This document shows, piece after piece, positions 1 through 64,000 of a stretch of 64,000 bases of DNA (position 1 is the stretch's first letter; each line of letters opens with the position of its first letter). Location of the stretch: the NCBI GenBank assembly GCA_963722525.1, contig CAVRMM010000002.1, forward strand, positions 2,985,621 to 3,049,620, given 5' to 3'. The position numbers were made by a program, and so were the translations under genes. This DNA is from an uncultured Actinomycetes bacterium. GTDB lineage: Bacteria > Actinomycetota > Thermoleophilia > Gaiellales > F1-60-MAGs149. The notes beneath the pieces were generated by a model, which searched no databases, was not told the origin of the DNA, and worked only from the letters and a program-made list of their open reading frames with translations.

Positions 1-306
1 CGCGTGCTTGAGCGACTCGATCTCGAGGTTCGCGATCGCCTTGCCCGACACGTCCGGCACGCTCATGCCGAGCGCCAGCGAGTAGACGAGGTTCCCCACC
101 ACGACGTTCCTCTTGAACTGCGTCTCCGTCTCGGCGTAGTGCGCATCGGTGTGGAGCGGGTGGTGGTTCATCGTGATCATGCAGAACAGGTGGTCGTCGG
201 CTTCGGTGATCGTCTTGCCGGGCCAGTGCACGTACACGTCGCCGACCTCGAAGTCCTCGAGGTAGCGGCCGAAGCGCGTGTCCCTGGCGTGGATCTCGCG
301 GCCCAT
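1..306 (-). CDS. MaoC-family dehydratase (candidate mesaconyl-CoA hydratase); 3' end runs off the window
   Basis: Hand translation from ATG 306 (not in ORF track): MGREIHARDTRFGRYLEDFEVGDVYVHWPGKTITEADDHLFCMITMNHHPLH, a typical MaoC N-terminus; abuts upstream acyl-CoA dehydrogenase. Confidence 0.88.
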   Translation of the reverse strand, partial: MGREIHARDTRFGRYLEDFEVGDVYVHWPGKTITEADDHLFCMITMNHHPLHTDAHYAETETQFKRNVVVGNLVYSLALGMSVPDVSGKAIANLEIESLKHA

Positions 307-308
307 CG

Positions 309-1505
309 TCACCCCTTGTACCGCGCCAGCAGCCCGCGCGCGATGATCGTCTTCTGGATCTCGGACGTGCCCTCGCCGATCAGCAGCATCGGCGCGTCGC
401 GGTAGAGCCGCTCGATCTCGTACTCCTTCGAGTAGCCGTAGCCGCCGTGGATGCGGAACGACTCCTCGACGACCTCCTTGCACATCTCCGACGCGAAGTA
501 CTTGGCCATGCCGGTCTCGACGTCGGCGCGGCGGCCGGCGTCCTTGGCGCGCGCGGCCTGCACGGTCAGCAGGCGCGCCGCCTCGATCTTGGTCGCCATC
601 TCGGCCAGCTTGAACTGGATCGCCTGGTGGCGGTGCAGCGGCTTGCCGAACGTCTCGCGCTCGTGGGCGTACCGGATGCCGAGCTCGTACGCGCGCCGCG
701 CGACGCCCACGCCGCGGGCCGCCACGTTCGCGCGGCCAACCTCGACGCCGCTCATCATCTGCGCGAACCCCTTGCCGATGCCCGCCTCGCCGCCGAGCAG
801 CGCGTCGTCCGGCACGCGGTGGTTGTCGAACACCAGCTCCGTCGTCTCGACGCCCTTGTAGCCCAGCTTGTGCAGCTGCGGCGGGATCGTGAGGCCGCCC
901 TGCTCGGCCACGCCCGGCTCCTTGACGACCATGAAGCACGACATGCCGGTGTGCGGCGGGTCGGCCGCCGGGTCGGTCTTCACCAGGGTCGCGACCACGC
1001 TCGAGCGCAGGCCGTTCGTGACCCACATCTTCTGGCCGTTGATGAGCCAGTCGTCGCCGTCGCGCACGGCGGTGGAGAGGATCGCCTGCACGTCGGAGCC
1101 GCAGTGCGGCTCGGTCATCGAGAAGGCGCCCCGCACCTCGCCGGTCGCCATCTGCGGCAGCAGGCGCTCGCGCTGCTCGTCCGTGCCGCTCTGCAGCAGC
1201 ATCGACGAGCAGATGAAGTGCGTGTTGATGATGCCCGAGACCGACATCCAGCCGCGCGAGATCTCCTCGATCGCGAGGCAGTAGGTGGTCAGGTCGAGGC
1301 CCATCCCGCCGTACTGCTCGGGGATCGTGAAGCCGAAGATGCCGAGCTCGCGCAACCCCTGGACGATCTCGTCGGGGAACCGGTCGGCCGCCTCGTACTC
1401 CGATGCGCGCGGGATGATCTCGCCGTCCACGAAGTCCCGTACCGCGAGCAGGATGTCCTCCTGGTCGGAAGAGAGGCCGAGCGCACGGAAGTCGGGCGCC
1501 GACAT
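309..1505 (-). CDS. Acyl-CoA dehydrogenase (candidate methylsuccinyl-CoA dehydrogenase)
   Basis: C-terminal part of ORF 309..2648 from MSAPDF; motifs FSMTEPHCGSD, NGQKMWVTN, RIHGGYGY, IGEGTSEIQ; TGATG overlap with upstream gene. Confidence 0.92.
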   Translation of the reverse strand: MSAPDFRALGLSSDQEDILLAVRDFVDGEIIPRASEYEAADRFPDEIVQGLRELGIFGFTIPEQYGGMGLDLTTYCLAIEEISRGWMSVSGIINTHFICSSMLLQSGTDEQRERLLPQMATGEVRGAFSMTEPHCGSDVQAILSTAVRDGDDWLINGQKMWVTNGLRSSVVATLVKTDPAADPPHTGMSCFMVVKEPGVAEQGGLTIPPQLHKLGYKGVETTELVFDNHRVPDDALLGGEAGIGKGFAQMMSGVEVGRANVAARGVGVARRAYELGIRYAHERETFGKPLHRHQAIQFKLAEMATKIEAARLLTVQAARAKDAGRRADVETGMAKYFASEMCKEVVEESFRIHGGYGYSKEYEIERLYRDAPMLLIGEGTSEIQKTIIARGLLARYKG

Positions 1506-2431
1506 CAGCCCTCCGCGGGGGTTGGCGTCATGCCGGCCGCGCGACCGGCGGCCTCCACCTGGAGCGCCATCTTGCGGCTCGCCTCGTCGATCATCTCGCC
1601 GTTGAACATGACCGCGCCGCGGCCCTCGTCCTCGGTCGCGATGCGGTACGCGTCGAGGATCGCCACGGCGAGGTCGAACTGCTTCTGCTCGGGCGAGTAG
1701 ACCTCGTTCGCGATCGTGATCTGGTCGGGGTGCAGCGCCCACTTGCCGTCCATGCCCAGCAGCCGCGAGCGGCGCGCGACCTCGCGCATGCCGTCCAGGT
1801 CGCGGATCGCGGCGAACGGCCCGTCGATCGCCTGCAGCCCGTACGCGCGCGCCGTGTTGACGATGCGCGCGTTGATGTAGTGCCACTGGTCGCCCGGATA
1901 GTCGCGCTCGATCGCGCCGACCGTCAGCTGCGGCACGCCGAGGTTCGCGGCATAGTCGCCGGGGCCGAAGATGATCGTCTCGGCGCGCGGCGAGGCGGCC
2001 GCGATCTCCTCCATCTTGACCGTGCCGTGGCCCGTCTCGATCTGCAGCTCGAGGCCGATGCGGCCCACCTCGAGTCCCAGGTCGAGCTCGAGCTGCGTCA
2101 GCAGGTGCGCCACGAAGTGCACGTGCGAGGCGTCGTGGACCTTCGGGATCATGATGCAGTCGAGCTGCGCGCCGGCGCCCTCGACGATGTACGTGATGTC
2201 GCGCCAGCACCACCGCGTCGCGACCCCGTTGATGCGCACGACCTTCGTCTTCGCCGTCCACTCCTCGCGCAGCGCGTCGACGATGTTCTGGCGCGTCGCG
2301 TCGGTCTTCTCCGACTCCGCCACCGCGTCCTCGAGGTCGAGGAACACCTGGTCGGCCGGCAGCGTGCGGGCCTTGAGGAGCATCTTCGGGCTCGAGCCCG
2401 GGACGGCGAGGCAGGATCGGCGAAGGCGCAT
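1505..2431 (-). CDS. CitE/HpcH-family CoA-ester lyase (candidate malyl-/methylmalyl-CoA lyase)
   Basis: RRSCLAVPGS, DLEDAV, VRIN, QIET, FGPGDY, GKWALHPDQI motifs. Confidence 0.92.
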   Translation of the reverse strand: MRLRRSCLAVPGSSPKMLLKARTLPADQVFLDLEDAVAESEKTDATRQNIVDALREEWTAKTKVVRINGVATRWCWRDITYIVEGAGAQLDCIMIPKVHDASHVHFVAHLLTQLELDLGLEVGRIGLELQIETGHGTVKMEEIAAASPRAETIIFGPGDYAANLGVPQLTVGAIERDYPGDQWHYINARIVNTARAYGLQAIDGPFAAIRDLDGMREVARRSRLLGMDGKWALHPDQITIANEVYSPEQKQFDLAVAILDAYRIATEDEGRGAVMFNGEMIDEASRKMALQVEAAGRAAGMTPTPAEG

Positions 2432-2500
2432 TCCGGGATCCTAGATCGCATCCGCCCGGTGCTGCGGCACGCCGTCGGGCCAGAGTCGTACGCTTCGCAG

Positions 2501-3130
2501 GTGGACCAGATGCGGCTCCTCCTGGCACGGCACGGCCACGCGACGAGCGGGCCCGACCATCGCTGGACGGCCGAGGACCCGCTGACGGCGCTCGGCCACC
2601 GCCAGGCGGCGGAGCTCGGCCGGCACGTCGCGTCGCTGCGCCGGCCACCGACGCGCATCATCGCGTCGCCGGCCGTCCGGGCCCGGCAGACCGCCGCCGC
2701 CTGCGCCCGCGAGCTCGGCCTCGAGGTGTCGATCGACGACCGGCTGATCGAGTTCGGATCGGGTGCGATCTCGCCGTTCACCCTGTCGGAGATGTTCGAG
2801 CAGATGCCGTACGACGAGATCTGGCACGCCGACGACTCGGCCTGGGACGGCGAGAGCGTCGGCACCTTCTGGAGCCGCACCGCCGACGCGATCGAGGAGG
2901 TCATCGCCGGTGGCGGGCTGCCGCTGGTGGTCTCGCACGGCGGCACGACGACGGCGATCCTGCGCCACCTGCTGCACGTCGGGCCCGGCTCGCCCGACGC
3001 GATCCACTTCTTCATGTCCAACGCCGGGCTGTCCGACGTGCGCCTGCGCGCCGACCGCATGGGCCGCCGCCGCTCGATGCTGATGCGCATGAATGACACC
3101 CACTACCTGTCCGACGTCACGGAAGTCTGA
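2501..3130 (+). CDS. Histidine phosphatase (phosphoglycerate mutase-like) family protein
   Basis: LLLARHG, ASPAVRARQTA, VVSHGG motifs; TACGCT lies 6 nt before GTG 2501 (alternative ATG 2510). Confidence 0.85.
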   Translation: MDQMRLLLARHGHATSGPDHRWTAEDPLTALGHRQAAELGRHVASLRRPPTRIIASPAVRARQTAAACARELGLEVSIDDRLIEFGSGAISPFTLSEMFEQMPYDEIWHADDSAWDGESVGTFWSRTADAIEEVIAGGGLPLVVSHGGTTTAILRHLLHVGPGSPDAIHFFMSNAGLSDVRLRADRMGRRRSMLMRMNDTHYLSDVTEV

Positions 3131-3156
3131 GGGCCCGAACCGGTACCCTGCCGCGC

Positions 3157-4203
3157 ATGCGTCGCGTGTTGTCCGGGACCCTGGCCGCGCTGGCGGTCGC
3201 CGTCCCCGCCCAGGCCGCTCCGTCGCTCGTCTCGGCCACCGCCGACGGCGTACCCGTGGCCGTCACCGTCGACGAGCACCTGGGAGCGGGCACCGCCTCG
3301 TTCCAGGTACCGCCGGGCGCCGGCCTGAACGCGGCGTCGGTGTACGAGATCGTCGTCGACACCGGCTCGTGGCAGGCCCGTGAGGCGCGCGTCACGGGTC
3401 GCGGCGTCAGCGTCGCCATCAGCGGCACGCGCGTCACGATCCGCCTGCGCCCCGCTGCCACGTCGTGGAGCCCGGCGCTCGCGGTGTGCACCGCCGACGG
3501 AGCCTGCGGCGACGCCACCACGCGCGCGACCGAGGATCTGAGCGGCCGGGCCGAGGGCGTCCTCAGCGACCTGCGCGCCGCCGTGCCGCCGGGCGGCCCT
3601 GCGATCCGCGCCGGGCTCTGGCAGGCGTCGAACGCGCAGTACCTGGCGCCCGCGGTCTACGACGCCGCCGTCCGCGCGTTCACCGTGCGCCTCGGCAACC
3701 CGCACCTGCGCCTCAGCGGCGCGCCGGCCACCGGCGCCTACGAGGCCTTCCTGCCGAACGCGGTGCTGCCCTCCTACCTCGGCATCGCCGCCGCCGGCGA
3801 TGTCGACGCGGGGAGCATCGTGGTGACCCGCACCGACGGTCCGAGGACGAGGCTGGTCGCAGCGCCCGTGCTCACTCGCGTCGCCGGTGGCGTCGAGCTG
3901 CGGATCGCGGGCATCGGCTACTCGACGGCGACCTACCGCATCTACGGCGTGTCACGCGCCCTGCCGACCAGGATCCGGTCGCTCGGGGTGCGCCGGCCGT
4001 CGGCGGCCAGGGTCCGGCTCGGCTGGCGGGCCCCGGCGCGGAACGGCGCCATGCCGGTGACGACCTATCGCGTGCGCTGCGGCACGAGCGCGGCCACCGT
4101 CCGCGGCCGCAGCGTCCTCATCCGCGCTCGGGCGGGCGTGACGTGCTCGATCCGGCCGCACTCGGCCGCCGGCTATGGCCCGGCCGTGCTGAAGCGGGTC
4201 TGA
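3157..4203 (+). CDS. Secreted hypothetical protein with C-terminal basic FN3-like domain
   Basis: Signal peptide ending PAQA; C-terminal VRLGWRAP..NG..PVTTYRVRC...GYGPA. Confidence 0.7.
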   Translation: MRRVLSGTLAALAVAVPAQAAPSLVSATADGVPVAVTVDEHLGAGTASFQVPPGAGLNAASVYEIVVDTGSWQAREARVTGRGVSVAISGTRVTIRLRPAATSWSPALAVCTADGACGDATTRATEDLSGRAEGVLSDLRAAVPPGGPAIRAGLWQASNAQYLAPAVYDAAVRAFTVRLGNPHLRLSGAPATGAYEAFLPNAVLPSYLGIAAAGDVDAGSIVVTRTDGPRTRLVAAPVLTRVAGGVELRIAGIGYSTATYRIYGVSRALPTRIRSLGVRRPSAARVRLGWRAPARNGAMPVTTYRVRCGTSAATVRGRSVLIRARAGVTCSIRPHSAAGYGPAVLKRV

Positions 4204-4209
4204 GCGCCG

Positions 4210-5562
4210 TCAGACCTGGAACCGGGTGATCGCCTCGAGGTGCTCCTCGCGGAGCGCGTGGTCGACGACGCCGAGCCCGGTCTCCGGTGCCATGCACAGC
4301 ACGCCGACCTTGCCGAGGTGCACGTTCTCGGACACGTCGTCGGCGGCCCGGCCGGCCTCGGTCAGCGGGTAGGTCTTGGAGAGGATCGGGTGCGTGCGCG
4401 CCTGGCGCACGAGCTCGTTGGCGCGCCACGCCTCGCTGTAGTTGGCGAGGTGCGAGCCGACGATCGACTTCGCGAACATCCACAGGTAGCGGTTGTCGAA
4501 CTCGTGCAGGAAGCCCGACGTCGACGCGCAGGTGACGACCTTGCCGCCGCGGCGCGCGACGAACACCGAGGCGCCGAACGTGTCGCGCCCCGGGTGCTCG
4601 AAGACGATGTCGACGTCGCGGCCGCCGGTCAGCTGGCGGATCGTCTTGCCCAGCCGCAGCGCCTCCTTGGGGTTCTGCTTGCCCGTCTCCGGATCCCAGA
4701 ACTGGAACGCGAGCTCCTTGCGGTCGATCACCAGGTCGGCGCCCATCGAGCGGCAGACGGCCGCCTTCTCGGGGCTCGAGACGACGCACAGCGGTGTGCC
4801 GCCGCCGTTCAGCACGTACTGCGTCGCGAAGCCGCCGAGGCCGCCGCCGGCACCCCAGATCAGCACCACGTCGCCCTGCTGCATGCGGGCGCCGTTCGGG
4901 CCGACGAGCATGCGGTAGGCGGTGCAGTTGGTGAGCGGCATCGACGCCGCCTCCTCCCACGTCAGGTGCCCCGCCTTCGGCATCAGCTGGTCGGCCTTCG
5001 CCAGGCACACCTCGCCCAGGCCGCCGTAGTTGGACTCGAAGCCCCACACGCGCTGGTCGGGGTCGAGGATCGTGTCGTCGTGGCCCTGCGGATCCTCCAG
5101 CGCCACGTCGTTCGGGTGCACGACCACGCGGTCGCCGGGCTTCCACTTGGAGACGGCGGAGCCGGTGCGCAGCACGACGCCGGCGGCGTCGGAGCCGACG
5201 ACGTGGAACGCCTGGTCGTGGCGCTTGCCCCAGTAGCCGCGCACCTTCGCGTAGCGCGACAGGAAGGCGAAGGTCGGCACCGGCTCGAAGATGGCCGACC
5301 AGACGGTGTTGAAGTTGATCGAGGACGCCATCGTCCCGATCAGCACCTCGTCGGGTGCGATCTCGGGTACCGGCACCTCCTCCACGTGCATGGCCGCCGA
5401 CGGCCGCTTCTCCGAGCGCGGCAGCTTGCCGAGCGTCTCCGCATCCTCGGCGTGCAGCGCGACGGCGGTGTAGGAATCGGGCAGTTCGATCGCCGCGAAC
5501 TCCTCGCTCGACGCCCCCGCGTCGACCGCGCGCAGTACGGCCTTGGTGAGATCCGACGCCAT
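4210..5562 (-). CDS. ccrA: Crotonyl-CoA carboxylase/reductase
   Basis: MASSINFNTVWSAIFEP, HVVGSDAAGVV, WGFESNYGGL, VLIWGAGGGLG, DIVFEHPGR, FDNRYLWM; SD GAAGGAG upstream. Confidence 0.95.
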   Translation of the reverse strand: MASDLTKAVLRAVDAGASSEEFAAIELPDSYTAVALHAEDAETLGKLPRSEKRPSAAMHVEEVPVPEIAPDEVLIGTMASSINFNTVWSAIFEPVPTFAFLSRYAKVRGYWGKRHDQAFHVVGSDAAGVVLRTGSAVSKWKPGDRVVVHPNDVALEDPQGHDDTILDPDQRVWGFESNYGGLGEVCLAKADQLMPKAGHLTWEEAASMPLTNCTAYRMLVGPNGARMQQGDVVLIWGAGGGLGGFATQYVLNGGGTPLCVVSSPEKAAVCRSMGADLVIDRKELAFQFWDPETGKQNPKEALRLGKTIRQLTGGRDVDIVFEHPGRDTFGASVFVARRGGKVVTCASTSGFLHEFDNRYLWMFAKSIVGSHLANYSEAWRANELVRQARTHPILSKTYPLTEAGRAADDVSENVHLGKVGVLCMAPETGLGVVDHALREEHLEAITRFQV

Positions 5563-5644
5563 CAGTGCTCCTTCGGTGCGATGCCGGTGATGATCGCCGA
5601 TCGCGGCCGGACGGCGTTGCAGACCCTGCTAGCCTGGGCGCCAG

Positions 5645-6397
5645 ATGGGGATGCGGCCAAACGGCGGCTCGTCGGCCGACACCGACGCGATCTTCACGCC
5701 GATCCGCACCGCCAACGCGTTCGAGCAGACCGTTGAGCGAATCGGCCGGGCGATCAAGATGGGCCTGCTCCGGCCATCGGAGCGGCTGCCCTCGGAGCGT
5801 GACCTGGCGACGCAGCTCGCGCTGTCCCGGTCGACCGTGCGCGAGGCGCTGCGCGTGCTCGCCGAGGCCGGCTACCTGGAGGCGCGGCGGGGCCGGGGCG
5901 GCGGCACGTTCGTGGCCGAGGTGCTGCCCCAGCTCGAGGCGCGCGACCCGCACGACGTGCTGCGCGACCTCGGCGGCAGCCTGGGCGACACGCTCATCCT
6001 GCGCCGCGTGCTCGAGGTCGGCTCGGCCGAGCTGGCCGCCGAGCACGCCACCCGCGCCGACGTCGAGCGGCTGGCCGAGCTGATCGAGGAGGTGGCCGGA
6101 TTCGACGCGGGCTCCTATCCGTCGTACCGCGCCGTCGACTCGCGCCTGCACATCGCCATCGCCGCCATCTCCGGGTCGCTGCAGCTGGTCGAGGCGATCA
6201 CGCAGACCCACGGCGTCATCTCGGACGTCATGAACGGCATGCCCCGCTCGAACGAGACCCTGGACAACTCCACCGCCCAGCACCACCGGCTGCTGGCGGC
6301 GATCGAGAGCCATGACCGCGACGCGGCTCGCGTCGTGATGCGCGAGCACGTCGAGGGCATCGAGCGCCTCATCGCGGGCCTGATCCCGGTCACATGA
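5645..6397 (+). CDS. GntR/FadR-family transcriptional regulator
   Basis: RLPSERDLA...SRSTVREAL...RGRGGGTFV HTH plus FCD domain; divergent from ccrA. Confidence 0.93.
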   Translation: MGMRPNGGSSADTDAIFTPIRTANAFEQTVERIGRAIKMGLLRPSERLPSERDLATQLALSRSTVREALRVLAEAGYLEARRGRGGGTFVAEVLPQLEARDPHDVLRDLGGSLGDTLILRRVLEVGSAELAAEHATRADVERLAELIEEVAGFDAGSYPSYRAVDSRLHIAIAAISGSLQLVEAITQTHGVISDVMNGMPRSNETLDNSTAQHHRLLAAIESHDRDAARVVMREHVEGIERLIAGLIPVT

Positions 6398-7056
6398 GAG
6401 TCCTCGTCGCGCACTGCGAGATCGCATACGCGGGCCGCCTCGAGACCCGCCTCGCGCCGGGCGACCGCGTCGTGCTGTTCAAGGACGACGGCTCGGTGTG
6501 CGTGCACGCGCTGAAGGGCGCGAAGCCGATCAACTACATGCCGGGGCCGACCATCGTCGAGGAGACCGACGACGTGATCCGCATCCGGCGGCCGGCGAGC
6601 GGCGAGACGCTGACGATCCTGCTGCTCGGCACCCACGCCGACGACCGCCACGTCCTGATCGACGACGCCATCTTCGAGCGCCAGGGCCGCGAGAAGGAGA
6701 TCCAGGCGCTGCTCGCCCGCGCCCTCCACCTGATCGAGCCCGGGCTGGTGCTGGTCGAGCGCGAGCGGCCGACCGACGTCGGGCCGGTCGACCTGTTCTG
6801 CCGCGACGCGGCGGGCCTGGTGGCGCTCGTCGAGGTGAAGCGCGTGCGCGCCGTCGCGGCCGCCGTCGAGCAGGTGATCCGCTACCGCGAGCAGGTCGAC
6901 CTGACGCCGTCGCTGGCGCCCGCCCGCGCGATCGTCGCCGCGCCCGAGTTCGCGCCCCAGGCGCGCGTGCTGGCGGAGGCGCGGGGCGTCGAGTGCGTGG
7001 TGTTCGATCCGGCGCTCCTGCGGGGCGCAGCGGAGCCCGACCTGACGCTTTTCTGA
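6394..7056 (+). CDS. nucS: Mismatch-specific endonuclease NucS/EndoMS
   Basis: C.I.Y.GRL, K.DGSV.VH, ERPTDVGPVDL, VEVKR, EQVIRY, PQARVLAE.RG; C-terminal DLTLF clamp-binding-like motif. Confidence 0.92.
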   Translation: MRVLVAHCEIAYAGRLETRLAPGDRVVLFKDDGSVCVHALKGAKPINYMPGPTIVEETDDVIRIRRPASGETLTILLLGTHADDRHVLIDDAIFERQGREKEIQALLARALHLIEPGLVLVERERPTDVGPVDLFCRDAAGLVALVEVKRVRAVAAAVEQVIRYREQVDLTPSLAPARAIVAAPEFAPQARVLAEARGVECVVFDPALLRGAAEPDLTLF

Positions 7057-7135
7057 CGAAACCTCCCGCATGGGGCACGGCGGTAGCCACGAACGGGGGA
7101 TGAGACGAAGGCGGATTGTTCCGATCCATTCATCC

Positions 7136-7297
7136 ATGCAGCCGATGTCCACCCAGGCCGAGTATCGCCTCCTCGACGCCGTCATGAACGTGAGTGCGCT
7201 GACGGACGCCGCACCGACATTGCCGGCCCGGGAGCGCCTCAAGGGCATCGTCGGCTATCGCCTCTACCGGGCGCTGGTCGGCAGCCTCGTCCCCTGA
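7136..7297 (+). CDS. Small hypothetical protein (about 50 aa; ATG 7136 or 7145)
   Basis: MSTQAEYRLLDAVMNVS...PARERLKGIVGYRLYRALVGSLVP; host-like codon use; fills intergenic gap. Confidence 0.5.
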   Translation: MQPMSTQAEYRLLDAVMNVSALTDAAPTLPARERLKGIVGYRLYRALVGSLVP

Positions 7298-7424
7298 ACG
7301 GGAACCGGCCGGGCGCGAGGCCCGGCCGTCGGGAAGGTGGTGGTCGGTGGCGAGCCCGAGGCTCGCAACCGCATGCTCGCACCCGCCGCGTCAGGGCCTG
7401 ATACGGCGCTGGTAAGGAGCCGGT

Positions 7425-8168
7425 TCAGATGTCGAACGTCGCGCCCGGCAGCGCCAGGTCGGTGGCCGGGAACGTCGTCCGGGCGGCCGCCAGCGACACC
7501 TCGCGGTCCTCGGCCGCCAGGTGCGTCAGCACCAGCCGGCCGGCCGCGGCGTCGCGCGCCATCGCGGCCGCCTGCGGCGCGGTCATGTGGATGCCGTCGG
7601 GCGCGCCGGTCTGCACCGCGTAGGTGGCCTCGGACAGCAGCAGGTCGGCGCCGCGCGCATGCTCGACCAGGTCGGAGGTCAGCGCCGCGTCGCCGGTGAA
7701 CACGAGCGCGCGGTCGCCGTCGTCGATGCGCGTGGCGTAGGAGTGGGCCGAGTGCCGCGTGCGCGAGAACCGGAGCGTCGCGCCGGCCACCGTCAGCGCC
7801 TCGGTGCTGCGGTACTCGCGCACCGTCAGCGCGCGCTCCAGCCCGCCGATGGTGCTGCCGAACGCATCGAGGATCTCGGCCAGCACCACGCGGCCGCCCG
7901 GCGGCGTGTACAGGGTCGCGCCGGGCCACTCGAGCGGCCCGTACCGGATGCCGAACATGACCGACCACAGGTCGCTGATGTGGTCGGGATCGAGGTGGCT
8001 GAGCACGATCGCCGTCGGACCGGCCTCGCGCTCGGCCCGCAGGCGCCCGAGCACCCCGTTGCCGCAGTCCAGCAGCAGGCTGCCGCCACTGGTGTCGACG
8101 AGGTAGCCCGACGACGCCTCGCCCGGGTTCGGCCAGGACGGCGACGAGCCGAGAATCGTCAGGCGCAC
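7425..8168 (-). CDS. MBL-fold metallohydrolase (RNase Z/YhfI-like)
   Basis: LTILGS, LLDCG, SHLDPDH, FTGD, LLSEAT, HMT, LVLTH motifs. Confidence 0.9.
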   Translation of the reverse strand: MRLTILGSSPSWPNPGEASSGYLVDTSGGSLLLDCGNGVLGRLRAEREAGPTAIVLSHLDPDHISDLWSVMFGIRYGPLEWPGATLYTPPGGRVVLAEILDAFGSTIGGLERALTVREYRSTEALTVAGATLRFSRTRHSAHSYATRIDDGDRALVFTGDAALTSDLVEHARGADLLLSEATYAVQTGAPDGIHMTAPQAAAMARDAAAGRLVLTHLAAEDREVSLAAARTTFPATDLALPGATFDI

Positions 8169-8172
8169 CGGC

Positions 8173-8935
8173 TCACATGCCCATCGCGTGGTAGCCGGCG
8201 TCGACGTAGGCGATGGTGCCCGTCACGTTCTCGGCCTCGAGCAGGTACAGCGCCGTCTTCGCGACGTCGGAGGCGTCGATGTTGCGCTTCAGCGGCGACC
8301 GCTCGGCGACGATCTCCTCCATCGTCGTGAAGCCGGGGATCGACCGCGCGGCCAGCGTCCGCACCGGTCCCGCCGACACCGCGTTGATGCGGATGTTGGA
8401 CGGCCCGAGATCGGCTGCCAGGTAGCGCATCGACGCGTCCAGCGCGGCCTTCGCCACGCCCATCACGTTGTACTTCGGGACGGCCCGCTCGCCGCCCAGG
8501 TAGGTCATCGTCACGATGGAGCCGCCGCCGCGCTCGGCCATGATCGGCTCGGCGCGGCGCGCCATCGCGGTGAGGGAGTAGGCGGAGATGTCCAGCGCGA
8601 GCCAGAAGTCGTCGCGCGCCGTGTCCACGAACCGGCCCTGGAGATCGTGCGCCTGGGCGTAGGCGACGGAGTGCACCATCAGGTCGAGCCCGCCGAGGCC
8701 CTCCACGATCTCGCCGAAGGCGCGGTCGAGGTCCTCGTCCGAGCGCACGTCGCACTCCACCACGATGTCGGAGCCGATCGACGCAGCCAGCTCGGTCACG
8801 GACTTCTTGATCCGCTCGCCCTGGTACGTGAACGCCAGCTTCGCGCCGCGTGCGTGCAGCTCCTGGGCGATGCGCCCAGGCGATGGAGCGGCGGTTCGCG
8901 ACACCGGCCACGAGCGCGAGCTTTCCTTCGAGCAC
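8173..8935 (-). CDS. fabI: Enoyl-ACP reductase FabI (one apparent frameshift near 8875)
   Basis: GVANRRSIAW in one frame, then FTYQGERI, HSVAYA, YNVMGVAKAAL, NAVSAGPVRTLAA, YVDAGYH. Confidence 0.92.
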
Positions 8936-9025
8936 GATTCGCCGTCCTTGCGTCGTTGTCGCGGAGAATCTATCGCGGACGGTGCGGGACCCGTCGCGGC
9001 GGACATCGCCCGCTACTGTTGGTAC

Positions 9026-9466
9026 ATGGGACGGGGGGCGTTCGTGCTGGTGCTTGTCCTGTCGCTCGGCGCGGCTCCGGCCGCCCAAGCGGCGACGCCG
9101 GCCGTCGGCTTCAAGCGCCCGACCATCGTGCGCAACGTGGCGGGCACGCAGATCACCTCGCTGCCCCGCGGCCGCGCCCTGCAGTTCGACGTGCGCTACG
9201 TCGTCCGCAACGTGCCGGCGCGGTGGACGCAGGCGACCGCCCAGGTGTTCGTGACGCTCACCCGCGGCACCGAGGTGCTGCGCTTCCAGACCCGGCGGGC
9301 GCAGACCGAGACCGGCACCTGGCGCTGGGTCGTGAAGGGCGCGGAGGTACGCATCCCGACCTCGTATGCAGCCGGGCGCTACAAGCTCCGCGTCCGCGTC
9401 GAGATCCGCCACGGCGGCATGCGCGTGGCCCGCGTGATCCACGACCGGCGCGCCACCGTCCGCTGA
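9026..9466 (+). CDS. Secreted Arg-rich hypothetical protein (single beta-rich domain)
   Basis: Signal peptide MGRGAFVLVLVLSLGAAPAAQA; TACTGT 6 nt before ATG. Confidence 0.7.
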   Translation: MGRGAFVLVLVLSLGAAPAAQAATPAVGFKRPTIVRNVAGTQITSLPRGRALQFDVRYVVRNVPARWTQATAQVFVTLTRGTEVLRFQTRRAQTETGTWRWVVKGAEVRIPTSYAAGRYKLRVRVEIRHGGMRVARVIHDRRATVR

Positions 9467-9496
9467 CGGCAGCGCGCCGCATCGCAAACGTCTGAT

Positions 9497-10314
9497 CTAT
9501 CCGCGCGCCTCGGCCAGCGCGCGCTTGGCGAGCACGCCCGCCAGGTGGCGCTTGTACTCGGCCGAGCCGTCGAGGTCGTCGATCGGCGACGTGCCCTCGC
9601 CGGCGCGCGCCCCGGCCTCGTCGATCGGGCCGCCGGCGTTGACGACCTCCTCGAAGCCGGTGGCGCGCACCGGCCGCGAGCCGAGGCCCGTGATGGCGCA
9701 GGTGACCTTGCCGTCGCGGATCGGCGACGGCCGCGCCGACGATCGACCAGTCGATGGCCCGCCGGTGGAACTTGGCGTACGCGGACTGGCCGGCGTCGGT
9801 GGGCAGGCGGACGTCGACGATCAGCTCGTCCTCGGCCAGCGACGTCGTCAGGTAGTCGACCACCAGGTCGGCCGCCGCGATCGAGCGCGAGCCCGAGGCG
9901 CTGCGCACCGTCACCGACCCGCCGACGGCGAGCAGGGCGGTCGGCAGGTCGGCGTGCGGGTCGGCGTGGGCCAGCGAGCCGCCGATCGTGCCGCGGTTGC
10001 GGACGGCGGGCGAGCCGATGCCGGCCGCCGGCCTGGGCGACGGCGCGCGGCAGCCGCGCCGGATCTCGGCCGAGTCGGCGATCTCCCGGTGCCGGGTCAT
10101 GGCGCCGATCACGATCTCGCCGCCCTCCTCGCGGATGCCGGTCAGCTCGCCGATGCCCGACAGGTCGACGAGCGCGTCCGGTGAGGCGAGCCGCAGCCGC
10201 ATCATCGGGACGAGGGACTGGCCGCCGGCGATCGGCTTGGCGCCGTCGCGGATGGCGGCGAGCGCCTCGTCGAGCGAGGCGCGCCTTCGTGTAGCTGAGA
10301 GCGAGCGGGATCAT
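9497..10314 (-). CDS. Molybdenum hydroxylase FAD subunit, CoxM/CutM-like (frameshifted)
   Basis: MMRLRLASP..LVDL, VRNRGTIGGSLAHADPHADLP, AYAKFHR; pieces in several frames. Confidence 0.88.
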
Positions 10315-12686
10315 GCCCCTGCCCCCTGGTTCGAGGTGCGGATGGCGTCCCAGATGCGATGCGGCTGCATCGGCATCTCGAGGTGGCGGATGCCGAGCGA
10401 CGACAGCGCGTCGACGGCGGCGTTGACCACCGCCGGCGTGGCCGCGATCGTGCCGGCCTCGCCGATGCCCTTGGCGCCGAGCGGGTTCGACCGGCGACGG
10501 CGTGACGGTGCGATCGAGGCTGATCGACGGCAGGTCGGCAGCCGACGGCATCTGGTACTCGACCAGCGACGCGGTGACGCAGCTGGCCGTCGTCGCCGTA
10601 GACCGTCTCCTCGAACAGCGCCTGCGCCATCGACTGGATGACGCCGCCGTGCACCTGCCCGTCGACGATCATCGGGTTGATGACGTTGCCGCAGTCGTCG
10701 ACGGCGACGTAGTTGACGATCTCGACGCGGCCCGTCTCGGGGTCGATCTCGACCTCGCAGACGTGCGTGCCGAACGGGAACGTGAAGTTCGGCGGGTCGT
10801 GGAACGTGGTCGCCTCCATGCCGGGCTCGAGGCCGTCGGGCAGCGACGCCGCCACCCAGGCCGACGTGCCGAGCTCCTGGATGCTGCGGCCCGACTCGGG
10901 CGAGCCCTTGACGCTCCAGCGGCCGTCGCTCCACTCCAGGTCCTCGACCGAGCACTCGAGCTCGTGCGCCGCGATCTGGCGGGCCTTCTCCTTCACCTTC
11001 TGGATCGAGCGGTACAGCGCCGTGCCCGCGACGGCCAGCGAGCGCGAGCCGTACGTGCCGAGACCGTAGGGCGCGAACGCGGTGTCGCCGTGGATGACCT
11101 CGACGTCCTCGTACGGCACGCCGAGCTCGGTGGCGACGATCTGCGACCACGACGTGGCGTGCCCCTGGCCGTGCGGCGAGGAGCCGGTGATGACCGTGAC
11201 CTTGCCGAACGGGTGCATGCGCACCGTCGACGACTCCCAGCCCGGGGCCGAGATGCCGATCGCCTTCGTGACGGCCGACGGGGCGAGCCCGCAGACCTCG
11301 ACGTACGACGAGAGGCCGATGCCGCGGTAGCGGCCGCGGCTGCGCGCCTCGTCCCGGCGCGCCTCGAAGGTCGACGTACTCGGACAGCTCGAGCGCGCGG
11401 TCGAGCGGCCCCGGCGTAGTTGCCGGAGTCGTACGACAGGCCGACGGCGGTCGTGTGCGGGAACTCGTTGATGAAGTTCCGCCGCCGCACCTCGGCCGGG
11501 TCGAGCCCGAGCTCGTCGGCGATCTCGTCCATCAGCCGCTCGAGGCCGTGCGTGGCCTCCGGCCGCCCGGCGCCGCGGTAGGCGTCGGTGGGCGTGGTGT
11601 GCGTGAACGCCTGGTCGATCGTGATCGAGACGTGCGGGATCTCGTACGGGCCCGGCACCATGAACAGCGTCAGGTGCGAGATCGACGGCGTCAGCAGCTG
11701 CAGGTAGGCGCCGTTGTTCTGCACGGCGTAGAACTTCAGCGCGCTGATCTTGCCCGTCTCGTCGACGCGCGGCCTCGTACGACTGCCACTGGTCGCGGCC
11801 GTGGATGGTGGCGAGGATGTTCTCGCTGCGGTCCTCGATCCACTTCACCGGCGCGCCGACGGCCTTGGAGGCGGCGCAGAGGAGGAACTCCTCGCGGTAG
11901 CAGTTCAGCTTCGAGCCGAACCCGCCGCCGACGTCGGGGGCGACCACGCGCACCTTCGACTCGGACGTCTCGTTGATGACTGCCGACGAACGTTCGCACG
12001 AAGTGCGGCACCTGGGTGGACGTGAACAGCGTCACCTCGCCGGTCGACGTGACCCAGTCGGCGACGCAGCCGCGCGTCTCCATCGACATCGGCGTGATGC
12101 GCTGGTTGAAGTTGTGCGCACTTGACGATGCGGGCGCCGGCGGCGAACGCCTCGGCGAAGCCCTCGGTCTCGTGCGCCAGCGTGCAGCAGCGGTTGTCGT
12201 CGTACTCGTCGTGCACCCGCGGCGCGCCGTCGGCGAGCGCCTTGCGGCCGTCGGTCGACGGCCGGCTGCGGGTCGTAGTCGACGAGTACGGCGTCGGCGG
12301 CGTCGCGGGCGGTGTAGCGGTCGGATGCGATCACCATGGCCACGGGCTCGCCGTGGTACCGGACGCGGCCCTCGGCCAGCAGCGGGTGGCGGGGCTGCCG
12401 GGTCGTGCCGGTCGGGTTCGAGCCGCACGGCACGCCGCCGGCGAGGCCGAGCGTCTCGGCCGTGATGATCTTCACGACGCCACGGCATGGCCTCGGCGTC
12501 GGCGGTGTCGATGCCCGAGATGGTGGCGTGGCCGAACGGCGAGCGCACGAAGACGGCGTGGAGCATGCCGGGCAGCACGAGGTCGTCGACGTAGCGGCCC
12601 TGGCCGCTGATGAACGCCGCGTCCTCCTTGCGCAGGACGCTCTCGCCGATGCCGCCCGAGGCGGGACGCGGGACGACGGTCGCCAT
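10311..12686 (-). CDS. Molybdenum hydroxylase large subunit, form II CoxL-like (multiple frameshifts)
   Basis: IGESVLRKED, PDVGGGFGSK, AYRGAGRPEA, PHGQGHAT, GTYGSRS, VDDCGNVINP, GAKGIGEAG across frames. Confidence 0.9.
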
Positions 12687-12687
12687 G

Positions 12688-13164
<477 letters not shown>

Positions 13165-13258
13165 CGACGCCACCTCCTTGTCGCGGGTCCGTGGTTCCGC
13201 GGTCGTGAGGGTACACCCTGCGGCAGAGCACCGCCAGCGTCGCTACCGTGTTTTCTGC

Positions 13259-14143
13259 ATGGTCCTGCCGGCTCGCGTCACCGTCAGCGTCCCCGGCTCG
13301 TCGGCGAACCTCGGGCCCGGCTTCGACTGCCTCGGCGTGGCGCTGCCGCTGCGGCTGACCGTCGTCGTGACGCGCCGGACCGGGCCACTCGAGGTGCGCC
13401 TGCACGGCGAGGGTGCCGACGAGCTGCCGGCCGACGCCTCGAACCTCGTCGTCGCCACCATCCTCGCCGGTGGCAGCGGGGACGGGCTCGACATCGAGAT
13501 CACCAACGAGCTGCCGCTGGCGGCCGGCTGCGGCTCCTCCGCGGCCGCCATCGTGGCGGGGCTGGCGGCCTTCGACGCGCTCGTCGGCCGGCCGGTCGAC
13601 CGCGAGGACCTCACGCGCCGCGCCGTGGCCATCGAGGGGCATCCAGACAACATCGCCGCCGCGGTCTACGGCGGCTTCACGATCGCCGCCGGCGACCCGC
13701 CGCTGGTGCGCCGCATCGAGCCGCCGCGCGGCCTGGGCCTGGTGCTCGCGGTGCCGCCCGAGCGGCTCGCCACCAGCGCCGCCCGCGCCGCGCTGGCCGA
13801 GCAGGCGCTGCGCGCCGACGCCGTCCACAACGTGCAGCGGGTGGCGCTGCTGGTGTCGTCGCTCTACACCGGCAGCGTCGACGACCTGTCGGCCGCCCTA
13901 TCGGACAAGCTGCACCAGGACGCGCGCGCGCACCTGGTGCCGACGTTCGCCCGCCTCTCGATGCTCGCCGACCGCATCGACGCGCTCGGCGTGACGCTGT
14001 CGGGCGCCGGCCCGAGCGTGCTCGTCTGGTGCCGGGCGGCCGATGTCGAGAGCTGCGCGGAGTGCGTCGCGCGCGAGGAGCCCGCGGTCGTGGTGCACGT
14101 GATGGCACCCGAGCCGGACGGGCTCTCGGTCGTTACGGCGTAA
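13259..14143 (+). CDS. thrB: Homoserine kinase
   Basis: VPGSSANLGPGFDCLG, LPLAAGCGSSAAA, EGHPDN, LSGAGPSV. Confidence 0.93.
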   Translation: MVLPARVTVSVPGSSANLGPGFDCLGVALPLRLTVVVTRRTGPLEVRLHGEGADELPADASNLVVATILAGGSGDGLDIEITNELPLAAGCGSSAAAIVAGLAAFDALVGRPVDREDLTRRAVAIEGHPDNIAAAVYGGFTIAAGDPPLVRRIEPPRGLGLVLAVPPERLATSAARAALAEQALRADAVHNVQRVALLVSSLYTGSVDDLSAALSDKLHQDARAHLVPTFARLSMLADRIDALGVTLSGAGPSVLVWCRAADVESCAECVAREEPAVVVHVMAPEPDGLSVVTA

Positions 14144-14930
14144 CGCTGCGCTCGCGCTGCAGCAGGCGATCGATCGCCTCGAGGCCCTCGTCGCCGAGGT
14201 CGATCGAGAACTCGTTCACGTACAGCGCGACGTGCTGGTCGCAGACGTCGTCGGACAGCTCCTGGGCGTGCTCGCGCATCCACTGGCGGCTGGCCTCGGG
14301 ATGGGCGAAGGCGTACTCCACCGACGCGCGGATCGCACGCTCGACCTCGCCTGCGACGTCGTCCGGCAGGTCGCGCCGCGCGCAGATGGCGGCGAGCGGG
14401 ATCGGCAGGCCGGTCGTCTCCTCCCACCACTCGCCCAGGTCGGCCACGCGTGTGAGGCCGTGGTCGGCGTAGGTGAAGCGGCTCTCGTGGATGATCAGGC
14501 CGGCGTCGACGGCGCCGCTCGCGACGGCGTCGAGGATGCGGTCGTAGCGCAGCACCTCGACCGCGGCGAGGGCCGGCGCCGCGAGGCGCAGCAGCAGGAA
14601 GGCCGTCGTGTCGCGGCCGGGGATCGCGAGGCTGCCGGCGGCCGCCTGCGCCAGGGTCTGCGGCTCGCGCACGACCACCAGGGGGCCGACGCCGCGGCCG
14701 AGGGCGGCGCCGCTGCGGAGCATGCGATAGCCGTCGCCGATCGCGGGGAGCACGCCGAACGACAGCTTCGAGACGTCGTACGTACCGAGCCGGCCGTGCC
14801 GGTTCAGCTCCTCGATGTCGAGCAGCACGGGCTCGACCTGAAACGGCGCCTCGACCAGCCCGTGCACCAGCGCGTGGAACGCGAACGTGTCGTTCGGGCA
14901 GGGCGAGAAGGCCAGCGTCAGCGTCCGCAT
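14133..14930 (-). CDS. mqnD: 1,4-dihydroxy-6-naphthoate synthase (futalosine menaquinone pathway)
   Basis: FSPCPNDTF, DIEELN, GAALGRGVGP, IIHESRFTY, DLGEWWE..TGLPIPL, LYVNEFS. Confidence 0.93.
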   Translation of the reverse strand: MRTLTLAFSPCPNDTFAFHALVHGLVEAPFQVEPVLLDIEELNRHGRLGTYDVSKLSFGVLPAIGDGYRMLRSGAALGRGVGPLVVVREPQTLAQAAAGSLAIPGRDTTAFLLLRLAAPALAAVEVLRYDRILDAVASGAVDAGLIIHESRFTYADHGLTRVADLGEWWEETTGLPIPLAAICARRDLPDDVAGEVERAIRASVEYAFAHPEASRQWMREHAQELSDDVCDQHVALYVNEFSIDLGDEGLEAIDRLLQRERSVTP

Positions 14931-14964
14931 GGCCGCAGGATAGGCCCGTCTCGCGCCGGGACGG

Positions 14965-15641
14965 TCAGGCGTCGCCGTACGCCGCGGCGTCGACGATCCA
15001 CGTCACGTCGCCGCGGCCGGGCGCCACGCGGGCGGCCGGCAGCTGCTCGCCGCCGCGGATCTGTCCGCAGCGCGTCGCGCTTGTCGGCGCCGAGCACGAG
15101 GAAGATCACGTGCCGGGCCGCGTTCAGCGTCGGGAACGACAGCGTCAGGCGGCGGCTGCCGTTGGGCGCCGTCGCGGGCACGGCGCGGCGCTCCTGCTCG
15201 TCGCAGGCCTCGTCGCCGGGGAACAGGCTGGCCGTGTGGCCGTCGGTGCCGAGGCCGAGCAGCATCAGGTCGAAGTGCTGCGGCAGCAACTGCGCGTAGC
15301 GGTCGGCGGCGGCGTCCAGGTCGGCGTCGTCGGCCTCCATCCGGTACACGGAGTCGGGCTGGATCGGCACGAGGTCGAGCAGCGCCCGCCGGCTCATCCC
15401 GTAGTTCGAGTCGGGGTGGTTCGGCGGCACCGCGCGCTCGTCGCCGTAAGTAGATCTCGAGCTCGTGCCAGTCCGTCCGGTCGCGGTAGTCGTCGGACGC
15501 GAGCAGGCCGTACAGCTCCTTCGGCGTGTTGCCTCCCGCCAGGGCGACGGTCTGCGGGGCGAGCGCCGTGAACAGGTCGGCAGCCGCCCGGATCGCAAGC
15601 TCGGGCGTGGGGTACACCGCGAAACGCAGGGTCTCGGGCAT
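14965..15641 (-). CDS. pgl: 6-phosphogluconolactonase (frameshifted)
   Basis: ALAGGNTP, GDERAVPPNHPDSNY, LLGLGTDGHTASLFP, RLTLSFP. Confidence 0.88.
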
Positions 15642-15643
15642 GG

Positions 15644-16623
15644 TCAGACCTTAACCCCCTCGCTCCGCGATGGCGGCCAGCGCGGCGTGAAACGCGTGGT
15701 CGTTGGTCAGAAACTCCAGCTCCTCGCCCGACCAGGACCGGCGTCGGCGGCACGCGGAGCGCGACGCGCCGGGTGACCCGGCCGGGTGCGTCGATGACCG
15801 CGACGCCCTCCTGCGGCCGGTCGACGGTGAGCCGCTGGCCGCCGCACGCGATCTCGACCCGGGTCAGCGAGCCGGCGCGCATGTCCTCGCGCTCGACGGC
15901 CATCGTCCGCACGACGGCGTCGATGCCGGTGCTGGCCACGAGCCAGCCGCCGAGCAGCCGCGCCTGGGCGTCGGAGCCGCCCACGTAGTCGATCGAGACG
16001 TGCTCCAGCTCGTCGCAGCGCCCGGCGGTGGTCGGGGTCGTCGAAGATCGCGGCGACCACCTCGCGCCAGCCCGGTGATCTTCGTCCACGCCAGGTCGGT
16101 CACGACCTCGCGGATCCTGCGCGATCAGCGCGCCCGAGCCGGTCGAGGGTGTCGGGGAACCGCGTCGAGTCGGTCACCAGCGCGCGTGGCCAGCGTGCGC
16201 AGCGCGCGGAAGACGGGCCGCTCGAAGTCGGGCGGCGCGACCCACATCAGGAACACCGGCAGGTCGGGCAGCAGCAGGCTCGCGGCCATGCTGGCGAGAC
16301 CGTCGCCGGCGGTGGGCCCGTCGAGGCGCACCACCTCGGAGCAGACGATCGCCTTGCCGCCGTCCTGCATCGGCGAGCAGAAGACGGACGCCTCGGCGTG
16401 CACCTCGTCGACGTCGGTGCGGCCGCAGGCGATCAGCGCGCGGCTGGGTCGCGAGTGGCCGGAGCCCGGCGATGGACGCGGCGATCTCGTCGGCCAGCAC
16501 GTGGTCGTCGGCGTAGGCCACCATGTCGACGATGTGCGTGCGGACGCCGGCCTGCTCGCCGGCCTCCTCGGCCCGCAGCTGCGCGAGCTCGCGCTCGATC
16601 GAGGCGGGGCTGACCGCGGTCAC
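15644..16623 (-). CDS. opcA: G6PDH assembly protein OpcA (frameshifted)
   Basis: [35 protein letters not shown]; lies between zwf and pgl. Confidence 0.8.
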
Positions 16624-18148
16624 GGCCGCCGCCACCTGCGGCGGTCGCGCGCCACCAGCTCGTCGGCCGCCTCGGGGCCCCACGTGCCGGCCTCGTACAG
16701 GTGTGGGCCGCCGCCCTGGTTCTTCCACGCGTCGAGCAGCGGCTGCACGATGCGCCACGACTCCTCGACCGCGTCCTGACGGGGGAAGTTGGTGCCGTCG
16801 CCGCGCATCGCGTCGAGCAGCAGCGTCTCGTACGCCTCGGCCGGCGGCGGCGGAGAAGGCGGTGTCGTACTGGAAGTCCATGTTGACGGTGCGGATCTGG
16901 ATGCGCGCCGACGGCACCTTCGCGCCGAACCGCAGCGAGATGCCCTCGTTGGGCTGGATCCGCAGCACGAGCACGTTCGGCTCGAGCTGCTCGGCGGCCG
17001 CGTAGGAGAACGGCAGGTGCGGCACGCGCTTGAACTGGATCGCGACCTCGGTGACGCGCTTCGGCAGGCGCTTGCCGGTGCGGAGGTAGAACGGCGTATC
17101 GGCCCAGCGCCAGTTGTCGATGTGCAGGCGCGCGCGGCGATGTAGGTCTCGATGTCCGAGTCGGGCGCGACGCCCGTCCTCCTCGCGGTAGCCCGGCACG
17201 GGCTTGCCGTCGGCGTGGCCGGCCGCGTACTGGCCGCGCACGACGTCGGACGGCCGCAGCGGCCGGCACGACGACCAGCGCCTTGCCGCGCTCGTCGCGC
17301 ACCGCCTCGGCGTCGAACGACGCGGGCGGCTCCATCGCCACGAAGCGACAGCACCTGCAGCATGTGGTTCTGGACGATGTCGCGCAGCGCGCCGGCTTCC
17401 TCGTAGAAGCGGCCGCGGCCCTCGACCCCGATCGACTCGGCCACGGTGATCTGGATGTGGTCGATGAAGTTGCGGTTCCAGACCGGCTCGAAGATGCCGT
17501 TCGCGAACCGGAACACGAGGATGTTCTGGACCGTCTCCTTGCCGAGGTAGTGGTCGATCCGGAAGATCTGCTCGCTCCTTGAAGGCCCGGTGCACCTCGT
17601 CGTTCAGCGCCGCGGAGCTGGCCAGGTCCTCGCCGAACGGCTTCTCGATCACGACGCGGCGGAAGCCCGGGCCGTCTCGGTCGCGAGCCCGTCGTCGCCG
17701 AGCCCGTCGACGATGACGGGGAACTGGCTGGGCGGCATCGACAGGTAGAACAGCACGTTGCCGGCGGTGCCGTGGCTGGCCTCGACCTGGCCCAGCCGCC
17801 GCTGCAGCTCGGCGTAGGTGGCGGCGCTGTCGAACGTGCCGCGTCACCCAGTTGAGCGAGCTCGGCGAAGCCGAGTCCCACTCGGCGTCGGTGACCGCGC
17901 GTGCGCGAGAACTCCTCGCACTTCTTGCGCATCGCGGCGCGGTAGCCCTCGTCGCCGCCCGGGTCGGTGCGGCCGATGCCGATCATCGAGAAGCCGGCCG
18001 GCAGCAGGCGCCGCAGGTACAGGTTGTAGAGCGCCGGCACCAGCTTGCGCCCGGCCAGGTCGCCGAGGCCGCCGAAGATGACGACGGCGCACGAGCCGGG
18101 CACGCGGTGCATGCGGAACTCGTCGCGCAGGGGGTTCGGCTCCGTCAC
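16620..18148 (-). CDS. zwf: Glucose-6-phosphate 1-dehydrogenase (multiple frameshifts)
   Basis: [63 protein letters not shown]. Confidence 0.92.
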
Positions 18149-19706
18149 GCGGCTCCGAGGGCGGCGGCGCACCGACGGCCGCCACGTCGCGCAGCTCGAC
18201 GCGGGCCACGGGCTGGCCCGTCGCCCGCAGCGCCTGCGCATCGCCGCGGCTCTGCGCCTCGATCACCGTCCGGAAGCCGTACGGTCGCCCCGGGATCTCC
18301 GCGTCGGAGATCGACCCGGCCAGCACCTGCAGGTAGATGCCCTGCCGCGAGCCGCCCTTGTGCAGCTGGCCCGTGGAGTGCAGGTAGCGCGGGCCGAAGC
18401 CGAGCTGCGTGGCCACGCCGAGCGCGTCGCGCAGCTGACGTCGCACCTGCTGCAGCGCCGCCTCGTTGGCGGCGGTCGGCGTCACGTAGGCCTGGAGGAC
18501 CAGGAACGAGCGGCCCGCGCTCGGCGCCGCGCAGCGCCTCGGACAGGTCGCCGTCGGCGACCGACTCCAGCTCGCCCGTAACGACGTAGCGGTCGAGCGC
18601 CGCCACGACGTAGTCCTTCGCGGCCTGCACGTTCGGCTGGTCGAACGGGTTGATGTGCAGCAGCGCGCCGCAGTAGGCCGTGGCGAGCTCCCAGGTGATC
18701 ATCTGCGCGCCGATGTCGTCCAGGTCGTCGAGCTGGCAGCGCTCCACGTGGAAGCCCGGCGCCCTCGAGCGCCGCGACCGCCTCGTCGTGCGCGCCGTCG
18801 ACGCGCAGGTAGACGAACAGCCGGTCGTCGCCGTACACGTCGGGCGCGCCGATCGGCTCGTCGGCCAGCGGCACGACGCCGGTGCCCTCCTTGCCGGTCG
18901 ACTCGGCGATCAGCTGCTCGAGCCAGAGCCCGAACGGCGCCGAGCGCCGGCGTCGGTGATGATCGTCAGCTTGTCGCGGCCCGCGCGACGCTGTCGCCCA
19001 TCAGCGCGCCGAGCTTGAGCGGCGCGTTGTCGGCCGGCCCGGCGCCGGGCCCGGAGGCGTCGCAGCACCGCCGCGGCCCGGTCGAGGAGCGGCCGATCGG
19101 CGACGCCGGCCAGGGCGGCGGGCACGAGGCCGAAGTAGGAGAGCGCCGAGAACCGGCCGCCGATGTCGGGGCGGTTCAGGAACGTGCGGCAGGAAGCCCC
19201 GCTCCTCCGAGCCGCGCCGCCAGCATCGAGCCCGGGTCGGTGATGGCGACGAAGCGCGAGCCGTCGCCGGCCGGCGGCGTGGAGGAAGTACTCCTCCATC
19301 ACCTCCGGCTCGATCGTGCGAGCCGGACTTCGAGGCGATCACGAACAGCGAGCCGTCCACCGGCACGGCGCAGCACGGCGTCGGGTCGGTGGTGTCGAGC
19401 ACGTGCAGCGCGGCCGCCGAACGCGTCGCCGCAGCACCAGCGGCGCGAGGCTCGAGCCGCCCATGCCGCAGAGCACGACGCGGTCGAAGCCGCGGCATGG
19501 CGTCGCGGGCCCACGGCTCGATGCGCGTCGGCCTCGCGGCCATCTCGCCGACGACCGGGCATCCAGCCCAGTCCAGCGGCCGATCTCGGCGGCGCGCTCG
19601 GGTCGTCGGAAGGGCCGTCGCGGTGAAGAGGCGGCCGTCGCCCGGCGAACGAGCTTGCGGCACGCCGCGTCGCGCGGCCGACGAGCTCGTCGATGCCGTC
19701 AGGCAT
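18145..19706 (-). CDS. Glucose-6-phosphate isomerase of the Tal-Pgi type, Pgi half only (multiple frameshifts)
   Basis: LGWM, FVIASKSG, DIGGRFSALSYFGLVPA, INPFDQPNVQAAK, GPRYLHSTGQLHKGG. Confidence 0.8.
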
Positions 19707-21717
19707 CGCGCACCACCTCGCTCACGGCCGTCGACCACGGCCTCGGGCGAGATGCCGAGGTCGCGGGCCACGATCTTGCCCGGGCGCCGACGCGCCGAAG
19801 CGGTCGATGCCGATCGCGCGGCCGCGCGTCGCCGATCCACCGCTCCCAGCCGACGGTGACGCCCGCCTCGATCGGAGACGCGCGCCGTCACCGCCGGCGG
19901 CAGCACCTGCGTCGCGGTAGGCGGCGTCCTGCATCGCGAACAGGTCCCACGACGGCATCGACACGACGCGCACGCCGACGCCCTCGGCCGGCAGCGTGTC
20001 GCGGGCCGCCAGGGCGTCGTGCACCTCGGAGCCGGTCGCGATCACGATCGCGTCGAGCGCGCCCTCGGCCTCGGCCAGCACGTAGGCGCCGCGCGCGGTG
20101 CGGCGCCGTCGGCGGTCGCGGCGAGCGTCGGCAGCGCCCTGGCGCGACAGCTGCAGGCCGGTCGGGCCGTCGGTGCGCGTCGATGGCCACGCGCCACGCC
20201 CAGCGCCGTCTCGTTGGCGTCGCAGGGGCGAAGCAGGACGAGGTTCGGGATCAGCCGCAGCGACATCACGTGCTCGATCGGCTGGTGCGTCGGGCCATCC
20301 TCGCCGAGCCACACCGAGTCGTGCGTCCAGACGTAGTTGACCGGCATCGCCCATGATCGCGGCGAGGCGCACGGCCGGCCGCATGTAGTCGGAGAAGACG
20401 AGGAACGTGGCGCCGAAGCCGCGCAGGCCGCCGTGGGCGGCCAGGCCGTTCAGCACCGAGCCCATGCCGTGCTCGCGGATGCCGAAGTGGAAGTTGCGGC
20501 CGCTGTAGTCGTCGGGCCGATGGACGCTGCCGTACGCCTTCGATCAGCGTGCAGGTCGACGGCGCCAGGTCGGCCGAGCCGCCGACCAGCTCGGGCACCA
20601 CCGCGGCGAGGCCTGCAGCACCTTGCCGCCGGCCGCCCGCGTGGCCATCGCGCCGTCGTCCGGCCGGTGAAGGACGGCATGCCGGTCGGCGAAGTCCGTC
20701 GGGCGGCGTGCCCGCCAGCGCGCGCTCGAACTCCGCCGCGAGGTCGGGATGCGCTGCGCGGTACGCCTCGAAGCGCTCCTGCCAGGCCGTCGAGAGCGCC
20801 TTGCCCTGGGCGCGGCGGTCGCAGTGCTCGCGCACCTCGTCCGGGCACCAGGAAGTCGGTCGTCCTCCGGCCAGCCGTAGGCGAGCTTGGTGAGGCGGAT
20901 CTCGTCGCTCGCCGAGCGGCTCGCCGTGCGCGCTTGGCGGTGTCCTGCTTGTTCGGCGCGCCGGGCGCGATGTGGGTGCGCAGGATGATCATGCTCGGCC
21001 GCGGATCGGCGTGCGCGGCGTCGAGACGGCGTCGCGCAGCGTGTCGAGCGTCCAGGTGTCGTCGAAGCGCAGCACGTGCCAGCCGTAGCCGCGCGTAGCG
21101 CTCGGCCACGTCCTCGGTGAACGACAGGGCGGTGTCGCCCTCGATCGTGATGTGGTTGTCGTCGTAGAAGCACGTCAGGCGGCCGAGGCTGCAGGTGCCC
21201 GGCGATCGACGAGGCCTCGCCGGAGACGCCCTCCTGCAGGTCGCCGTCCGAGCAGATGGTGTAGGTGTAGTGGTCGACGATCTCGTGGCCCGGGCGGTTG
21301 TAGCGCGCCGCCAGCATGCGCTCGGCGAGCGCCATGCCGACCGCGTTGCCGACGCCCTGGCCGAGCGGGCCCGGTGGTCGTCTCGACGCCGGGCGTGTGG
21401 TGCGATCTCCGGGTGGCCGGGCGTCTTCGACTCCCACTGCCGGAACGCCTTCAGGTCGTCGAGCGACGAGGTCGTACCCCGACAGGTGCAGCGCCGCGTA
21501 CTGGAGGATGCACGGCGTGGCCGGCCGACAGCACGAACCGGTCGCGGTCCGGCCAGTGCGGATCGCCCGGGTCGTGCCGCATCTGCTCCTCGTACAGCAG
21601 GTACGCGATCGGCGCGAGCGCCATCGCGGTGCCGGGATGCCCGGAGTTCGCCTTCTGCACGGCGTCCATGGCGAGCGTGCGGATGGTCGTGATCGACAGC
21701 TCTTCGACCGAGGGCAT
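19699..21717 (-). CDS. tkt: Transketolase (multiple frameshifts)
   Basis: [65 protein letters not shown]. Confidence 0.93.
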
Positions 21718-21740
21718 GTGGCGGGATCTCCGGTTCAGTG

Positions 21741-22702
21741 TCAGTGGTTGTGCTCGTGGAGCCTAGGCGCCGCGGTCCGGGGCTTCGGCGCTTCCGGGCA
21801 GCCCTTGCGATGGATGCTCAGCGGGCCCGAGTGGTCACGATCGACCTGGATCGTCGTGTGGTTGACGTCGAAGCTCGTCCGCAGCACCTCCTCGAGCCGG
21901 TGCAGCAGGGCGTGCTGGTCGGTGCCCGGCGTCGCGATGACGTGGACGGAGACGGCGTCGAAGCCGCTCGTGATCGTCCACGCGTGGACGTCGTGCACCT
22001 CGCGCACCCCCTCGACGGCGCACAGCGCGCGGCCGATCGCCTCCGGGTCGAGGTGCGGCGGCGCGCGCTCGAGCAGGATCCGCACCGGCTCGGCGATCAG
22101 CCCGCGGGCGGAGACGATGCACAGCGCCGCGACCAGCAGCGCGATCACCGGGTCGGCGGCGTTCCAGCCGAAGGCGGCGACGAGCACGCCCGCCACGACG
22201 ACGCCGGCCGAGCCGGCCACGTCGGCGATGGTGTGCAGCAGGGCGCCGCGCAGGTTGATGTCGTTGCGGTTGGCGCCGGCACGGACCATCGCGACGACGG
22301 CGGCGCCGTTCGACGGCGATGCCGGCGAGGCCGAACAGGATCACGCCCGGTGCCTGCACGTCGGGCGGGTCGTCGAGGCGGCCGATCGCCTCGATCGCGA
22401 TCAGCACGCCGAGGCCGAGCAGGGTGATGCCGTTGACGAGCGCGGCGAGGATCTCGACCCGCCCCCAGCCGAACGTGCGGCGGCCCGCGGCGCCGCGCAT
22501 CGACAGGGAGGCCGCGACCAGGGCGATGCCGACGGCGACGCCGTCGGAGACGTTGTGCGCGGCGTCGGCCAGCAGGGCGACGGAGTCGAGCCAGAACGCG
22601 CCGAGCACCTGCGCGAGTCCGAACAGGGTCGTCAGGATGAGCGTCAGCCGCAGCGAGCTGCGGCTCGCCGAGCGGTCGATGTGATCGTGGCCGTGGCCGA
22701 CC
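21741..22702 (-). CDS. Cation diffusion facilitator (CzcD/ZitB-like); frameshifted, start uncertain
   Basis: N-terminal [53 protein letters not shown]. Confidence 0.88.
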
Positions 22703-22704
22703 GG

Positions 22705-23493
22705 TCAGCCCTCCAGCACGAGCAGCCGATCGAGCGCGGCGCGCGCGACGTCGAGCTCGTCCGGGCTCGGCTCGCGGGTGCCGACCACGCGCTGCAGCGC
22801 CGTTCCCGGCGCCCGGAAGGCGCGCGCCAGGGGGTGCGCGGCGTTGCGCGACGCCCAGCCGAACAGCTCGACGGCGATGCCCATCGCGGCCAGCGAGGCG
22901 CCGGCGCGGGCCGCGCGTCTGGTGCTCGCGCCGGCACGCGCGAGGCCAGCACGTTGCCGATCACCGACAGGCCGCACCAGCGGGCGTCACGAGGTGCGAG
23001 CCGCAGCGGTCGTGCTCCTTCGCCTCGTCCACCGCCGCGCCGCCCGACTCGTACGCGCCGATGGTCTTGTGCTCGGCGCCGTGGTAGCGGGCGAGCGAGC
23101 CGGAGCGCAGCATGGCGAGGGCCGGCAGCACCGCCAGCACCGCCGCCAGAGCCTCGACGGCGGCGGGCGAGACGCCGCGCGCCCTGGCGCCCTTCGTGAG
23201 CGCCATGGTCGACACCGAGAGGGCGACGACGGTGGGGTTCTCGAACGCCATCTTCGACTCGGGCAGCGACGCGCTTGACCTGCGGCAGGATCGCGATCAT
23301 CTCGGACAGGCGCAGGATGCCGCGGGCGATCGGCACGCGGGTCGCGAGGCCGGATGCGCACGGTCTTCCGCCCGGAGGCGACGCGGATCGCGCCGTCGGA
23401 CGCGCGGACGGCGGCCGCCCAGTGCGTGGGGCCGTGGACGAACAGGCCGTTGCGGAGGGCCATGCCCCCGAGTCGGAGGGGCTCATCTGCCAT
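22705..23493 (-). CDS. DUF1385 (YqhQ-like) family protein (frameshifted)
   Basis: RLGGMALRNG, RYHGAEHKTI..YE, HDRCGS, LQR...TREP. Confidence 0.8.
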
Positions 23494-23530
23494 GCGCTCA
23501 CAGTAGCGCGCGCCTGCGAAGATCCCGCTC

Positions 23531-24841
23531 ATGGCCGATCTCTTCGACGACGCCGCGTCCGATGCGCTGCAGGCGTCCGCGCCGCTGGCCGACCGGGTGC
23601 GGCCCGCCGGGCTGGACGGATTCGTCGGCCAGGCGCACCTGATCGGGCCCGGCACGGCGCTGCGGCGGGCGATCGAGGAGGACCGCGTGCCGTCGGCCAT
23701 CTTCCACGGCGCGCCGGGCACCGGCAAGACGACGCTGGCGCGCATCATCGCCCACGCCACCGGCAGCGAGTTCGAGGAGCTGTCGGCGGTGCAGGTCGGC
23801 AAGGCCGACGTGACGGCGGTGATCGGCCGCGCGCGCGAGCGGCTCGGCGGGCACGGCCGGCGGACGATCCTGTTCCTGGACGAGATCCACCGCTTCAACA
23901 AGGCGCAGCAGGACATGCTGCTGCCGGTGGTCGAGTCGGGCCTGATCACGCTGATCGGCGCGACCACCGAGAACCCCTACTTCGAGATCAACTCGGCGCT
24001 GCTGTCGCGCTGCGCGCTGTTCGAGTTCTGCCCGCACACGCCGACGACCTGACGCAGCTGGTCGAGCGCGGCGCCGCCGACCTGCACGCCGAGCTGGCCG
24101 AGGGCATGGCCGCGGCCATCGCCGAGGCGTCGGGCGGCGACGGCCGGGCGGCGCTGGCGATGCTCGAGCTGGCGTGGTCGACCGCGCGCTCGCGCGGCGT
24201 GCCGGTCGGGCCGGAGGAGGTGACCGAGGCGGCCATGAAGCGGCCGGTGCGGTTCGACCGCGACGGCGACGTCCACTTCGACGTCGTGTCGGCCTTCATC
24301 AAGAGCATGCGCGGGTCGCGATCCCGACGCGGCGATCTACTGGCTGGCGGTGATGATCGCCGGCGGCGAGGATCCGAAGTTCATCGCCCGGCGCATGATC
24401 GTGTTCGCCTCCGAGGACGTCGGCAACGCCGACCCGCGAGCGCTCGAGATCGCGGTCGCCGCCGCGCGGGCGTCGAGTTCGTCGGCCTGCCCGAGGCGCG
24501 CATCAACCTCGCCCAGGCGCGTCGCGTACGTGGCGCTGGCGCCGAAGTCGAACGCGTCGATCCGCGCCATCGACGCCGCCCTGGCGGAGGTGCGCCGGTC
24601 GGGCAACCTGACGCCGCCGGCCTCGATCCGCGACGGCCACTACCCGGGCGCGAAGGCCCTCGGACGCGGTACGGGCTACGTCTACCCGCACGCGCACGGT
24701 GGCTTCGAGCCGACGCAGCGCTACCTGCCGGACGAGCTGGGCGACACCCGCTTCTACGAGCCGAGTGCGAACGGCTTCGAGGCGCGGCTGACGGAGCTGC
24801 TCGACGACCTCCGCCGCCGCCGCGACGAGGCGACGAGCTAG
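23531..24841 (+). CDS. rarA: Replication-associated recombination protein A (frameshifted)
   Basis: [60 protein letters not shown]. Confidence 0.93.
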
Positions 24842-25749
24842 AGGATCCGCTTCCCCAGCGCGGAGCAGACCAGCTCCACCGCCAGCTGGGCCGACCGGTT
24901 CTGCACGTCGAGGATGGGGTTCACCTCGACCACCTGCAGCGACCCCATCAGCCGCGACTCGGCCACCATCTCCATCATCAGGTGCGCCTCCCGGTAGCTG
25001 ATGCCGCCGGGCACGGGCGTGCCGACGCCCGGCGCGTGCAGCGGGTCCATCACGTCCATGTCGAGCGAGACGTGCACCCAGGCGGCGGCGCGCAGCCGGT
25101 CGAGCGCGGTGTCGACGGCGGCCTCCATGCCGAGCCGGTCGATCTCGGCCATCGTCACGACGCGGATCTGCGTCCGCCGCAGCACCTCGCGCTCCTCGGC
25201 GTCCAGCGAGCGGATGCCGATCATCGCGACACGGGCCTCCTCCACCGACGGCACGGGCCACCGTCCGGTGTCGAACCACTCGCGGCCGAGCCCGATCGCG
25301 GCCGCGACGGGCATGCCGTGGATGTTGCCCGACGGGCTGGTGTCGGGCGTGTTGAGGTCGCCGTGCGCGTCGATCCACAACATCGCGCCCGGCGCCCCCG
25401 CGGCGCGGGCCAGGCCGCCCAGCACGCCGATCGCCAGCGAGTGGTCGCCGCCCAGCACGAGCGGGAACTCGCCCGCCAGGGTCGCGCCCTCGACCGCGTC
25501 GGCGAGGTGGTCGCTGTAGCCGAGGATCTCCGTCAGGTACTTCGCGCGCGGATCGCCCTGCTCGATCGCCGCCATGTCGGGGGCGGTGATGTTGCCGTCG
25601 TCGCGCACCGCGAACCCGAGCTCCTCGAGGCGGCCGCGCAGGCCCGCGTAGCGCATCGCCGACGGCCCCATGTCGACGCCGCGCCGGCCCTGGCCGAGGT
25701 CGAGGCCGGCGCCGATGACACGGATGCGGCGTGCATCGGATTCATTCAC
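24838..25749 (-). CDS. rocF: Arginase
   Basis: RRGVDMGPSA.R, GGDHS, DAHGDLNT, SGNIHGMP, SLDMDVMDP, VEVNP: full Mn-ligand set. Confidence 0.92.
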   Translation of the reverse strand: MNESDARRIRVIGAGLDLGQGRRGVDMGPSAMRYAGLRGRLEELGFAVRDDGNITAPDMAAIEQGDPRAKYLTEILGYSDHLADAVEGATLAGEFPLVLGGDHSLAIGVLGGLARAAGAPGAMLWIDAHGDLNTPDTSPSGNIHGMPVAAAIGLGREWFDTGRWPVPSVEEARVAMIGIRSLDAEEREVLRRTQIRVVTMAEIDRLGMEAAVDTALDRLRAAAWVHVSLDMDVMDPLHAPGVGTPVPGGISYREAHLMMEMVAESRLMGSLQVVEVNPILDVQNRSAQLAVELVCSALGKRIL

Positions 25750-25758
25750 GCCGTCATC

Positions 25759-26499
25759 CTACGGCAGAAGCGTGCGCACCGCCGCGGCGTACGCCTGCGC
25801 GCCGCGGCCCTCGGGATCCCGCTCGGGGTTCCCGCAGCAGACGGACACGCCGACGATGCGGCCCGTCGCCGCCAGCGCACCGCACTCGTCGAGCAGGCGC
25901 TCGGCCGTCCAGCCGCCCGGGGCCGGGAAGTCGACGCCGGGCGCCACCGCCGGGTCGAGCACGTCGCCATCCAGGTGCACCCACAGCGGCGCGTCATCCG
26001 GCAGCGCGGCCAGCGCGTCGGCGACGCCGTCGACCGACGCGAGCCCGGAGCGCTCGATCGCCTCGACCTCGCCCGGGTCGAGGTCGCGCGCGCCGACCAG
26101 CGCGGCGCGCTCTACCGGCAGCGGCGGGCCGGGTCGCAGCTCCGGGTGGCACCAGCCGAGCAGGATCGCGAACGGCATGCCCCCGAGGAACCCCGACGGC
26201 GACGTCTCCGGCGTGTTCAGGTCGCCGTGCGCATCCAGCCAGACCAGCGCCAGGTCGGGGTGGCGCTCCTGCAGCGCGCTCGCGACGGCCGGCGTCAGCG
26301 TGCACTCGCCGAGCAGCGCCAGCGGCACGCCGGGGTCGGCGGTGACGGCACGCGCGACGGCGGCCAGCGCGCCGACGGCCGGGCCGCCCTGGTCGACCGG
26401 CACCTCCTCGCCACCGTCGCCGAGTGCCGCGGCCAGCGCCGCGGGTCCCGCCTCCATGCCGGTGCCGTGGAACCGGCTCGTCCAGGGAGCTACCAGCAT
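25759..26499 (-). CDS. Divergent arginase/ureohydrolase-family protein
   Basis: WLDAHGDLNTPETSPSG, GARDLD, HLDGDVLDP retained; GGDH replaced by LGEC, NxHG by FLGG. Confidence 0.85.
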   Translation of the reverse strand: MLVAPWTSRFHGTGMEAGPAALAAALGDGGEEVPVDQGGPAVGALAAVARAVTADPGVPLALLGECTLTPAVASALQERHPDLALVWLDAHGDLNTPETSPSGFLGGMPFAILLGWCHPELRPGPPLPVERAALVGARDLDPGEVEAIERSGLASVDGVADALAALPDDAPLWVHLDGDVLDPAVAPGVDFPAPGGWTAERLLDECGALAATGRIVGVSVCCGNPERDPEGRGAQAYAAAVRTLLP

Positions 26500-27029
26500 C
26501 AGGTCAGCCTTTCCAGCAGCCGCGCTGCATCGTCGTCGTGGAGGATCTGACCGGGATCGGTGCGCAGGAAACCCGCGCCGCCGAGGTGCTCGACCAGTGT
26601 CGTGAAGGGCTTCCAGAACCCGGCCGCATCGAGCAGCCCGATCGGCTTGGCATGCAGGCCGAGCTGGCGCCACGTGATGATCTCGATCAGCTCGTCGAGC
26701 GTCCCGAAGCCGCCTGGCAGGGCGACGAACGCGTCGGCCAGATCGGCCATCAGTGCCTTGCGCTCGTGCATCGAGCCGACGACCCGCAGGTCGCTCAGGC
26801 CGCGATGGGCGAGCTCGCGGTCGACCAGCTGCTGCGGGATGACGCCGATCGCCTCGCCGCCCCCGGCGAGCACGGCATCCGCCACGACGCCCATCAGGCC
26901 GACGGCGCCGCCGCCGAACACCAGCCCGTGACCCGCCCCGGCGATCGCGCGGCCGAGCGTGGTCGCCTGGTCGGCGTAGGCCGGGTCGGCGCCGCGGGCC
27001 GCCCCGCAGAAGACGCAGATCCGCGTCAC
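26499..27029 (-). CDS. LOG-family nucleotide phosphoribohydrolase (TIGR00730-like)
   Basis: ICVFCG, GG..GLMG, MHERK..M, LPGGFGTLDE, H.KP. Confidence 0.93.
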   Translation of the reverse strand: MTRICVFCGAARGADPAYADQATTLGRAIAGAGHGLVFGGGAVGLMGVVADAVLAGGGEAIGVIPQQLVDRELAHRGLSDLRVVGSMHERKALMADLADAFVALPGGFGTLDELIEIITWRQLGLHAKPIGLLDAAGFWKPFTTLVEHLGGAGFLRTDPGQILHDDDAARLLERLT

Positions 27030-28346
27030 AGCTCGATCTTCCTCCGGCCGATCAGCACCACCGCGAGCGCACCGAGCGCGAGCAGGCTGCCGACCAGGAA
27101 CGAGCGCGAGAAGGCATGTGTGGCGGCGCGGTCGAGCTCGTCGTGGAGACCGGCGCGGACTTCCTCCAGCGCCGGCGTCATGGTGCGGCCCTCGAACGCC
27201 AGGTCGATGTCGGGAATGTCGCGGTTGGCCCCCTCGACGACGCGGATCACGTCGCGGGCGACCTCGATCTTCACGCCGGGCGGGACGTTCGAGTCGAGCA
27301 CGATCGCCGCCCCCGACTGCAGCGCCTGGTCGCGCTCGTGCTCGAGGTCGGCCTGGAACACCGGCACGAGCAGCACGAGGCCGAGCACGACGCCGAGGTG
27401 GCGGGCGGAGATCGTCCAGCCGCCGTGGATGGCCTGCGGCGACCGGCCGGCCAGCGCGGCGTGGGTGAGCGCGGTCACGGCGAGGCCCAGCCCGAGGCCG
27501 ATCAGCACCTGCGGCGCCAGCGTCCACGCCCACGAGGCGCCGGGCAGCAGGCCCAGGCCGGCGAGGCCGCCGGCGACGAGCAGCGAGCCGATGCCGGCCT
27601 CGGCGACGGCTGCCCTGCACGCCGATCCGCGGCGCCGCGAACGCCGCCACCGGCATCGCCGACACGATCACGGCCGCCTCCAGCGGCTCGATCCGCCAGC
27701 CCTCCACGAGCAGCAGCACGAGCAGGAACAGCGCGGCGGTGAGCGCGGCCGACAGCAGGGTGAGGGCAGCGAGGGCCGGCACGTGCGGGCGGCCCGCGGC
27801 GGCCTTCGGCGGCGGCGACGTGGTCTGGCGCAGGGCCACCAGCGCGGCCAGGGCGATCGGCGCCTGCAGCAGGAAGATCCACTCCCAGCCGGCGAGCTGG
27901 GTGAGAGCACCGCCCGCGGCCGGTCCCACCGCGGCGCCGGCGACGCCTGCTGCGGCCCAGGAGCGCGCGGCCTTCGCATCGCCGTCGCGGGCGGCGAGCA
28001 GCTCGAGCGACGCGCAGATCAGCAGGGCACCGCCGATCGCCTGGAGGCAGCGTGCCGCGAGCAGGACGTCGAACGAGCCGGCCAGTCCGCACGCGGCCGA
28101 GGCAACGCCGAACACGACGATGCCGATGGCGGCGACCGGCCGGGGCCCGCGCCGGGCCAGGAAGGCGGCGGGCACGGCGCCCAGCGCGAGGATCGCGTTG
28201 TACGACGTCAGGACGCCCGAGACCTCGCCGATCTCGACGTCGAACCGGCGCAGGATGTCGGGCAGCGCGAGCGTGACGACCGACGAGTCGGCCAGCGCCG
28301 TCGCAACGGCGAGGAGGAGCAGCGTGCGACGGACGCGATCACTCAC
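27026..28346 (-). CDS. MFS transporter (frameshift near 27600)
   Basis: DSSVVTLALPDI, LLAARCLQAIGGA, GPAAGG.LT...GW.WIF; many hydrophobic segments. Confidence 0.85.
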
Positions 28347-28365
28347 GCCCGTATCTTGACCGCGA

Positions 28366-29532
28366 TCAGTAGGGGCGGACGGCGCCGGAGTAGTTCCCGG
28401 CGCGGGCGGCGAGGCTCGAGATCTTGACGACGTCGCCGGTGCTCGGGGCGTGGATGAACTGGCCGCCGCCGATGTAGATGCCCATGTGATGGTGGTCGGG
28501 GTAGAAGAAGACGAGGTCGCCGGGCGCGAGCTGGCTCTGGCTGATGTGCGTGCCGGAGTTCCACTGCGAGCCGGTGAAGTGCCCGAGGCCGATGCCGACC
28601 GTGGCGTAGGCGAGCATCGTCAGACCCGAGCAGTCGACGCCGCCGCGGCTGGCGCCGCCCCAGCGGTAGGGCACGCCGAGGTACGACATCGCCGCCGAGA
28701 TGACGCGGGCGCCGATCGAGCCGTTCGCCGGGGGCGCCGGGATATCGACGGAACCGCCGCCGCCGCCGCCACCGCCGCCGCTCGAACCGCCGCCGCCCGA
28801 GCTGCCGCCGCCGGAGCCGCCGATGCCGGGATCGGCCGCGTCAGCCGCGGCGATCGCGGCGCGCTGGGCGGCGAGCCGCTGCTTGGCCTCGCGGGCCAGC
28901 TGCGCCTCGTACGCCTTCTGCTCCTTCTGCAGCCCGGCGATCTCCGACTCGAGGCCCGACTTGAGGCTCTCCGCCTGCGCGAGGCCGTTCTCGATCGCGG
29001 CCTTGTTCGCGGCCTTCTGCGACTTCAGCTCGGCCGCGCGGCGCTCGGCCTTCACGAGCGCCTTCTCGCGCTTGTTGAGCTCGGAGCGCGACGTGCGCAG
29101 CTCGATGATGACGCCGCTCAGCTGGCTGGACGAGCGCTTCAGCACGTCGACCGAGCCGAGCATGTCCTCGAGCGAGTTGGCCGAGAGCATGGCCGCGACC
29201 GCATCGGGGTCGCCGGCGCGGTAGGCCGTGACGAGCTTGTTCGCGAGGTCGCGCTGGCCGCGCTTGATGTTCGACTTCGTGGCCGCGATCTGGTTCTCGT
29301 TGTCCTCGATGTCTGCCTGGACACCGTCGAGCTCCTGAGAGGCCTGGTTGTAGGCCTCGATCGCCGGCTCGATCTGCTCGCTCAACGCCTCGATCTTCGC
29401 CTGCGCGGCCTCGGCGGCGGCGCGCTTGGCGGGGATCGCATCCTTCGGCGCGGCGATCGCTGCCGTCCCGGCGGTACCGAGGGCGGCAAGTGCAACGAAG
29501 GTGATGAGGAAATGGCGTCGAAAACGGAGCAA
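28366..29532 (-). CDS. Secreted coiled-coil plus NlpC/P60 peptidoglycan endopeptidase (CwlO/RipA-like)
   Basis: Signal peptide, long coiled coil, Gly/Ser linker, LGVPYRWGG..DCSGL, PGDLVFF, H.GIY.G..FIHAP; SD GGGAGG before TTG 29532. Confidence 0.93.
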   Translation of the reverse strand: MLRFRRHFLITFVALAALGTAGTAAIAAPKDAIPAKRAAAEAAQAKIEALSEQIEPAIEAYNQASQELDGVQADIEDNENQIAATKSNIKRGQRDLANKLVTAYRAGDPDAVAAMLSANSLEDMLGSVDVLKRSSSQLSGVIIELRTSRSELNKREKALVKAERRAAELKSQKAANKAAIENGLAQAESLKSGLESEIAGLQKEQKAYEAQLAREAKQRLAAQRAAIAAADAADPGIGGSGGGSSGGGGSSGGGGGGGGGSVDIPAPPANGSIGARVISAAMSYLGVPYRWGGASRGGVDCSGLTMLAYATVGIGLGHFTGSQWNSGTHISQSQLAPGDLVFFYPDHHHMGIYIGGGQFIHAPSTGDVVKISSLAARAGNYSGAVRPY

Positions 29533-29705
29533 GAAGAGGACCTCCCGGTCGGCTCGTGCGCAGAGCGCGCGGTATCGATCGTCTGATCGAGACCGGCCAG
29601 GGACTAAATCAGAAGGCGTCCAAGGCTGATGGTTGGGGACGGACCGCGTCGCAGGGCGAACGACACGGCGTCCGAAACTGTCGGCGTGAACGCCATCGCC
29701 GCTCA

Positions 29706-29714
29706 ACTCTACCA
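29706..29714 (-). promoter_or_regulatory. Candidate extended -10 box (TGG TAGAGT) for the NlpC/P60 gene
   Basis: TGn-TAnnnT match about 170 nt upstream of start codon. Confidence 0.35.
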
Positions 29715-29887
29715 TCGTGTGCGGGAAAGGACGCAACCCCGATTCGTGCCGCAAAACGGCACGCCGCCTCAGAAAAGGGGCACGACACGACGAATTCTAC
29801 GTCTACCCCCGGACGGTTCTATCCACGCAGTCCGGTCGGTTGGCGTGGTCGCCCGGCCGCGATTCGCTGGTAAGATCGTGCCGCTGC

Positions 29888-29960
29888 GGCGAGGTAGCTC
29901 AGTTGGTAGAGCACGCGACTGAAAATCGCGGTGTCGCCGGTTCAAGTCCGGCTCTCGCCA
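29888..29960 (+). tRNA. tRNA-Phe (GAA); CCA not encoded
   Basis: Acceptor GGCGAGG/TCTCGCC, D arm GCTCAGTTGGTAGAGC, anticodon arm CGCGA-CTGAAAA-TCGCG, T loop GGTTCAAGTCC; TGG-TAAGAT box just upstream. Confidence 0.97.
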
Positions 29961-30147
29961 TCGGTCGAACGTCCTGCGTCTTCGGCTTTCGGGTACGCCG
30001 CCTCCAGCGCCGGCGGTGGCGCCGTCCCGATGCGATCGAATCAACGCGGGCAACTCCTGCGCGGCGAGGCCAGTTCGAGACGGTCCCGGGAGCGCTGACT
30101 CGCGGGCCGCCTCGCCGCGCACGCGGGCGCGCTGGCACAATAGGCGG

Positions 30148-31362
30148 GTGCGCATCGCGTGTGTCGGTGGAGGGCCGGGAGGCCTGTTCTTCGCCATTCT
30201 GGCCAAGCAGCTGGCGGGCGTCGAAGCCGTGACAGTGTACGAGCGCCTCCCCGAGGGCGTGACCTACGGCTGGGGTGTGGTGTTCTGGGACGGGCTGCTC
30301 GAGGATCTCGACGCTTCGGACGAGGCCACGGCGCGAGCGGTCCGGGCTCAAGCCTTCCAGTGGCGCGACCAGGTGATCGAGGTTCAGGGCCGACCGCCCG
30401 TGCGCGTGCCGGGCCACGGGTACAGCATGAGCCGCTCGGCGATGCGCGCTCTGCTCACGGAGCGGGCCCGCGCGGTGGGAGTCGACCTGCGCTTCGATCA
30501 CGCGGTCGAGGACCTCGCCGAGCTGGCGGACTTCGACCTCGTGGTGGCCTGCGACGGGGTCAACAGCGGTTTTCGCCGCCGCCACCGAGATGCGTTCGGC
30601 GCCGCGGTCGAGCGTAGGCGGAACAAGTACATCTGGCTGGGCACGAGCAAGATCTTCGATTCCTTCACCTTCCCGTTCGTCCGCACCCCCGCCGGCTGGC
30701 TCTGGGCCCACGCTTACGGAAACGGCGCCGAGGGCAGCACCTTCGTCGTCGAGACGTCGCCCGAGACGTGGACTGGCCTGGGCTTCGACAGGCTTACGCC
30801 CGAGCCGGCGATGCGCGAGCTCGAGCGCATCTTCGCCGCCCAGTTGGACGGCCGGATGCTCGAGCCGCCGGCGGGAAGACACGACACCGCCCCGTGGCTC
30901 GAGTTCCAGACCGTGAGCAACGCTCGCTGGCATCACGGGAACGTGGTGCTGCTGGGCGACGCCGCCCACACCACGCACTTCACGATCGGCTCGGGCACCA
31001 GGCTCGCGATGGAGGACGCGATCGCCCTCGCCTCCCAGCTGGGGGCCCACGAGGCGCTCGCGCCCGCGCTCGCCGCCTACAGCAGCCAGCGCACCGCTGA
31101 ACTCGAAGCGGTCGCGCGTGAAGCCGCGGGGAGCGCCCAGTGGTTCGAGGACGTGCCGCGCTACATCGACCGCGACCCCGATGACTTCGCCCGGCTCTTG
31201 ATCAGCCGGCGCTGGTCGCTGGTGCGCCGGCTGCCCTCCGCCTACCTCGGGCTGCGCCGCGCCGCTGCGGCGGTGCCCATGGTGTCAAAACCGGCGCGGC
31301 GGTTCGTTCGGCGCTTGCGTGGGTTCGCCCCCGTGAACAAGGGGCAAACGCCCAAGCAGTGA
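30148..31362 (+). CDS. FAD-dependent monooxygenase (salicyloyl-CoA 5-hydroxylase N-domain-like)
   Basis: IACVGGGPGGL, TYGWGVVF, DGVNS, NKYIWLGT, LLGDAAHTTHFTIGSGTRLAMEDA. Confidence 0.9.
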   Translation: MRIACVGGGPGGLFFAILAKQLAGVEAVTVYERLPEGVTYGWGVVFWDGLLEDLDASDEATARAVRAQAFQWRDQVIEVQGRPPVRVPGHGYSMSRSAMRALLTERARAVGVDLRFDHAVEDLAELADFDLVVACDGVNSGFRRRHRDAFGAAVERRRNKYIWLGTSKIFDSFTFPFVRTPAGWLWAHAYGNGAEGSTFVVETSPETWTGLGFDRLTPEPAMRELERIFAAQLDGRMLEPPAGRHDTAPWLEFQTVSNARWHHGNVVLLGDAAHTTHFTIGSGTRLAMEDAIALASQLGAHEALAPALAAYSSQRTAELEAVAREAAGSAQWFEDVPRYIDRDPDDFARLLISRRWSLVRRLPSAYLGLRRAAAAVPMVSKPARRFVRRLRGFAPVNKGQTPKQ

Positions 31363-31464
31363 GGAGAGAGACGCGCACGCGGAACTTGGTGGTGCCTGGA
31401 TTGGCGGTGCTCGCGGCGATGGCTTTCCTGACAGGGTTGGGCGTCGGAGGCCGCGAGGGGAAGC

Positions 31465-32571
31465 TCACGTCTCGGGATCGGAGCTTCGAAGGCGACGCCT
31501 TACCGCCACGAGACGGCGATGGATGGCGCGCGCCACCTTGAACTGCCTCAGCCACGCGCGCGCGGCGTACGCACCGGCCGTCGTCGGCGCCGCGAGCACT
31601 CCGAGCCGGCCGCTGCCACGGCGTACCCCAGAGTAGAGGATCAGCTTGGTGTCCGTCAGCTCGCACTTGAGCTGCGAGTCACCACCCATCAGCTCGATCT
31701 CACGCACGCCGCGATCCGACAACTCCGGGAACACGTGGTGGGTCAGTAGCCGGGCCGGGCCGAACTTCGCGAACGCGGGATCGAAGGAGATCCGGTACGC
31801 GAACGCGCGATCGCCCATCAGAAACATCGACGCGAAGGCAATGGCGACGCCGTCAACGCAGAGCCGGTACACCACGAACCGGCCGCTGCGAGCGATGGCG
31901 GGACACATCGCGCGCTGGAAGGCGCGGTCGGCAGCGGTCCGGAGATCGGAGCTGTCGTCCGTCCGCCCTGCCCACCGAAGGTCATGGAGACGAAACACGT
32001 CATCGAGCGCGAGGCTAACGTCGTGCGGCGTGACGGCGACGTCGTACGAAAGCTCACCGAGTTCGGCCAGCCGCCGTTGGCGGCGACGGATGTCGCTGCG
32101 GTCCCGCGCGGTCAGGCGATCGGCGACGACGGCAGCGAAACCGTCGTCGAGCCGAAGGAGCGGTGCTTTGTCGTGGGGAAAGAGGCGGAACCCCCCGCCG
32201 CGTGCCAAACGGCTCGCGGCCAGCACGTCCTTCACGATCAGCACGTCGCATGGCACGTCACCGAGGGCAGCGAGGAGTCCGGCCATCGCAGGACCGTCGG
32301 CGCCGACGACGTCGCCGTGGGACGTGCGCTCGCCGCCGAGCACACGCGCAACGCGCAGTGGACCTCGCCGCTGGATGACTAACGGCAGGCCCGCGGCCAC
32401 GTGATCCTCGTCCCCGGAAACCATGATCGCGAGCTCTGCGCCGGGTGGCAGGTTGCCGATCGATGCGGACAACCACCCATACAGCAGGGACGGGGCGGGT
32501 GCCGGGCTCGCCATGACAGCCCGGTCCCATGCCTCGGCGAGCCGGTCGAATCCGCCGGCGGAGTCGATCAC
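31465..32571 (-). CDS. GNAT-family acetyltransferase, CelD/BcsL-like
   Basis: L..AWD, RRQRRLAELG.L, LH.LRW, SFDP.FAKFGP..L, MGGD...K; start inferred at GTG 32571. Confidence 0.8.
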   Translation of the reverse strand: MIDSAGGFDRLAEAWDRAVMASPAPAPSLLYGWLSASIGNLPPGAELAIMVSGDEDHVAAGLPLVIQRRGPLRVARVLGGERTSHGDVVGADGPAMAGLLAALGDVPCDVLIVKDVLAASRLARGGGFRLFPHDKAPLLRLDDGFAAVVADRLTARDRSDIRRRQRRLAELGELSYDVAVTPHDVSLALDDVFRLHDLRWAGRTDDSSDLRTAADRAFQRAMCPAIARSGRFVVYRLCVDGVAIAFASMFLMGDRAFAYRISFDPAFAKFGPARLLTHHVFPELSDRGVREIELMGGDSQLKCELTDTKLILYSGVRRGSGRLGVLAAPTTAGAYAARAWLRQFKVARAIHRRLVAVRRRLRSSDPET

Positions 32572-33459
32572 TCGAACGGCCTTGTCCGCCCTACCGCCTG
32601 CGCGGATCGCTATACAGTCGATTCGGCGCTCTCGGCTGCCAACCAGCTCCTCGATCGCCGGCTCGTCGCGGATCGCATCGAAGTCCGAGTCGGTCTTCGC
32701 GAGTTCGCGCCACTCCTCCGTCAGCTCGATCGGCGTCCAGACCTCGTGTGGGGGTAGCAGACCCTTCCGGTGCGGCCGCCGATCACCACCCTCGTTGTGC
32801 CGGGCTCCTCGGCGAACGTCTCCCGGTTCACGCCGAGCAAGAGGAAGCGCCAACTTCGACGCGAGCTTCTTCAGCACCGACGACCCTCTCCTCGGCGTGA
32901 GATTGTTCCCACACCTCAGCGTAGTTCGGGAATCCGGATGCGTAAAGATGCTGCCGTAGAGATTCCGACATCGAGTCGATCAGCGGAGCCGTAGCGCGAC
33001 CGCAGCGGCCGCTCGGAGCGGCGGCCGATCGGTCCGGGTCAACGGCTGGATCTTCGAAGCCGCTGCCGCGCTGATCGGACGGTGCGCGGCGTCGTCGTCG
33101 AGGGGGCGGTCGGCACGCGCGGGGCCGGGCGGCTCCGGCTCTTCCGGTACGAGGTTCCCTGCTGGCGCGACGGTGTCATCCCCGACGGTGCTTCCCGAGA
33201 GGATCGACCGATAGTCGTTAGGGACGCAACGCGCGTCGGGATCCCGGGCGCGTGTGACGCTTCTGCGCGCCGACGTGCGTGGCTCGTGACACCTCGCCCC
33301 GCGCCCACCCGCGGAACTCCCGCGCGGAATGTGCCGGAAGTGTGAAATCCCCGCACAGAAGTGCGCCGCGATGATCGTTTGGGTGCCAGGCACCGAAACG
33401 CCCATGGAACGTGCGGACTCCGGAATCGACCCGTCCGCGGCTTCACTCCGACCCCCGGA

Positions 33460-35946
33460 TCAGCCCCGCAGGCGCTCGTTGCCCGGGTCGTAGAACGGCG
33501 TGTCGGAGACCGTGGCGGCGACCTTCTGGCCGGCGCAGTCGACCTCGAAGTCGTCGCCCGCCGGCACGTCGCCGCGCAGGTAGCCGAGGCCGCACGCTGC
33601 GCCGAGCGTGTGGCCGTAGGAGCCCGACGTCATGCGGCCGACGATCTCGCCGCCGGCGAGCAGCGACTCGCCGTGCAGCAGCAGCGGCTCCGGATCGTGC
33701 AGCCGGACGAACACCTGGCGGCGGTCCGGCGCCCGGTCGGCCTGGGCCGCGATCGCCTCGCGGCCGGTGAAGCCACCGGGCTTGTCGAGCGCCACGGTGA
33801 ACGCGAGACCTGCCTGGTACGGGTCGTCGACCGGTCCGACGTCGTGGCCGAGGTGGCGGTAGCCCTTCTCCGACCGCAGCGAGTCGAGCGCGTGGTAGCC
33901 GGCGTGCCGCAGCCCGAGGCCGGCTCCCGCCTCGACGACCGCGTCGTAGAGGCTCACCGCCAGGTCGGCCGGCGGGTAGAGCTCGTAGCCGAGCTCGCCG
34001 ACGAACGAGACGCGCAGGCACAGCGCGTAGCCGTCGCCCACCTCGATCTCGGCCGAGCGGCCCCAGGGCAGCGCTGCGTTCGACAGGTCGGACGGGCTGA
34101 TCCGGCCCAGCAGCTCGCGCGCGGACGGCCCCATCACGCCGATGGTCGCGAGACCGGCCGTGGCATCGAACGTCGCGGCCGCCAACCCTCGCGCCGCGCG
34201 CCGGAAGAAGGCCAGCGTCTTCTGGTGCGACACGGTCGGCGTGATCACGAGGAAGCGGTCCTCGGCCAGGCGCGTGACGGTGCCGTCGATCTCGATGCCG
34301 CCGCCGCGCGTTGAGCATCAGCGTGTAGACGACCCGGCCGACGCGGACGTCGAGGTCCTGCGTGCAGACCTGCTGCACCACCCGCAGCGCGTCGGGGCCC
34401 GCCACCTCGACCTTCGTGAACGTCGACAGGTCGAACAGCGCCGCCGCCTCGCGCGCCGCGCGGTGCTCGCCGGCGACGTGCTCGAACCAGTTCTGGCGGC
34501 CGTAGCTGTAGGCGTACTCGCGCGGCGTGCCGGCCGGCGCGTACCAGTTCGCGCGCTCGTAGCCGACCGTCTCGCCGAACACCGCGCCGGCGGCCTCGAC
34601 CCGGTCGTGCAGCGGCGTGCGGCGGACGTTGCGCGCCGTGCGCGGCTGCAGGTGCGGCCAGTGCATGGCGTACAGCCGGCCGAGGCCCTCCGTCGTGCGG
34701 GCGTGCAGGTAGCGGCGGTTCGACTGCTGCTTCGCGAACCGCTGCACGTCGAGGCCGGGCACGTCGCGGGTCGGCGAGCCCGCCACGATCCACTCCGCCA
34801 GCGCGCGGCCGGCGCCGGGCGCGTAGATGATGCCCTGGCTGTTGAAGCCGGCGGCCACGTAGAGGCCCTCCACGGCGCCCGTCTCGCCGATGCAGAACGC
34901 CGCGTCGGGCGTGAACGACTCGGGCGCGTTCAGGAACTTCGCGTACTCGACGCCGCGCAGCGCCGGGATGCGCTCCTCGGCCAGCTTCCGGACGGGCGCG
35001 AAGTGCTCCCAGTCGGGCTCCAGCTCGCCGAACGAGAAGCCCGCCGGCAGCGACGCGCGGATCGAGCGGCTTGCCGTCGGGCTCGAACGCGCCGACCAGC
35101 AGCGCACCGCCTGCGTGCCGCACGTAGAAGTACGCGTCGAGGTCGCGGATCACCGGCAGGTCGATCGTCGCGCCGTCGATCGGCGCCGTGCGCACGTGCA
35201 CGTGCGCCGCCGGCCAGAGCGGCACCGACGCGCCCGCCGACCGCGGCCAGGTCGCGCGTCCACAGGCCGCACGCCAGCACGACGCGCTCGCACTCCACGG
35301 TGCCCTGCGCCGTCACCACCGCCGTCACGCGGCCGCCGGCCTGCTCGAACCCGGTCACCTCCACGCCCTCGCGGAACGTGACGCCGCGCGCGTGCGCGCC
35401 CGTGGCGAGCGCGAGGGCCGCGAGGCCCGGGTTCACGTGCCCGTCCTCCGGCTGGTAGATGCCCTCCGACGAGGCCGTCGGCGACGGCCAGCGCCGAACA
35501 GCTCGGGCACGCGCTCGGGATCGATCATCTCGGCCGGGACGCCCGTGTGGCGGCAGACGCCGGCCAGGTAGCGCAGCTCGTCCAGCCGCCCCGGCGTGCG
35601 GGCGAGCGTGATCGATCCCGGCTGCACGAGGTTGACGTCGACGCCGGTCTCCGCCGGCAACGCGCCGTAGAGGTCGACGCCGTAGGAGGCCAGCTCGGTC
35701 AGCACGTGGGTTGCGCGCCCGCGCACGACAAGGCCCGGCCGCGTGCCACGACGTGCCCGACGCGACCGCGCCCCGCTCCAGCACCAGCACGTCGCGCTCG
35801 CCCAGCAGCGCCAGGTGGTACGCCACGCTGGCACCGACGATGCCGGCGCCGACCACGACCGTGCGCGCCCGCGCCGGCAGGGCGCCGCCCCGCGCCGCGG
35901 GGTCGAACGAGGTCGCCGTCAGGTCGCGCTCGAGCAGCCGTTCCAC
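33460..35946 (-). CDS. GcvT-family FAD oxidoreductase (sarcosine/dimethylglycine dehydrogenase-like; frameshifted)
   Basis: VVGAGIVG, SGTSWHAAG, PESFTPD, RRTPLH, YERANWY, DLSTFTK, SFVGELGYE, LRSEKGYR, PFYDP. Confidence 0.9.
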
Positions 35947-35967
35947 GCGGGAAGCGTTACAGAGTGC

Positions 35968-36936
35968 TCAGACCCGCGGGGCGCCCGTCGTCTCGGCGCA
36001 CCAGCGCCAGAGGCGCTCGGCCTCGAGCTCCTCGTCCGCCCGGCGCGTCCACGGCACCTTGTGCGTGGCGCGGGGACGCCGGTCGAGCAGGAACCGGCCG
36101 CGGATCGCCGCCGCCTCGGGTGCGGCTGCCAGCCAGGCGGTCGTGTCGATGCCCTCGGGCGCGGTGCGCAGCAGCGGACCGATCACCCGGCTGAAGCCGG
36201 GCAGCGCGTCGCGGATGCCGGGCGTGTCGCACCACCCCGGGTGCATCGCGTTCACCGCCACCGGCCGGTCGAGCAGTCGGCGCGCCCACTCGCGGGCCAG
36301 CGTCACCTGGGCGCGCTTCGCCCGCGCGTAGACCTTCACCCCGTCGTAGCCCTCGGGCATCGCCAGACCGGCGACATCGAGGCGCTCGCCGTACATACCG
36401 CCCGAGGCGACGAGGATCACCCGCCCCGTGGTCGGCGCGGCCTCCAGGCGCGGCAGCAGCAGCGACGTCATCAGGAACGGCGACAGCACGTGCGTTGCGA
36501 TCGTTGTTTCATTGCCTTCTTCTGTCAACGTTCGCTCGGCGAGTAATGCTCCAGCGTTGTGCACCAGTACGTCGAGCCGTTCGTGCTGCGCCGCGTAGGT
36601 CTCGGCGAACGCCCGTGCGTCCGCCAGCAGCGACAGGTCGGCGAGGCCCGCTTCGATCGCCGCGCCGGTCTCCCGCTCCAGGCGCACGCGCGCCGTCTCC
36701 GTGCGCTCGGCGTCACGCCCGACGATGCAGACCGACGCGCCCAGGCGGGCCAGCGTCCGCGCCGTCTCGAATCCGAGGCCCGATGTCGCGCCGGTGACGA
36801 TGGCCGTGCGGCCCGTCAGGTCGTGGGAATCGCAGGCGGGCCACCGGTAGAGCCGGCGACGCGCGTGGTAACCGATCCGTGTGAACGAGCCGACGACGGT
36901 CGCCTCGAGGACCGCGTCGACGGCGCGCGCGATCAC
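35968..36936 (-). CDS. SDR oxidoreductase (DHRS12-like)
   Basis: VTGATSGLG, LVHNAG, SGGMY, YARAK, MHPGWCDTPG. Confidence 0.9.
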   Translation of the reverse strand: MIARAVDAVLEATVVGSFTRIGYHARRRLYRWPACDSHDLTGRTAIVTGATSGLGFETARTLARLGASVCIVGRDAERTETARVRLERETGAAIEAGLADLSLLADARAFAETYAAQHERLDVLVHNAGALLAERTLTEEGNETTIATHVLSPFLMTSLLLPRLEAAPTTGRVILVASGGMYGERLDVAGLAMPEGYDGVKVYARAKRAQVTLAREWARRLLDRPVAVNAMHPGWCDTPGIRDALPGFSRVIGPLLRTAPEGIDTTAWLAAAPEAAAIRGRFLLDRRPRATHKVPWTRRADEELEAERLWRWCAETTGAPRV

Positions 36937-37358
36937 AGGACCTCGCGCAGTCGCGCCTCGGCCTTCCGTCCCACGCGGTCGAACGCGAGCTGCATGAGCG
37001 GATCGGCCAGCCGGCCGAGGCCGCTGAACTCGAGCAGCGCGTCGTACGTGACCCGCGACTGCTCGCCGGCGGCCTCGACCGTGATCGTGTCGGTCGAGAC
37101 GAAGCCCTTGCTGCGCGCCTCCAGCACGACCTGGTGATCGGGCTCGTAGCGGACGATGGTGTACGTCAGCCTCACGAGGCGGGGCCCGAACCGCGACACG
37201 ACGGAGAACGACGTGCCGACGCCGAGCGGCTCGCCGCCGATGCGGGTCGCCTCGGTGACACTCGGATCCCACTGCTCGGCGTTCTCGAACGCCGCCATGT
37301 AGGCGAACGCGTCGGCCTGGGTGCGGAGGGAGTCGACGGTGGTGGTGAAACGGGCCAC
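36933..37358 (-). CDS. SRPBCC/START-like ligand-binding protein
   Basis: AFAY.A.FEN..QWDP, D.ITV, VTYDA.L; about 140 aa. Confidence 0.8.
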   Translation of the reverse strand: MARFTTTVDSLRTQADAFAYMAAFENAEQWDPSVTEATRIGGEPLGVGTSFSVVSRFGPRLVRLTYTIVRYEPDHQVVLEARSKGFVSTDTITVEAAGEQSRVTYDALLEFSGLGRLADPLMQLAFDRVGRKAEARLREVL

Positions 37359-37819
37359 TACAGAGGTGTTCGCGCGGCGACCGCATGTGGATCGAGCAGC
37401 TCGAGTTCGCCCGCCGCGACGTCCTCGCCGCAGCGCTGGCAGCGCCACGCCGTCGGCGGCACCCGGCCGCCGCACTCCACGTGGTACGCCAGGTAGTCGG
37501 GCTCCGGCCGGCCCAGCTGGTCGATGCCGAAGCGGCCGAGCGTGATCACGATCGGCGCCAGGGCGTGCCCCCGTGCGGTCAGGTGGTACGCGGCCCGCAG
37601 CGGCCGGTCGGAGTACACCTCGCGGGTCACGATGCCCTGGTCCTCCATGCGGCGCAGCCGTCCCGACAGCAGGTTCGGGGCGATGGGCCCGAGCGAGCGC
37701 TGCAGGTCGGCGTAGCGGTTGATGCCGCGCAGCAGGTCGCGAACGATCAGCAGCGTCCAGCGATCGCCGAACGCGTCGAGGGTGGCGGCGACGGGGCAGT
37801 CGGTCGGGTAGGTGGACAC
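37358..37819 (-). CDS. HxlR-family winged-helix regulator with C-terminal H..CG/C..CG motif
   Basis: CPVA.TL...GDRWTLLIVRDL, LS.RL..M...GIV, Y.LT.RG. Confidence 0.92.
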   Translation of the reverse strand: MSTYPTDCPVAATLDAFGDRWTLLIVRDLLRGINRYADLQRSLGPIAPNLLSGRLRRMEDQGIVTREVYSDRPLRAAYHLTARGHALAPIVITLGRFGIDQLGRPEPDYLAYHVECGGRVPPTAWRCQRCGEDVAAGELELLDPHAVAARTPL

Positions 37820-37841
37820 GGAGGAAGTTTATCTCCTATAG

Positions 37842-37862
37842 TCACTAGACATTTTGTAGTGA
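37842..37862. promoter_or_regulatory. Candidate operator TCACTA-N9-TAGTGA between divergent hxlR and aminotransferase
   Basis: Inverted repeat in a 60-nt AT-rich divergent spacer. Confidence 0.5.
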
Positions 37863-37879
37863 GTCCGAGAGGAGGGCGA

Positions 37880-38732
37880 GTGATCGCCTACGTGGACGGA
37901 ACCTGGAGCGCGAGCGACGAGGCGAGGATCTCGGTCCTCGACCACGGCCTCCTCTACGGCGACGGCGTCTTCGAGGGCATCCGCTTCTATCGCGGCCAGG
38001 CCTTCCTGCTGGACGCCCACCTGACCCGGCTCGAGGCCTCGGCCCGCGCGCTCGCGCTCGATCTCCCCCTCGCCCGCGCCGAGACGGCGGCGGTTGTGAC
38101 GGAGGCGATCGAGCGCACCGGCCTCACCGACGGCTACATCCGGCTCGTCGTCACGCGCGGCGTCGGCGCGCTCGGCGTCTCGCCGCACACCTGTGGGCGC
38201 CCGTCGGTGGTCGTGATCGCGGCCCCGCTCGCGATCTACCCCGCCGAGCGCCTACCGCGACGGCGTCGTGGTCGTCACGTCGAGCCTGCGACGCTCTGCC
38301 TCCGACGCGTTGCCGCCGCAGGTGAAGACCCTCAACTACCTGACCTCGGTGCTGGCCGCGATCGAGTGCCGCCGGCAGGGTGCTCACGAGGCGCTGCTGC
38401 TGAACGCGCAGGGCCTGATCGCGGAGTGCACGGCCGACAACGTCTTCCTCGTCTCGGGCGGGGTCGTGCGGACGCCGTCGATCGCCCACGGCGCGCTGGC
38501 GGGCATCACCCGCCGGCTCGTCGTCGACCTGGCGCGCGACGAGGGCATCGCGATCGTCGAGGCCGAGCTGACCGTCGCCGACGCGTGGACGGCGGACGAG
38601 ATCTTCCTCACCGGCACCGGCGCCGAGATCGTTCCGGTGCGGGAGCTGGACGGCCGCGCCATCGGCGCTGCGGGCCGCCCGGTGACCGACGCCGTGCGCA
38701 CGGCCTTCCGCCGGTACATCGACGCCCTGTAG
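37880..38732 (+). CDS. ilvE: Branched-chain amino acid aminotransferase, class IV (frameshift near 38255)
   Basis: ISVLDHGLLYGDGVFEGIR, YIRLVVTRG, VKTLNYL, AECTADNVF, L.GITR, FLTGTGAEI. Confidence 0.88.
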
Positions 38733-38744
38733 CCTTTCCCGGCG

Positions 38745-40220
38745 ATGACGCCGATCGACGTGCCGGAGCGGTTCTCGCTCGCAGACCTCTGCTGCGACCG
38801 GCATCCGCCCGACTCGACGGCGATCATCGAGGATCGTGGCGCGCTCGTCACCTACGGCGAGCTGCGCCGGCTGTCCGAGGCCATCGCCGGCGGCCTGGCG
38901 GCGCGCGGCATCGGCCACGGCGACCGCGTCGCGGTGACGCTGCCGCAGGGTGCGCTCTGCCTGGGCGCGCATCTCGGCATCCTGCGGCTCGGCGCGATCA
39001 GCGTGCCGATCGCCGGCGTGTTCGGCGAGGAGGCGCGGCGGTACCGCGTCGGCGACTCCGGCGCCGCGGTCTACATCGACTCGGCCCAGGCGGCGCACGC
39101 GCTGCTGGCGGCGGCGCCGTGGTCGGGCGCCGAGGTGATGCACCGCGACGAGCCCGCGTTCATCTTCTACACGTCGGGCACCACCGGCACGCCCAAGGGC
39201 GCGGTGCTGCCGCAGCGCGTCGTCCACGGCCACGTGCCGGGGTTCCGGACGGTGTTCGACGACGGCCCGCTGCCGGGCGACGTCTTCTGGACGCCGTCGG
39301 ACTGGTCATGGATCGGGGCGCTCGGCGAGGTGGCGCTGCCGGTTTGCTTCCACGGCTTCCCGCTGGTCGCGACGGCCGAGCGGTTCAGCGTCGCGATGGC
39401 CTACCGCGTGCTCGCCGAGCACGGCATCACCTGCCCGTTCCTGGCGCCCGCGGTGATCAGGCGCATGCGCGCCGACCCGCCGCCCGATCCGTCGCTGTTC
39501 CGGCTGCGGGCCGTGATGACGGGCGGCGAGGCGCTCGCGCCCGAGGCGCGCGCCTTCATGGAGCAGACCTTCGGCTGCGCGCTCAACGACATCTTCGGCC
39601 AGACCGAGGCCAACCATCTCGCCGCCGGCTGCGCCTCGCGCTTCGCCACGCCCTCCGGCGCCATCGGCCGGCCCGTGCCGGGTCGCCGCATCGCGATCCT
39701 CGACCGCGACGGCACCGAGCTGCCGCCGGGCAGCTCCGGCGAGATCGCGCTGGCCGCCGACGACCCGATCGTGATGCTCGGCTACTGGGGCCGCCCCGAC
39801 CTGACCGCCCGGAAGGTGGTCGGCGGCTGGGTGCGGCTCGGCGATCGGGGCCTGCTCGACGCCGACGGGTTCCTGCGGTTCGAGGGGCGGCTCGACGACC
39901 TGATCAAGGTGTCGGGCATCCAGGTCGGCGCGGAGGAGGTCGAGGGCGCGCTTCTCGGGCACCCGGCCGTCGCCGAAGCCGGTGTCTGCGCCGTGCGGCG
40001 GCCGGATGGCGGTGGCGACACGGTGGCCGCGTTCGTCCGGACACGTCCCGGCGCGACCGTCGACCCGGACGAGCTGCGCGACCTCGTCCGGCAGCGCATC
40101 GGCCCGCACGCGGCGCCCAAGGTGGTGGAGTTCGTCGACGCGTTCCCGACCACCTCTTCGGGCAAGATCCAGCGCCGCGAGCTGCGCCGGCTCTACGAGG
40201 GCGACGGCGCCGCTACGTGA
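38745..40220 (+). CDS. AMP-dependent acyl-CoA synthetase
   Basis: YTSGTTGTPKG, GGEAL, FGQTEAN, GD, GR.DDLIK, TSSGKI.R. Confidence 0.92.
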   Translation: MTPIDVPERFSLADLCCDRHPPDSTAIIEDRGALVTYGELRRLSEAIAGGLAARGIGHGDRVAVTLPQGALCLGAHLGILRLGAISVPIAGVFGEEARRYRVGDSGAAVYIDSAQAAHALLAAAPWSGAEVMHRDEPAFIFYTSGTTGTPKGAVLPQRVVHGHVPGFRTVFDDGPLPGDVFWTPSDWSWIGALGEVALPVCFHGFPLVATAERFSVAMAYRVLAEHGITCPFLAPAVIRRMRADPPPDPSLFRLRAVMTGGEALAPEARAFMEQTFGCALNDIFGQTEANHLAAGCASRFATPSGAIGRPVPGRRIAILDRDGTELPPGSSGEIALAADDPIVMLGYWGRPDLTARKVVGGWVRLGDRGLLDADGFLRFEGRLDDLIKVSGIQVGAEEVEGALLGHPAVAEAGVCAVRRPDGGGDTVAAFVRTRPGATVDPDELRDLVRQRIGPHAAPKVVEFVDAFPTTSSGKIQRRELRRLYEGDGAAT

Positions 40221-41019
40221 GGCGCAGGTCGACCATGTCACCGCGCGTGATGTCGCAGATGTCGATGATCGACCCGGAGTTCATGGCCAGCGCGGCCCAC
40301 CCGGACGAGTCGTCGAACACCACCATCTCGCCGACGCGGACGTCGGCGAACGTGCGCGCCCGGAGGGCGTAGTACCGGCCCGCGCCGGCGGAGATCTCGA
40401 TGCGGGAGCCCGGCGCGAAGCCGTGCTGCTCCAGGTCGGAGCCGCGCACGGACAGCGCCACGTTGCCGAACCGGTCGATCGCCATCGCCGTCGCGCGGAC
40501 GTGCCCCGGGTCGAGCTGCGACGGCGGCAGCTCGATCTGGACGAGCGTCCCCGGGTCGATCGGCGGCCCCACCTCGGCCACCGCGACGCCGGCCGCCAGG
40601 TGCGCCGCCACCGGGGCGAACACGTCGCGGCCGTGGAAGGTGCGCGAGACCGGCTCCAGGAACAGCGCGGGGTTGGCGATCTCGTACGCCGCCGCGATGC
40701 CGCCGACCTCCTCCGCGGCGAACGCGAGCAGGCCGTTATCGGGCCCGACCAGCAGGCGGCCGTCGACCGTCTCGACGACGACGGCGCGGCGCACCGAGCC
40801 GACGCCGGGATCGACCACGGCCACGTGGACGCCGACCGGCGCGTACGGCAGGGCGTGCGCCAGCGCCAGCGCGCCCTGCAGCACGGCCTGCGGCTCGATG
40901 CCGTGCGTCAGGTGCACGACCCGCGCGTCCGGGGCGATCCCGGCGATCACCGCCTCCATCACGCCCGCGTACTCGTCGCGGAGGCCGAAATCGGAGAGCA
41001 ACGTGACGACGCGCGGCAT
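40213..41019 (-). CDS. DUF62 SAM hydroxide adenosyltransferase (chlorinase/fluorinase family)
   Basis: TLLSDFG..D.Y, VVDPGVGS.RR, GPDNGLL, SRTFHGRDVFAP, IDRFGN. Confidence 0.9.
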   Translation of the reverse strand: MPRVVTLLSDFGLRDEYAGVMEAVIAGIAPDARVVHLTHGIEPQAVLQGALALAHALPYAPVGVHVAVVDPGVGSVRRAVVVETVDGRLLVGPDNGLLAFAAEEVGGIAAAYEIANPALFLEPVSRTFHGRDVFAPVAAHLAAGVAVAEVGPPIDPGTLVQIELPPSQLDPGHVRATAMAIDRFGNVALSVRGSDLEQHGFAPGSRIEISAGAGRYYALRARTFADVRVGEMVVFDDSSGWAALAMNSGSIIDICDITRGDMVDLRLT

Positions 41020-41078
41020 GCCGGGATGGTACGCCCTCCCGTGCGGGCCGGGTGCTCGCCCGGCCCGCACGGGGTGGC

Positions 41079-41836
41079 TCAGGCGGTGTAGGTGAAGACG
41101 ACCGTCACGGTCGCGCCGATCTCCTGCGTGCCCGGGCTGATCGGCACCGGGCCCGCGGCGGCGTCGGCCGACGCCTTCTCCGCCCCGGCCGCGAACATCG
41201 GCGCCGGGCCGGCGCCGCCCTGGTCGTCGACCGACACCACGCCGCCGACCTTGACGCCCATCTGCGCGGCGGCCGCCTCGGCCTTGGCGCGGGCGTCCTC
41301 GATCGCCTGCCGCAGCGCCGACGCGTACGCGGCGCGCGAGTCGTCGACCGAGAACGACGGGCCGCCGACGCCGTCGGCGCCCGCCTCGTTGGCGGCCGTG
41401 AGCAGCTTGCCGGCGTCGTCGATCTTGCGGACCTTCACGTTCAGCGACAGCTCGGCGCGCCACTTCTTCGAGTCGAAGTCCTGGTAGGTGGACGAGTTGT
41501 TCGTGGTCATGTCGGCCTCGGCCACGCCCAGCTCCTTCAGCCGCGCCTGCACCTTCGTCATCTTCTTGGAGGCCGCGTCGAGGGCGTCGGCCGACGACGG
41601 CGGCGGTGGCGACGGTCGAGACGTAGATCTCCGCCGTGTCGGGCTGGACGGTGACGCTCCCGAAGCCGGAGAAGCGCAGGTACGGGACGAGGGCGCCGGG
41701 GTCGGTCGCGGCGGGCGCCGCCTGGGCGGGCGGCGGCGCGCCGGGCGTGTTCGCGCTGGGCTTCAGGGCCAGCACGCCGGCGATCAGCGCGGCGCCGCCG
41801 AGCACGGCGAGCGGTAGACGGTAGAGACGGTCGCAT
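41079..41836 (-). CDS. SIMPL (DUF541) domain protein (frameshift near 41600)
   Basis: G.G.VTVQPDTA.I, AIEDARAKAE..A..MGV..G.V, PISPG.QEI.ATVTV.F. Confidence 0.85.
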
Positions 41837-41890
41837 CGGGGGCCTCCAGGGGCGGCGGATCGTGACGTTCCCTGTGACGGCTGCGACGCG

Positions 41891-43343
41891 CTACCGGTTC
41901 CCGGCGGCCTCGATGACGGCGGCGACGAGGCCGTCGAGGTCGTGATCCTGCGCCTCGGCGACGATCGGGACGCCGAGCTCGCGCATGGTCGCCGACGTGA
42001 CGGGACCGATCGAGACGCCGCGCACCGCGCTCAGGTCGTGCCCTGCGAACGCGGCGTGGAAGAAGCGCACGGTCGACGACGACGTGAACGTCACGAGGTC
42101 GGCCGCGAGGGGATCGCCGCCATCCGGGACCTCGGCCACGGTGCGGTACAGCGGTGTCACGTCGACGGTCGCGGCGCCGCCGTCACGCAGGCCGTCGGGC
42201 AGCGTGTCGCGCGCCTCCTCGGCCCGGGCCACCAGCACGCGCCGCCCGGCGACGCGGCCCGCCAGCGCCTCCAGCAGGCCCTCCGCCACTGCCCGCTCGG
42301 CGACGATGTCGGGCAGGATGCCGACCGCGCGGATCGCCGCCGCCGTGCCGGGGCCGATCGCCGCGACCTCGACGCCGGCCAGCAGGCGGGCGTCGCCGCC
42401 GATGCGTTCCAGCAGCAGCGCCGGCGCGTTCGGGCTGGTGAGGCAGACGAGGTCGTAGGCGGAGGCGTCGATGGGCGCTCCGGCGATCGGCTCGATGCGG
42501 ATCACCGGCGCCTGGACGACGCCGGCACCGAGGTCGCGCAGCCGGCGCACCAGATCCGACGCCTGCGTGCGCGCCCGCGTGACGGCCACCGTCACGCCGT
42601 GCAGCGGCCGGCGCTCCGCCCACGCGATGCCCTCGCGCAGGCCGGCGACCGGGCCCACCACGGTGATCGCGGGCGGCCGCACGTCGGCCGCGTCGTCGGC
42701 GATGGTCGCGAGCGTGCCGGTGACGGCCTGCTGCCGCGGTGTCGTGCCCCGCGCGATCACGGCGGTGGGGGTGTCGGCGGGACGGCCGCCGGCGATCAGC
42801 CGCGCCGAGATGTCGCGCAGTCCGCCGACGCCCATCAGGATCACGAGCGTGCCGCCGGCGCGCGCCAGCGCCTCCCAGTCGATGTCGTCTCGGCCCTTCG
42901 CCGGGTCCTCGTGCCCGGTGACGACGGTGAAGTGCGTCGCCAGGCCGCGGTGGGTGACCGGGATGCCTGCGTAGGCCGGTACGGCGACGGCCGACGTGAT
43001 GCCCGGCACCACCTCGTACTCGATGCCCGCGGCGCGCAGCGCCTCGGCCTCCTCCGAGCCGCGGCCGAACACGAACGGGTCGCCGCCCTTCAGGCGCACG
43101 ATGCGGCCGCCGCCGGCGCCCTTCTCCACCAGGCACGCGTTGATCTGGTCCTGCGACATCGCGTGGCTCGACGGCCCCTTGCCGGCGTAGATGCGCTCGC
43201 ACGCGCCGGGAGCCTCGGCGACGAGCTCGGGCGCCGCCAGCCGGTCGTAGACGAGCACGTCGGCGCGTGCGCACCAGGTCGAGGCCGCGGACGGTGATCA
43301 GGCCCGGATCGCCGGGGCCGGCACCGACCAGGTAGACGGTCAC
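41891..43343 (-). CDS. cobA: Uroporphyrinogen-III C-methyltransferase/synthase fusion CobA-HemD (frameshift near 43265)
   Basis: VYLVGAGPGDPGLITVRG, RLKGGDPFVFGRG.EE, VPGITS; HemD half VTRA..QA, TSPN, FTSSSTV, SIGPVT. Confidence 0.92.
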
Positions 43344-44195
43344 CGGATCGCTCCCAGCACCTCGGCTGCGAGGGCCACCGGATCGGCGCCGTCGGCCTGC
43401 TCGAGCGAGATCATGCCGTCGCGGTCGGCGTAGGCGATCAGCCGCCACTGACAGTCGCCGATGCGCACGGCGTGCGCGGCGACCGGCACGGTGCAGCCGC
43501 CGGCCAGCGCCCGCGTGACGGTGCGCTCGGCCTGCAGCGCGAGGGCGCTGTCGGCGTGCTCGGCGCCGGCCACGAGCTGCTCCTCGCCCGCCCGCACCTG
43601 CAGCACGACGATGCCCTGGCCCGACTCGGGCGGCATCTCGTACGGCTCGATGCGGAAGCCGATCTCGTCGCCGAGGTCGAGGCGGTCGAGGCCGCAGGCG
43701 GCGAGGATCACGGCGTCGAGGCCGCGCTCGGTGCGCTTGCGCAGCCGCGTGTCGACGTTGCCGCGCACCGGCTCGATGCGCAGGTCGGGGCGCAGCCGGG
43801 CGAGCTGCGAGCTGCGCCGCAGGGACGAGGTGGCGACGCGCGCGCCCTCCGGCACCTCGGCCCAGGATCGCGCCGGCCCGCACCCATGCGTCGCGCGGGT
43901 CGGCGCGCTCCAGGCAGGCGCCGATCGCGAGCCCGTCGCCCTCCTCGCCCGTGAGGTCCTTCGCGGAGTGCACGGCCACGTCGACGCGACCGTCGCGCAG
44001 CGCCGCCTCGATCTCGGTCGCGAAGATGCCGCGGCCGCCGATCTCGGCGAACGTCCGGCGCCGGTCGCGGTCGCCCTGCGTCGACAGCGGCACCAGCGCC
44101 ACGGTGTGCCCGAGCGCGCGCAGCGCCGTCGCCGCGAGCTCGGCCTGCACCATCGCGAGCCGCGACGCCCGCGTGCCGATGCGCACCTGGGTCAA
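43340..44195 (-). CDS. hemC: Hydroxymethylbilane synthase (frameshift near 43870)
   Basis: IGTR.SRLA..QA, T.GD, AVHSAKD, TSSLRR, RGNVDTRL.K, GGCTVP. Confidence 0.93.
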
Positions 44196-45433
44196 CTCGG
44201 ACCGAGGTCGAACAGGTCGCGCACCGTCTGGGCGAACTCCGGGCCGTCCTTCATGCGGACGGTGGGCTCGTGCAGCAGCTTGTTCACGATCGAGCGGGTG
44301 AGCTGCTCCATCACGGCCCGGTCACGGGGCGTCAGGTTCTCGAAGCGGCCGCTCACGCGGTCGAGCTCCTCGAGCCGGATCGTCTCGGCCAGCGCGCGCA
44401 GCCCGGTGATCGCCGGCACGACGTCGAGCGACGTGAACCAGCGCTGGAACTCGGCGGCGCGCACGGCGACGATCTCCTCGCCGGCCACGGCCTCGCCCTC
44501 GCGGGCCGAGCGGTTCTGCGCGGCGACCGACTCCAGCGCGTCGATGTCGTACAGGGCGACGCCGGCGAACGCACGGATGGCCGGGTCGATGTCGCGCGGC
44601 ACGGCCAGGTCGATGGCCAGCAGCGGCCGGCTGCTGCGGTCGCCGACCAGATCGGGCGTGACCAGGTGGTGCGGCGCATGGGTGGCCGAGACGACGACGT
44701 CGGCACCCGCCAGCTCCTGCTGCAGCCGGTCCATGGTGACGGCCGTACCGCCGAAGCGCTCGGCGAGGTCGACGGCGCGATCGACGGTGCGGTTGACGAC
44801 GCGCACCGAGCCGGCGCCGCGGGCGACGAGGCTGGTGACGACGACCTCGGCGGTCTGGCCGGCGCCGATCACCAGCACCGTGGCGCCGTCGAGCCGCCCC
44901 AGCGTCTGGTCGGCGAGGCCCGCCGCGACGCTGCCGACGGAGACGGCGGTGCGGCCGACGGCGGTCTCGTTGCGCACGCGGCGCGCCGTCTCGATGGCCG
45001 ACTCGAAGAGCCGCGAGAGGATGGGGCCCGCCGTGCGCTCGACGCGCGCCAGCGCCAGCGCCTCGCGCACCTGGCCGAGCACCTCGGCCTCGCCCTTGAC
45101 GACGGCGTCGAGGCCGGCGGCGACGCGGTAGATGTGCTGCGCCGCGTGCTCGCCGCGGTGGATGAAGAAGGTCGAATCGGGCACCGGGTCGTGCTCGCCC
45201 GCGATGGCGCGCAGCTCGGCGACGCCCACCTCGGCCAGGTGCGCCGCGTCGCGACCGACCAGGTACAGCTCCGTGCGGTTGCAGGTCGAGACGGCGATCG
45301 CCTCGTCGGCGTCGCCGGTCTGCGTGACACCGGCGACGAGGCAGCGGTTGCGGGCGCTGGTGAGCGCCAGCCGCTCGCGCACCTCGACCGGTGCGGTGCG
45401 GAACGACGCCCCGACGACGAGGTGAACGGTCAC
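44192..45433 (-). CDS. hemA: Glutamyl-tRNA reductase
   Basis: TAPVEVRE, STCNRTE, GLD.VV.GE.E.LGQ, IGAG, NRT, DLAVPRDI, KLLHEPT. Confidence 0.93.
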   Translation of the reverse strand: MTVHLVVGASFRTAPVEVRERLALTSARNRCLVAGVTQTGDADEAIAVSTCNRTELYLVGRDAAHLAEVGVAELRAIAGEHDPVPDSTFFIHRGEHAAQHIYRVAAGLDAVVKGEAEVLGQVREALALARVERTAGPILSRLFESAIETARRVRNETAVGRTAVSVGSVAAGLADQTLGRLDGATVLVIGAGQTAEVVVTSLVARGAGSVRVVNRTVDRAVDLAERFGGTAVTMDRLQQELAGADVVVSATHAPHHLVTPDLVGDRSSRPLLAIDLAVPRDIDPAIRAFAGVALYDIDALESVAAQNRSAREGEAVAGEEIVAVRAAEFQRWFTSLDVVPAITGLRALAETIRLEELDRVSGRFENLTPRDRAVMEQLTRSIVNKLLHEPTVRMKDGPEFAQTVRDLFDLGPS

Positions 45434-45585
45434 GCGTCGCGCTCCTCGAGTGCCTTCTCGATGCGGTCGAGATCGGCCTCGATCCGTGCCACCTTGGATC
45501 CGATCAGCGCCATGTAGACGAGGATCGCGATCCACGTCAGCAGATACACGGCCGCGACGTACTCGATGGCGGTTCGAAGCGTCAC
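45430..45585 (-). CDS. Small CcmD-like membrane protein (51 aa; not in ORF track)
   Basis: Hand translation: VTLRTAIEYVAAVYLLTWIAILVYMALIGSKVARIEADLDRIEKALEERDA; TM helix plus charged tail; directly after ccmC; stop overlaps hemA GTG. Confidence 0.75.
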   Translation of the reverse strand: MTLRTAIEYVAAVYLLTWIAILVYMALIGSKVARIEADLDRIEKALEERDA

Positions 45586-46282
45586 AGGTCGGTGCCCTCC
45601 AGGCGGCGCCGCAGCTCGCGGGCGCGCAGCGCGACTCGTTTACCGCGCAGCTCGAGCTGGATCATGCCGCTGCCGAGGCACAGCATGCCCGAGCAGGGCG
45701 ACGACGAAGGTCAGGAACATGTCGCCCGTCATCGCCGCGCCGTCCGACGTGAAGACGGTCGGATGGATGAGCGTCTGGCCGATGCGCACCGCCAGGATCG
45801 AGAGCGGGATCAGCCCGACGCCGAGCAGCGTGTAGACCGCCGAGTAGCTGCGTCCGCTGCTCGCCCTCGTCGACCGAGAACCGCAGCATGAAGTACGCGC
45901 AGTAGTAGAGGAACAGCACCAGGAAGACGTTGAGCTGACGGTCGGACCAGTTCCACCAGACGCCCCACGAGACCTTCGCCCAGATGCCGCCCGTGAGCAG
46001 CACGAGCGTGCCGAAGATCGAGCCGACGTGGACCCCCACGTACGAGCGCAGGTCCCACTTCGGGTCGCGCGTGCGCAGGTACATCGCCGCGCAGACCGCG
46101 CCGAAGGCGAACGCGGCGTACGTGGTCAGCGCGATCGGGACGTGGAAGTAGAAGATGCGCTGCGAGTAGCCCTGGTCGGCGTCATCGGGAACCCACCACG
46201 CGGCCAGCCCCACGGCAAGGGGGATCAGGAGCCCGCTCAACACCACCCACGAGGCACCTGGAAACCGTAGAACTGCAGGCAA
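45582..46282 (-). CDS. ccmC: Heme chaperone loading protein CcmC (frameshifted)
   Basis: QG..QRIFYFHVP, TGGIWAK.SWG.WW.W.D.. WWD motif, later HP motif. Confidence 0.88.
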
Positions 46283-46283
46283 T

Positions 46284-46946
46284 TCACTCTCCCGAGAGAT
46301 GCTCGAACGTGCCCCAGGCGAGGCTCGTGAACACGACATTGAACACGACTAGGAATTCCAACGCTCTGATCGAGCCGCCCCCGTCGGGGAACGCCCCCAG
46401 CGTAGCGGTTACCGCGCCGATCACGAGTGGTATGGATAGCGGGAGGAAGAGCACGGGCAGCAGCACGTCGCGCGCGCGGGTGGCCTGTGCCAGCCCGGCC
46501 ACCAGCACGCCGACCGCGGCGAGGCCGATGTTGGCGAGCAGCACGGCCGCGATCACGGGCAGCGGGTCGGGGCCCTGCTCGCCGAAGAAGAACAGCCAGA
46601 AGGCCGGCAGCGCGACTGCCTCCATGATCAGCAGGAAGGCGACCTGCGCCAGCACCTTGCCGAGCCAGATGGCTGCCCGGTCGATCGGCGCCAGCTGCAG
46701 CGCGTCGAGCGCGCCCTCCTCCTGGTCGGCCGTGAAGCAGCGGTTCAGCGACAGCACGGCGGTGAACAGGATCGCCGCCCACAGCATGCCGGCGGCGGCC
46801 TTCTCCTCCGTGCCGGCGCCGGCGATCGCGAAGTGCACGATCACGAGCGTCGACATGACGTACTGCACCATCGCCAGCACGACCTCGCGCCGGCGCACCT
46901 CGAGCAGGAGGTCCTTGCGCGCCAGCGTCACGGCGTCGCGGATCAC
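46284..46946 (-). CDS. ccmB: Heme exporter permease CcmB
   Basis: KDL.LE.R, F..D.EEG.LD.L.L.P, I.LGK, LLPVL.LPL.IP. Confidence 0.92.
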   Translation of the reverse strand: MIRDAVTLARKDLLLEVRRREVVLAMVQYVMSTLVIVHFAIAGAGTEEKAAAGMLWAAILFTAVLSLNRCFTADQEEGALDALQLAPIDRAAIWLGKVLAQVAFLLIMEAVALPAFWLFFFGEQGPDPLPVIAAVLLANIGLAAVGVLVAGLAQATRARDVLLPVLFLPLSIPLVIGAVTATLGAFPDGGGSIRALEFLVVFNVVFTSLAWGTFEHLSGE

Positions 46947-47575
46947 GCGACGACCTCGCCGTGCACCAGCTGCACGACCCGGTCGGCGTGGCGCGCCGCG
47001 AACTGCTCGTCGTGCGTCGCGGCGAGCATCGTCACGCTGCCGCGCAGACGCGTCAGCACGCCGTCCAGCAGCGCGGCACCCTCGTGGTCGAGGCCCGTCG
47101 CCGGCTCGTCCAGCAGCAGCAGACCGGGCTCCGTGACCAGGATGCGCGCCAGCGCCAGGCGCTGCAGCATGCCGCGCGAGAAGCCATCGATGCGATCACC
47201 GCCGCGATCGCCCAGCCCGACCTCGGTCAGGGCCGCGGCGACCGTCTCGGGCGGCCGGCGGTAGAGGCGGGCGAACAGCGTCAGGTTCTCGTCGGCGGTC
47301 AGCCCGCGGTAGGCGAGCGCGCGGTGGCCGAGGTAGCCGATCGCGCCGCGCGACCGGCGATCGAGCTCGACCGCCGGGATCCCGTCGATCAGCGCGGCCC
47401 CGGCGGTGGGACGGACGAGGCCGGCCACCACCCGCAGCGCCGTCGACTTCCCCGAGCCGTTCGCGCCCATCAGCGCCGTCGACGTGCCGCCCTCGACTGC
47501 GAACGAGACGCGCCGCAGGGCGATGCGCTCGCCGAACCGTTTCGAGCAGCCGACCAGCTCGACGGCGGGTGCCAC
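46943..47575 (-). CDS. ccmA: Heme exporter ATP-binding subunit CcmA
   Basis: GANGSGKST, YLGH...Y..LT..ENL, FSRGM.QR, LDEP.TGLD; adjacent to ccmB. Confidence 0.88.
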   Translation of the reverse strand: MAPAVELVGCSKRFGERIALRRVSFAVEGGTSTALMGANGSGKSTALRVVAGLVRPTAGAALIDGIPAVELDRRSRGAIGYLGHRALAYRGLTADENLTLFARLYRRPPETVAAALTEVGLGDRGGDRIDGFSRGMLQRLALARILVTEPGLLLLDEPATGLDHEGAALLDGVLTRLRGSVTMLAATHDEQFAARHADRVVQLVHGEVVA

Positions 47576-47578
47576 CGG

Positions 47579-48433
47579 CTACCGGACCGCGACGTCGCCG
47601 ATGACGGCGGCCAGGTAGATCCCCGCGAGGATCGCGTTCACGTTGAAGAAGGCGGCGTTGACGCGCGACAGGTCGTCCGGCTTCACGATCGCATTCTCGT
47701 ACGCCAGCAACGCGGCGCAGATGACGACGCCGATCCAGTAGATGACGCCCACGCCGAGCGCGAGCCCGGACAGGATCATGAACACCACCGCCAGGGCGTG
47801 GAACACGCGGCAGAGGGTCAGGCCCGCGGCGATGCCGTAGTCGGCCGGTATCGAGTGCAGCCCCTCCCGGCGATCGTGCTCGTAGTCCATCGTCGCGTAG
47901 ATGACGTCGAACCCGGCGATCCAGAAGCACACGACGCCGCCGAGCAGGAAGGCCTTCGGGTCGACGTCGTTCGTGATCGCCACCCAGGCGCCGACCGGGG
48001 CCAGGCCGTCGACCGCGCCCAGCCACAGGTGGCAGAGCGGCGTGAAGCGCTTCAGATACGGGTAGATCACGAACGCGATCACGGGGATCGGGGCGAGCCA
48101 GCGCGTGATCGGTGCGAGCTGTGAGACGGCAAGCGCGAAGATCGCAAGTGACACGAGGCAGAAGGCGATCACCTGCATCCGCGACAGCAGCCCGGCGGGG
48201 ATCTCGCGCCGGGCGGTGCGCGGATTGCGGGCGTCGATCTCGGCATCGACGAGGCGGTTCAGCGCCATCGCCAGCGACCGCGCCCCGGCCATGGCGACGG
48301 TGATCCAGAAGAGGTCGGCGAACGACGGCCGGCCGTCGACGGCGAAGATGGCGCCGACGTACGCGTAGGGCAGCGCGAACAGCGTGTGCTCGAGGCGGAT
48401 CAGCGACGAGAGCCGGCGCGCGACGACGGTCAC
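47579..48433 (-). CDS. mqnP: UbiA-family prenyltransferase, MqnP-like
   Basis: EHTLFALP, NRLVD..ID..NPRT..RE.P.G, YPYLKRFT, W.AGFD.IYA..D, AFFNVN. Confidence 0.82.
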   Translation of the reverse strand: MTVVARRLSSLIRLEHTLFALPYAYVGAIFAVDGRPSFADLFWITVAMAGARSLAMALNRLVDAEIDARNPRTARREIPAGLLSRMQVIAFCLVSLAIFALAVSQLAPITRWLAPIPVIAFVIYPYLKRFTPLCHLWLGAVDGLAPVGAWVAITNDVDPKAFLLGGVVCFWIAGFDVIYATMDYEHDRREGLHSIPADYGIAAGLTLCRVFHALAVVFMILSGLALGVGVIYWIGVVICAALLAYENAIVKPDDLSRVNAAFFNVNAILAGIYLAAVIGDVAVR

Positions 48434-48909
48434 AGGTGCTCCGTCGGCGCCTGTCGCAGCAGCTTCAGCGCGTGGTCGAGCACGGGCTCGACGACGGCGA
48501 AGTTCTCGGCGCACGCCTTCGGGCTACCGGGAAACGACAGCACCAGCGTCGTGCCGCGGATGCCGGAGACGCCGCGCGTCAGCATGCCGTGCGGCTTCAC
48601 CGCCATCGACGCGGCGCGCATGGCCTCGTCGATGCCGGGGGCCAGGCGGTCGAACAGCGGCCGCAGGGCCTCGGGCGTCACGTCGCGCGGGGCGAAGCCG
48701 GTGCCGCCGGTGACCAGCACCAGCGCCGTCTCGGCGTCGCACAGCTCGGTCACCGCGGCGCGGATCTGGTCGACCTCGTCGGCCACGACGCGGCGGTCGC
48801 CGACCTCGAACCCGGCGTCGCGGGCGGCCGTCTCGAGCACGGCGCCCGAGGCGTCGTCGCGCTGACCGTGGAACACCCCGTCGGAGACCGTCACGACGGC
48901 GGCTCTCAC
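48430..48909 (-). CDS. MogA/MoaB molybdopterin adenylyltransferase
   Basis: VTVSD, D.SG, TGGTGFAPRDVTPEA, PGSPKA. Confidence 0.92.
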   Translation of the reverse strand: MRAAVVTVSDGVFHGQRDDASGAVLETAARDAGFEVGDRRVVADEVDQIRAAVTELCDAETALVLVTGGTGFAPRDVTPEALRPLFDRLAPGIDEAMRAASMAVKPHGMLTRGVSGIRGTTLVLSFPGSPKACAENFAVVEPVLDHALKLLRQAPTEHL

Positions 48910-49358
48910 GCCGGCCGCTCCCAGTCGCCCGACTTGCCGCCCGACTTCGAGACCAGGCAGATGTCGTCGATCGTCATCGCCGGATCGAGCGACTTGCACA
49001 TGTCGTGCACGCACAGCGCGGCGGCCGCGGCGGCGCACAGCGCCTCCATCTCGACGCCGGTCTGGTGCGTGGTCTCGGCCGCCGTCGTGACGCGGACGTA
49101 GCCGGCGGCGCGGTCGATCTCGAGGTCGACCGCGACGTGCGTCAGCAGCAGCGGATGGCACAGTGGCAGGATCTGCGGCGTCGACTTGGCGGCCATGATG
49201 CCGGCCACCCGCGCCGTGGCCAGGACGTCGCCCTTCGGCATCGTCCCGTCCTCGAGCCGCGCCAGCACCTCGTCCGCAATCTGCACCCGGGCTCGCGCCA
49301 CGGCCCGGCGCCGGGTCGTCGGCTTGTCGCCGACGTCGATCATGCGGACGTCCGTCAT
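48906..49358 (-). CDS. moaC: Cyclic pyranopterin monophosphate synthase
   Basis: RMIDV..K, KGDVL..AR.AGI.AAK, LPLCHP, TGVEMEAL, DMCK, KSGGKSG. Confidence 0.95.
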   Translation of the reverse strand: MTDVRMIDVGDKPTTRRRAVARARVQIADEVLARLEDGTMPKGDVLATARVAGIMAAKSTPQILPLCHPLLLTHVAVDLEIDRAAGYVRVTTAAETTHQTGVEMEALCAAAAAALCVHDMCKSLDPAMTIDDICLVSKSGGKSGDWERPA

Positions 49359-49432
49359 GCCTCGTAGTGTGCCGAATCCCCCGAGTGGGGTAGGCGGACC
49401 GTGTGAGACAGGGTCGATCCTCGTAGTTACCG

Positions 49433-52384
49433 ATGCGACGCGTCCTCCTCTCACTCTCCGTGCTTGTCCTCGCCGCCCCGGGAGTGGCTGCGGCCGCTCC
49501 GAAGGCGCCGATGCCGGTCAGCCCCGCCAACGGGGCGACCACCCAGTATCTGCCTGCACTCGGCTGGAAGGCCGTGTCCGGTGCCGACCACTACGTCTAC
49601 CAGCTCGCCGCTGACGTCGGGTTCAACTCGCCCGTGAACGTGTCCGGCGCGAGCGTCCTGGAGACGAACAACACGTGGGCGTCCTTCAAGACGGCGGTCC
49701 CGAACGGCAAGTACTACTGGCACGTGCGGGCGGTGGACAGCGCGGGCAAGGTCTCGCCCTGGTCGGCGCCGCGGGTCTTCTACAAGACGTGGCGCGGTGA
49801 CACCACGGTGATCTCGCCCGGCGACGGCGCGACGATCCAGTTCCCGACGACGCCCACGCTGAAGTGGACGCCGGTCACCGGTGCCGCGAAGTACGAGTAC
49901 ACCATCGCGTCGGATCCCGATCTCTCCTCGCTGGACGGCAAGCCGGCCAAGGCCGTCGAGACCGACGCGTCGTCGTTCACTGTCGCCACGGGCCTGAGCG
50001 CCGGATCGACCTACTACTGGTCGGTGACGCCGATCGACGGCGCCGGCAACCGCGGCACCGCGCCGGACGAGCCGTGGCGGTTCACGTGGAAGTGGGTCTC
50101 CACGACGCACCTCACGTTCGAGGACATGGCGCCGGCCGCCGACGTCGTCGACCCGCGCTTCTCGTGGGATCCGATCCCGAACGCCGCCCGGTACGACGTC
50201 GAGATCAACTCCGACTCCACCTTCGCGGTCGGCTCGAAGTTCTGCTGCACCACGCCGACCGTCGCCACGACGCTGACGCCGACCACCGTGCTGCTCAACA
50301 ACCGGTACTACTGGCGCGTCCGCGGCATCGACGCCGACGGCAACTTCGGACAGTGGAACTACTGGCAGAACCCGACCACGCACGAGAACTTCTTCCGCAA
50401 GACGTTCGACACGCGCGATCCCGGTGACTTCAACCCGGCCATCCAGAACCTGCGCATGGTCGACAACCTGAGCGACCCGGACGGCACCGGCGCCGACTTC
50501 GACGAGAACACCGACGGCTACCAGACCCAGGTCCCGATCGTGACGTGGGATCCGGTGCTCGGCGCCTCGGGCTACGAGGTCGACGTGCGGTACTTCACCG
50601 GCGGCGGCTGCTCGGCATCCGATCTCTCGCAGTGGTGGAACGTCACCGTCGGCACGAATGCCTGGACGCCGCTCGGCCCCAACCCCGACGACGAGCCGTG
50701 GCAGAACCACGGCCGCAGCCTCGCCCACGACGGCAGCAAGTCGCTCGAGGTCGGGAACGCCTACTGCGTCCGCGTCCGCGCGTACACCGACAAGGGCTAC
50801 GACCAGCACCGCATCCTCCACGACGTGGTCGGCGACTGGACGTACCTCGACAACGGCCTGGATCCGAACGCGAACGACGCCGTGTCCTTCCAGTTCGTCG
50901 GCTACCCCGACGACACGGCGTGCACCGATGTGCAGCCGGATTACACCTGCTCCGCCGCCTACCCCCAGGACGGCGACTACCTGCTGCCCCAGTACGGCTC
51001 GTCGGTCTCGCAGACGCCGTACTTCACGTGGAACCCGACGCCGCGCGCGCAGGGCTACTTCGTGCTGGTCTCGCGTGACCCGAACTTCACGACGGTGGTC
51101 GACTACGCCTGGGTGCGCGGGCCGGCCTACGCGCCCCGGTACGCGGCCAGCGCGACGACCTACGCGGACGAGACGACCGGCTACTACTGGGCCGTGCTGC
51201 CGTCCGCCTACCCGAACGGCATCAACGTCCTGGTGAATCCGCTGCTCGCGAACCCGACGGTGTTCGACAAGGAGTCGGCGCCGCCGGTGCTGGCCGGCCC
51301 CACGGGCGGCCATGCGGTCAACCTGCGGCCGACCTTCACCTGGGCGCTCGCGCACTGGGCGCGCACGTACACGCTCCAGGTCGCGACCGATCCCCTGTTC
51401 TCCGATCTGGTGGAGACCGTCGAGACGGCCTCCAGCTCCTACACGCCGGAGAACAGCTACCCGGCCGACCAGAGCCTCTACTGGCGCGTCCGCTCGAACG
51501 ACTGGAACGACGTCGCGCTGACGTGGTCGCCGAGCCAGTACTTCCGGCTCCAGCGGACGCCTCCGGTGCCGTCGCCGTCGAACCTCGCCGCCTCGGAGCT
51601 CGTGCCGACGTGGACGTGGGCGCCGGTCCAGGGCGCCGTGTCCTACGACGTCGAGGTGCAGTATCCGAACGGCAGCAAGAAGCTGCTGAAGGGCTTCCGG
51701 GCGGCGGCGTTCACGCCGAGCAAGCTCGACGGCACGGGGATCTGGCACTGGAAGGTGCGCGCGAACTTCCCGACCAAGAGCCCGACCACCACGATCCAGG
51801 GCCCCTGGAGCGGGTCGATCGCCTTCCGCAACTCGATGTCGGCGCCGAAGAACGTGCGCACGCCATCCCTCGGCAGCGGTGCGGTGTTCGCCTGGGATGC
51901 GAAGGTCGGCGCCGCCCACTACCAGGTCGAGGTCTCGACGCACCAGGACTTCGCCGGCCCGCTGGTCGAGAAGATCCAGGTTGACAGCCCGACGTACGCG
52001 CCGCTCTTCAAGAACGCCGTGTACAAGAAGGGCGGCCCGATGTACTGGCGCGTCGCCGCGGTCGACGACTCCGGCAACATCGGCGAGATGACGAAGGCGC
52101 TCGGCTTCAAGCTGCCGCTCGCGCTGAGGGTCTCCGCGGCCGGCCTGCTGCGCAAGAGCAAGACCGGCAAGCTGACGATCACCGTCACCGACGGGTCGCG
52201 CAATGCGATCCGCGGCGCGAAGGTGGTCATCACCGGCGCCGGCCTGAGGAAGAAGACGGTCTCGACGAAGTCCACCGGCAAGACCTCGACGCTGAAGCTG
52301 AAGCCGAAGTCGCGCTCGAAGATCACCATCACGGTGAGCAAGTCGGGCTATCGCACGACGATCTTCTCGTACTCCGTTCGCTGA
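49433..52384 (+). CDS. Large secreted protein with about 8 FN3-like repeats and Lys-rich C-terminal domain
   Basis: Signal peptide; eight W.(P/A)V.GA..Y ... YYW.V(R) units; basic last about 90 aa. Confidence 0.85.
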   Translation: MRRVLLSLSVLVLAAPGVAAAAPKAPMPVSPANGATTQYLPALGWKAVSGADHYVYQLAADVGFNSPVNVSGASVLETNNTWASFKTAVPNGKYYWHVRAVDSAGKVSPWSAPRVFYKTWRGDTTVISPGDGATIQFPTTPTLKWTPVTGAAKYEYTIASDPDLSSLDGKPAKAVETDASSFTVATGLSAGSTYYWSVTPIDGAGNRGTAPDEPWRFTWKWVSTTHLTFEDMAPAADVVDPRFSWDPIPNAARYDVEINSDSTFAVGSKFCCTTPTVATTLTPTTVLLNNRYYWRVRGIDADGNFGQWNYWQNPTTHENFFRKTFDTRDPGDFNPAIQNLRMVDNLSDPDGTGADFDENTDGYQTQVPIVTWDPVLGASGYEVDVRYFTGGGCSASDLSQWWNVTVGTNAWTPLGPNPDDEPWQNHGRSLAHDGSKSLEVGNAYCVRVRAYTDKGYDQHRILHDVVGDWTYLDNGLDPNANDAVSFQFVGYPDDTACTDVQPDYTCSAAYPQDGDYLLPQYGSSVSQTPYFTWNPTPRAQGYFVLVSRDPNFTTVVDYAWVRGPAYAPRYAASATTYADETTGYYWAVLPSAYPNGINVLVNPLLANPTVFDKESAPPVLAGPTGGHAVNLRPTFTWALAHWARTYTLQVATDPLFSDLVETVETASSSYTPENSYPADQSLYWRVRSNDWNDVALTWSPSQYFRLQRTPPVPSPSNLAASELVPTWTWAPVQGAVSYDVEVQYPNGSKKLLKGFRAAAFTPSKLDGTGIWHWKVRANFPTKSPTTTIQGPWSGSIAFRNSMSAPKNVRTPSLGSGAVFAWDAKVGAAHYQVEVSTHQDFAGPLVEKIQVDSPTYAPLFKNAVYKKGGPMYWRVAAVDDSGNIGEMTKALGFKLPLALRVSAAGLLRKSKTGKLTITVTDGSRNAIRGAKVVITGAGLRKKTVSTKSTGKTSTLKLKPKSRSKITITVSKSGYRTTIFSYSVR

Positions 52385-52396
52385 TTTCCCTCACCG

Positions 52397-52435
52397 GGGC
52401 ACCGACGCCGCGCCAAGTGCGCAGCGTCGGTGCCC
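52397..52435 (+). terminator. Probable intrinsic terminator of the FN3-repeat gene
   Basis: 12-bp stem GGGCACCGACGC/GCGTCGGTGCCC just after the stop, followed by TGTTGTCGTT. Confidence 0.65.
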
Positions 52436-52443
52436 TGTTGTCG

Positions 52444-52488
52444 TTGGGGTCTGACCCCAATCGGAGGTTTTCGGGGGTCAGACCCCGA
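52444..52488. repeat. Inverted pair of REP-like palindromes GGGGTCTGACCCC / GGGGTCAGACCCC
   Basis: Each 13-mer is quasi-palindromic and the two are reverse complements. Confidence 0.75.
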
Positions 52489-52580
52489 TCACAGAACACG
52501 CGCAGAGGGCGCGCGGATCGCGCGACCTGTGACAGTGCGCGCGTGTTTCGATACGGACAATGCGTCATCCGCGCGACTGG

Positions 52581-52606
52581 ATTTGTCTGACTAAAGTCAG
52601 ACAAAT
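52581..52606. repeat. Perfect 12-bp inverted repeat ATTTGTCTGACT-AA-AGTCAGACAAAT
   Basis: Read directly; AT-rich; shares the GTCTGAC core with the REP-like pair. Confidence 0.8.
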
Positions 52607-52632
52607 TTGGCCGGGAGCACCGCGGTCGCGAG

Positions 52633-52664
52633 TGTCCGTTTCGGCACCGCGTGCGAAATCGGAC
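52633..52664. repeat. 32-nt hairpin repeat, copy 1
   Basis: TGTCCGTTTCGGCACCGCGTGCGAAATCGGAC, identical to 53050..53081. Confidence 0.9.
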
Positions 52665-53049
52665 ATCGCTGATCGGCGGCCTCGAGCTGCGCCAGGAGGG
52701 CTGCTTTGGGTGCCGCGGTGGGGGATGGGGTCAACGGCGTTGGGTGGGGTAGACGATGAAGCGTTCGGCGCTTGCGATGGGTGGCTGCTGCGTAGGAGCC
52801 GCACGTTGCCGCGTCTGCCTGGAGTGCGCGGAACGATCGCTCCGCTGCGATGTCGGCCGTAGGGCAAAGGAGCTGCAGGTCCGTGGTGCCGGCTCCAGGC
52901 GTGCGCGGGTGCAGCGTCGGCGGCGTGCAGCTCTATCGTCGGATACGGTGGTCAGCCGCAAGCGCGGAGGGGTCAGGAGGAGCGGCAGGCATCCACGCAA
53001 TACCTGATCCGCAACCGGGACTTGGCGGATCGCTGCCGCCGAGACCCGA

Positions 53050-53081
53050 TGTCCGTTTCGGCACCGCGTGCGAAATCGGAC
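53050..53081. repeat. 32-nt hairpin repeat, copy 2
   Basis: Identical direct copy; 10 nt past the cupredoxin stop, so could also act as its terminator. Confidence 0.9.
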
Positions 53082-53091
53082 GCCGACGACG

Positions 53092-53529
53092 TTAGTACGC
53101 GCGGATCATCGCCTTCATGCCGAACGCCTCGTGCGAGTCGGCCGTGCCCTCGAACAACGAGCAGTACACGCGGTAGCGGCCCGGCTTCAAGTGGACGCTG
53201 AAGACCACCTCGCCCGGCTTGGTGCCGCTCTTCGCGACCACGCCGCGCGAGGCGATGATCCGGCCGGTGGTGTCGGCGACCGTCAGGTCGTGGTCGTCCA
53301 TGCCGAGGTTGTACACGTGGATCCGCACCGACCCGGCCCGGAAGTTCAGGTGCCCGGGGCGCACCGCCCACTCCGTCTCGTTGACGGCCATCGACCGCCA
53401 CAGCTTCACGTTCGGCGGCGGCGCGTGGGTGCGGTGCTTGCGCGCCTCGGCGGCCAGCGGCAGGACGGCCGTGGGCGCCGCCAGCACGGCGGCGCCCACG
53501 AGACCCAGTCGGAGACGGTGGCTGGTCAC
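53092..53529 (-). CDS. Secreted cupredoxin (type 1 copper) protein
   Basis: C-terminal part of ORF 53092..54255 from GTG 53529: signal peptide, N.G.DDHDL, LKPGRY.VYC...H...GM; start overlaps DUF1501 stop. Confidence 0.82.
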   Translation of the reverse strand: MTSHRLRLGLVGAAVLAAPTAVLPLAAEARKHRTHAPPPNVKLWRSMAVNETEWAVRPGHLNFRAGSVRIHVYNLGMDDHDLTVADTTGRIIASRGVVAKSGTKPGEVVFSVHLKPGRYRVYCSLFEGTADSHEAFGMKAMIRAY

Positions 53530-55052
53530 GCCGCCTTGAGCAGCTTGCTCGTGCCGTCGAAGCGGTTGATCGAGCCGGCCGGCAGGTCCGGGAGGTAGGA
53601 GGCCGGGTTCGTCTGGAACCACTCCTGGAAGATCGCCTTGTAGACGTGCCGGAAGTCGGTCGACACGCGCAGGTCGCCGTTGTCGGTGAGGCTGTTCAGG
53701 TTCGACGGCTGGCTCGCGAGCCCGCCCTTCACCCGGTTGCCGAGCACCATCATCGGCCCGCCGGCGCCGTGGTCGGTGCCGCCCGAGTCGTTCGAGTCGA
53801 CGCGGCGGCCGAACTCGGAGAACACGACCGTCATCACCTGGTCGCCGACCCCGCGGGCGTTCAGGTCGGCCTGGAAGGCGGCGAGCGCCGAGCCGAGCAC
53901 GGCGAGCTGCGGATCCATCGAGCTGACCTGGTCGCCGTGCGTGTCGAAGCTGCCCCAGTCGAGCGTCACGACGCGCGTCCCGAGCGGTGCGGCGAGCAGC
54001 TGCGCGGCGAGGCGGAGCCGGTTCGACAGGTACGAGTCCGGATACGCCGCCGGCGAACCGGCCGGATGCAGGTTGCGCACCTTGTTCGAGATCGACGTGG
54101 TGAGGCCGAACGACTGCCGGCTCCGGGCCAGCGCGGCGTTCGACTTCGTGGCGCCGACCCTGGCCAGCTTGTCGATCTGCAGGTTCGCGCTGTTGGCCGG
54201 CGTGACGACGTTGCGGACGTCGAACTGGATGCCCTGCAGGCCGTTCAGCGCGCACACGGGCGCCCGCGACGTGCGGATCTGCTTCGACAGCGACGAGTCG
54301 AGCGAGATGGCCTGCAGCGGGTTCAGCTGCGAGCCCTCGCGATCGAGGTAGCGGCCGATCCAGCCGGTGGTCTGCTTCTTCAGGGCACCCGCGAACCAGT
54401 AGTCGCGCGAGTCGAAGTGCGAGTGGTTGGCCGGGTTGTAGTCGGCGGCCGGGAAGACGGCCAGGTTCGAGCCCGCGCCGCCGGAGCCGTCGCCGAACAG
54501 CGTGTCGAGCCCGCCGGCGCCCGCCGGGATGCCCGCCATGGTGTACAGCTGGTTGTTCATCGCGCCGGAGAGCAGCGGGTTGGCGAACCCGATCGTGCCG
54601 CCGGCGGAGCCCGCGAACGGCGTGGCGCCGACCTGCTGCAGGTTCACCGACGGGCCCTGCAGCCGCGCGATGTTGGCGCGCTGCGCCATGTACCGGCCGT
54701 ACTGCCCGGCCTCCTGCGGCACGAACATGTTCAGGCTGTCCGCCCCACCCTGCAGGTAGATCAGCACCAGCTTGCGGGCGTTCGGGTTCTCCGCCGCCTC
54801 GGCCGCCGCCGCCTGCCAGATGCGGTTCCAGTCGAGCTGGGTGGCGGAGTAGATCGCCGCCATGCCGGCGACGCCGTTGACGAGCGCGGCGCGACGGTTG
54901 TACCGGCGTGCCCCGGGCACCTCCGCCGCTCCGCCCACGATCGCCTCGGTCGGGATCTCGAGCCGTTGGCTCGGGCGGAGGTCGGTGACCCGGCTATCGG
55001 ATCGCTCGCAGTCGGCGCACTTCAGCGCCTCGTTTCCATCAATGGTCGCCAT
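53526..55052 (-). CDS. DUF1501-family protein with Tat-like motif
   Basis: NRRAAL plus hydrophobic stretch; LV.I.L.GG.D.LN, SHFDS, TGW.GR, FDTH, SEFGRR, GTDHG, DFR.VY. Confidence 0.9.
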   Translation of the reverse strand: MATIDGNEALKCADCERSDSRVTDLRPSQRLEIPTEAIVGGAAEVPGARRYNRRAALVNGVAGMAAIYSATQLDWNRIWQAAAAEAAENPNARKLVLIYLQGGADSLNMFVPQEAGQYGRYMAQRANIARLQGPSVNLQQVGATPFAGSAGGTIGFANPLLSGAMNNQLYTMAGIPAGAGGLDTLFGDGSGGAGSNLAVFPAADYNPANHSHFDSRDYWFAGALKKQTTGWIGRYLDREGSQLNPLQAISLDSSLSKQIRTSRAPVCALNGLQGIQFDVRNVVTPANSANLQIDKLARVGATKSNAALARSRQSFGLTTSISNKVRNLHPAGSPAAYPDSYLSNRLRLAAQLLAAPLGTRVVTLDWGSFDTHGDQVSSMDPQLAVLGSALAAFQADLNARGVGDQVMTVVFSEFGRRVDSNDSGGTDHGAGGPMMVLGNRVKGGLASQPSNLNSLTDNGDLRVSTDFRHVYKAIFQEWFQTNPASYLPDLPAGSINRFDGTSKLLKAA

Positions 55053-56513
55053 TTACATCACCTGAGCGTCGGGGCCAGCAAGGACGAGCGCGCGGATCAT
55101 GCGCTGCCGCTCGATGCGGAGATCGGTACGGCCGGACGGCGCCCGTGCGGCGTAGTCCTTGATCGTTTTGTGGGAGCCGGTGGCGACCCACGGCCGGCCG
55201 ATCTCGCGCAGCGCGCGATCGACGGCCTGCGGTGCGGTCTCGCCCGGACGGTCCTTCGGTGCCTTGCGGTCGAGCAACTCGCCGGCGAGGGCGAAGCGCG
55301 ACAGCACGGTGTTGGTGTTCAGCCACGAGAGGCCGCCCTCCCAGCCGGAGACGTTCGGCGGGTTGTAGGGCAGCTGGCCCATGCGCTCGAGGAACTCGTA
55401 CGCGGTCTGGTCCTTGACGCCGAGGCCGAACGCGCGGTGCAGGCCGACGACGTAGACGATCGGCGGCTTGACCATGTTCGGCTCGGAGATCGACTCGAAC
55501 ATCAGCTTGTGGCTGAGGATCTTCCGCAGGACCGGGCGCAGCCGCAGCCCGGGCCGGCCCCGGACCGGCGTCAGGTACGTCTTCACCAGGTCGTTCATCG
55601 TGGTCGCGTCGGGCGGCGTGACGATGAACTCGTGCCACAGCTTGCGCAGCAGGAAGCGCGCGTGCGTGTCGTACGGCTTGCGGGCGTCGGCGGTGCTGCG
55701 GGCGGGCCGCTTCAGCACCAGCTCGACGGCGTCCTTCTCCGGGCGGTACTGCGGATCGCCGCGGCGGTAGGCGACGAAGTTGCCCTGCACGCCGAACGCC
55801 ATCTTCATGCCGTTCGACCAGCGGTTCGGGTTGAACTGGCTGCGCGGGTTGTCCGGGTCGTGCTCGTCGATCGTCCAGCCGGTGAACGACTTCGCGAGGT
55901 GCTTGACCTCGACCTCGGTGTAGCAGAAGCGCCCCTTCTCGTCCCGGACGCCGAGGCAGAACAGCTCCATCAGCTCGCGGGCGTAGTTCTCGTTCGAGTG
56001 GCCGCGGACGTTGTCCTCGCCCGTCAGGTAGCGGAGCATCGACGGGTCGACGGTGACGTCGTTGACGAGGTCGCGGAAGCTCGCGTTCGGGTTGGCGCCG
56101 AAGTTCGAGTACTTGCGGAACAGGTCGGCTTGCTTGCGCAGCATCTGCTGCGAGGGGCCGCCGTCGCGCCCGTTCGCGAAGTGCCGGTGCCAGAAGAACG
56201 CCATGCGCTCCGGGAACGGGTTCGTCGAGCGGATCATCCGGTCGACCCACTCGAGCACCAGGTCGACGTCCTCGGCGGTCGGGTCGAGCCGCTGGCCGTC
56301 ACGCGTCGGGGTTGGGCCCTTCAGCGCCGGCTTGGTGTTCAGGAACCAGTCGACGAGCGACACCACCGGCTTGTTCTTCCACTTCGCGCGGTCGGCCTCG
56401 GTCGGCCCGAACCCGGCGCGCCAGAAGAGCCGGTCGATCATCGGCACCGTCAGGCGCAGGACCTTCTTCTTCTTTTTCTTCCTTCTCTTCTTCTTGGCGT
56501 GCATCCCGCTCAT
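55053..56513 (-). CDS. DUF1800-family protein
   Basis: RAGFG, ERM.FFWH.HF, PSML.YL, NENYARELMELFCLG, FTGW, PPNV.GW. Confidence 0.92.
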   Translation of the reverse strand: MSGMHAKKKRRKKKKKKVLRLTVPMIDRLFWRAGFGPTEADRAKWKNKPVVSLVDWFLNTKPALKGPTPTRDGQRLDPTAEDVDLVLEWVDRMIRSTNPFPERMAFFWHRHFANGRDGGPSQQMLRKQADLFRKYSNFGANPNASFRDLVNDVTVDPSMLRYLTGEDNVRGHSNENYARELMELFCLGVRDEKGRFCYTEVEVKHLAKSFTGWTIDEHDPDNPRSQFNPNRWSNGMKMAFGVQGNFVAYRRGDPQYRPEKDAVELVLKRPARSTADARKPYDTHARFLLRKLWHEFIVTPPDATTMNDLVKTYLTPVRGRPGLRLRPVLRKILSHKLMFESISEPNMVKPPIVYVVGLHRAFGLGVKDQTAYEFLERMGQLPYNPPNVSGWEGGLSWLNTNTVLSRFALAGELLDRKAPKDRPGETAPQAVDRALREIGRPWVATGSHKTIKDYAARAPSGRTDLRIERQRMIRALVLAGPDAQVM

Positions 56514-56562
56514 GAGCCGATCCCCCCTTGTCGCATCCGGACCTTCCGTTGTCCTGTGCGAC

Positions 56563-59500
56563 TCATGGCCGCACCTCGAGCGTGATCGTGGTCTTCGTCC
56601 TGGCCGTCCTGGAGCCGGTCAGGGCCTTGCCCGACAGGCGGATGAGGTACGTGCCGGGCCGCCGCAGCGCGGGCGGCAGGCGCAGGTCGAGCGCCACGCG
56701 GCCGTTGCGCAGCACCGCCGCGGTGACGCTGGTGGCGACGGCGGTGCCCAGCAGGGCCTCCGCCTTGGCCGTGCCGAGCCCGACCCCGCGGGCGTTGACG
56801 CGGAAGGCGTACCCGGTCGGCGCGAGCGCCGCGGCCGAGACGATGATCCGCTTGCCGAGCGGCGTGACCACCGGCGCCTTGCGGCAGCCCTTGTTCTTGG
56901 CGGCTGCGGCGCGGACGCTGCCGCCCGCGTTCGACACCCAGCCGACGGGCGGGCTGAGGGCGACCACCGAGTAGCGCACGGCCACGCACGCGAGCGGCTT
57001 CGGCACCCGCAGCGGCCCGGCGACGCCGGCCGTCGAGACGAGCAGGCCGGTCTGCGGGCCGTTCTGTGCGATCAGGCCGACGCGGGCAGCCTCGGGGCTG
57101 CGGAGCGAGAACGAGACGTTGGCCTTGGCCAGCGCCACGTCGGACGGGGACTGCTCCGCCAGCTGGGCGCCCTCGAGGCCGCCGGGGATGCCGACGCCGC
57201 CGCCGGTCGCGACGAACCGCGAGCCGTCGAGCACGCCGTCGTCCGACCAGACGCGCACCATGCCGCCGTCGCCGCCGGGACCCGCGGTGTCCTGCGGACC
57301 GGAGCCGTCGCCGCCCGTGGTCTCGATGCCCTGCAGCGCGCCGACGCGCCGCGCGATGATGTCGACCGCGCCGCCGCGGCCGCCGGCCGCGCCGTTGATG
57401 ACGCCGGCACCGGGGGCACCGGCCCGTCCGCCGAGGGCGGTGACGCCCTGGGCGAGCGTGAGCGTGCCGTCCGCCGCGCGCAGCGTGACGCGGCCCGCGG
57501 GGCCGCCCACGTAGCCGGGCAGGCCCGCGCTCGGCGCGGCCGAGCCCTGGCCGCCATCGGCCTGCACCGCGCCGACGACCGTCAGATCGCCCGTCGCGTC
57601 GAGCTTGATCGGTCCGCCGGCGCCGCCGCGGTTCCCGCCCGCGCCGGCCGGCGTGGCCACGCCGGCGACGTCGATGTCGGCCGCGGTGATGTCGACGCCG
57701 CCGCCACCGTTGCCGGCGCCGCGACCGCTGCCGCTGCCGCCGCGGAAGCTGAGCGCACCGACGTCGAGCCGGCCGGTGAGACGCGCGACGACCGCGCCGC
57801 CGTGGCCGCCGTTGGCATTGGCGCCGGCGGTGGTGCCGGCGCCGCCGTCACCGGTGATGGTGCCGATCGTCGCGTCGTGCGCGAGCAGGTCGATGCGCGA
57901 GCCGTGGCTGCCGCGGAGGCCGCCGTTGGCACCGCCGGCGGCGATCGCGCCCGCCGTCAGGGTGTTGCCGGCGCGCAGGTAGACGGCGCCGGCGTCGCTG
58001 GCCGCGGCGTTCGCTCCGGCGGGCGTGCCGCTGGCGTCTACCGTGTTCTGCACGTGGAGGTCGCCGAACGCGACCAGCCGCGCGCGGCCCGACCGGCCGC
58101 CGGTCGAGGCGCCGGGCGTACCGCCGGTCACGTCGACGCTGCCGACGGCGACGTCGTCCGCCGTCACCGTGACGAGGCCGCCCGGACCGCCGGCACCGAC
58201 GCCGGCGCCGCTGCCGCCGGACGGCGCGAGGGCGCCGGGCGTCGTGAAGGCGCCGGTGGTCGAGACGTCGATCGTGCCGCCCCGGCCGCCGTTGGAGTTG
58301 CCGGTGCCGTTGCCGCCGTTCGCGGAGATGGTGCCGACGTCGAGATTGGGGCCGCGCAGCACGGTGATGCCCGCCGGGCTGCCGCCCGCCGCGCCGTTGG
58401 CGCCGCTGACGTTGATGCCGGCGACGTAGCTGTCGGCACCGGTGGCGATCGCCACCTTGCCGCCGGCCGTCGCGCCGTTGCTCGCCGACCCGGTGCCCGA
58501 TGCGTCGAGCGTGCCCGAGACCGTGAGCGGCCCGGTCACCTTGAGCGACATCGCCCCGGTCGGGCCGCCGCTGCCACCCGGCGACGTGCCGCCGGTGACG
58601 TCGACGCCGCCGAAGATGCGCAGGTTGGCGGCCGAGACCACGGCGGTGCCACCGCCGCCGCCGGGGCCCGTGGTGCTGCCGTTGCCGCCGGCGACCGACA
58701 GCCCCTGCAGCACGAGCTCGCCCGCGGTGCCGATGTCGACGACCGCGCCGCGTCCGCCCGGTGCGCCGGGCGTGGTGCCGTTGCCGCCGGTCGCTCCGAA
58801 GCCGCCCAGCACGTCGATCTGCGTTCCGCGCAGCACCACGCTGCCGCCGGCCGAGCCGCGACCGGCGCCGTTGGCGCCCTGGACGCCGATCTGCCCGGTG
58901 ATCAGCAGCGGGCCTCTAGCGCCGGCGGAGACCTTGCCGCCCGGCGCCGCGAGGTTGGTGGTTGAGGGCGAGCCGGCGGCGTCGAGCCCGCCGATCACGC
59001 GCAGCGATCCGGCCGTCGCGCTGAGCGAGATCTGGCCGCCCGCGCCGGCGAACCCGCCGCCTGCGTCACCGCCGCTGACGGCGATGCCGCCGCCGATCTG
59101 GAGCCGCGGGCCGCTGACGAGGACCACGCCGCCGCGGCCGGCCGGACCTGCCGCGCCGGCGCCGTTGCCGCCGGTCGCCGCGAGCGAGGGAAGCAGGACG
59201 CGCCCGGTGCCGACGACGTCGATCTTGCCGCCGTGCCCGCCCGGCGGGCTGACGGCGGCGAGGGTGCCGTTGCCGGCGGTCGCCGCGAGGCTCGAGGCGA
59301 CGATCGACGAGCCGCGCAGGCGGACCGTGCCGCCGTTGCCGCCGCCCGCAGGGGCGCTGGCGCCGCTGGCCGAGGCCGCGCCGACGATCAGCTTTCGCGC
59401 CGCGATCACCTCGATCCCGGAGGCCTGGCCGGCCCGGCCGTCGGCGGTTGCGCCGCCACCGTTGGCGGTCAGCGAGCCGACGGTCGCACGGCCGCGCGCG

Positions 59501-60351
59501 CCGACGCGGATCGCGCCGGCGTTGCCGCCCGACCGCTCGGCCGTCGAGCCGCCGCTGGTCTGGATGTTGCCGACGCGCACGTCGCCGCCGCGGACCGTGA
59601 CGCCACCGCCGAAGCCGCCGATCAGGCCGGCGCCGCCGTTGGAGCCGTCCGCGAGGATGCTGGAGCGGACCGAGATGTTCCCGGCCGATGAGACGACGCC
59701 GACGGCGCCGGCCGATGGGGCCCGGCCGGCTGGAGCGGGACCGCCGGTGTAGGGCCGGACGTCGACGTCGGCGCCGACGCTGACGCCACGCGCGCCGACC
59801 AGGGTGACGGAAGCACCCGGGGCGCTCACCGACTGCAGTCGCAGGAGCCCGCCGGTGGCGAGCGTGACGGCGCCGGACGGCAGGCCGCCGGTCGCCGCGG
59901 TGTTGATGGCGCCGCCGAGGGTGACGGCGGCACCGCTGACGAACAGCGCTCCGCCGAGCCGCGCCTGGCCGCTGCCGCCCTGCAGCGAGATGGGCGGCGT
60001 GATCTGCACGGCGCCGCGCGCGCGGATGGTCAGCGAGCGGCCGTTCGTGCAGCCGGCCGGGTTCCCCGCCTCGAGCGGATTCATCGGGTCCGGCACCCAG
60101 CAGCTCTGCAGCTGCGCGCGCGGGCCGATGTACAGCGAGTCGACGTTCAGGACCGTGTTGCCGGTCAGGCGCACCGTCGTGTTGATGTAGACCTTCGCGT
60201 AGGTCAGGGTGCCCTGCAGCAGCGGGGCGGGGTCGCCGTCGAGGACCACCAGATCCTCGGCCGCCTGCGCGCTGGCGGGCGCGGCGAAGGCGCCGAGCAG
60301 GCACCCGAGGACGGCGAGGCGTTGGAGCGGGAACTTCGATTGTCGAGGCAC
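56563..60351 (-). CDS. Large secreted Gly-rich repeat protein (PGRS-like) with basic C-terminal domain
   Basis: Signal peptide ending PASAQA; many (A/T)GG.G...GG.GG.(V/I).(L/I) units; start inferred at GTG 60351. Confidence 0.85.
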   Translation of the reverse strand: MPRQSKFPLQRLAVLGCLLGAFAAPASAQAAEDLVVLDGDPAPLLQGTLTYAKVYINTTVRLTGNTVLNVDSLYIGPRAQLQSCWVPDPMNPLEAGNPAGCTNGRSLTIRARGAVQITPPISLQGGSGQARLGGALFVSGAAVTLGGAINTAATGGLPSGAVTLATGGLLRLQSVSAPGASVTLVGARGVSVGADVDVRPYTGGPAPAGRAPSAGAVGVVSSAGNISVRSSILADGSNGGAGLIGGFGGGVTVRGGDVRVGNIQTSGGSTAERSGGNAGAIRVGARGRATVGSLTANGGGATADGRAGQASGIEVIAARKLIVGAASASGASAPAGGGNGGTVRLRGSSIVASSLAATAGNGTLAAVSPPGGHGGKIDVVGTGRVLLPSLAATGGNGAGAAGPAGRGGVVLVSGPRLQIGGGIAVSGGDAGGGFAGAGGQISLSATAGSLRVIGGLDAAGSPSTTNLAAPGGKVSAGARGPLLITGQIGVQGANGAGRGSAGGSVVLRGTQIDVLGGFGATGGNGTTPGAPGGRGAVVDIGTAGELVLQGLSVAGGNGSTTGPGGGGGTAVVSAANLRIFGGVDVTGGTSPGGSGGPTGAMSLKVTGPLTVSGTLDASGTGSASNGATAGGKVAIATGADSYVAGINVSGANGAAGGSPAGITVLRGPNLDVGTISANGGNGTGNSNGGRGGTIDVSTTGAFTTPGALAPSGGSGAGVGAGGPGGLVTVTADDVAVGSVDVTGGTPGASTGGRSGRARLVAFGDLHVQNTVDASGTPAGANAAASDAGAVYLRAGNTLTAGAIAAGGANGGLRGSHGSRIDLLAHDATIGTITGDGGAGTTAGANANGGHGGAVVARLTGRLDVGALSFRGGSGSGRGAGNGGGGVDITAADIDVAGVATPAGAGGNRGGAGGPIKLDATGDLTVVGAVQADGGQGSAAPSAGLPGYVGGPAGRVTLRAADGTLTLAQGVTALGGRAGAPGAGVINGAAGGRGGAVDIIARRVGALQGIETTGGDGSGPQDTAGPGGDGGMVRVWSDDGVLDGSRFVATGGGVGIPGGLEGAQLAEQSPSDVALAKANVSFSLRSPEAARVGLIAQNGPQTGLLVSTAGVAGPLRVPKPLACVAVRYSVVALSPPVGWVSNAGGSVRAAAAKNKGCRKAPVVTPLGKRIIVSAAALAPTGYAFRVNARGVGLGTAKAEALLGTAVATSVTAAVLRNGRVALDLRLPPALRRPGTYLIRLSGKALTGSRTARTKTTITLEVRP

Positions 60352-60420
60352 AGCTAGCTGAGCTACCGATCTCCGTAGGGGTCCGCGGCGCGAGCGGGAA
60401 CAGACCGCTCGACCCTCTAC

Positions 60421-60446
60421 ATCGGCTGGAGTGCCTGGGGACTTCA
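60421..60446 (-). promoter_or_regulatory. Sigma-28 (FliA/WhiG)-like promoter TGAAG-N15-GCCGAT
   Basis: About 70 nt upstream of the Gly-rich gene; same spacing as the motif before the Hcp-like gene. Confidence 0.55.
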
Positions 60447-60495
60447 TCACCCTGGCGAGCGACGCCTCGACTGGGTAACGGTAACTTTCAGGAGA

Positions 60496-61584
60496 TTAAG
60501 CGCGGAGTGCGAGCCCGGGTCTGTTCATCCGGAACAGCTCGGGTGGTGGCGTCCCCTCGACCAGGTCCGCGATCACCTCGCCCAGCGCGGGCGAGAACAT
60601 GAAACCGTGCCCGGAGCAGGCTCCGGCCAGCACCGTCGCCCCGCGCCGGTCGAGCAGGAAGTGCCCGTCGGCCGTGTGCGTGGCGGGGCAGCGCTCGGTG
60701 CGCACCGGCCGCGGCCCGAGCGCCACGAACCGGTCGGCGACGCGCCGGGCCAGCGCCAGCGCCTCGGCGTGGTCGGGCCGGCGCTCCTCGTCGTCGGCGA
60801 TCCAGCTCGCGGTGGGATGCAGGCCGACCTGGTAGCCGCTGCCGGCGATCGGCAGGCCGTAGGCCGCCTCGGTGCCGTCGTGGTCCCACTCGATCAGGCA
60901 CGGGCGCGCGTCCCAGCCGGTGCCGCGGAACACGGAGGCCTGCGACATCGCCGACTCGATCTGCTGCTCCATCCCCAGCGGGCGCAGCAGGTCGTTCAGC
61001 CACGGGCCGGTTGCGACCACTGCGACGTCGACCTCGAGGCGGCGCGTCGTCGTGCGGATGACGGCGCCGTCGGTGGACGCATCGATCGCGACGACGTCCT
61101 CGCCGGTCGCGATCTCGGCACCGGCGCGGGCCGCCAGGTCGGCCTGCACCAGCAGGCAGTCCCGGGCCGCGAGCACGCCGGCCGCCGGCTGCCAGCGGGC
61201 GGGCTGGCCCAGCCGTGGCGTCAGGCCGGGAAAGAGGTCCGGCGCCTCGGCGCCGTCCAGCTCGATCACCGTGGCGTGCTCGGCCCGCAGGGCGGCGACG
61301 ATCTCGTCGTGCGGGCCGCCCACCTCGAGCAGGCCGGTGGCGCGCAGCAGCCCGGCCCCGTCGCGGCGCTCCAGCTCGCGCCAGTGCAGCAGCGCGCGCC
61401 GCGCCAGGCGCACGTACTCCGGCCGGGCGTGGGCGAGCCGGAAGATGCGATGCCCGTGGGCCGAGGAGCCGAGGTCGTTCGCGACACCGTGGCGATCGAT
61501 GCCGATGACACGATGGCCCCGTTCCGCGAGCACTCTGGTCGCGGCCACGCCCATCGCCCCGAGCCCGATGACGCACACCCGCAC
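60496..61584 (-). CDS. Monomeric sarcosine oxidase/SolA-like FAD oxidoreductase
   Basis: VIGLGAMG, GSS....RIFR.A, T.DGHF.LD, ACSGHGF.FSP..G. Confidence 0.88.
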   Translation of the reverse strand: MRVCVIGLGAMGVAATRVLAERGHRVIGIDRHGVANDLGSSAHGHRIFRLAHARPEYVRLARRALLHWRELERRDGAGLLRATGLLEVGGPHDEIVAALRAEHATVIELDGAEAPDLFPGLTPRLGQPARWQPAAGVLAARDCLLVQADLAARAGAEIATGEDVVAIDASTDGAVIRTTTRRLEVDVAVVATGPWLNDLLRPLGMEQQIESAMSQASVFRGTGWDARPCLIEWDHDGTEAAYGLPIAGSGYQVGLHPTASWIADDEERRPDHAEALALARRVADRFVALGPRPVRTERCPATHTADGHFLLDRRGATVLAGACSGHGFMFSPALGEVIADLVEGTPPPELFRMNRPGLALRA

Positions 61585-61662
61585 GCAACAGAGGCTACCA
61601 ACCGGGTCGGACCACGTGGCGCCCGCCCGCTCCGGTGCTGGGAGCGGGCGGACGCGGGCGGA

Positions 61663-62322
61663 TCAGGTCTTCTTGTTGGTGGCGACGTCGAACGAGAACG
61701 TGCGCGCCCCGATGGCAAGGGCGACCTCGCGGTACCGGAACGTGAGCCGCTCGAGCGCGCCGGCGCTGAACTGCTGCGTGCCCGAAAACAGCACCTCGTC
61801 GAACGTATAGGTGGCCCGCGGCGTGGTCGTGCCGGGGTTGAACAGCACCACCTCGAGCGTCGGGAAGCGCTTGCCGGTGAAGACGCCCTCGGTGCTGTCG
61901 ATGGTCAGCCCGTCGATGTCCTTCAGGACCTCGACGTCGGCGACCCTGACCTTGCCGGCGCCCGAGCCGCCGCCGCCCGAGGTGATCGACTCGTTGCTCG
62001 CGCCGAACGAGAAGGCGTGGATGGAGACGGTGGTCGGGCCCAGCGTGAGGGTGCCGACCACGACATCCCCGGGCGCGGCATCGCCGCCGGCCTGGCCCTT
62101 CTGGTTCCAGGTGACGACCTGCTCGCGCCGGTCGCAGTTCTTCGCCTTCGCGACCATCCGCAGCCGGCCGTCACCCTGCTTCGCGCAGGCCGTGATCGTG
62201 CCGTCGGCGCCGACCGGGATGGTCTTCGGCGACTTCGAGGCGATCGCCAGACCGCCGCCGGTGGCCAGCATGCCCGCCGCGACGGCCAGCGCGATCGTGA
62301 GGCCTCGCCGGTGCTCCCCCAT
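61663..62322 (-). CDS. Signal-peptide-bearing protein with C-terminal T6SS Hcp (TssD)-like domain
   Basis: SD GAAGGAG, ATG 62322; RR plus hydrophobic signal; I.AFSFG...GGGGSGAGKV, K.ID, GKRF, Y.F.EV, E.LTF.Y, FSFDVATNK. Confidence 0.75.
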   Translation of the reverse strand: MGEHRRGLTIALAVAAGMLATGGGLAIASKSPKTIPVGADGTITACAKQGDGRLRMVAKAKNCDRREQVVTWNQKGQAGGDAAPGDVVVGTLTLGPTTVSIHAFSFGASNESITSGGGGSGAGKVRVADVEVLKDIDGLTIDSTEGVFTGKRFPTLEVVLFNPGTTTPRATYTFDEVLFSGTQQFSAGALERLTFRYREVALAIGARTFSFDVATNKKT

Positions 62323-62353
62323 GGTTGCTCCTTCCGGGTGGAATGAGCACGCA

Positions 62354-62379
62354 ATCGGCACCCCGGGCGCCGGCCTTGA
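62354..62379 (-). promoter_or_regulatory. Sigma-28 (FliA/WhiG)-like promoter TCAAG-N15-GCCGAT
   Basis: In the 72-nt spacer, about 30 nt upstream of the Hcp-like ATG. Confidence 0.6.
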
Positions 62380-62394
62380 GCGGCGCCAGGCTGC

Positions 62395-63675
62395 TCAGTG
62401 GTGGCGGGCGAGCGCCTCGTCGAGGAGATCGACCGCGCGGTCGATCTCCTCCGTGGTGGCCGTCAGCGGCGGCGCGATGCGGAAGCAGTGCGCCGCCGGC
62501 CCGGTCGGGATCGGATGCAGCGACAGCCCGAGCGCCATCGCCTCGGCGCCGACGGTGGCCGCGAGCCCGGCGGCGGGCTCGCGCGTCGCGCGGTCGCGCA
62601 CCAGCTCGACGCCCGCCAGCAGGCCACGCCCGCGGACGTCGCCGACGGCCGGGTGCCGCTCTGCCAGTCCCCGGAGGCGCAGCAGCAGGTGGTCGCCCAG
62701 CTCCGCCGCCCGCCCCACCAGGCCGTCGTCGGCGATCACGTCCAGCCCGGCGAGACCGGCCGCGGCCGGCAGCGGGTCGGCGACGTGCGACGTGTTGTGC
62801 GCGAGCCCCTTGCCGACGCAGTCCGCCTCGATCTCGTCGGTGGTCAGCGTCGCCGACAGCGGGATGCCGCCGCCGAGCGTCTTGGACAGCGTCAGGAACT
62901 CCGGCACCACGTCCTCGCGCGCGCTGTCGAACCACGAGCCGCAGCGGCCGAGGCCCGTCTGCGCCTCGTCGATGATCAGCAGCATGTCGCGGCTGCGGCA
63001 GTGCTCGGCCGCGCGGGCCAGCCAGCCGTCGGGCGGCACGATGACGCCCGCCGACGACAGGATCGGCTCGAGGATCATGGCCGCCAGCGACCCGACGGAC
63101 TGCTGGTCGACGAGCTCGAAGCCGGCATCCAGGCAGGTGCAGTCGCAGGTCTCGCGGCAGTGCCGGACGGGACAGCGGTACGCGTACGGGGCCGGCACGG
63201 CGAGGGTGCCGGGCACCAGCGGCCCGAAGCCCCGGCGCGAGCGCAGGTAGGTGGAGCTGGCGGCGCCGATGGTGGCGCCGTGGAAGGCGCGGGCGACGCC
63301 GACGATCTCGAACTTGCCGCTGAACATCTTGGCGAGCTTCAGGGCGAACTCGTTCGCCTCGGCGCCGGTCGACAGCGGCATGACGCGGGTCAGCGGCGCC
63401 GGCGCCAGCGATGCCAGGCGGTCGGCCAGCGCGAGCACCGGCTCCGACAGCATGCGCGAGTCGAGGTGCACCGCGGTGTCCAGCGCCTCCCGCACCGCGG
63501 CCATCACCCGCGGGTGCCGGTGGCCGAGCGTCGAGCAGATCTGGCCCGACGAGAAGTCGAGCAGCCGGCGGCCGTCGGTCGTCTCCAGCCACATCCCGTC
63601 CGCCCGCTCGACGACGAACGGCGCGAACCCGCCCAGGTAGCGCACGAGGTGGCGCTCGCGGGGGTCGGCCGTCAC
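62395..63675 (-). CDS. Class III PLP enzyme, 2,2-dialkylglycine decarboxylase (DgdA)-like
   Basis: LDFSSGQ..STLGH.HP, LSTGAEANE, EPILSS.G, DEAQTG.GR, LTLSKTLG.G.PL, SHVADPLPAA. Confidence 0.82.
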   Translation of the reverse strand: MTADPRERHLVRYLGGFAPFVVERADGMWLETTDGRRLLDFSSGQICSTLGHRHPRVMAAVREALDTAVHLDSRMLSEPVLALADRLASLAPAPLTRVMPLSTGAEANEFALKLAKMFSGKFEIVGVARAFHGATIGAASSTYLRSRRGFGPLVPGTLAVPAPYAYRCPVRHCRETCDCTCLDAGFELVDQQSVGSLAAMILEPILSSAGVIVPPDGWLARAAEHCRSRDMLLIIDEAQTGLGRCGSWFDSAREDVVPEFLTLSKTLGGGIPLSATLTTDEIEADCVGKGLAHNTSHVADPLPAAAGLAGLDVIADDGLVGRAAELGDHLLLRLRGLAERHPAVGDVRGRGLLAGVELVRDRATREPAAGLAATVGAEAMALGLSLHPIPTGPAAHCFRIAPPLTATTEEIDRAVDLLDEALARHH

Positions 63676-64000
63676 GGATCGACCGCCTCGTCCAGGTGCT
63701 GGTACTTGGTGCTGTACTGGGCGATCGCCGCGGCGTGCAGCTCGGCGGGCGTGCGCTGGGCGAACCGCTCGAGGCCGAACGGCACGAGCCGCGCGGGGCG
63801 CTCGCCCTCCACGATCCAGCCGGCCAGCAGCGCACCCACCGCCGGCGAGACGTGCAGGCCCATGACGTTGTCGCCGGCCACGACGTAGGCGCCCGCGGCG
63901 CCGGGCAGCCGGTCGACGATGAAGGTGCCGTCGGGCGACATCGTCGGCACGCCGGCGCGCACCTCGACGGCGGTCGCTCCGGCCAGCGCGGGGATGACGT
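63672..64000 (-). CDS. C-terminal part of a DAO/GcvT-type FAD oxidoreductase (5' end outside window)
   Basis: G.PTMSPDG..I, G....PAVG..LA.WI..G, F...RF; stop overlaps next gene start. Confidence 0.75.
   Translation of the reverse strand, partial: VIPALAGATAVEVRAGVPTMSPDGTFIVDRLPGAAGAYVVAGDNVMGLHVSPAVGALLAGWIVEGERPARLVPFGLERFAQRTPAELHAAAIAQYSTKYQHLDEAVDP

Follow-up and report, generated by a model that had tools for sequence, protein, structure and literature searches.

A probable exported Hcp-fold protein of a modular, collagen-associated family in Gaiellales

The protein P0001, encoded in a 64-kb window (the whole stretch of DNA that was analysed) from a soil actinobacterium, is probably a T6SS-independent, exported Hcp-fold protein. 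It would belong to a modular extracytoplasmic family in which a signal peptide, a 2-Cys module and a collagen-like stalk are followed by a variable head, and its sequence suggests that it is a stalk-less member of this cassette family. An earlier note on the same DNA had described P0001 as an orphan, domesticated Hcp protein fused to a signal peptide in a probable monoderm. Several parts of that description stand and others have to be changed, as set out below.

The 219-aa reading frame and the Shine-Dalgarno sequence that the earlier note had assigned to it were both found (Table 1). A word-indexed protein search with P0001 returned 39 proteins at E<=1e-3, mostly of 218-240 aa and of the same layout. 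Orthologues of 218-227 aa are 66-86% identical to P0001 and those of 233-240 aa are 48-55% identical; end-to-end alignment was possible for 18 orthologues, at 50-86% identity. The reading frame is intact and of constant length across these 18, with the exception of a frameshifted tail in P0025. The dN/dS of the Hcp gene against two orthologous loci is 0.28-0.54, and no nonsynonymous change was seen in residues 1-30 in the comparison with one of them (L015). These comparisons indicate that the P0001 gene is real, conserved and constrained. The named relatives are metagenome-assembled Gaiellales or Gaiellaceae; a related-locus search with alignment A1 gave 5 loci, and a region-restricted protein search returned close orthologues only.

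Table 1. Positions in the window of the Hcp gene, its flanking elements and the segments of P0001.
Feature	Positions	Strand	Basis
Shine-Dalgarno-like GGAAGGAG, 5 nt before the ATG at 62322	62328..62335	-	Sequence reading
Coding sequence, 219 aa plus stop (P0001)	61663..62322	-	ORF translation
Residues 1-28, signal-peptide-like segment	62239..62322	-	Own heuristic and conservation in 18 orthologues
Residues 35-76, 2-Cys module (C46, C63)	62095..62220	-	Conservation and profile matches; outside Pfam
Residues 77-85, Gly/Ala/Pro linker, putative remnant of a collagen G-X-Y stalk	62068..62094	-	Comparison with relatives
Residues 86-219, compact Hcp-fold domain	61666..62067	-	Pfam, phmmer, Foldseek, VIA-align
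G+C-rich hairpin of 15 bp, starting 8 nt past the stop codon	61619..61655	-	Folding

The hairpin downstream of the gene has a folding energy of -43 kcal/mol (z -2.99), which was equalled by 2 of 200 shuffles. It has no U-tract and is a possible terminator or mRNA end; a scan for consensus promoters and terminators at the Hcp gene found none. Among the matches listed for public sequencing runs, this DNA appeared in 14 small-share DNA rows and in no RNA.

The genes of aminotransferase III, the Hcp protein, an FAD oxidoreductase (DAO) and a Gly-rich secreted protein of 1295 aa follow one another in this order in two MAG loci from Gaiellales as well. Across these two loci, identity is 83% and 63% for the Hcp protein and 94% and 92% for the aminotransferase next to it; faster divergence is common for surface or secreted proteins. 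The neighbouring aminotransferase and FAD oxidoreductase genes gave no functional hint. A deacetylase-like extra gene lies 3' of the Hcp gene in both syntenic MAG loci. A functional tie to the neighbours was considered and rejected; the polysaccharide-deacetylase-like gene that adjoins the L015 and L016 orthologues is absent from the window. A prophage origin was also rejected, given the metabolic neighbours in conserved synteny.

The Hcp domain and the search for contractile-machine genes

On the evidence of profile matches and a predicted model, P0001 carries a complete Hcp-family fold. The Pfam family PF05638 (T6SS_HCP) matched residues 98-201 over profile positions 19-126 of 129, with 37.5 bits against a cut-off of 23.5 (E 3.4e-9). 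A phmmer search against the PDB retrieved Hcp1 PA0085 (1y12) at E 1.2e-6, with a Gly-rich GGGxGAGK loop in common. The AF2 model shows a beta-barrel with one flanking helix, with pLDDT 71-92 over residues 131-219. A Foldseek search revealed 66 PDB matches at E<=1e-3, and those listed were all Hcp or an engineered Hcp1 fusion. Using VIA-align, model residues 87-219 were placed on residues 2-162 of the 1y12 chain with Z 14.9 and rmsd 4.3 over 126 residues; T6SS Hcps gave Z 12-15, and pyocin, eCIS and phage tubes gave Z 7.6-9.9. Both the HMM and the fold comparison thus bear out the Hcp domain that the earlier note had recognised from a few sequence hallmarks. A search of NCBIfam with P0001 found no match, and a search of PHROGs found one weak match (E 0.0033) to a PHROG whose function is not known.

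The Hcp domain of P0001 is compact, with about 135 aa compared with 156-165 aa in the signal-less forms. Two stretches of the signal-less Gaiellales Hcps are missing from it: 'GES..D..HK', which follows strand 1, and 'PQK.DGS', close to the C-terminus. A complex prediction with four copies of residues 82-219 scored 0.20 (mark 0.42), a value that speaks neither for nor against self-association.

The earlier note had seen no sheath, VgrG or baseplate genes in the 64 kb and had called for a genome-wide search; none was found in the window, of which 41-64 kb were covered, or in the genome. Profile searches of the assembly, which has a completeness score of 61.84%, gave no match to VipB/TssC (PF05943), Phage_GPD/VgrG (PF05954), Phage_sheath_1 (PF04984), gp25/TssE (PF04965), PAAR (PF05488), the T4 gp19-type tube (PF06841) or TssK (PF05936). 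All of these searches produced matches in control genomes, that for the gp19-type tube in one control only and below the cut-off. The assembly comprises 4.25 Mb in 3 contigs at 72.5% G+C, and at this completeness score the missing machine genes are not proven absent. At least one gene in the window, hemC, is frameshifted, and indel errors of this kind may lower the score. In a sample of 121 genomes of the order, of which 62 are at least 90% complete, VipB was not found at all, nor was it found in the three genomes with the closest P0001 homologues. In these searches P0001 was accompanied neither by the machine genes with which a T6SS tube protein co-occurs nor by the combination of PF06841, sheath and baseplate that marks an eCIS or phage tail.

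The term 'orphan' holds in the sense that no T6SS genes were found, but P0001 is not the only Hcp-family protein of its genome. A second Hcp-family gene (C2:559470-559847) encodes a protein of 156 aa without a signal peptide. In the roughly 25 kb around it, nothing machine-like was seen among the first 60 residues of the products of our own ORF calling.

Searches of the genome (completeness score 61.84%) gave no match to Omp85 or LpxC, as would be expected if the cell has no classical outer membrane. According to passages of PMC6741124, the sole cultured member of the order has a Gram-negative stain and a thin peptidoglycan layer. The monoderm status that the earlier note had called probable is plausible for this host, the support being indirect.

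Leader, 2-Cys module and linker

The leader of P0001 consists of a positive n-region (HRR) and a 23-residue uncharged hydrophobic stretch (residues 7-29), and ends in GGGLAIA followed by S. None of G23, G24, L25, A26 and A28 varies among the 18 orthologues (GGLAxA), and the putative cleavage site is probably A26-I-A28, before S29. The signal peptide claimed earlier thus stands as a signal-peptide-like segment, called with our own crude hydrophobicity heuristic. By this heuristic, P0001 has a conserved n-h-c leader, together with two invariant Cys, whereas a tube component is expected to be cytoplasmic and without a signal peptide. The N-terminus suggests that P0001 is a substrate of Sec export, and we infer, with good support, that it is exported and independent of a T6SS.

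The small two-Cys module reported behind the leader is firmly conserved. Among the 18 orthologues there is little or no variation in DGTITACA, G52, R55, V57, C63 and EQ.VTWN, and C46, G52, R55, C63 and E67 are invariant even among relatives of 25-37% identity. The module matched no Pfam family, either in P0001 or in its relatives. The AF2 model predicts three short strands with low confidence (pLDDT 54-66). A profile of the module recognised the window's own copy at E 1.3e-17.

We defined a 2-Cys-module cassette family for this analysis (it is not a curated family) as proteins with a leader followed by C-x16-C with conserved G, R, E and W; P0001 has both the leader and the C-x16-C module. A search of the 121 order genomes with profile A1 found matches in 22. 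Full-length matches were confined to the genome of the window (G000) and a congener (G108), and partial matches covered residues 7-189 in G026 and the Hcp part alone in G049. In the remaining 18 genomes the matching ORFs, of 255-561 aa, aligned with the profile over the leader and module only (query positions within 4-88). All of these ORFs among the examples listed have collagen G-X-Y repeats after the module and then a different C-terminal domain, and Pfam assigned to the leader and module ORFs either Collagen and a Lamin Tail Domain or Collagen alone. The genome of the window encodes two further cassette proteins besides P0001. One (L001:389-1009) has a Pfam Collagen match and is related to the window's module at a pairwise E of 7e-6; the other (C2:3290352-3291563; E 0.003 to the module) combines a long run of collagen repeats with another kind of C-terminal head.

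A module-only profile (A4, 14 rows) was scored against 8000 proteins, of which 690 matched at E<=1e-3. The best 120 of the 690 comprise 68 proteins with LTD (PF00932), 24 with Hcp, 7 with Collagen only and 21 with no precomputed Pfam domain. Judged from these matches, the 2-Cys module is widely used as an N-terminal cassette by proteins of Gaiellales-like actinobacteria that have signal-like leaders. The typical plan appears to be the module, then a collagen triple-helix stalk, and then a variable head, which is most often LTD.

The linker of P0001 is much reduced. It consists of two triplets (GQA GGD) with model pLDDT <50, and PF01391 (Pfam Collagen), by which a collagen-like protein would be recognised, has no match in P0001. 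Relatives of 48-65% identity (P0018-P0029) have 4-7 G-X-Y triplets between the module and the Hcp domain, suggesting that the collagen stalk was lost in the lineage of the window. With the stalk down to two triplets, the Hcp head would sit directly on the module. The G-X-X linker described in the earlier note therefore amounts to two triplets in P0001 itself, and the collagen-like run is found in these relatives.

Relatives with Hcp domains

When 1.84 billion representatives were searched exhaustively without a profile, 595 matched P0001 at E<=1e-3, and the best 150 of these were classified with our own HMMs and a hydrophobicity rule. In this set of 150, 141 proteins have at least one Hcp domain, and a signal-like N-terminus was found in 98 of the 141. 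The layout of leader, module, G-X-Y repeats and one Hcp domain was seen in 39 proteins; two proteins have G-X-Y repeats only and one Hcp domain, 35 have a leader and one Hcp domain, and 16 have a leader and two Hcp domains. Among the same 150, 12 long proteins without a classical leader have four to six tandem Hcp domains, and five proteins have six. An extra C-terminal Cys pair occurs in 56 of the 141 relatives with an Hcp domain. Because the query was full-length, with leader and module included, the shares of leader- and module-bearing forms among the best 150 are inflated. These sequences suggest that signal-peptide-bearing Hcp proteins form a large family with hundreds of members.

Individual relatives illustrate the different layouts. 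Pfam assigned Collagen and two Hcp domains to P0043, Collagen and Hcp to P0051, and six Hcp stretches to P0042. The AF2 model of the six-domain P0042, built from alignment A3 (7 rows), has a mean pLDDT of 59 and a pTM of 0.49. In a weakly resolved FastTree of 155 domains, in which one row (L033) comes from the unpublished genome G121, the window's domain fell into a 45-row group (support 91) of mostly module-bearing forms. The signal-less actinobacterial Hcps and the second Hcp of the genome formed a separate set in this weakly resolved tree, and the first and second domains of the two-Hcp relatives fell in different parts of it. Hcp-family matches were found in 21 of the 121 order genomes (20 of 120 without the unpublished G060) and in 14 of 401 genomes of the phylum (13 of 400 without the unpublished G121).

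The survey of this architecture in related genomes, proposed in the earlier note, thus found the layout kept in 18 orthologues and the cassette widespread. The description of P0001 as 'domesticated', if taken as a one-off event, is misleading, because there are a large signal-bearing Hcp family, with 595 representative matches, and a general cassette whose module is common to collagen-stalked proteins with other heads. Neither the openly searchable full-text literature nor what PMC3482391 says on Hcp yielded an account of Hcp proteins with a signal peptide, a collagen stalk or tandem domains. What appears to be new, as far as sequences can tell, is the module as a general cassette, the signal-bearing Hcp family, the two-Hcp collagen-stalked forms and the signal-less proteins in which four to six Hcp domains follow one another.

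Possible roles outside the cell

We propose that the N-terminal segment directs P0001 to the general (Sec) export route, with a probable cut after A26-I-A28. Outside the cell, C46 and C63 would then form a disulfide; the genome encodes a homologue of VKOR, on which actinobacteria usually rely to form disulfides outside the cytoplasm. By analogy with the collagen-stalked relatives, the 2-Cys module may nucleate or hold an oligomer, or may tether the protein to the envelope. The N-terminal domains of bacterial collagens have a role in oligomerisation or anchoring. Since P0001 is without a collagen stalk, trimerisation by this analogy is a weak proposal for P0001 itself. The module would display the Hcp barrel as a surface or secreted head, suited to self-association or partner binding and not to a sheath-driven tube.

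Among known systems, the T6SS Hcps (PF05638; Hcp1 PA0085 1y12, EvpC 3eaa) share the fold of the whole domain with P0001. P0001 differs from them in about 85 extra N-terminal residues (the export-like leader, the 2-Cys module and the linker) and in a shorter domain with two stretches reduced; sheath, spike and baseplate genes were not found in its genome, nor VipB in the order sample. The tubes of phages, pyocins and eCIS (R-pyocin 5w5e, PVC/AFP 6j0b/6rao, lambda gpV 8k36) have the same basic barrel, but at Z 7.6-9.9 they are clearly farther from P0001 than the T6SS Hcps, and in its own genome neither PF06841 nor a sheath nor a prophage context was found. Bacterial collagen-like surface proteins such as Bacillus BclA and Streptococcus Scl consist of a leader, a non-collagen domain, a G-X-Y stalk and a globular C-terminal head. 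The cassette family of P0001 follows the same plan (leader, module, Collagen, and an LTD, Hcp or other head), although in P0001 the collagen run is lost and the module lies outside Pfam. To our knowledge, no Hcp head is among the described heads of bacterial collagen-like proteins. We propose that the head of such a surface protein is the better functional model for P0001.

A more specific role would be that of a ring or tube scaffold, in which the exported Hcp domains form hexameric rings outside the cell that are perhaps stacked into filaments. We regard this as possible and hold it only tentatively. The fold is complete, and the nearest structures are those of the ring-forming T6SS Hcps (Z 12-15), with the phage and eCIS tubes farther away. 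A collagen stalk is a trimer, and a trimer of chains with two Hcp domains, such as the 16 two-domain signal-bearing forms among the best 150 of 595, would bring together six domains; the signal-less P0042, and the five six-domain proteins among the best 150, have six in one chain. Both counts favour rings somewhere in the family. In solved engineered fusions (4ksr, 4kss, 6ap1 and 7o42), Hcp1 is placed C-terminal to its partner, and these fusions presumably form hexamers, 4ksr being entitled 'GspE Hexamer'. Phage T5 pb6 has duplicated tube domains that form a trimeric pseudo-hexamer. Relatives of the P0043 type, with two unlike Hcp domains behind a trimer-forming stalk, resemble pb6 and, by its title, the Bacteroides Hcp2-Hcp3 heterohexamer (9vne), but this likeness is known from sequence alone and concerns the relatives, not the single-domain P0001. 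The stalked forms with a single Hcp domain are, however, commoner than the two-Hcp forms (39 + 2 vs 16 among the best 150 of 595), and a trimer of such chains has three domains, not six. In addition, if each subunit carries an N-terminal module, one face of the ring would be crowded and head-to-tail stacking into a tube would be hindered, and the P0001 domain is without the two stretches of the signal-less Gaiellales Hcps described above. The extension of this idea to a whole class, in which Sec-exported Hcp-fold proteins of machine-free bacteria form extracellular rings on collagen-like trimeric stalks, with a disulfide-stapled nucleation module and with P0001 as a stalk-less member, is possible but less likely than not. 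In that class, a six-domain ring would be closed by three two-Hcp chains or by two trimers of single-domain chains.

Retention at the membrane is an unlikely variant, in which the hydrophobic N-terminus would be an uncleaved signal-anchor holding the module and the Hcp domain on the outer face of the cytoplasmic membrane. The uncharged stretch is indeed long (21-24 residues in 12 orthologues), and P0001 has no sortase motif and no lipobox that could account for retention. Against this, the A-x-A after the GGG helix-breaker is invariant in the 18 orthologues, as expected of a signal-peptidase site, and distant family members (P0056, P0065 and P0092) have ordinary short leaders. A far lower probability attaches to the suggestion of the Pfam match and the automatic annotation name, 'type VI secretion system component Hcp', that P0001 serves in the usual way as the tube protein of a T6SS, an eCIS or a prophage tail whose other genes lie elsewhere. 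The weak PHROG match would agree with it, and machine genes could be missing from a genome scored 61.84% complete. However, with no machine genes in the window, none of the seven machine families in the assembly and VipB in 0 of 121 genomes of the order, a part for P0001 in conventional contractile injection is very unlikely; the leader and module are conserved, and the neighbours are metabolic, syntenic and non-phage. It is just as improbable that P0001 is a decaying relic, an Hcp remnant without present function. The lower identity of the Hcp protein than of the aminotransferase across the syntenic loci and the loss of the collagen stalk would be consistent with decay, but all of the 18 orthologues except P0025 keep an open frame of the same length, the dN/dS of 0.28-0.54 indicates constraint, positions of the leader and module are invariant, and a Shine-Dalgarno sequence and a 3' hairpin are present.

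Should exported Hcp barrels assemble extracellularly, the role of the tail-tube fold would extend beyond contractile machines, and the collagen-stalk cassette with swappable heads (LTD, Hcp and others) would represent a surface-protein system, undescribed so far, of soil actinobacteria that branch deeply and are mostly uncultured. If these barrels form a ring-building class, this would be an independent extracellular use of that fold. For bacterial collagens, which are of interest as biomaterials, the 2-Cys module is a candidate trimerisation or anchoring unit of a new kind.

The PF05638 matches in Actinomycetota carry the same pipeline label as P0001. With Hcp-family matches in 21 of 121 order genomes and the sheath in 0 of 121, T6SS censuses that count Hcp would be misled. 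As leads only, the ESM Atlas contains PF05638 clusters in which the commonest phylum is Actinomycetota, and in one cluster Collagen is found on 17% of the members.

Hcp-family proteins without a signal peptide

The genome that carries the window encodes a second Hcp-family protein, which matched the full Pfam Hcp profile (Table). No signal peptide was found in its sequence. The gene lies behind those of a small protein, for which a twin-arginine-like leader was read from the sequence, and of an exported protein that combines the 2-Cys module, an N-terminal cassette widespread among exported proteins of Gaiellales-like actinobacteria, with a collagen region. Several Gaiellales genomes encode signal-less, strongly canonical Hcps, with scores reaching 136 bits. 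Despite this, the T6SS sheath protein VipB was detected in none of the 121 genomes sampled from the order.

Six metagenomic proteins from outside the window (P0042, P0045, P0046, P0048, P0064 and P0113; 1125-1563 aa) contain six tandem Hcp domains per chain, and none of them has a classical leader. The Pfam search revealed six Hcp stretches in P0042 with a score of 696.7 bits, and the AF2 model of this protein had a pTM of 0.49. The domains of P0045 alternate: 1, 3 and 5 are near-identical to each other, and domain 4 is identical to domain 2.

Features of the window, of its genome (G000, contig C2) and of retrieved loci (L001, from the same genome; L015 and L016, two Gaiellales MAG loci)
Feature	Location	Strand	Remarks
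Second Hcp-family gene	G000:C2:559455-559925 (L001:1486-1956)		156 aa; PF05638, 61.3 bits
2-Cys-module + Collagen protein	L001:389-1012		two genes upstream of second Hcp gene
Small protein	L001:1017-1484		immediately upstream of second Hcp gene
Gly-rich, repeat-like protein	window 56563-60450	-	1295 aa; signal-like leader
DUF1800/DUF1501 pair	window 53526-56513	-	downstream of 1295-aa gene
Polysaccharide-deacetylase-like gene	L015:5876-6748; L016:7262-8116		membrane-anchored; motifs read by eye
hemC (porphobilinogen deaminase)	window ~43340-44321	-	two frames, split near 43.87 kb
Third cassette protein	G000:C2:3290352-3291563	-	2-Cys module by profile, E 0.003

Neighbourhood of the Hcp-like gene and the split hemC

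The 1295-aa protein had no match in Pfam. Its synteny with the Hcp-like gene of the window is kept in the two MAG loci, with identities of 83% and 71%. In both of these loci the deacetylase-like gene sits between the Hcp-like gene and an FAD oxidoreductase gene, whereas the window has a gap of just 78 bp at this place.

The called hemC ORF covers only positions 112-205 of the Pfam profile. The gene is a pseudogene, or else its split stems from an indel in the assembly, which could then partly explain why this three-contig, 4.25-Mb assembly has a completeness score of only 61.84%.

Cassette proteins with the 2-Cys module

In the third cassette protein of the genome, the leader and the 2-Cys module are followed by a long run of collagen repeats, and a globular domain of about 130 aa forms the C-terminal part. 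In genomes of the order (loci L006-L014 and L017-L019), the most frequent partner of the module measures about 300-350 aa. This protein contains a collagen run, a short segment with Cys, a poly-proline stretch and a Lamin Tail Domain. This last domain was found on 68 of the best 120 of the 690 module hits. The collagen-Lamin Tail Domain protein looks like an abundant, undescribed type of surface protein of Gaiellales.
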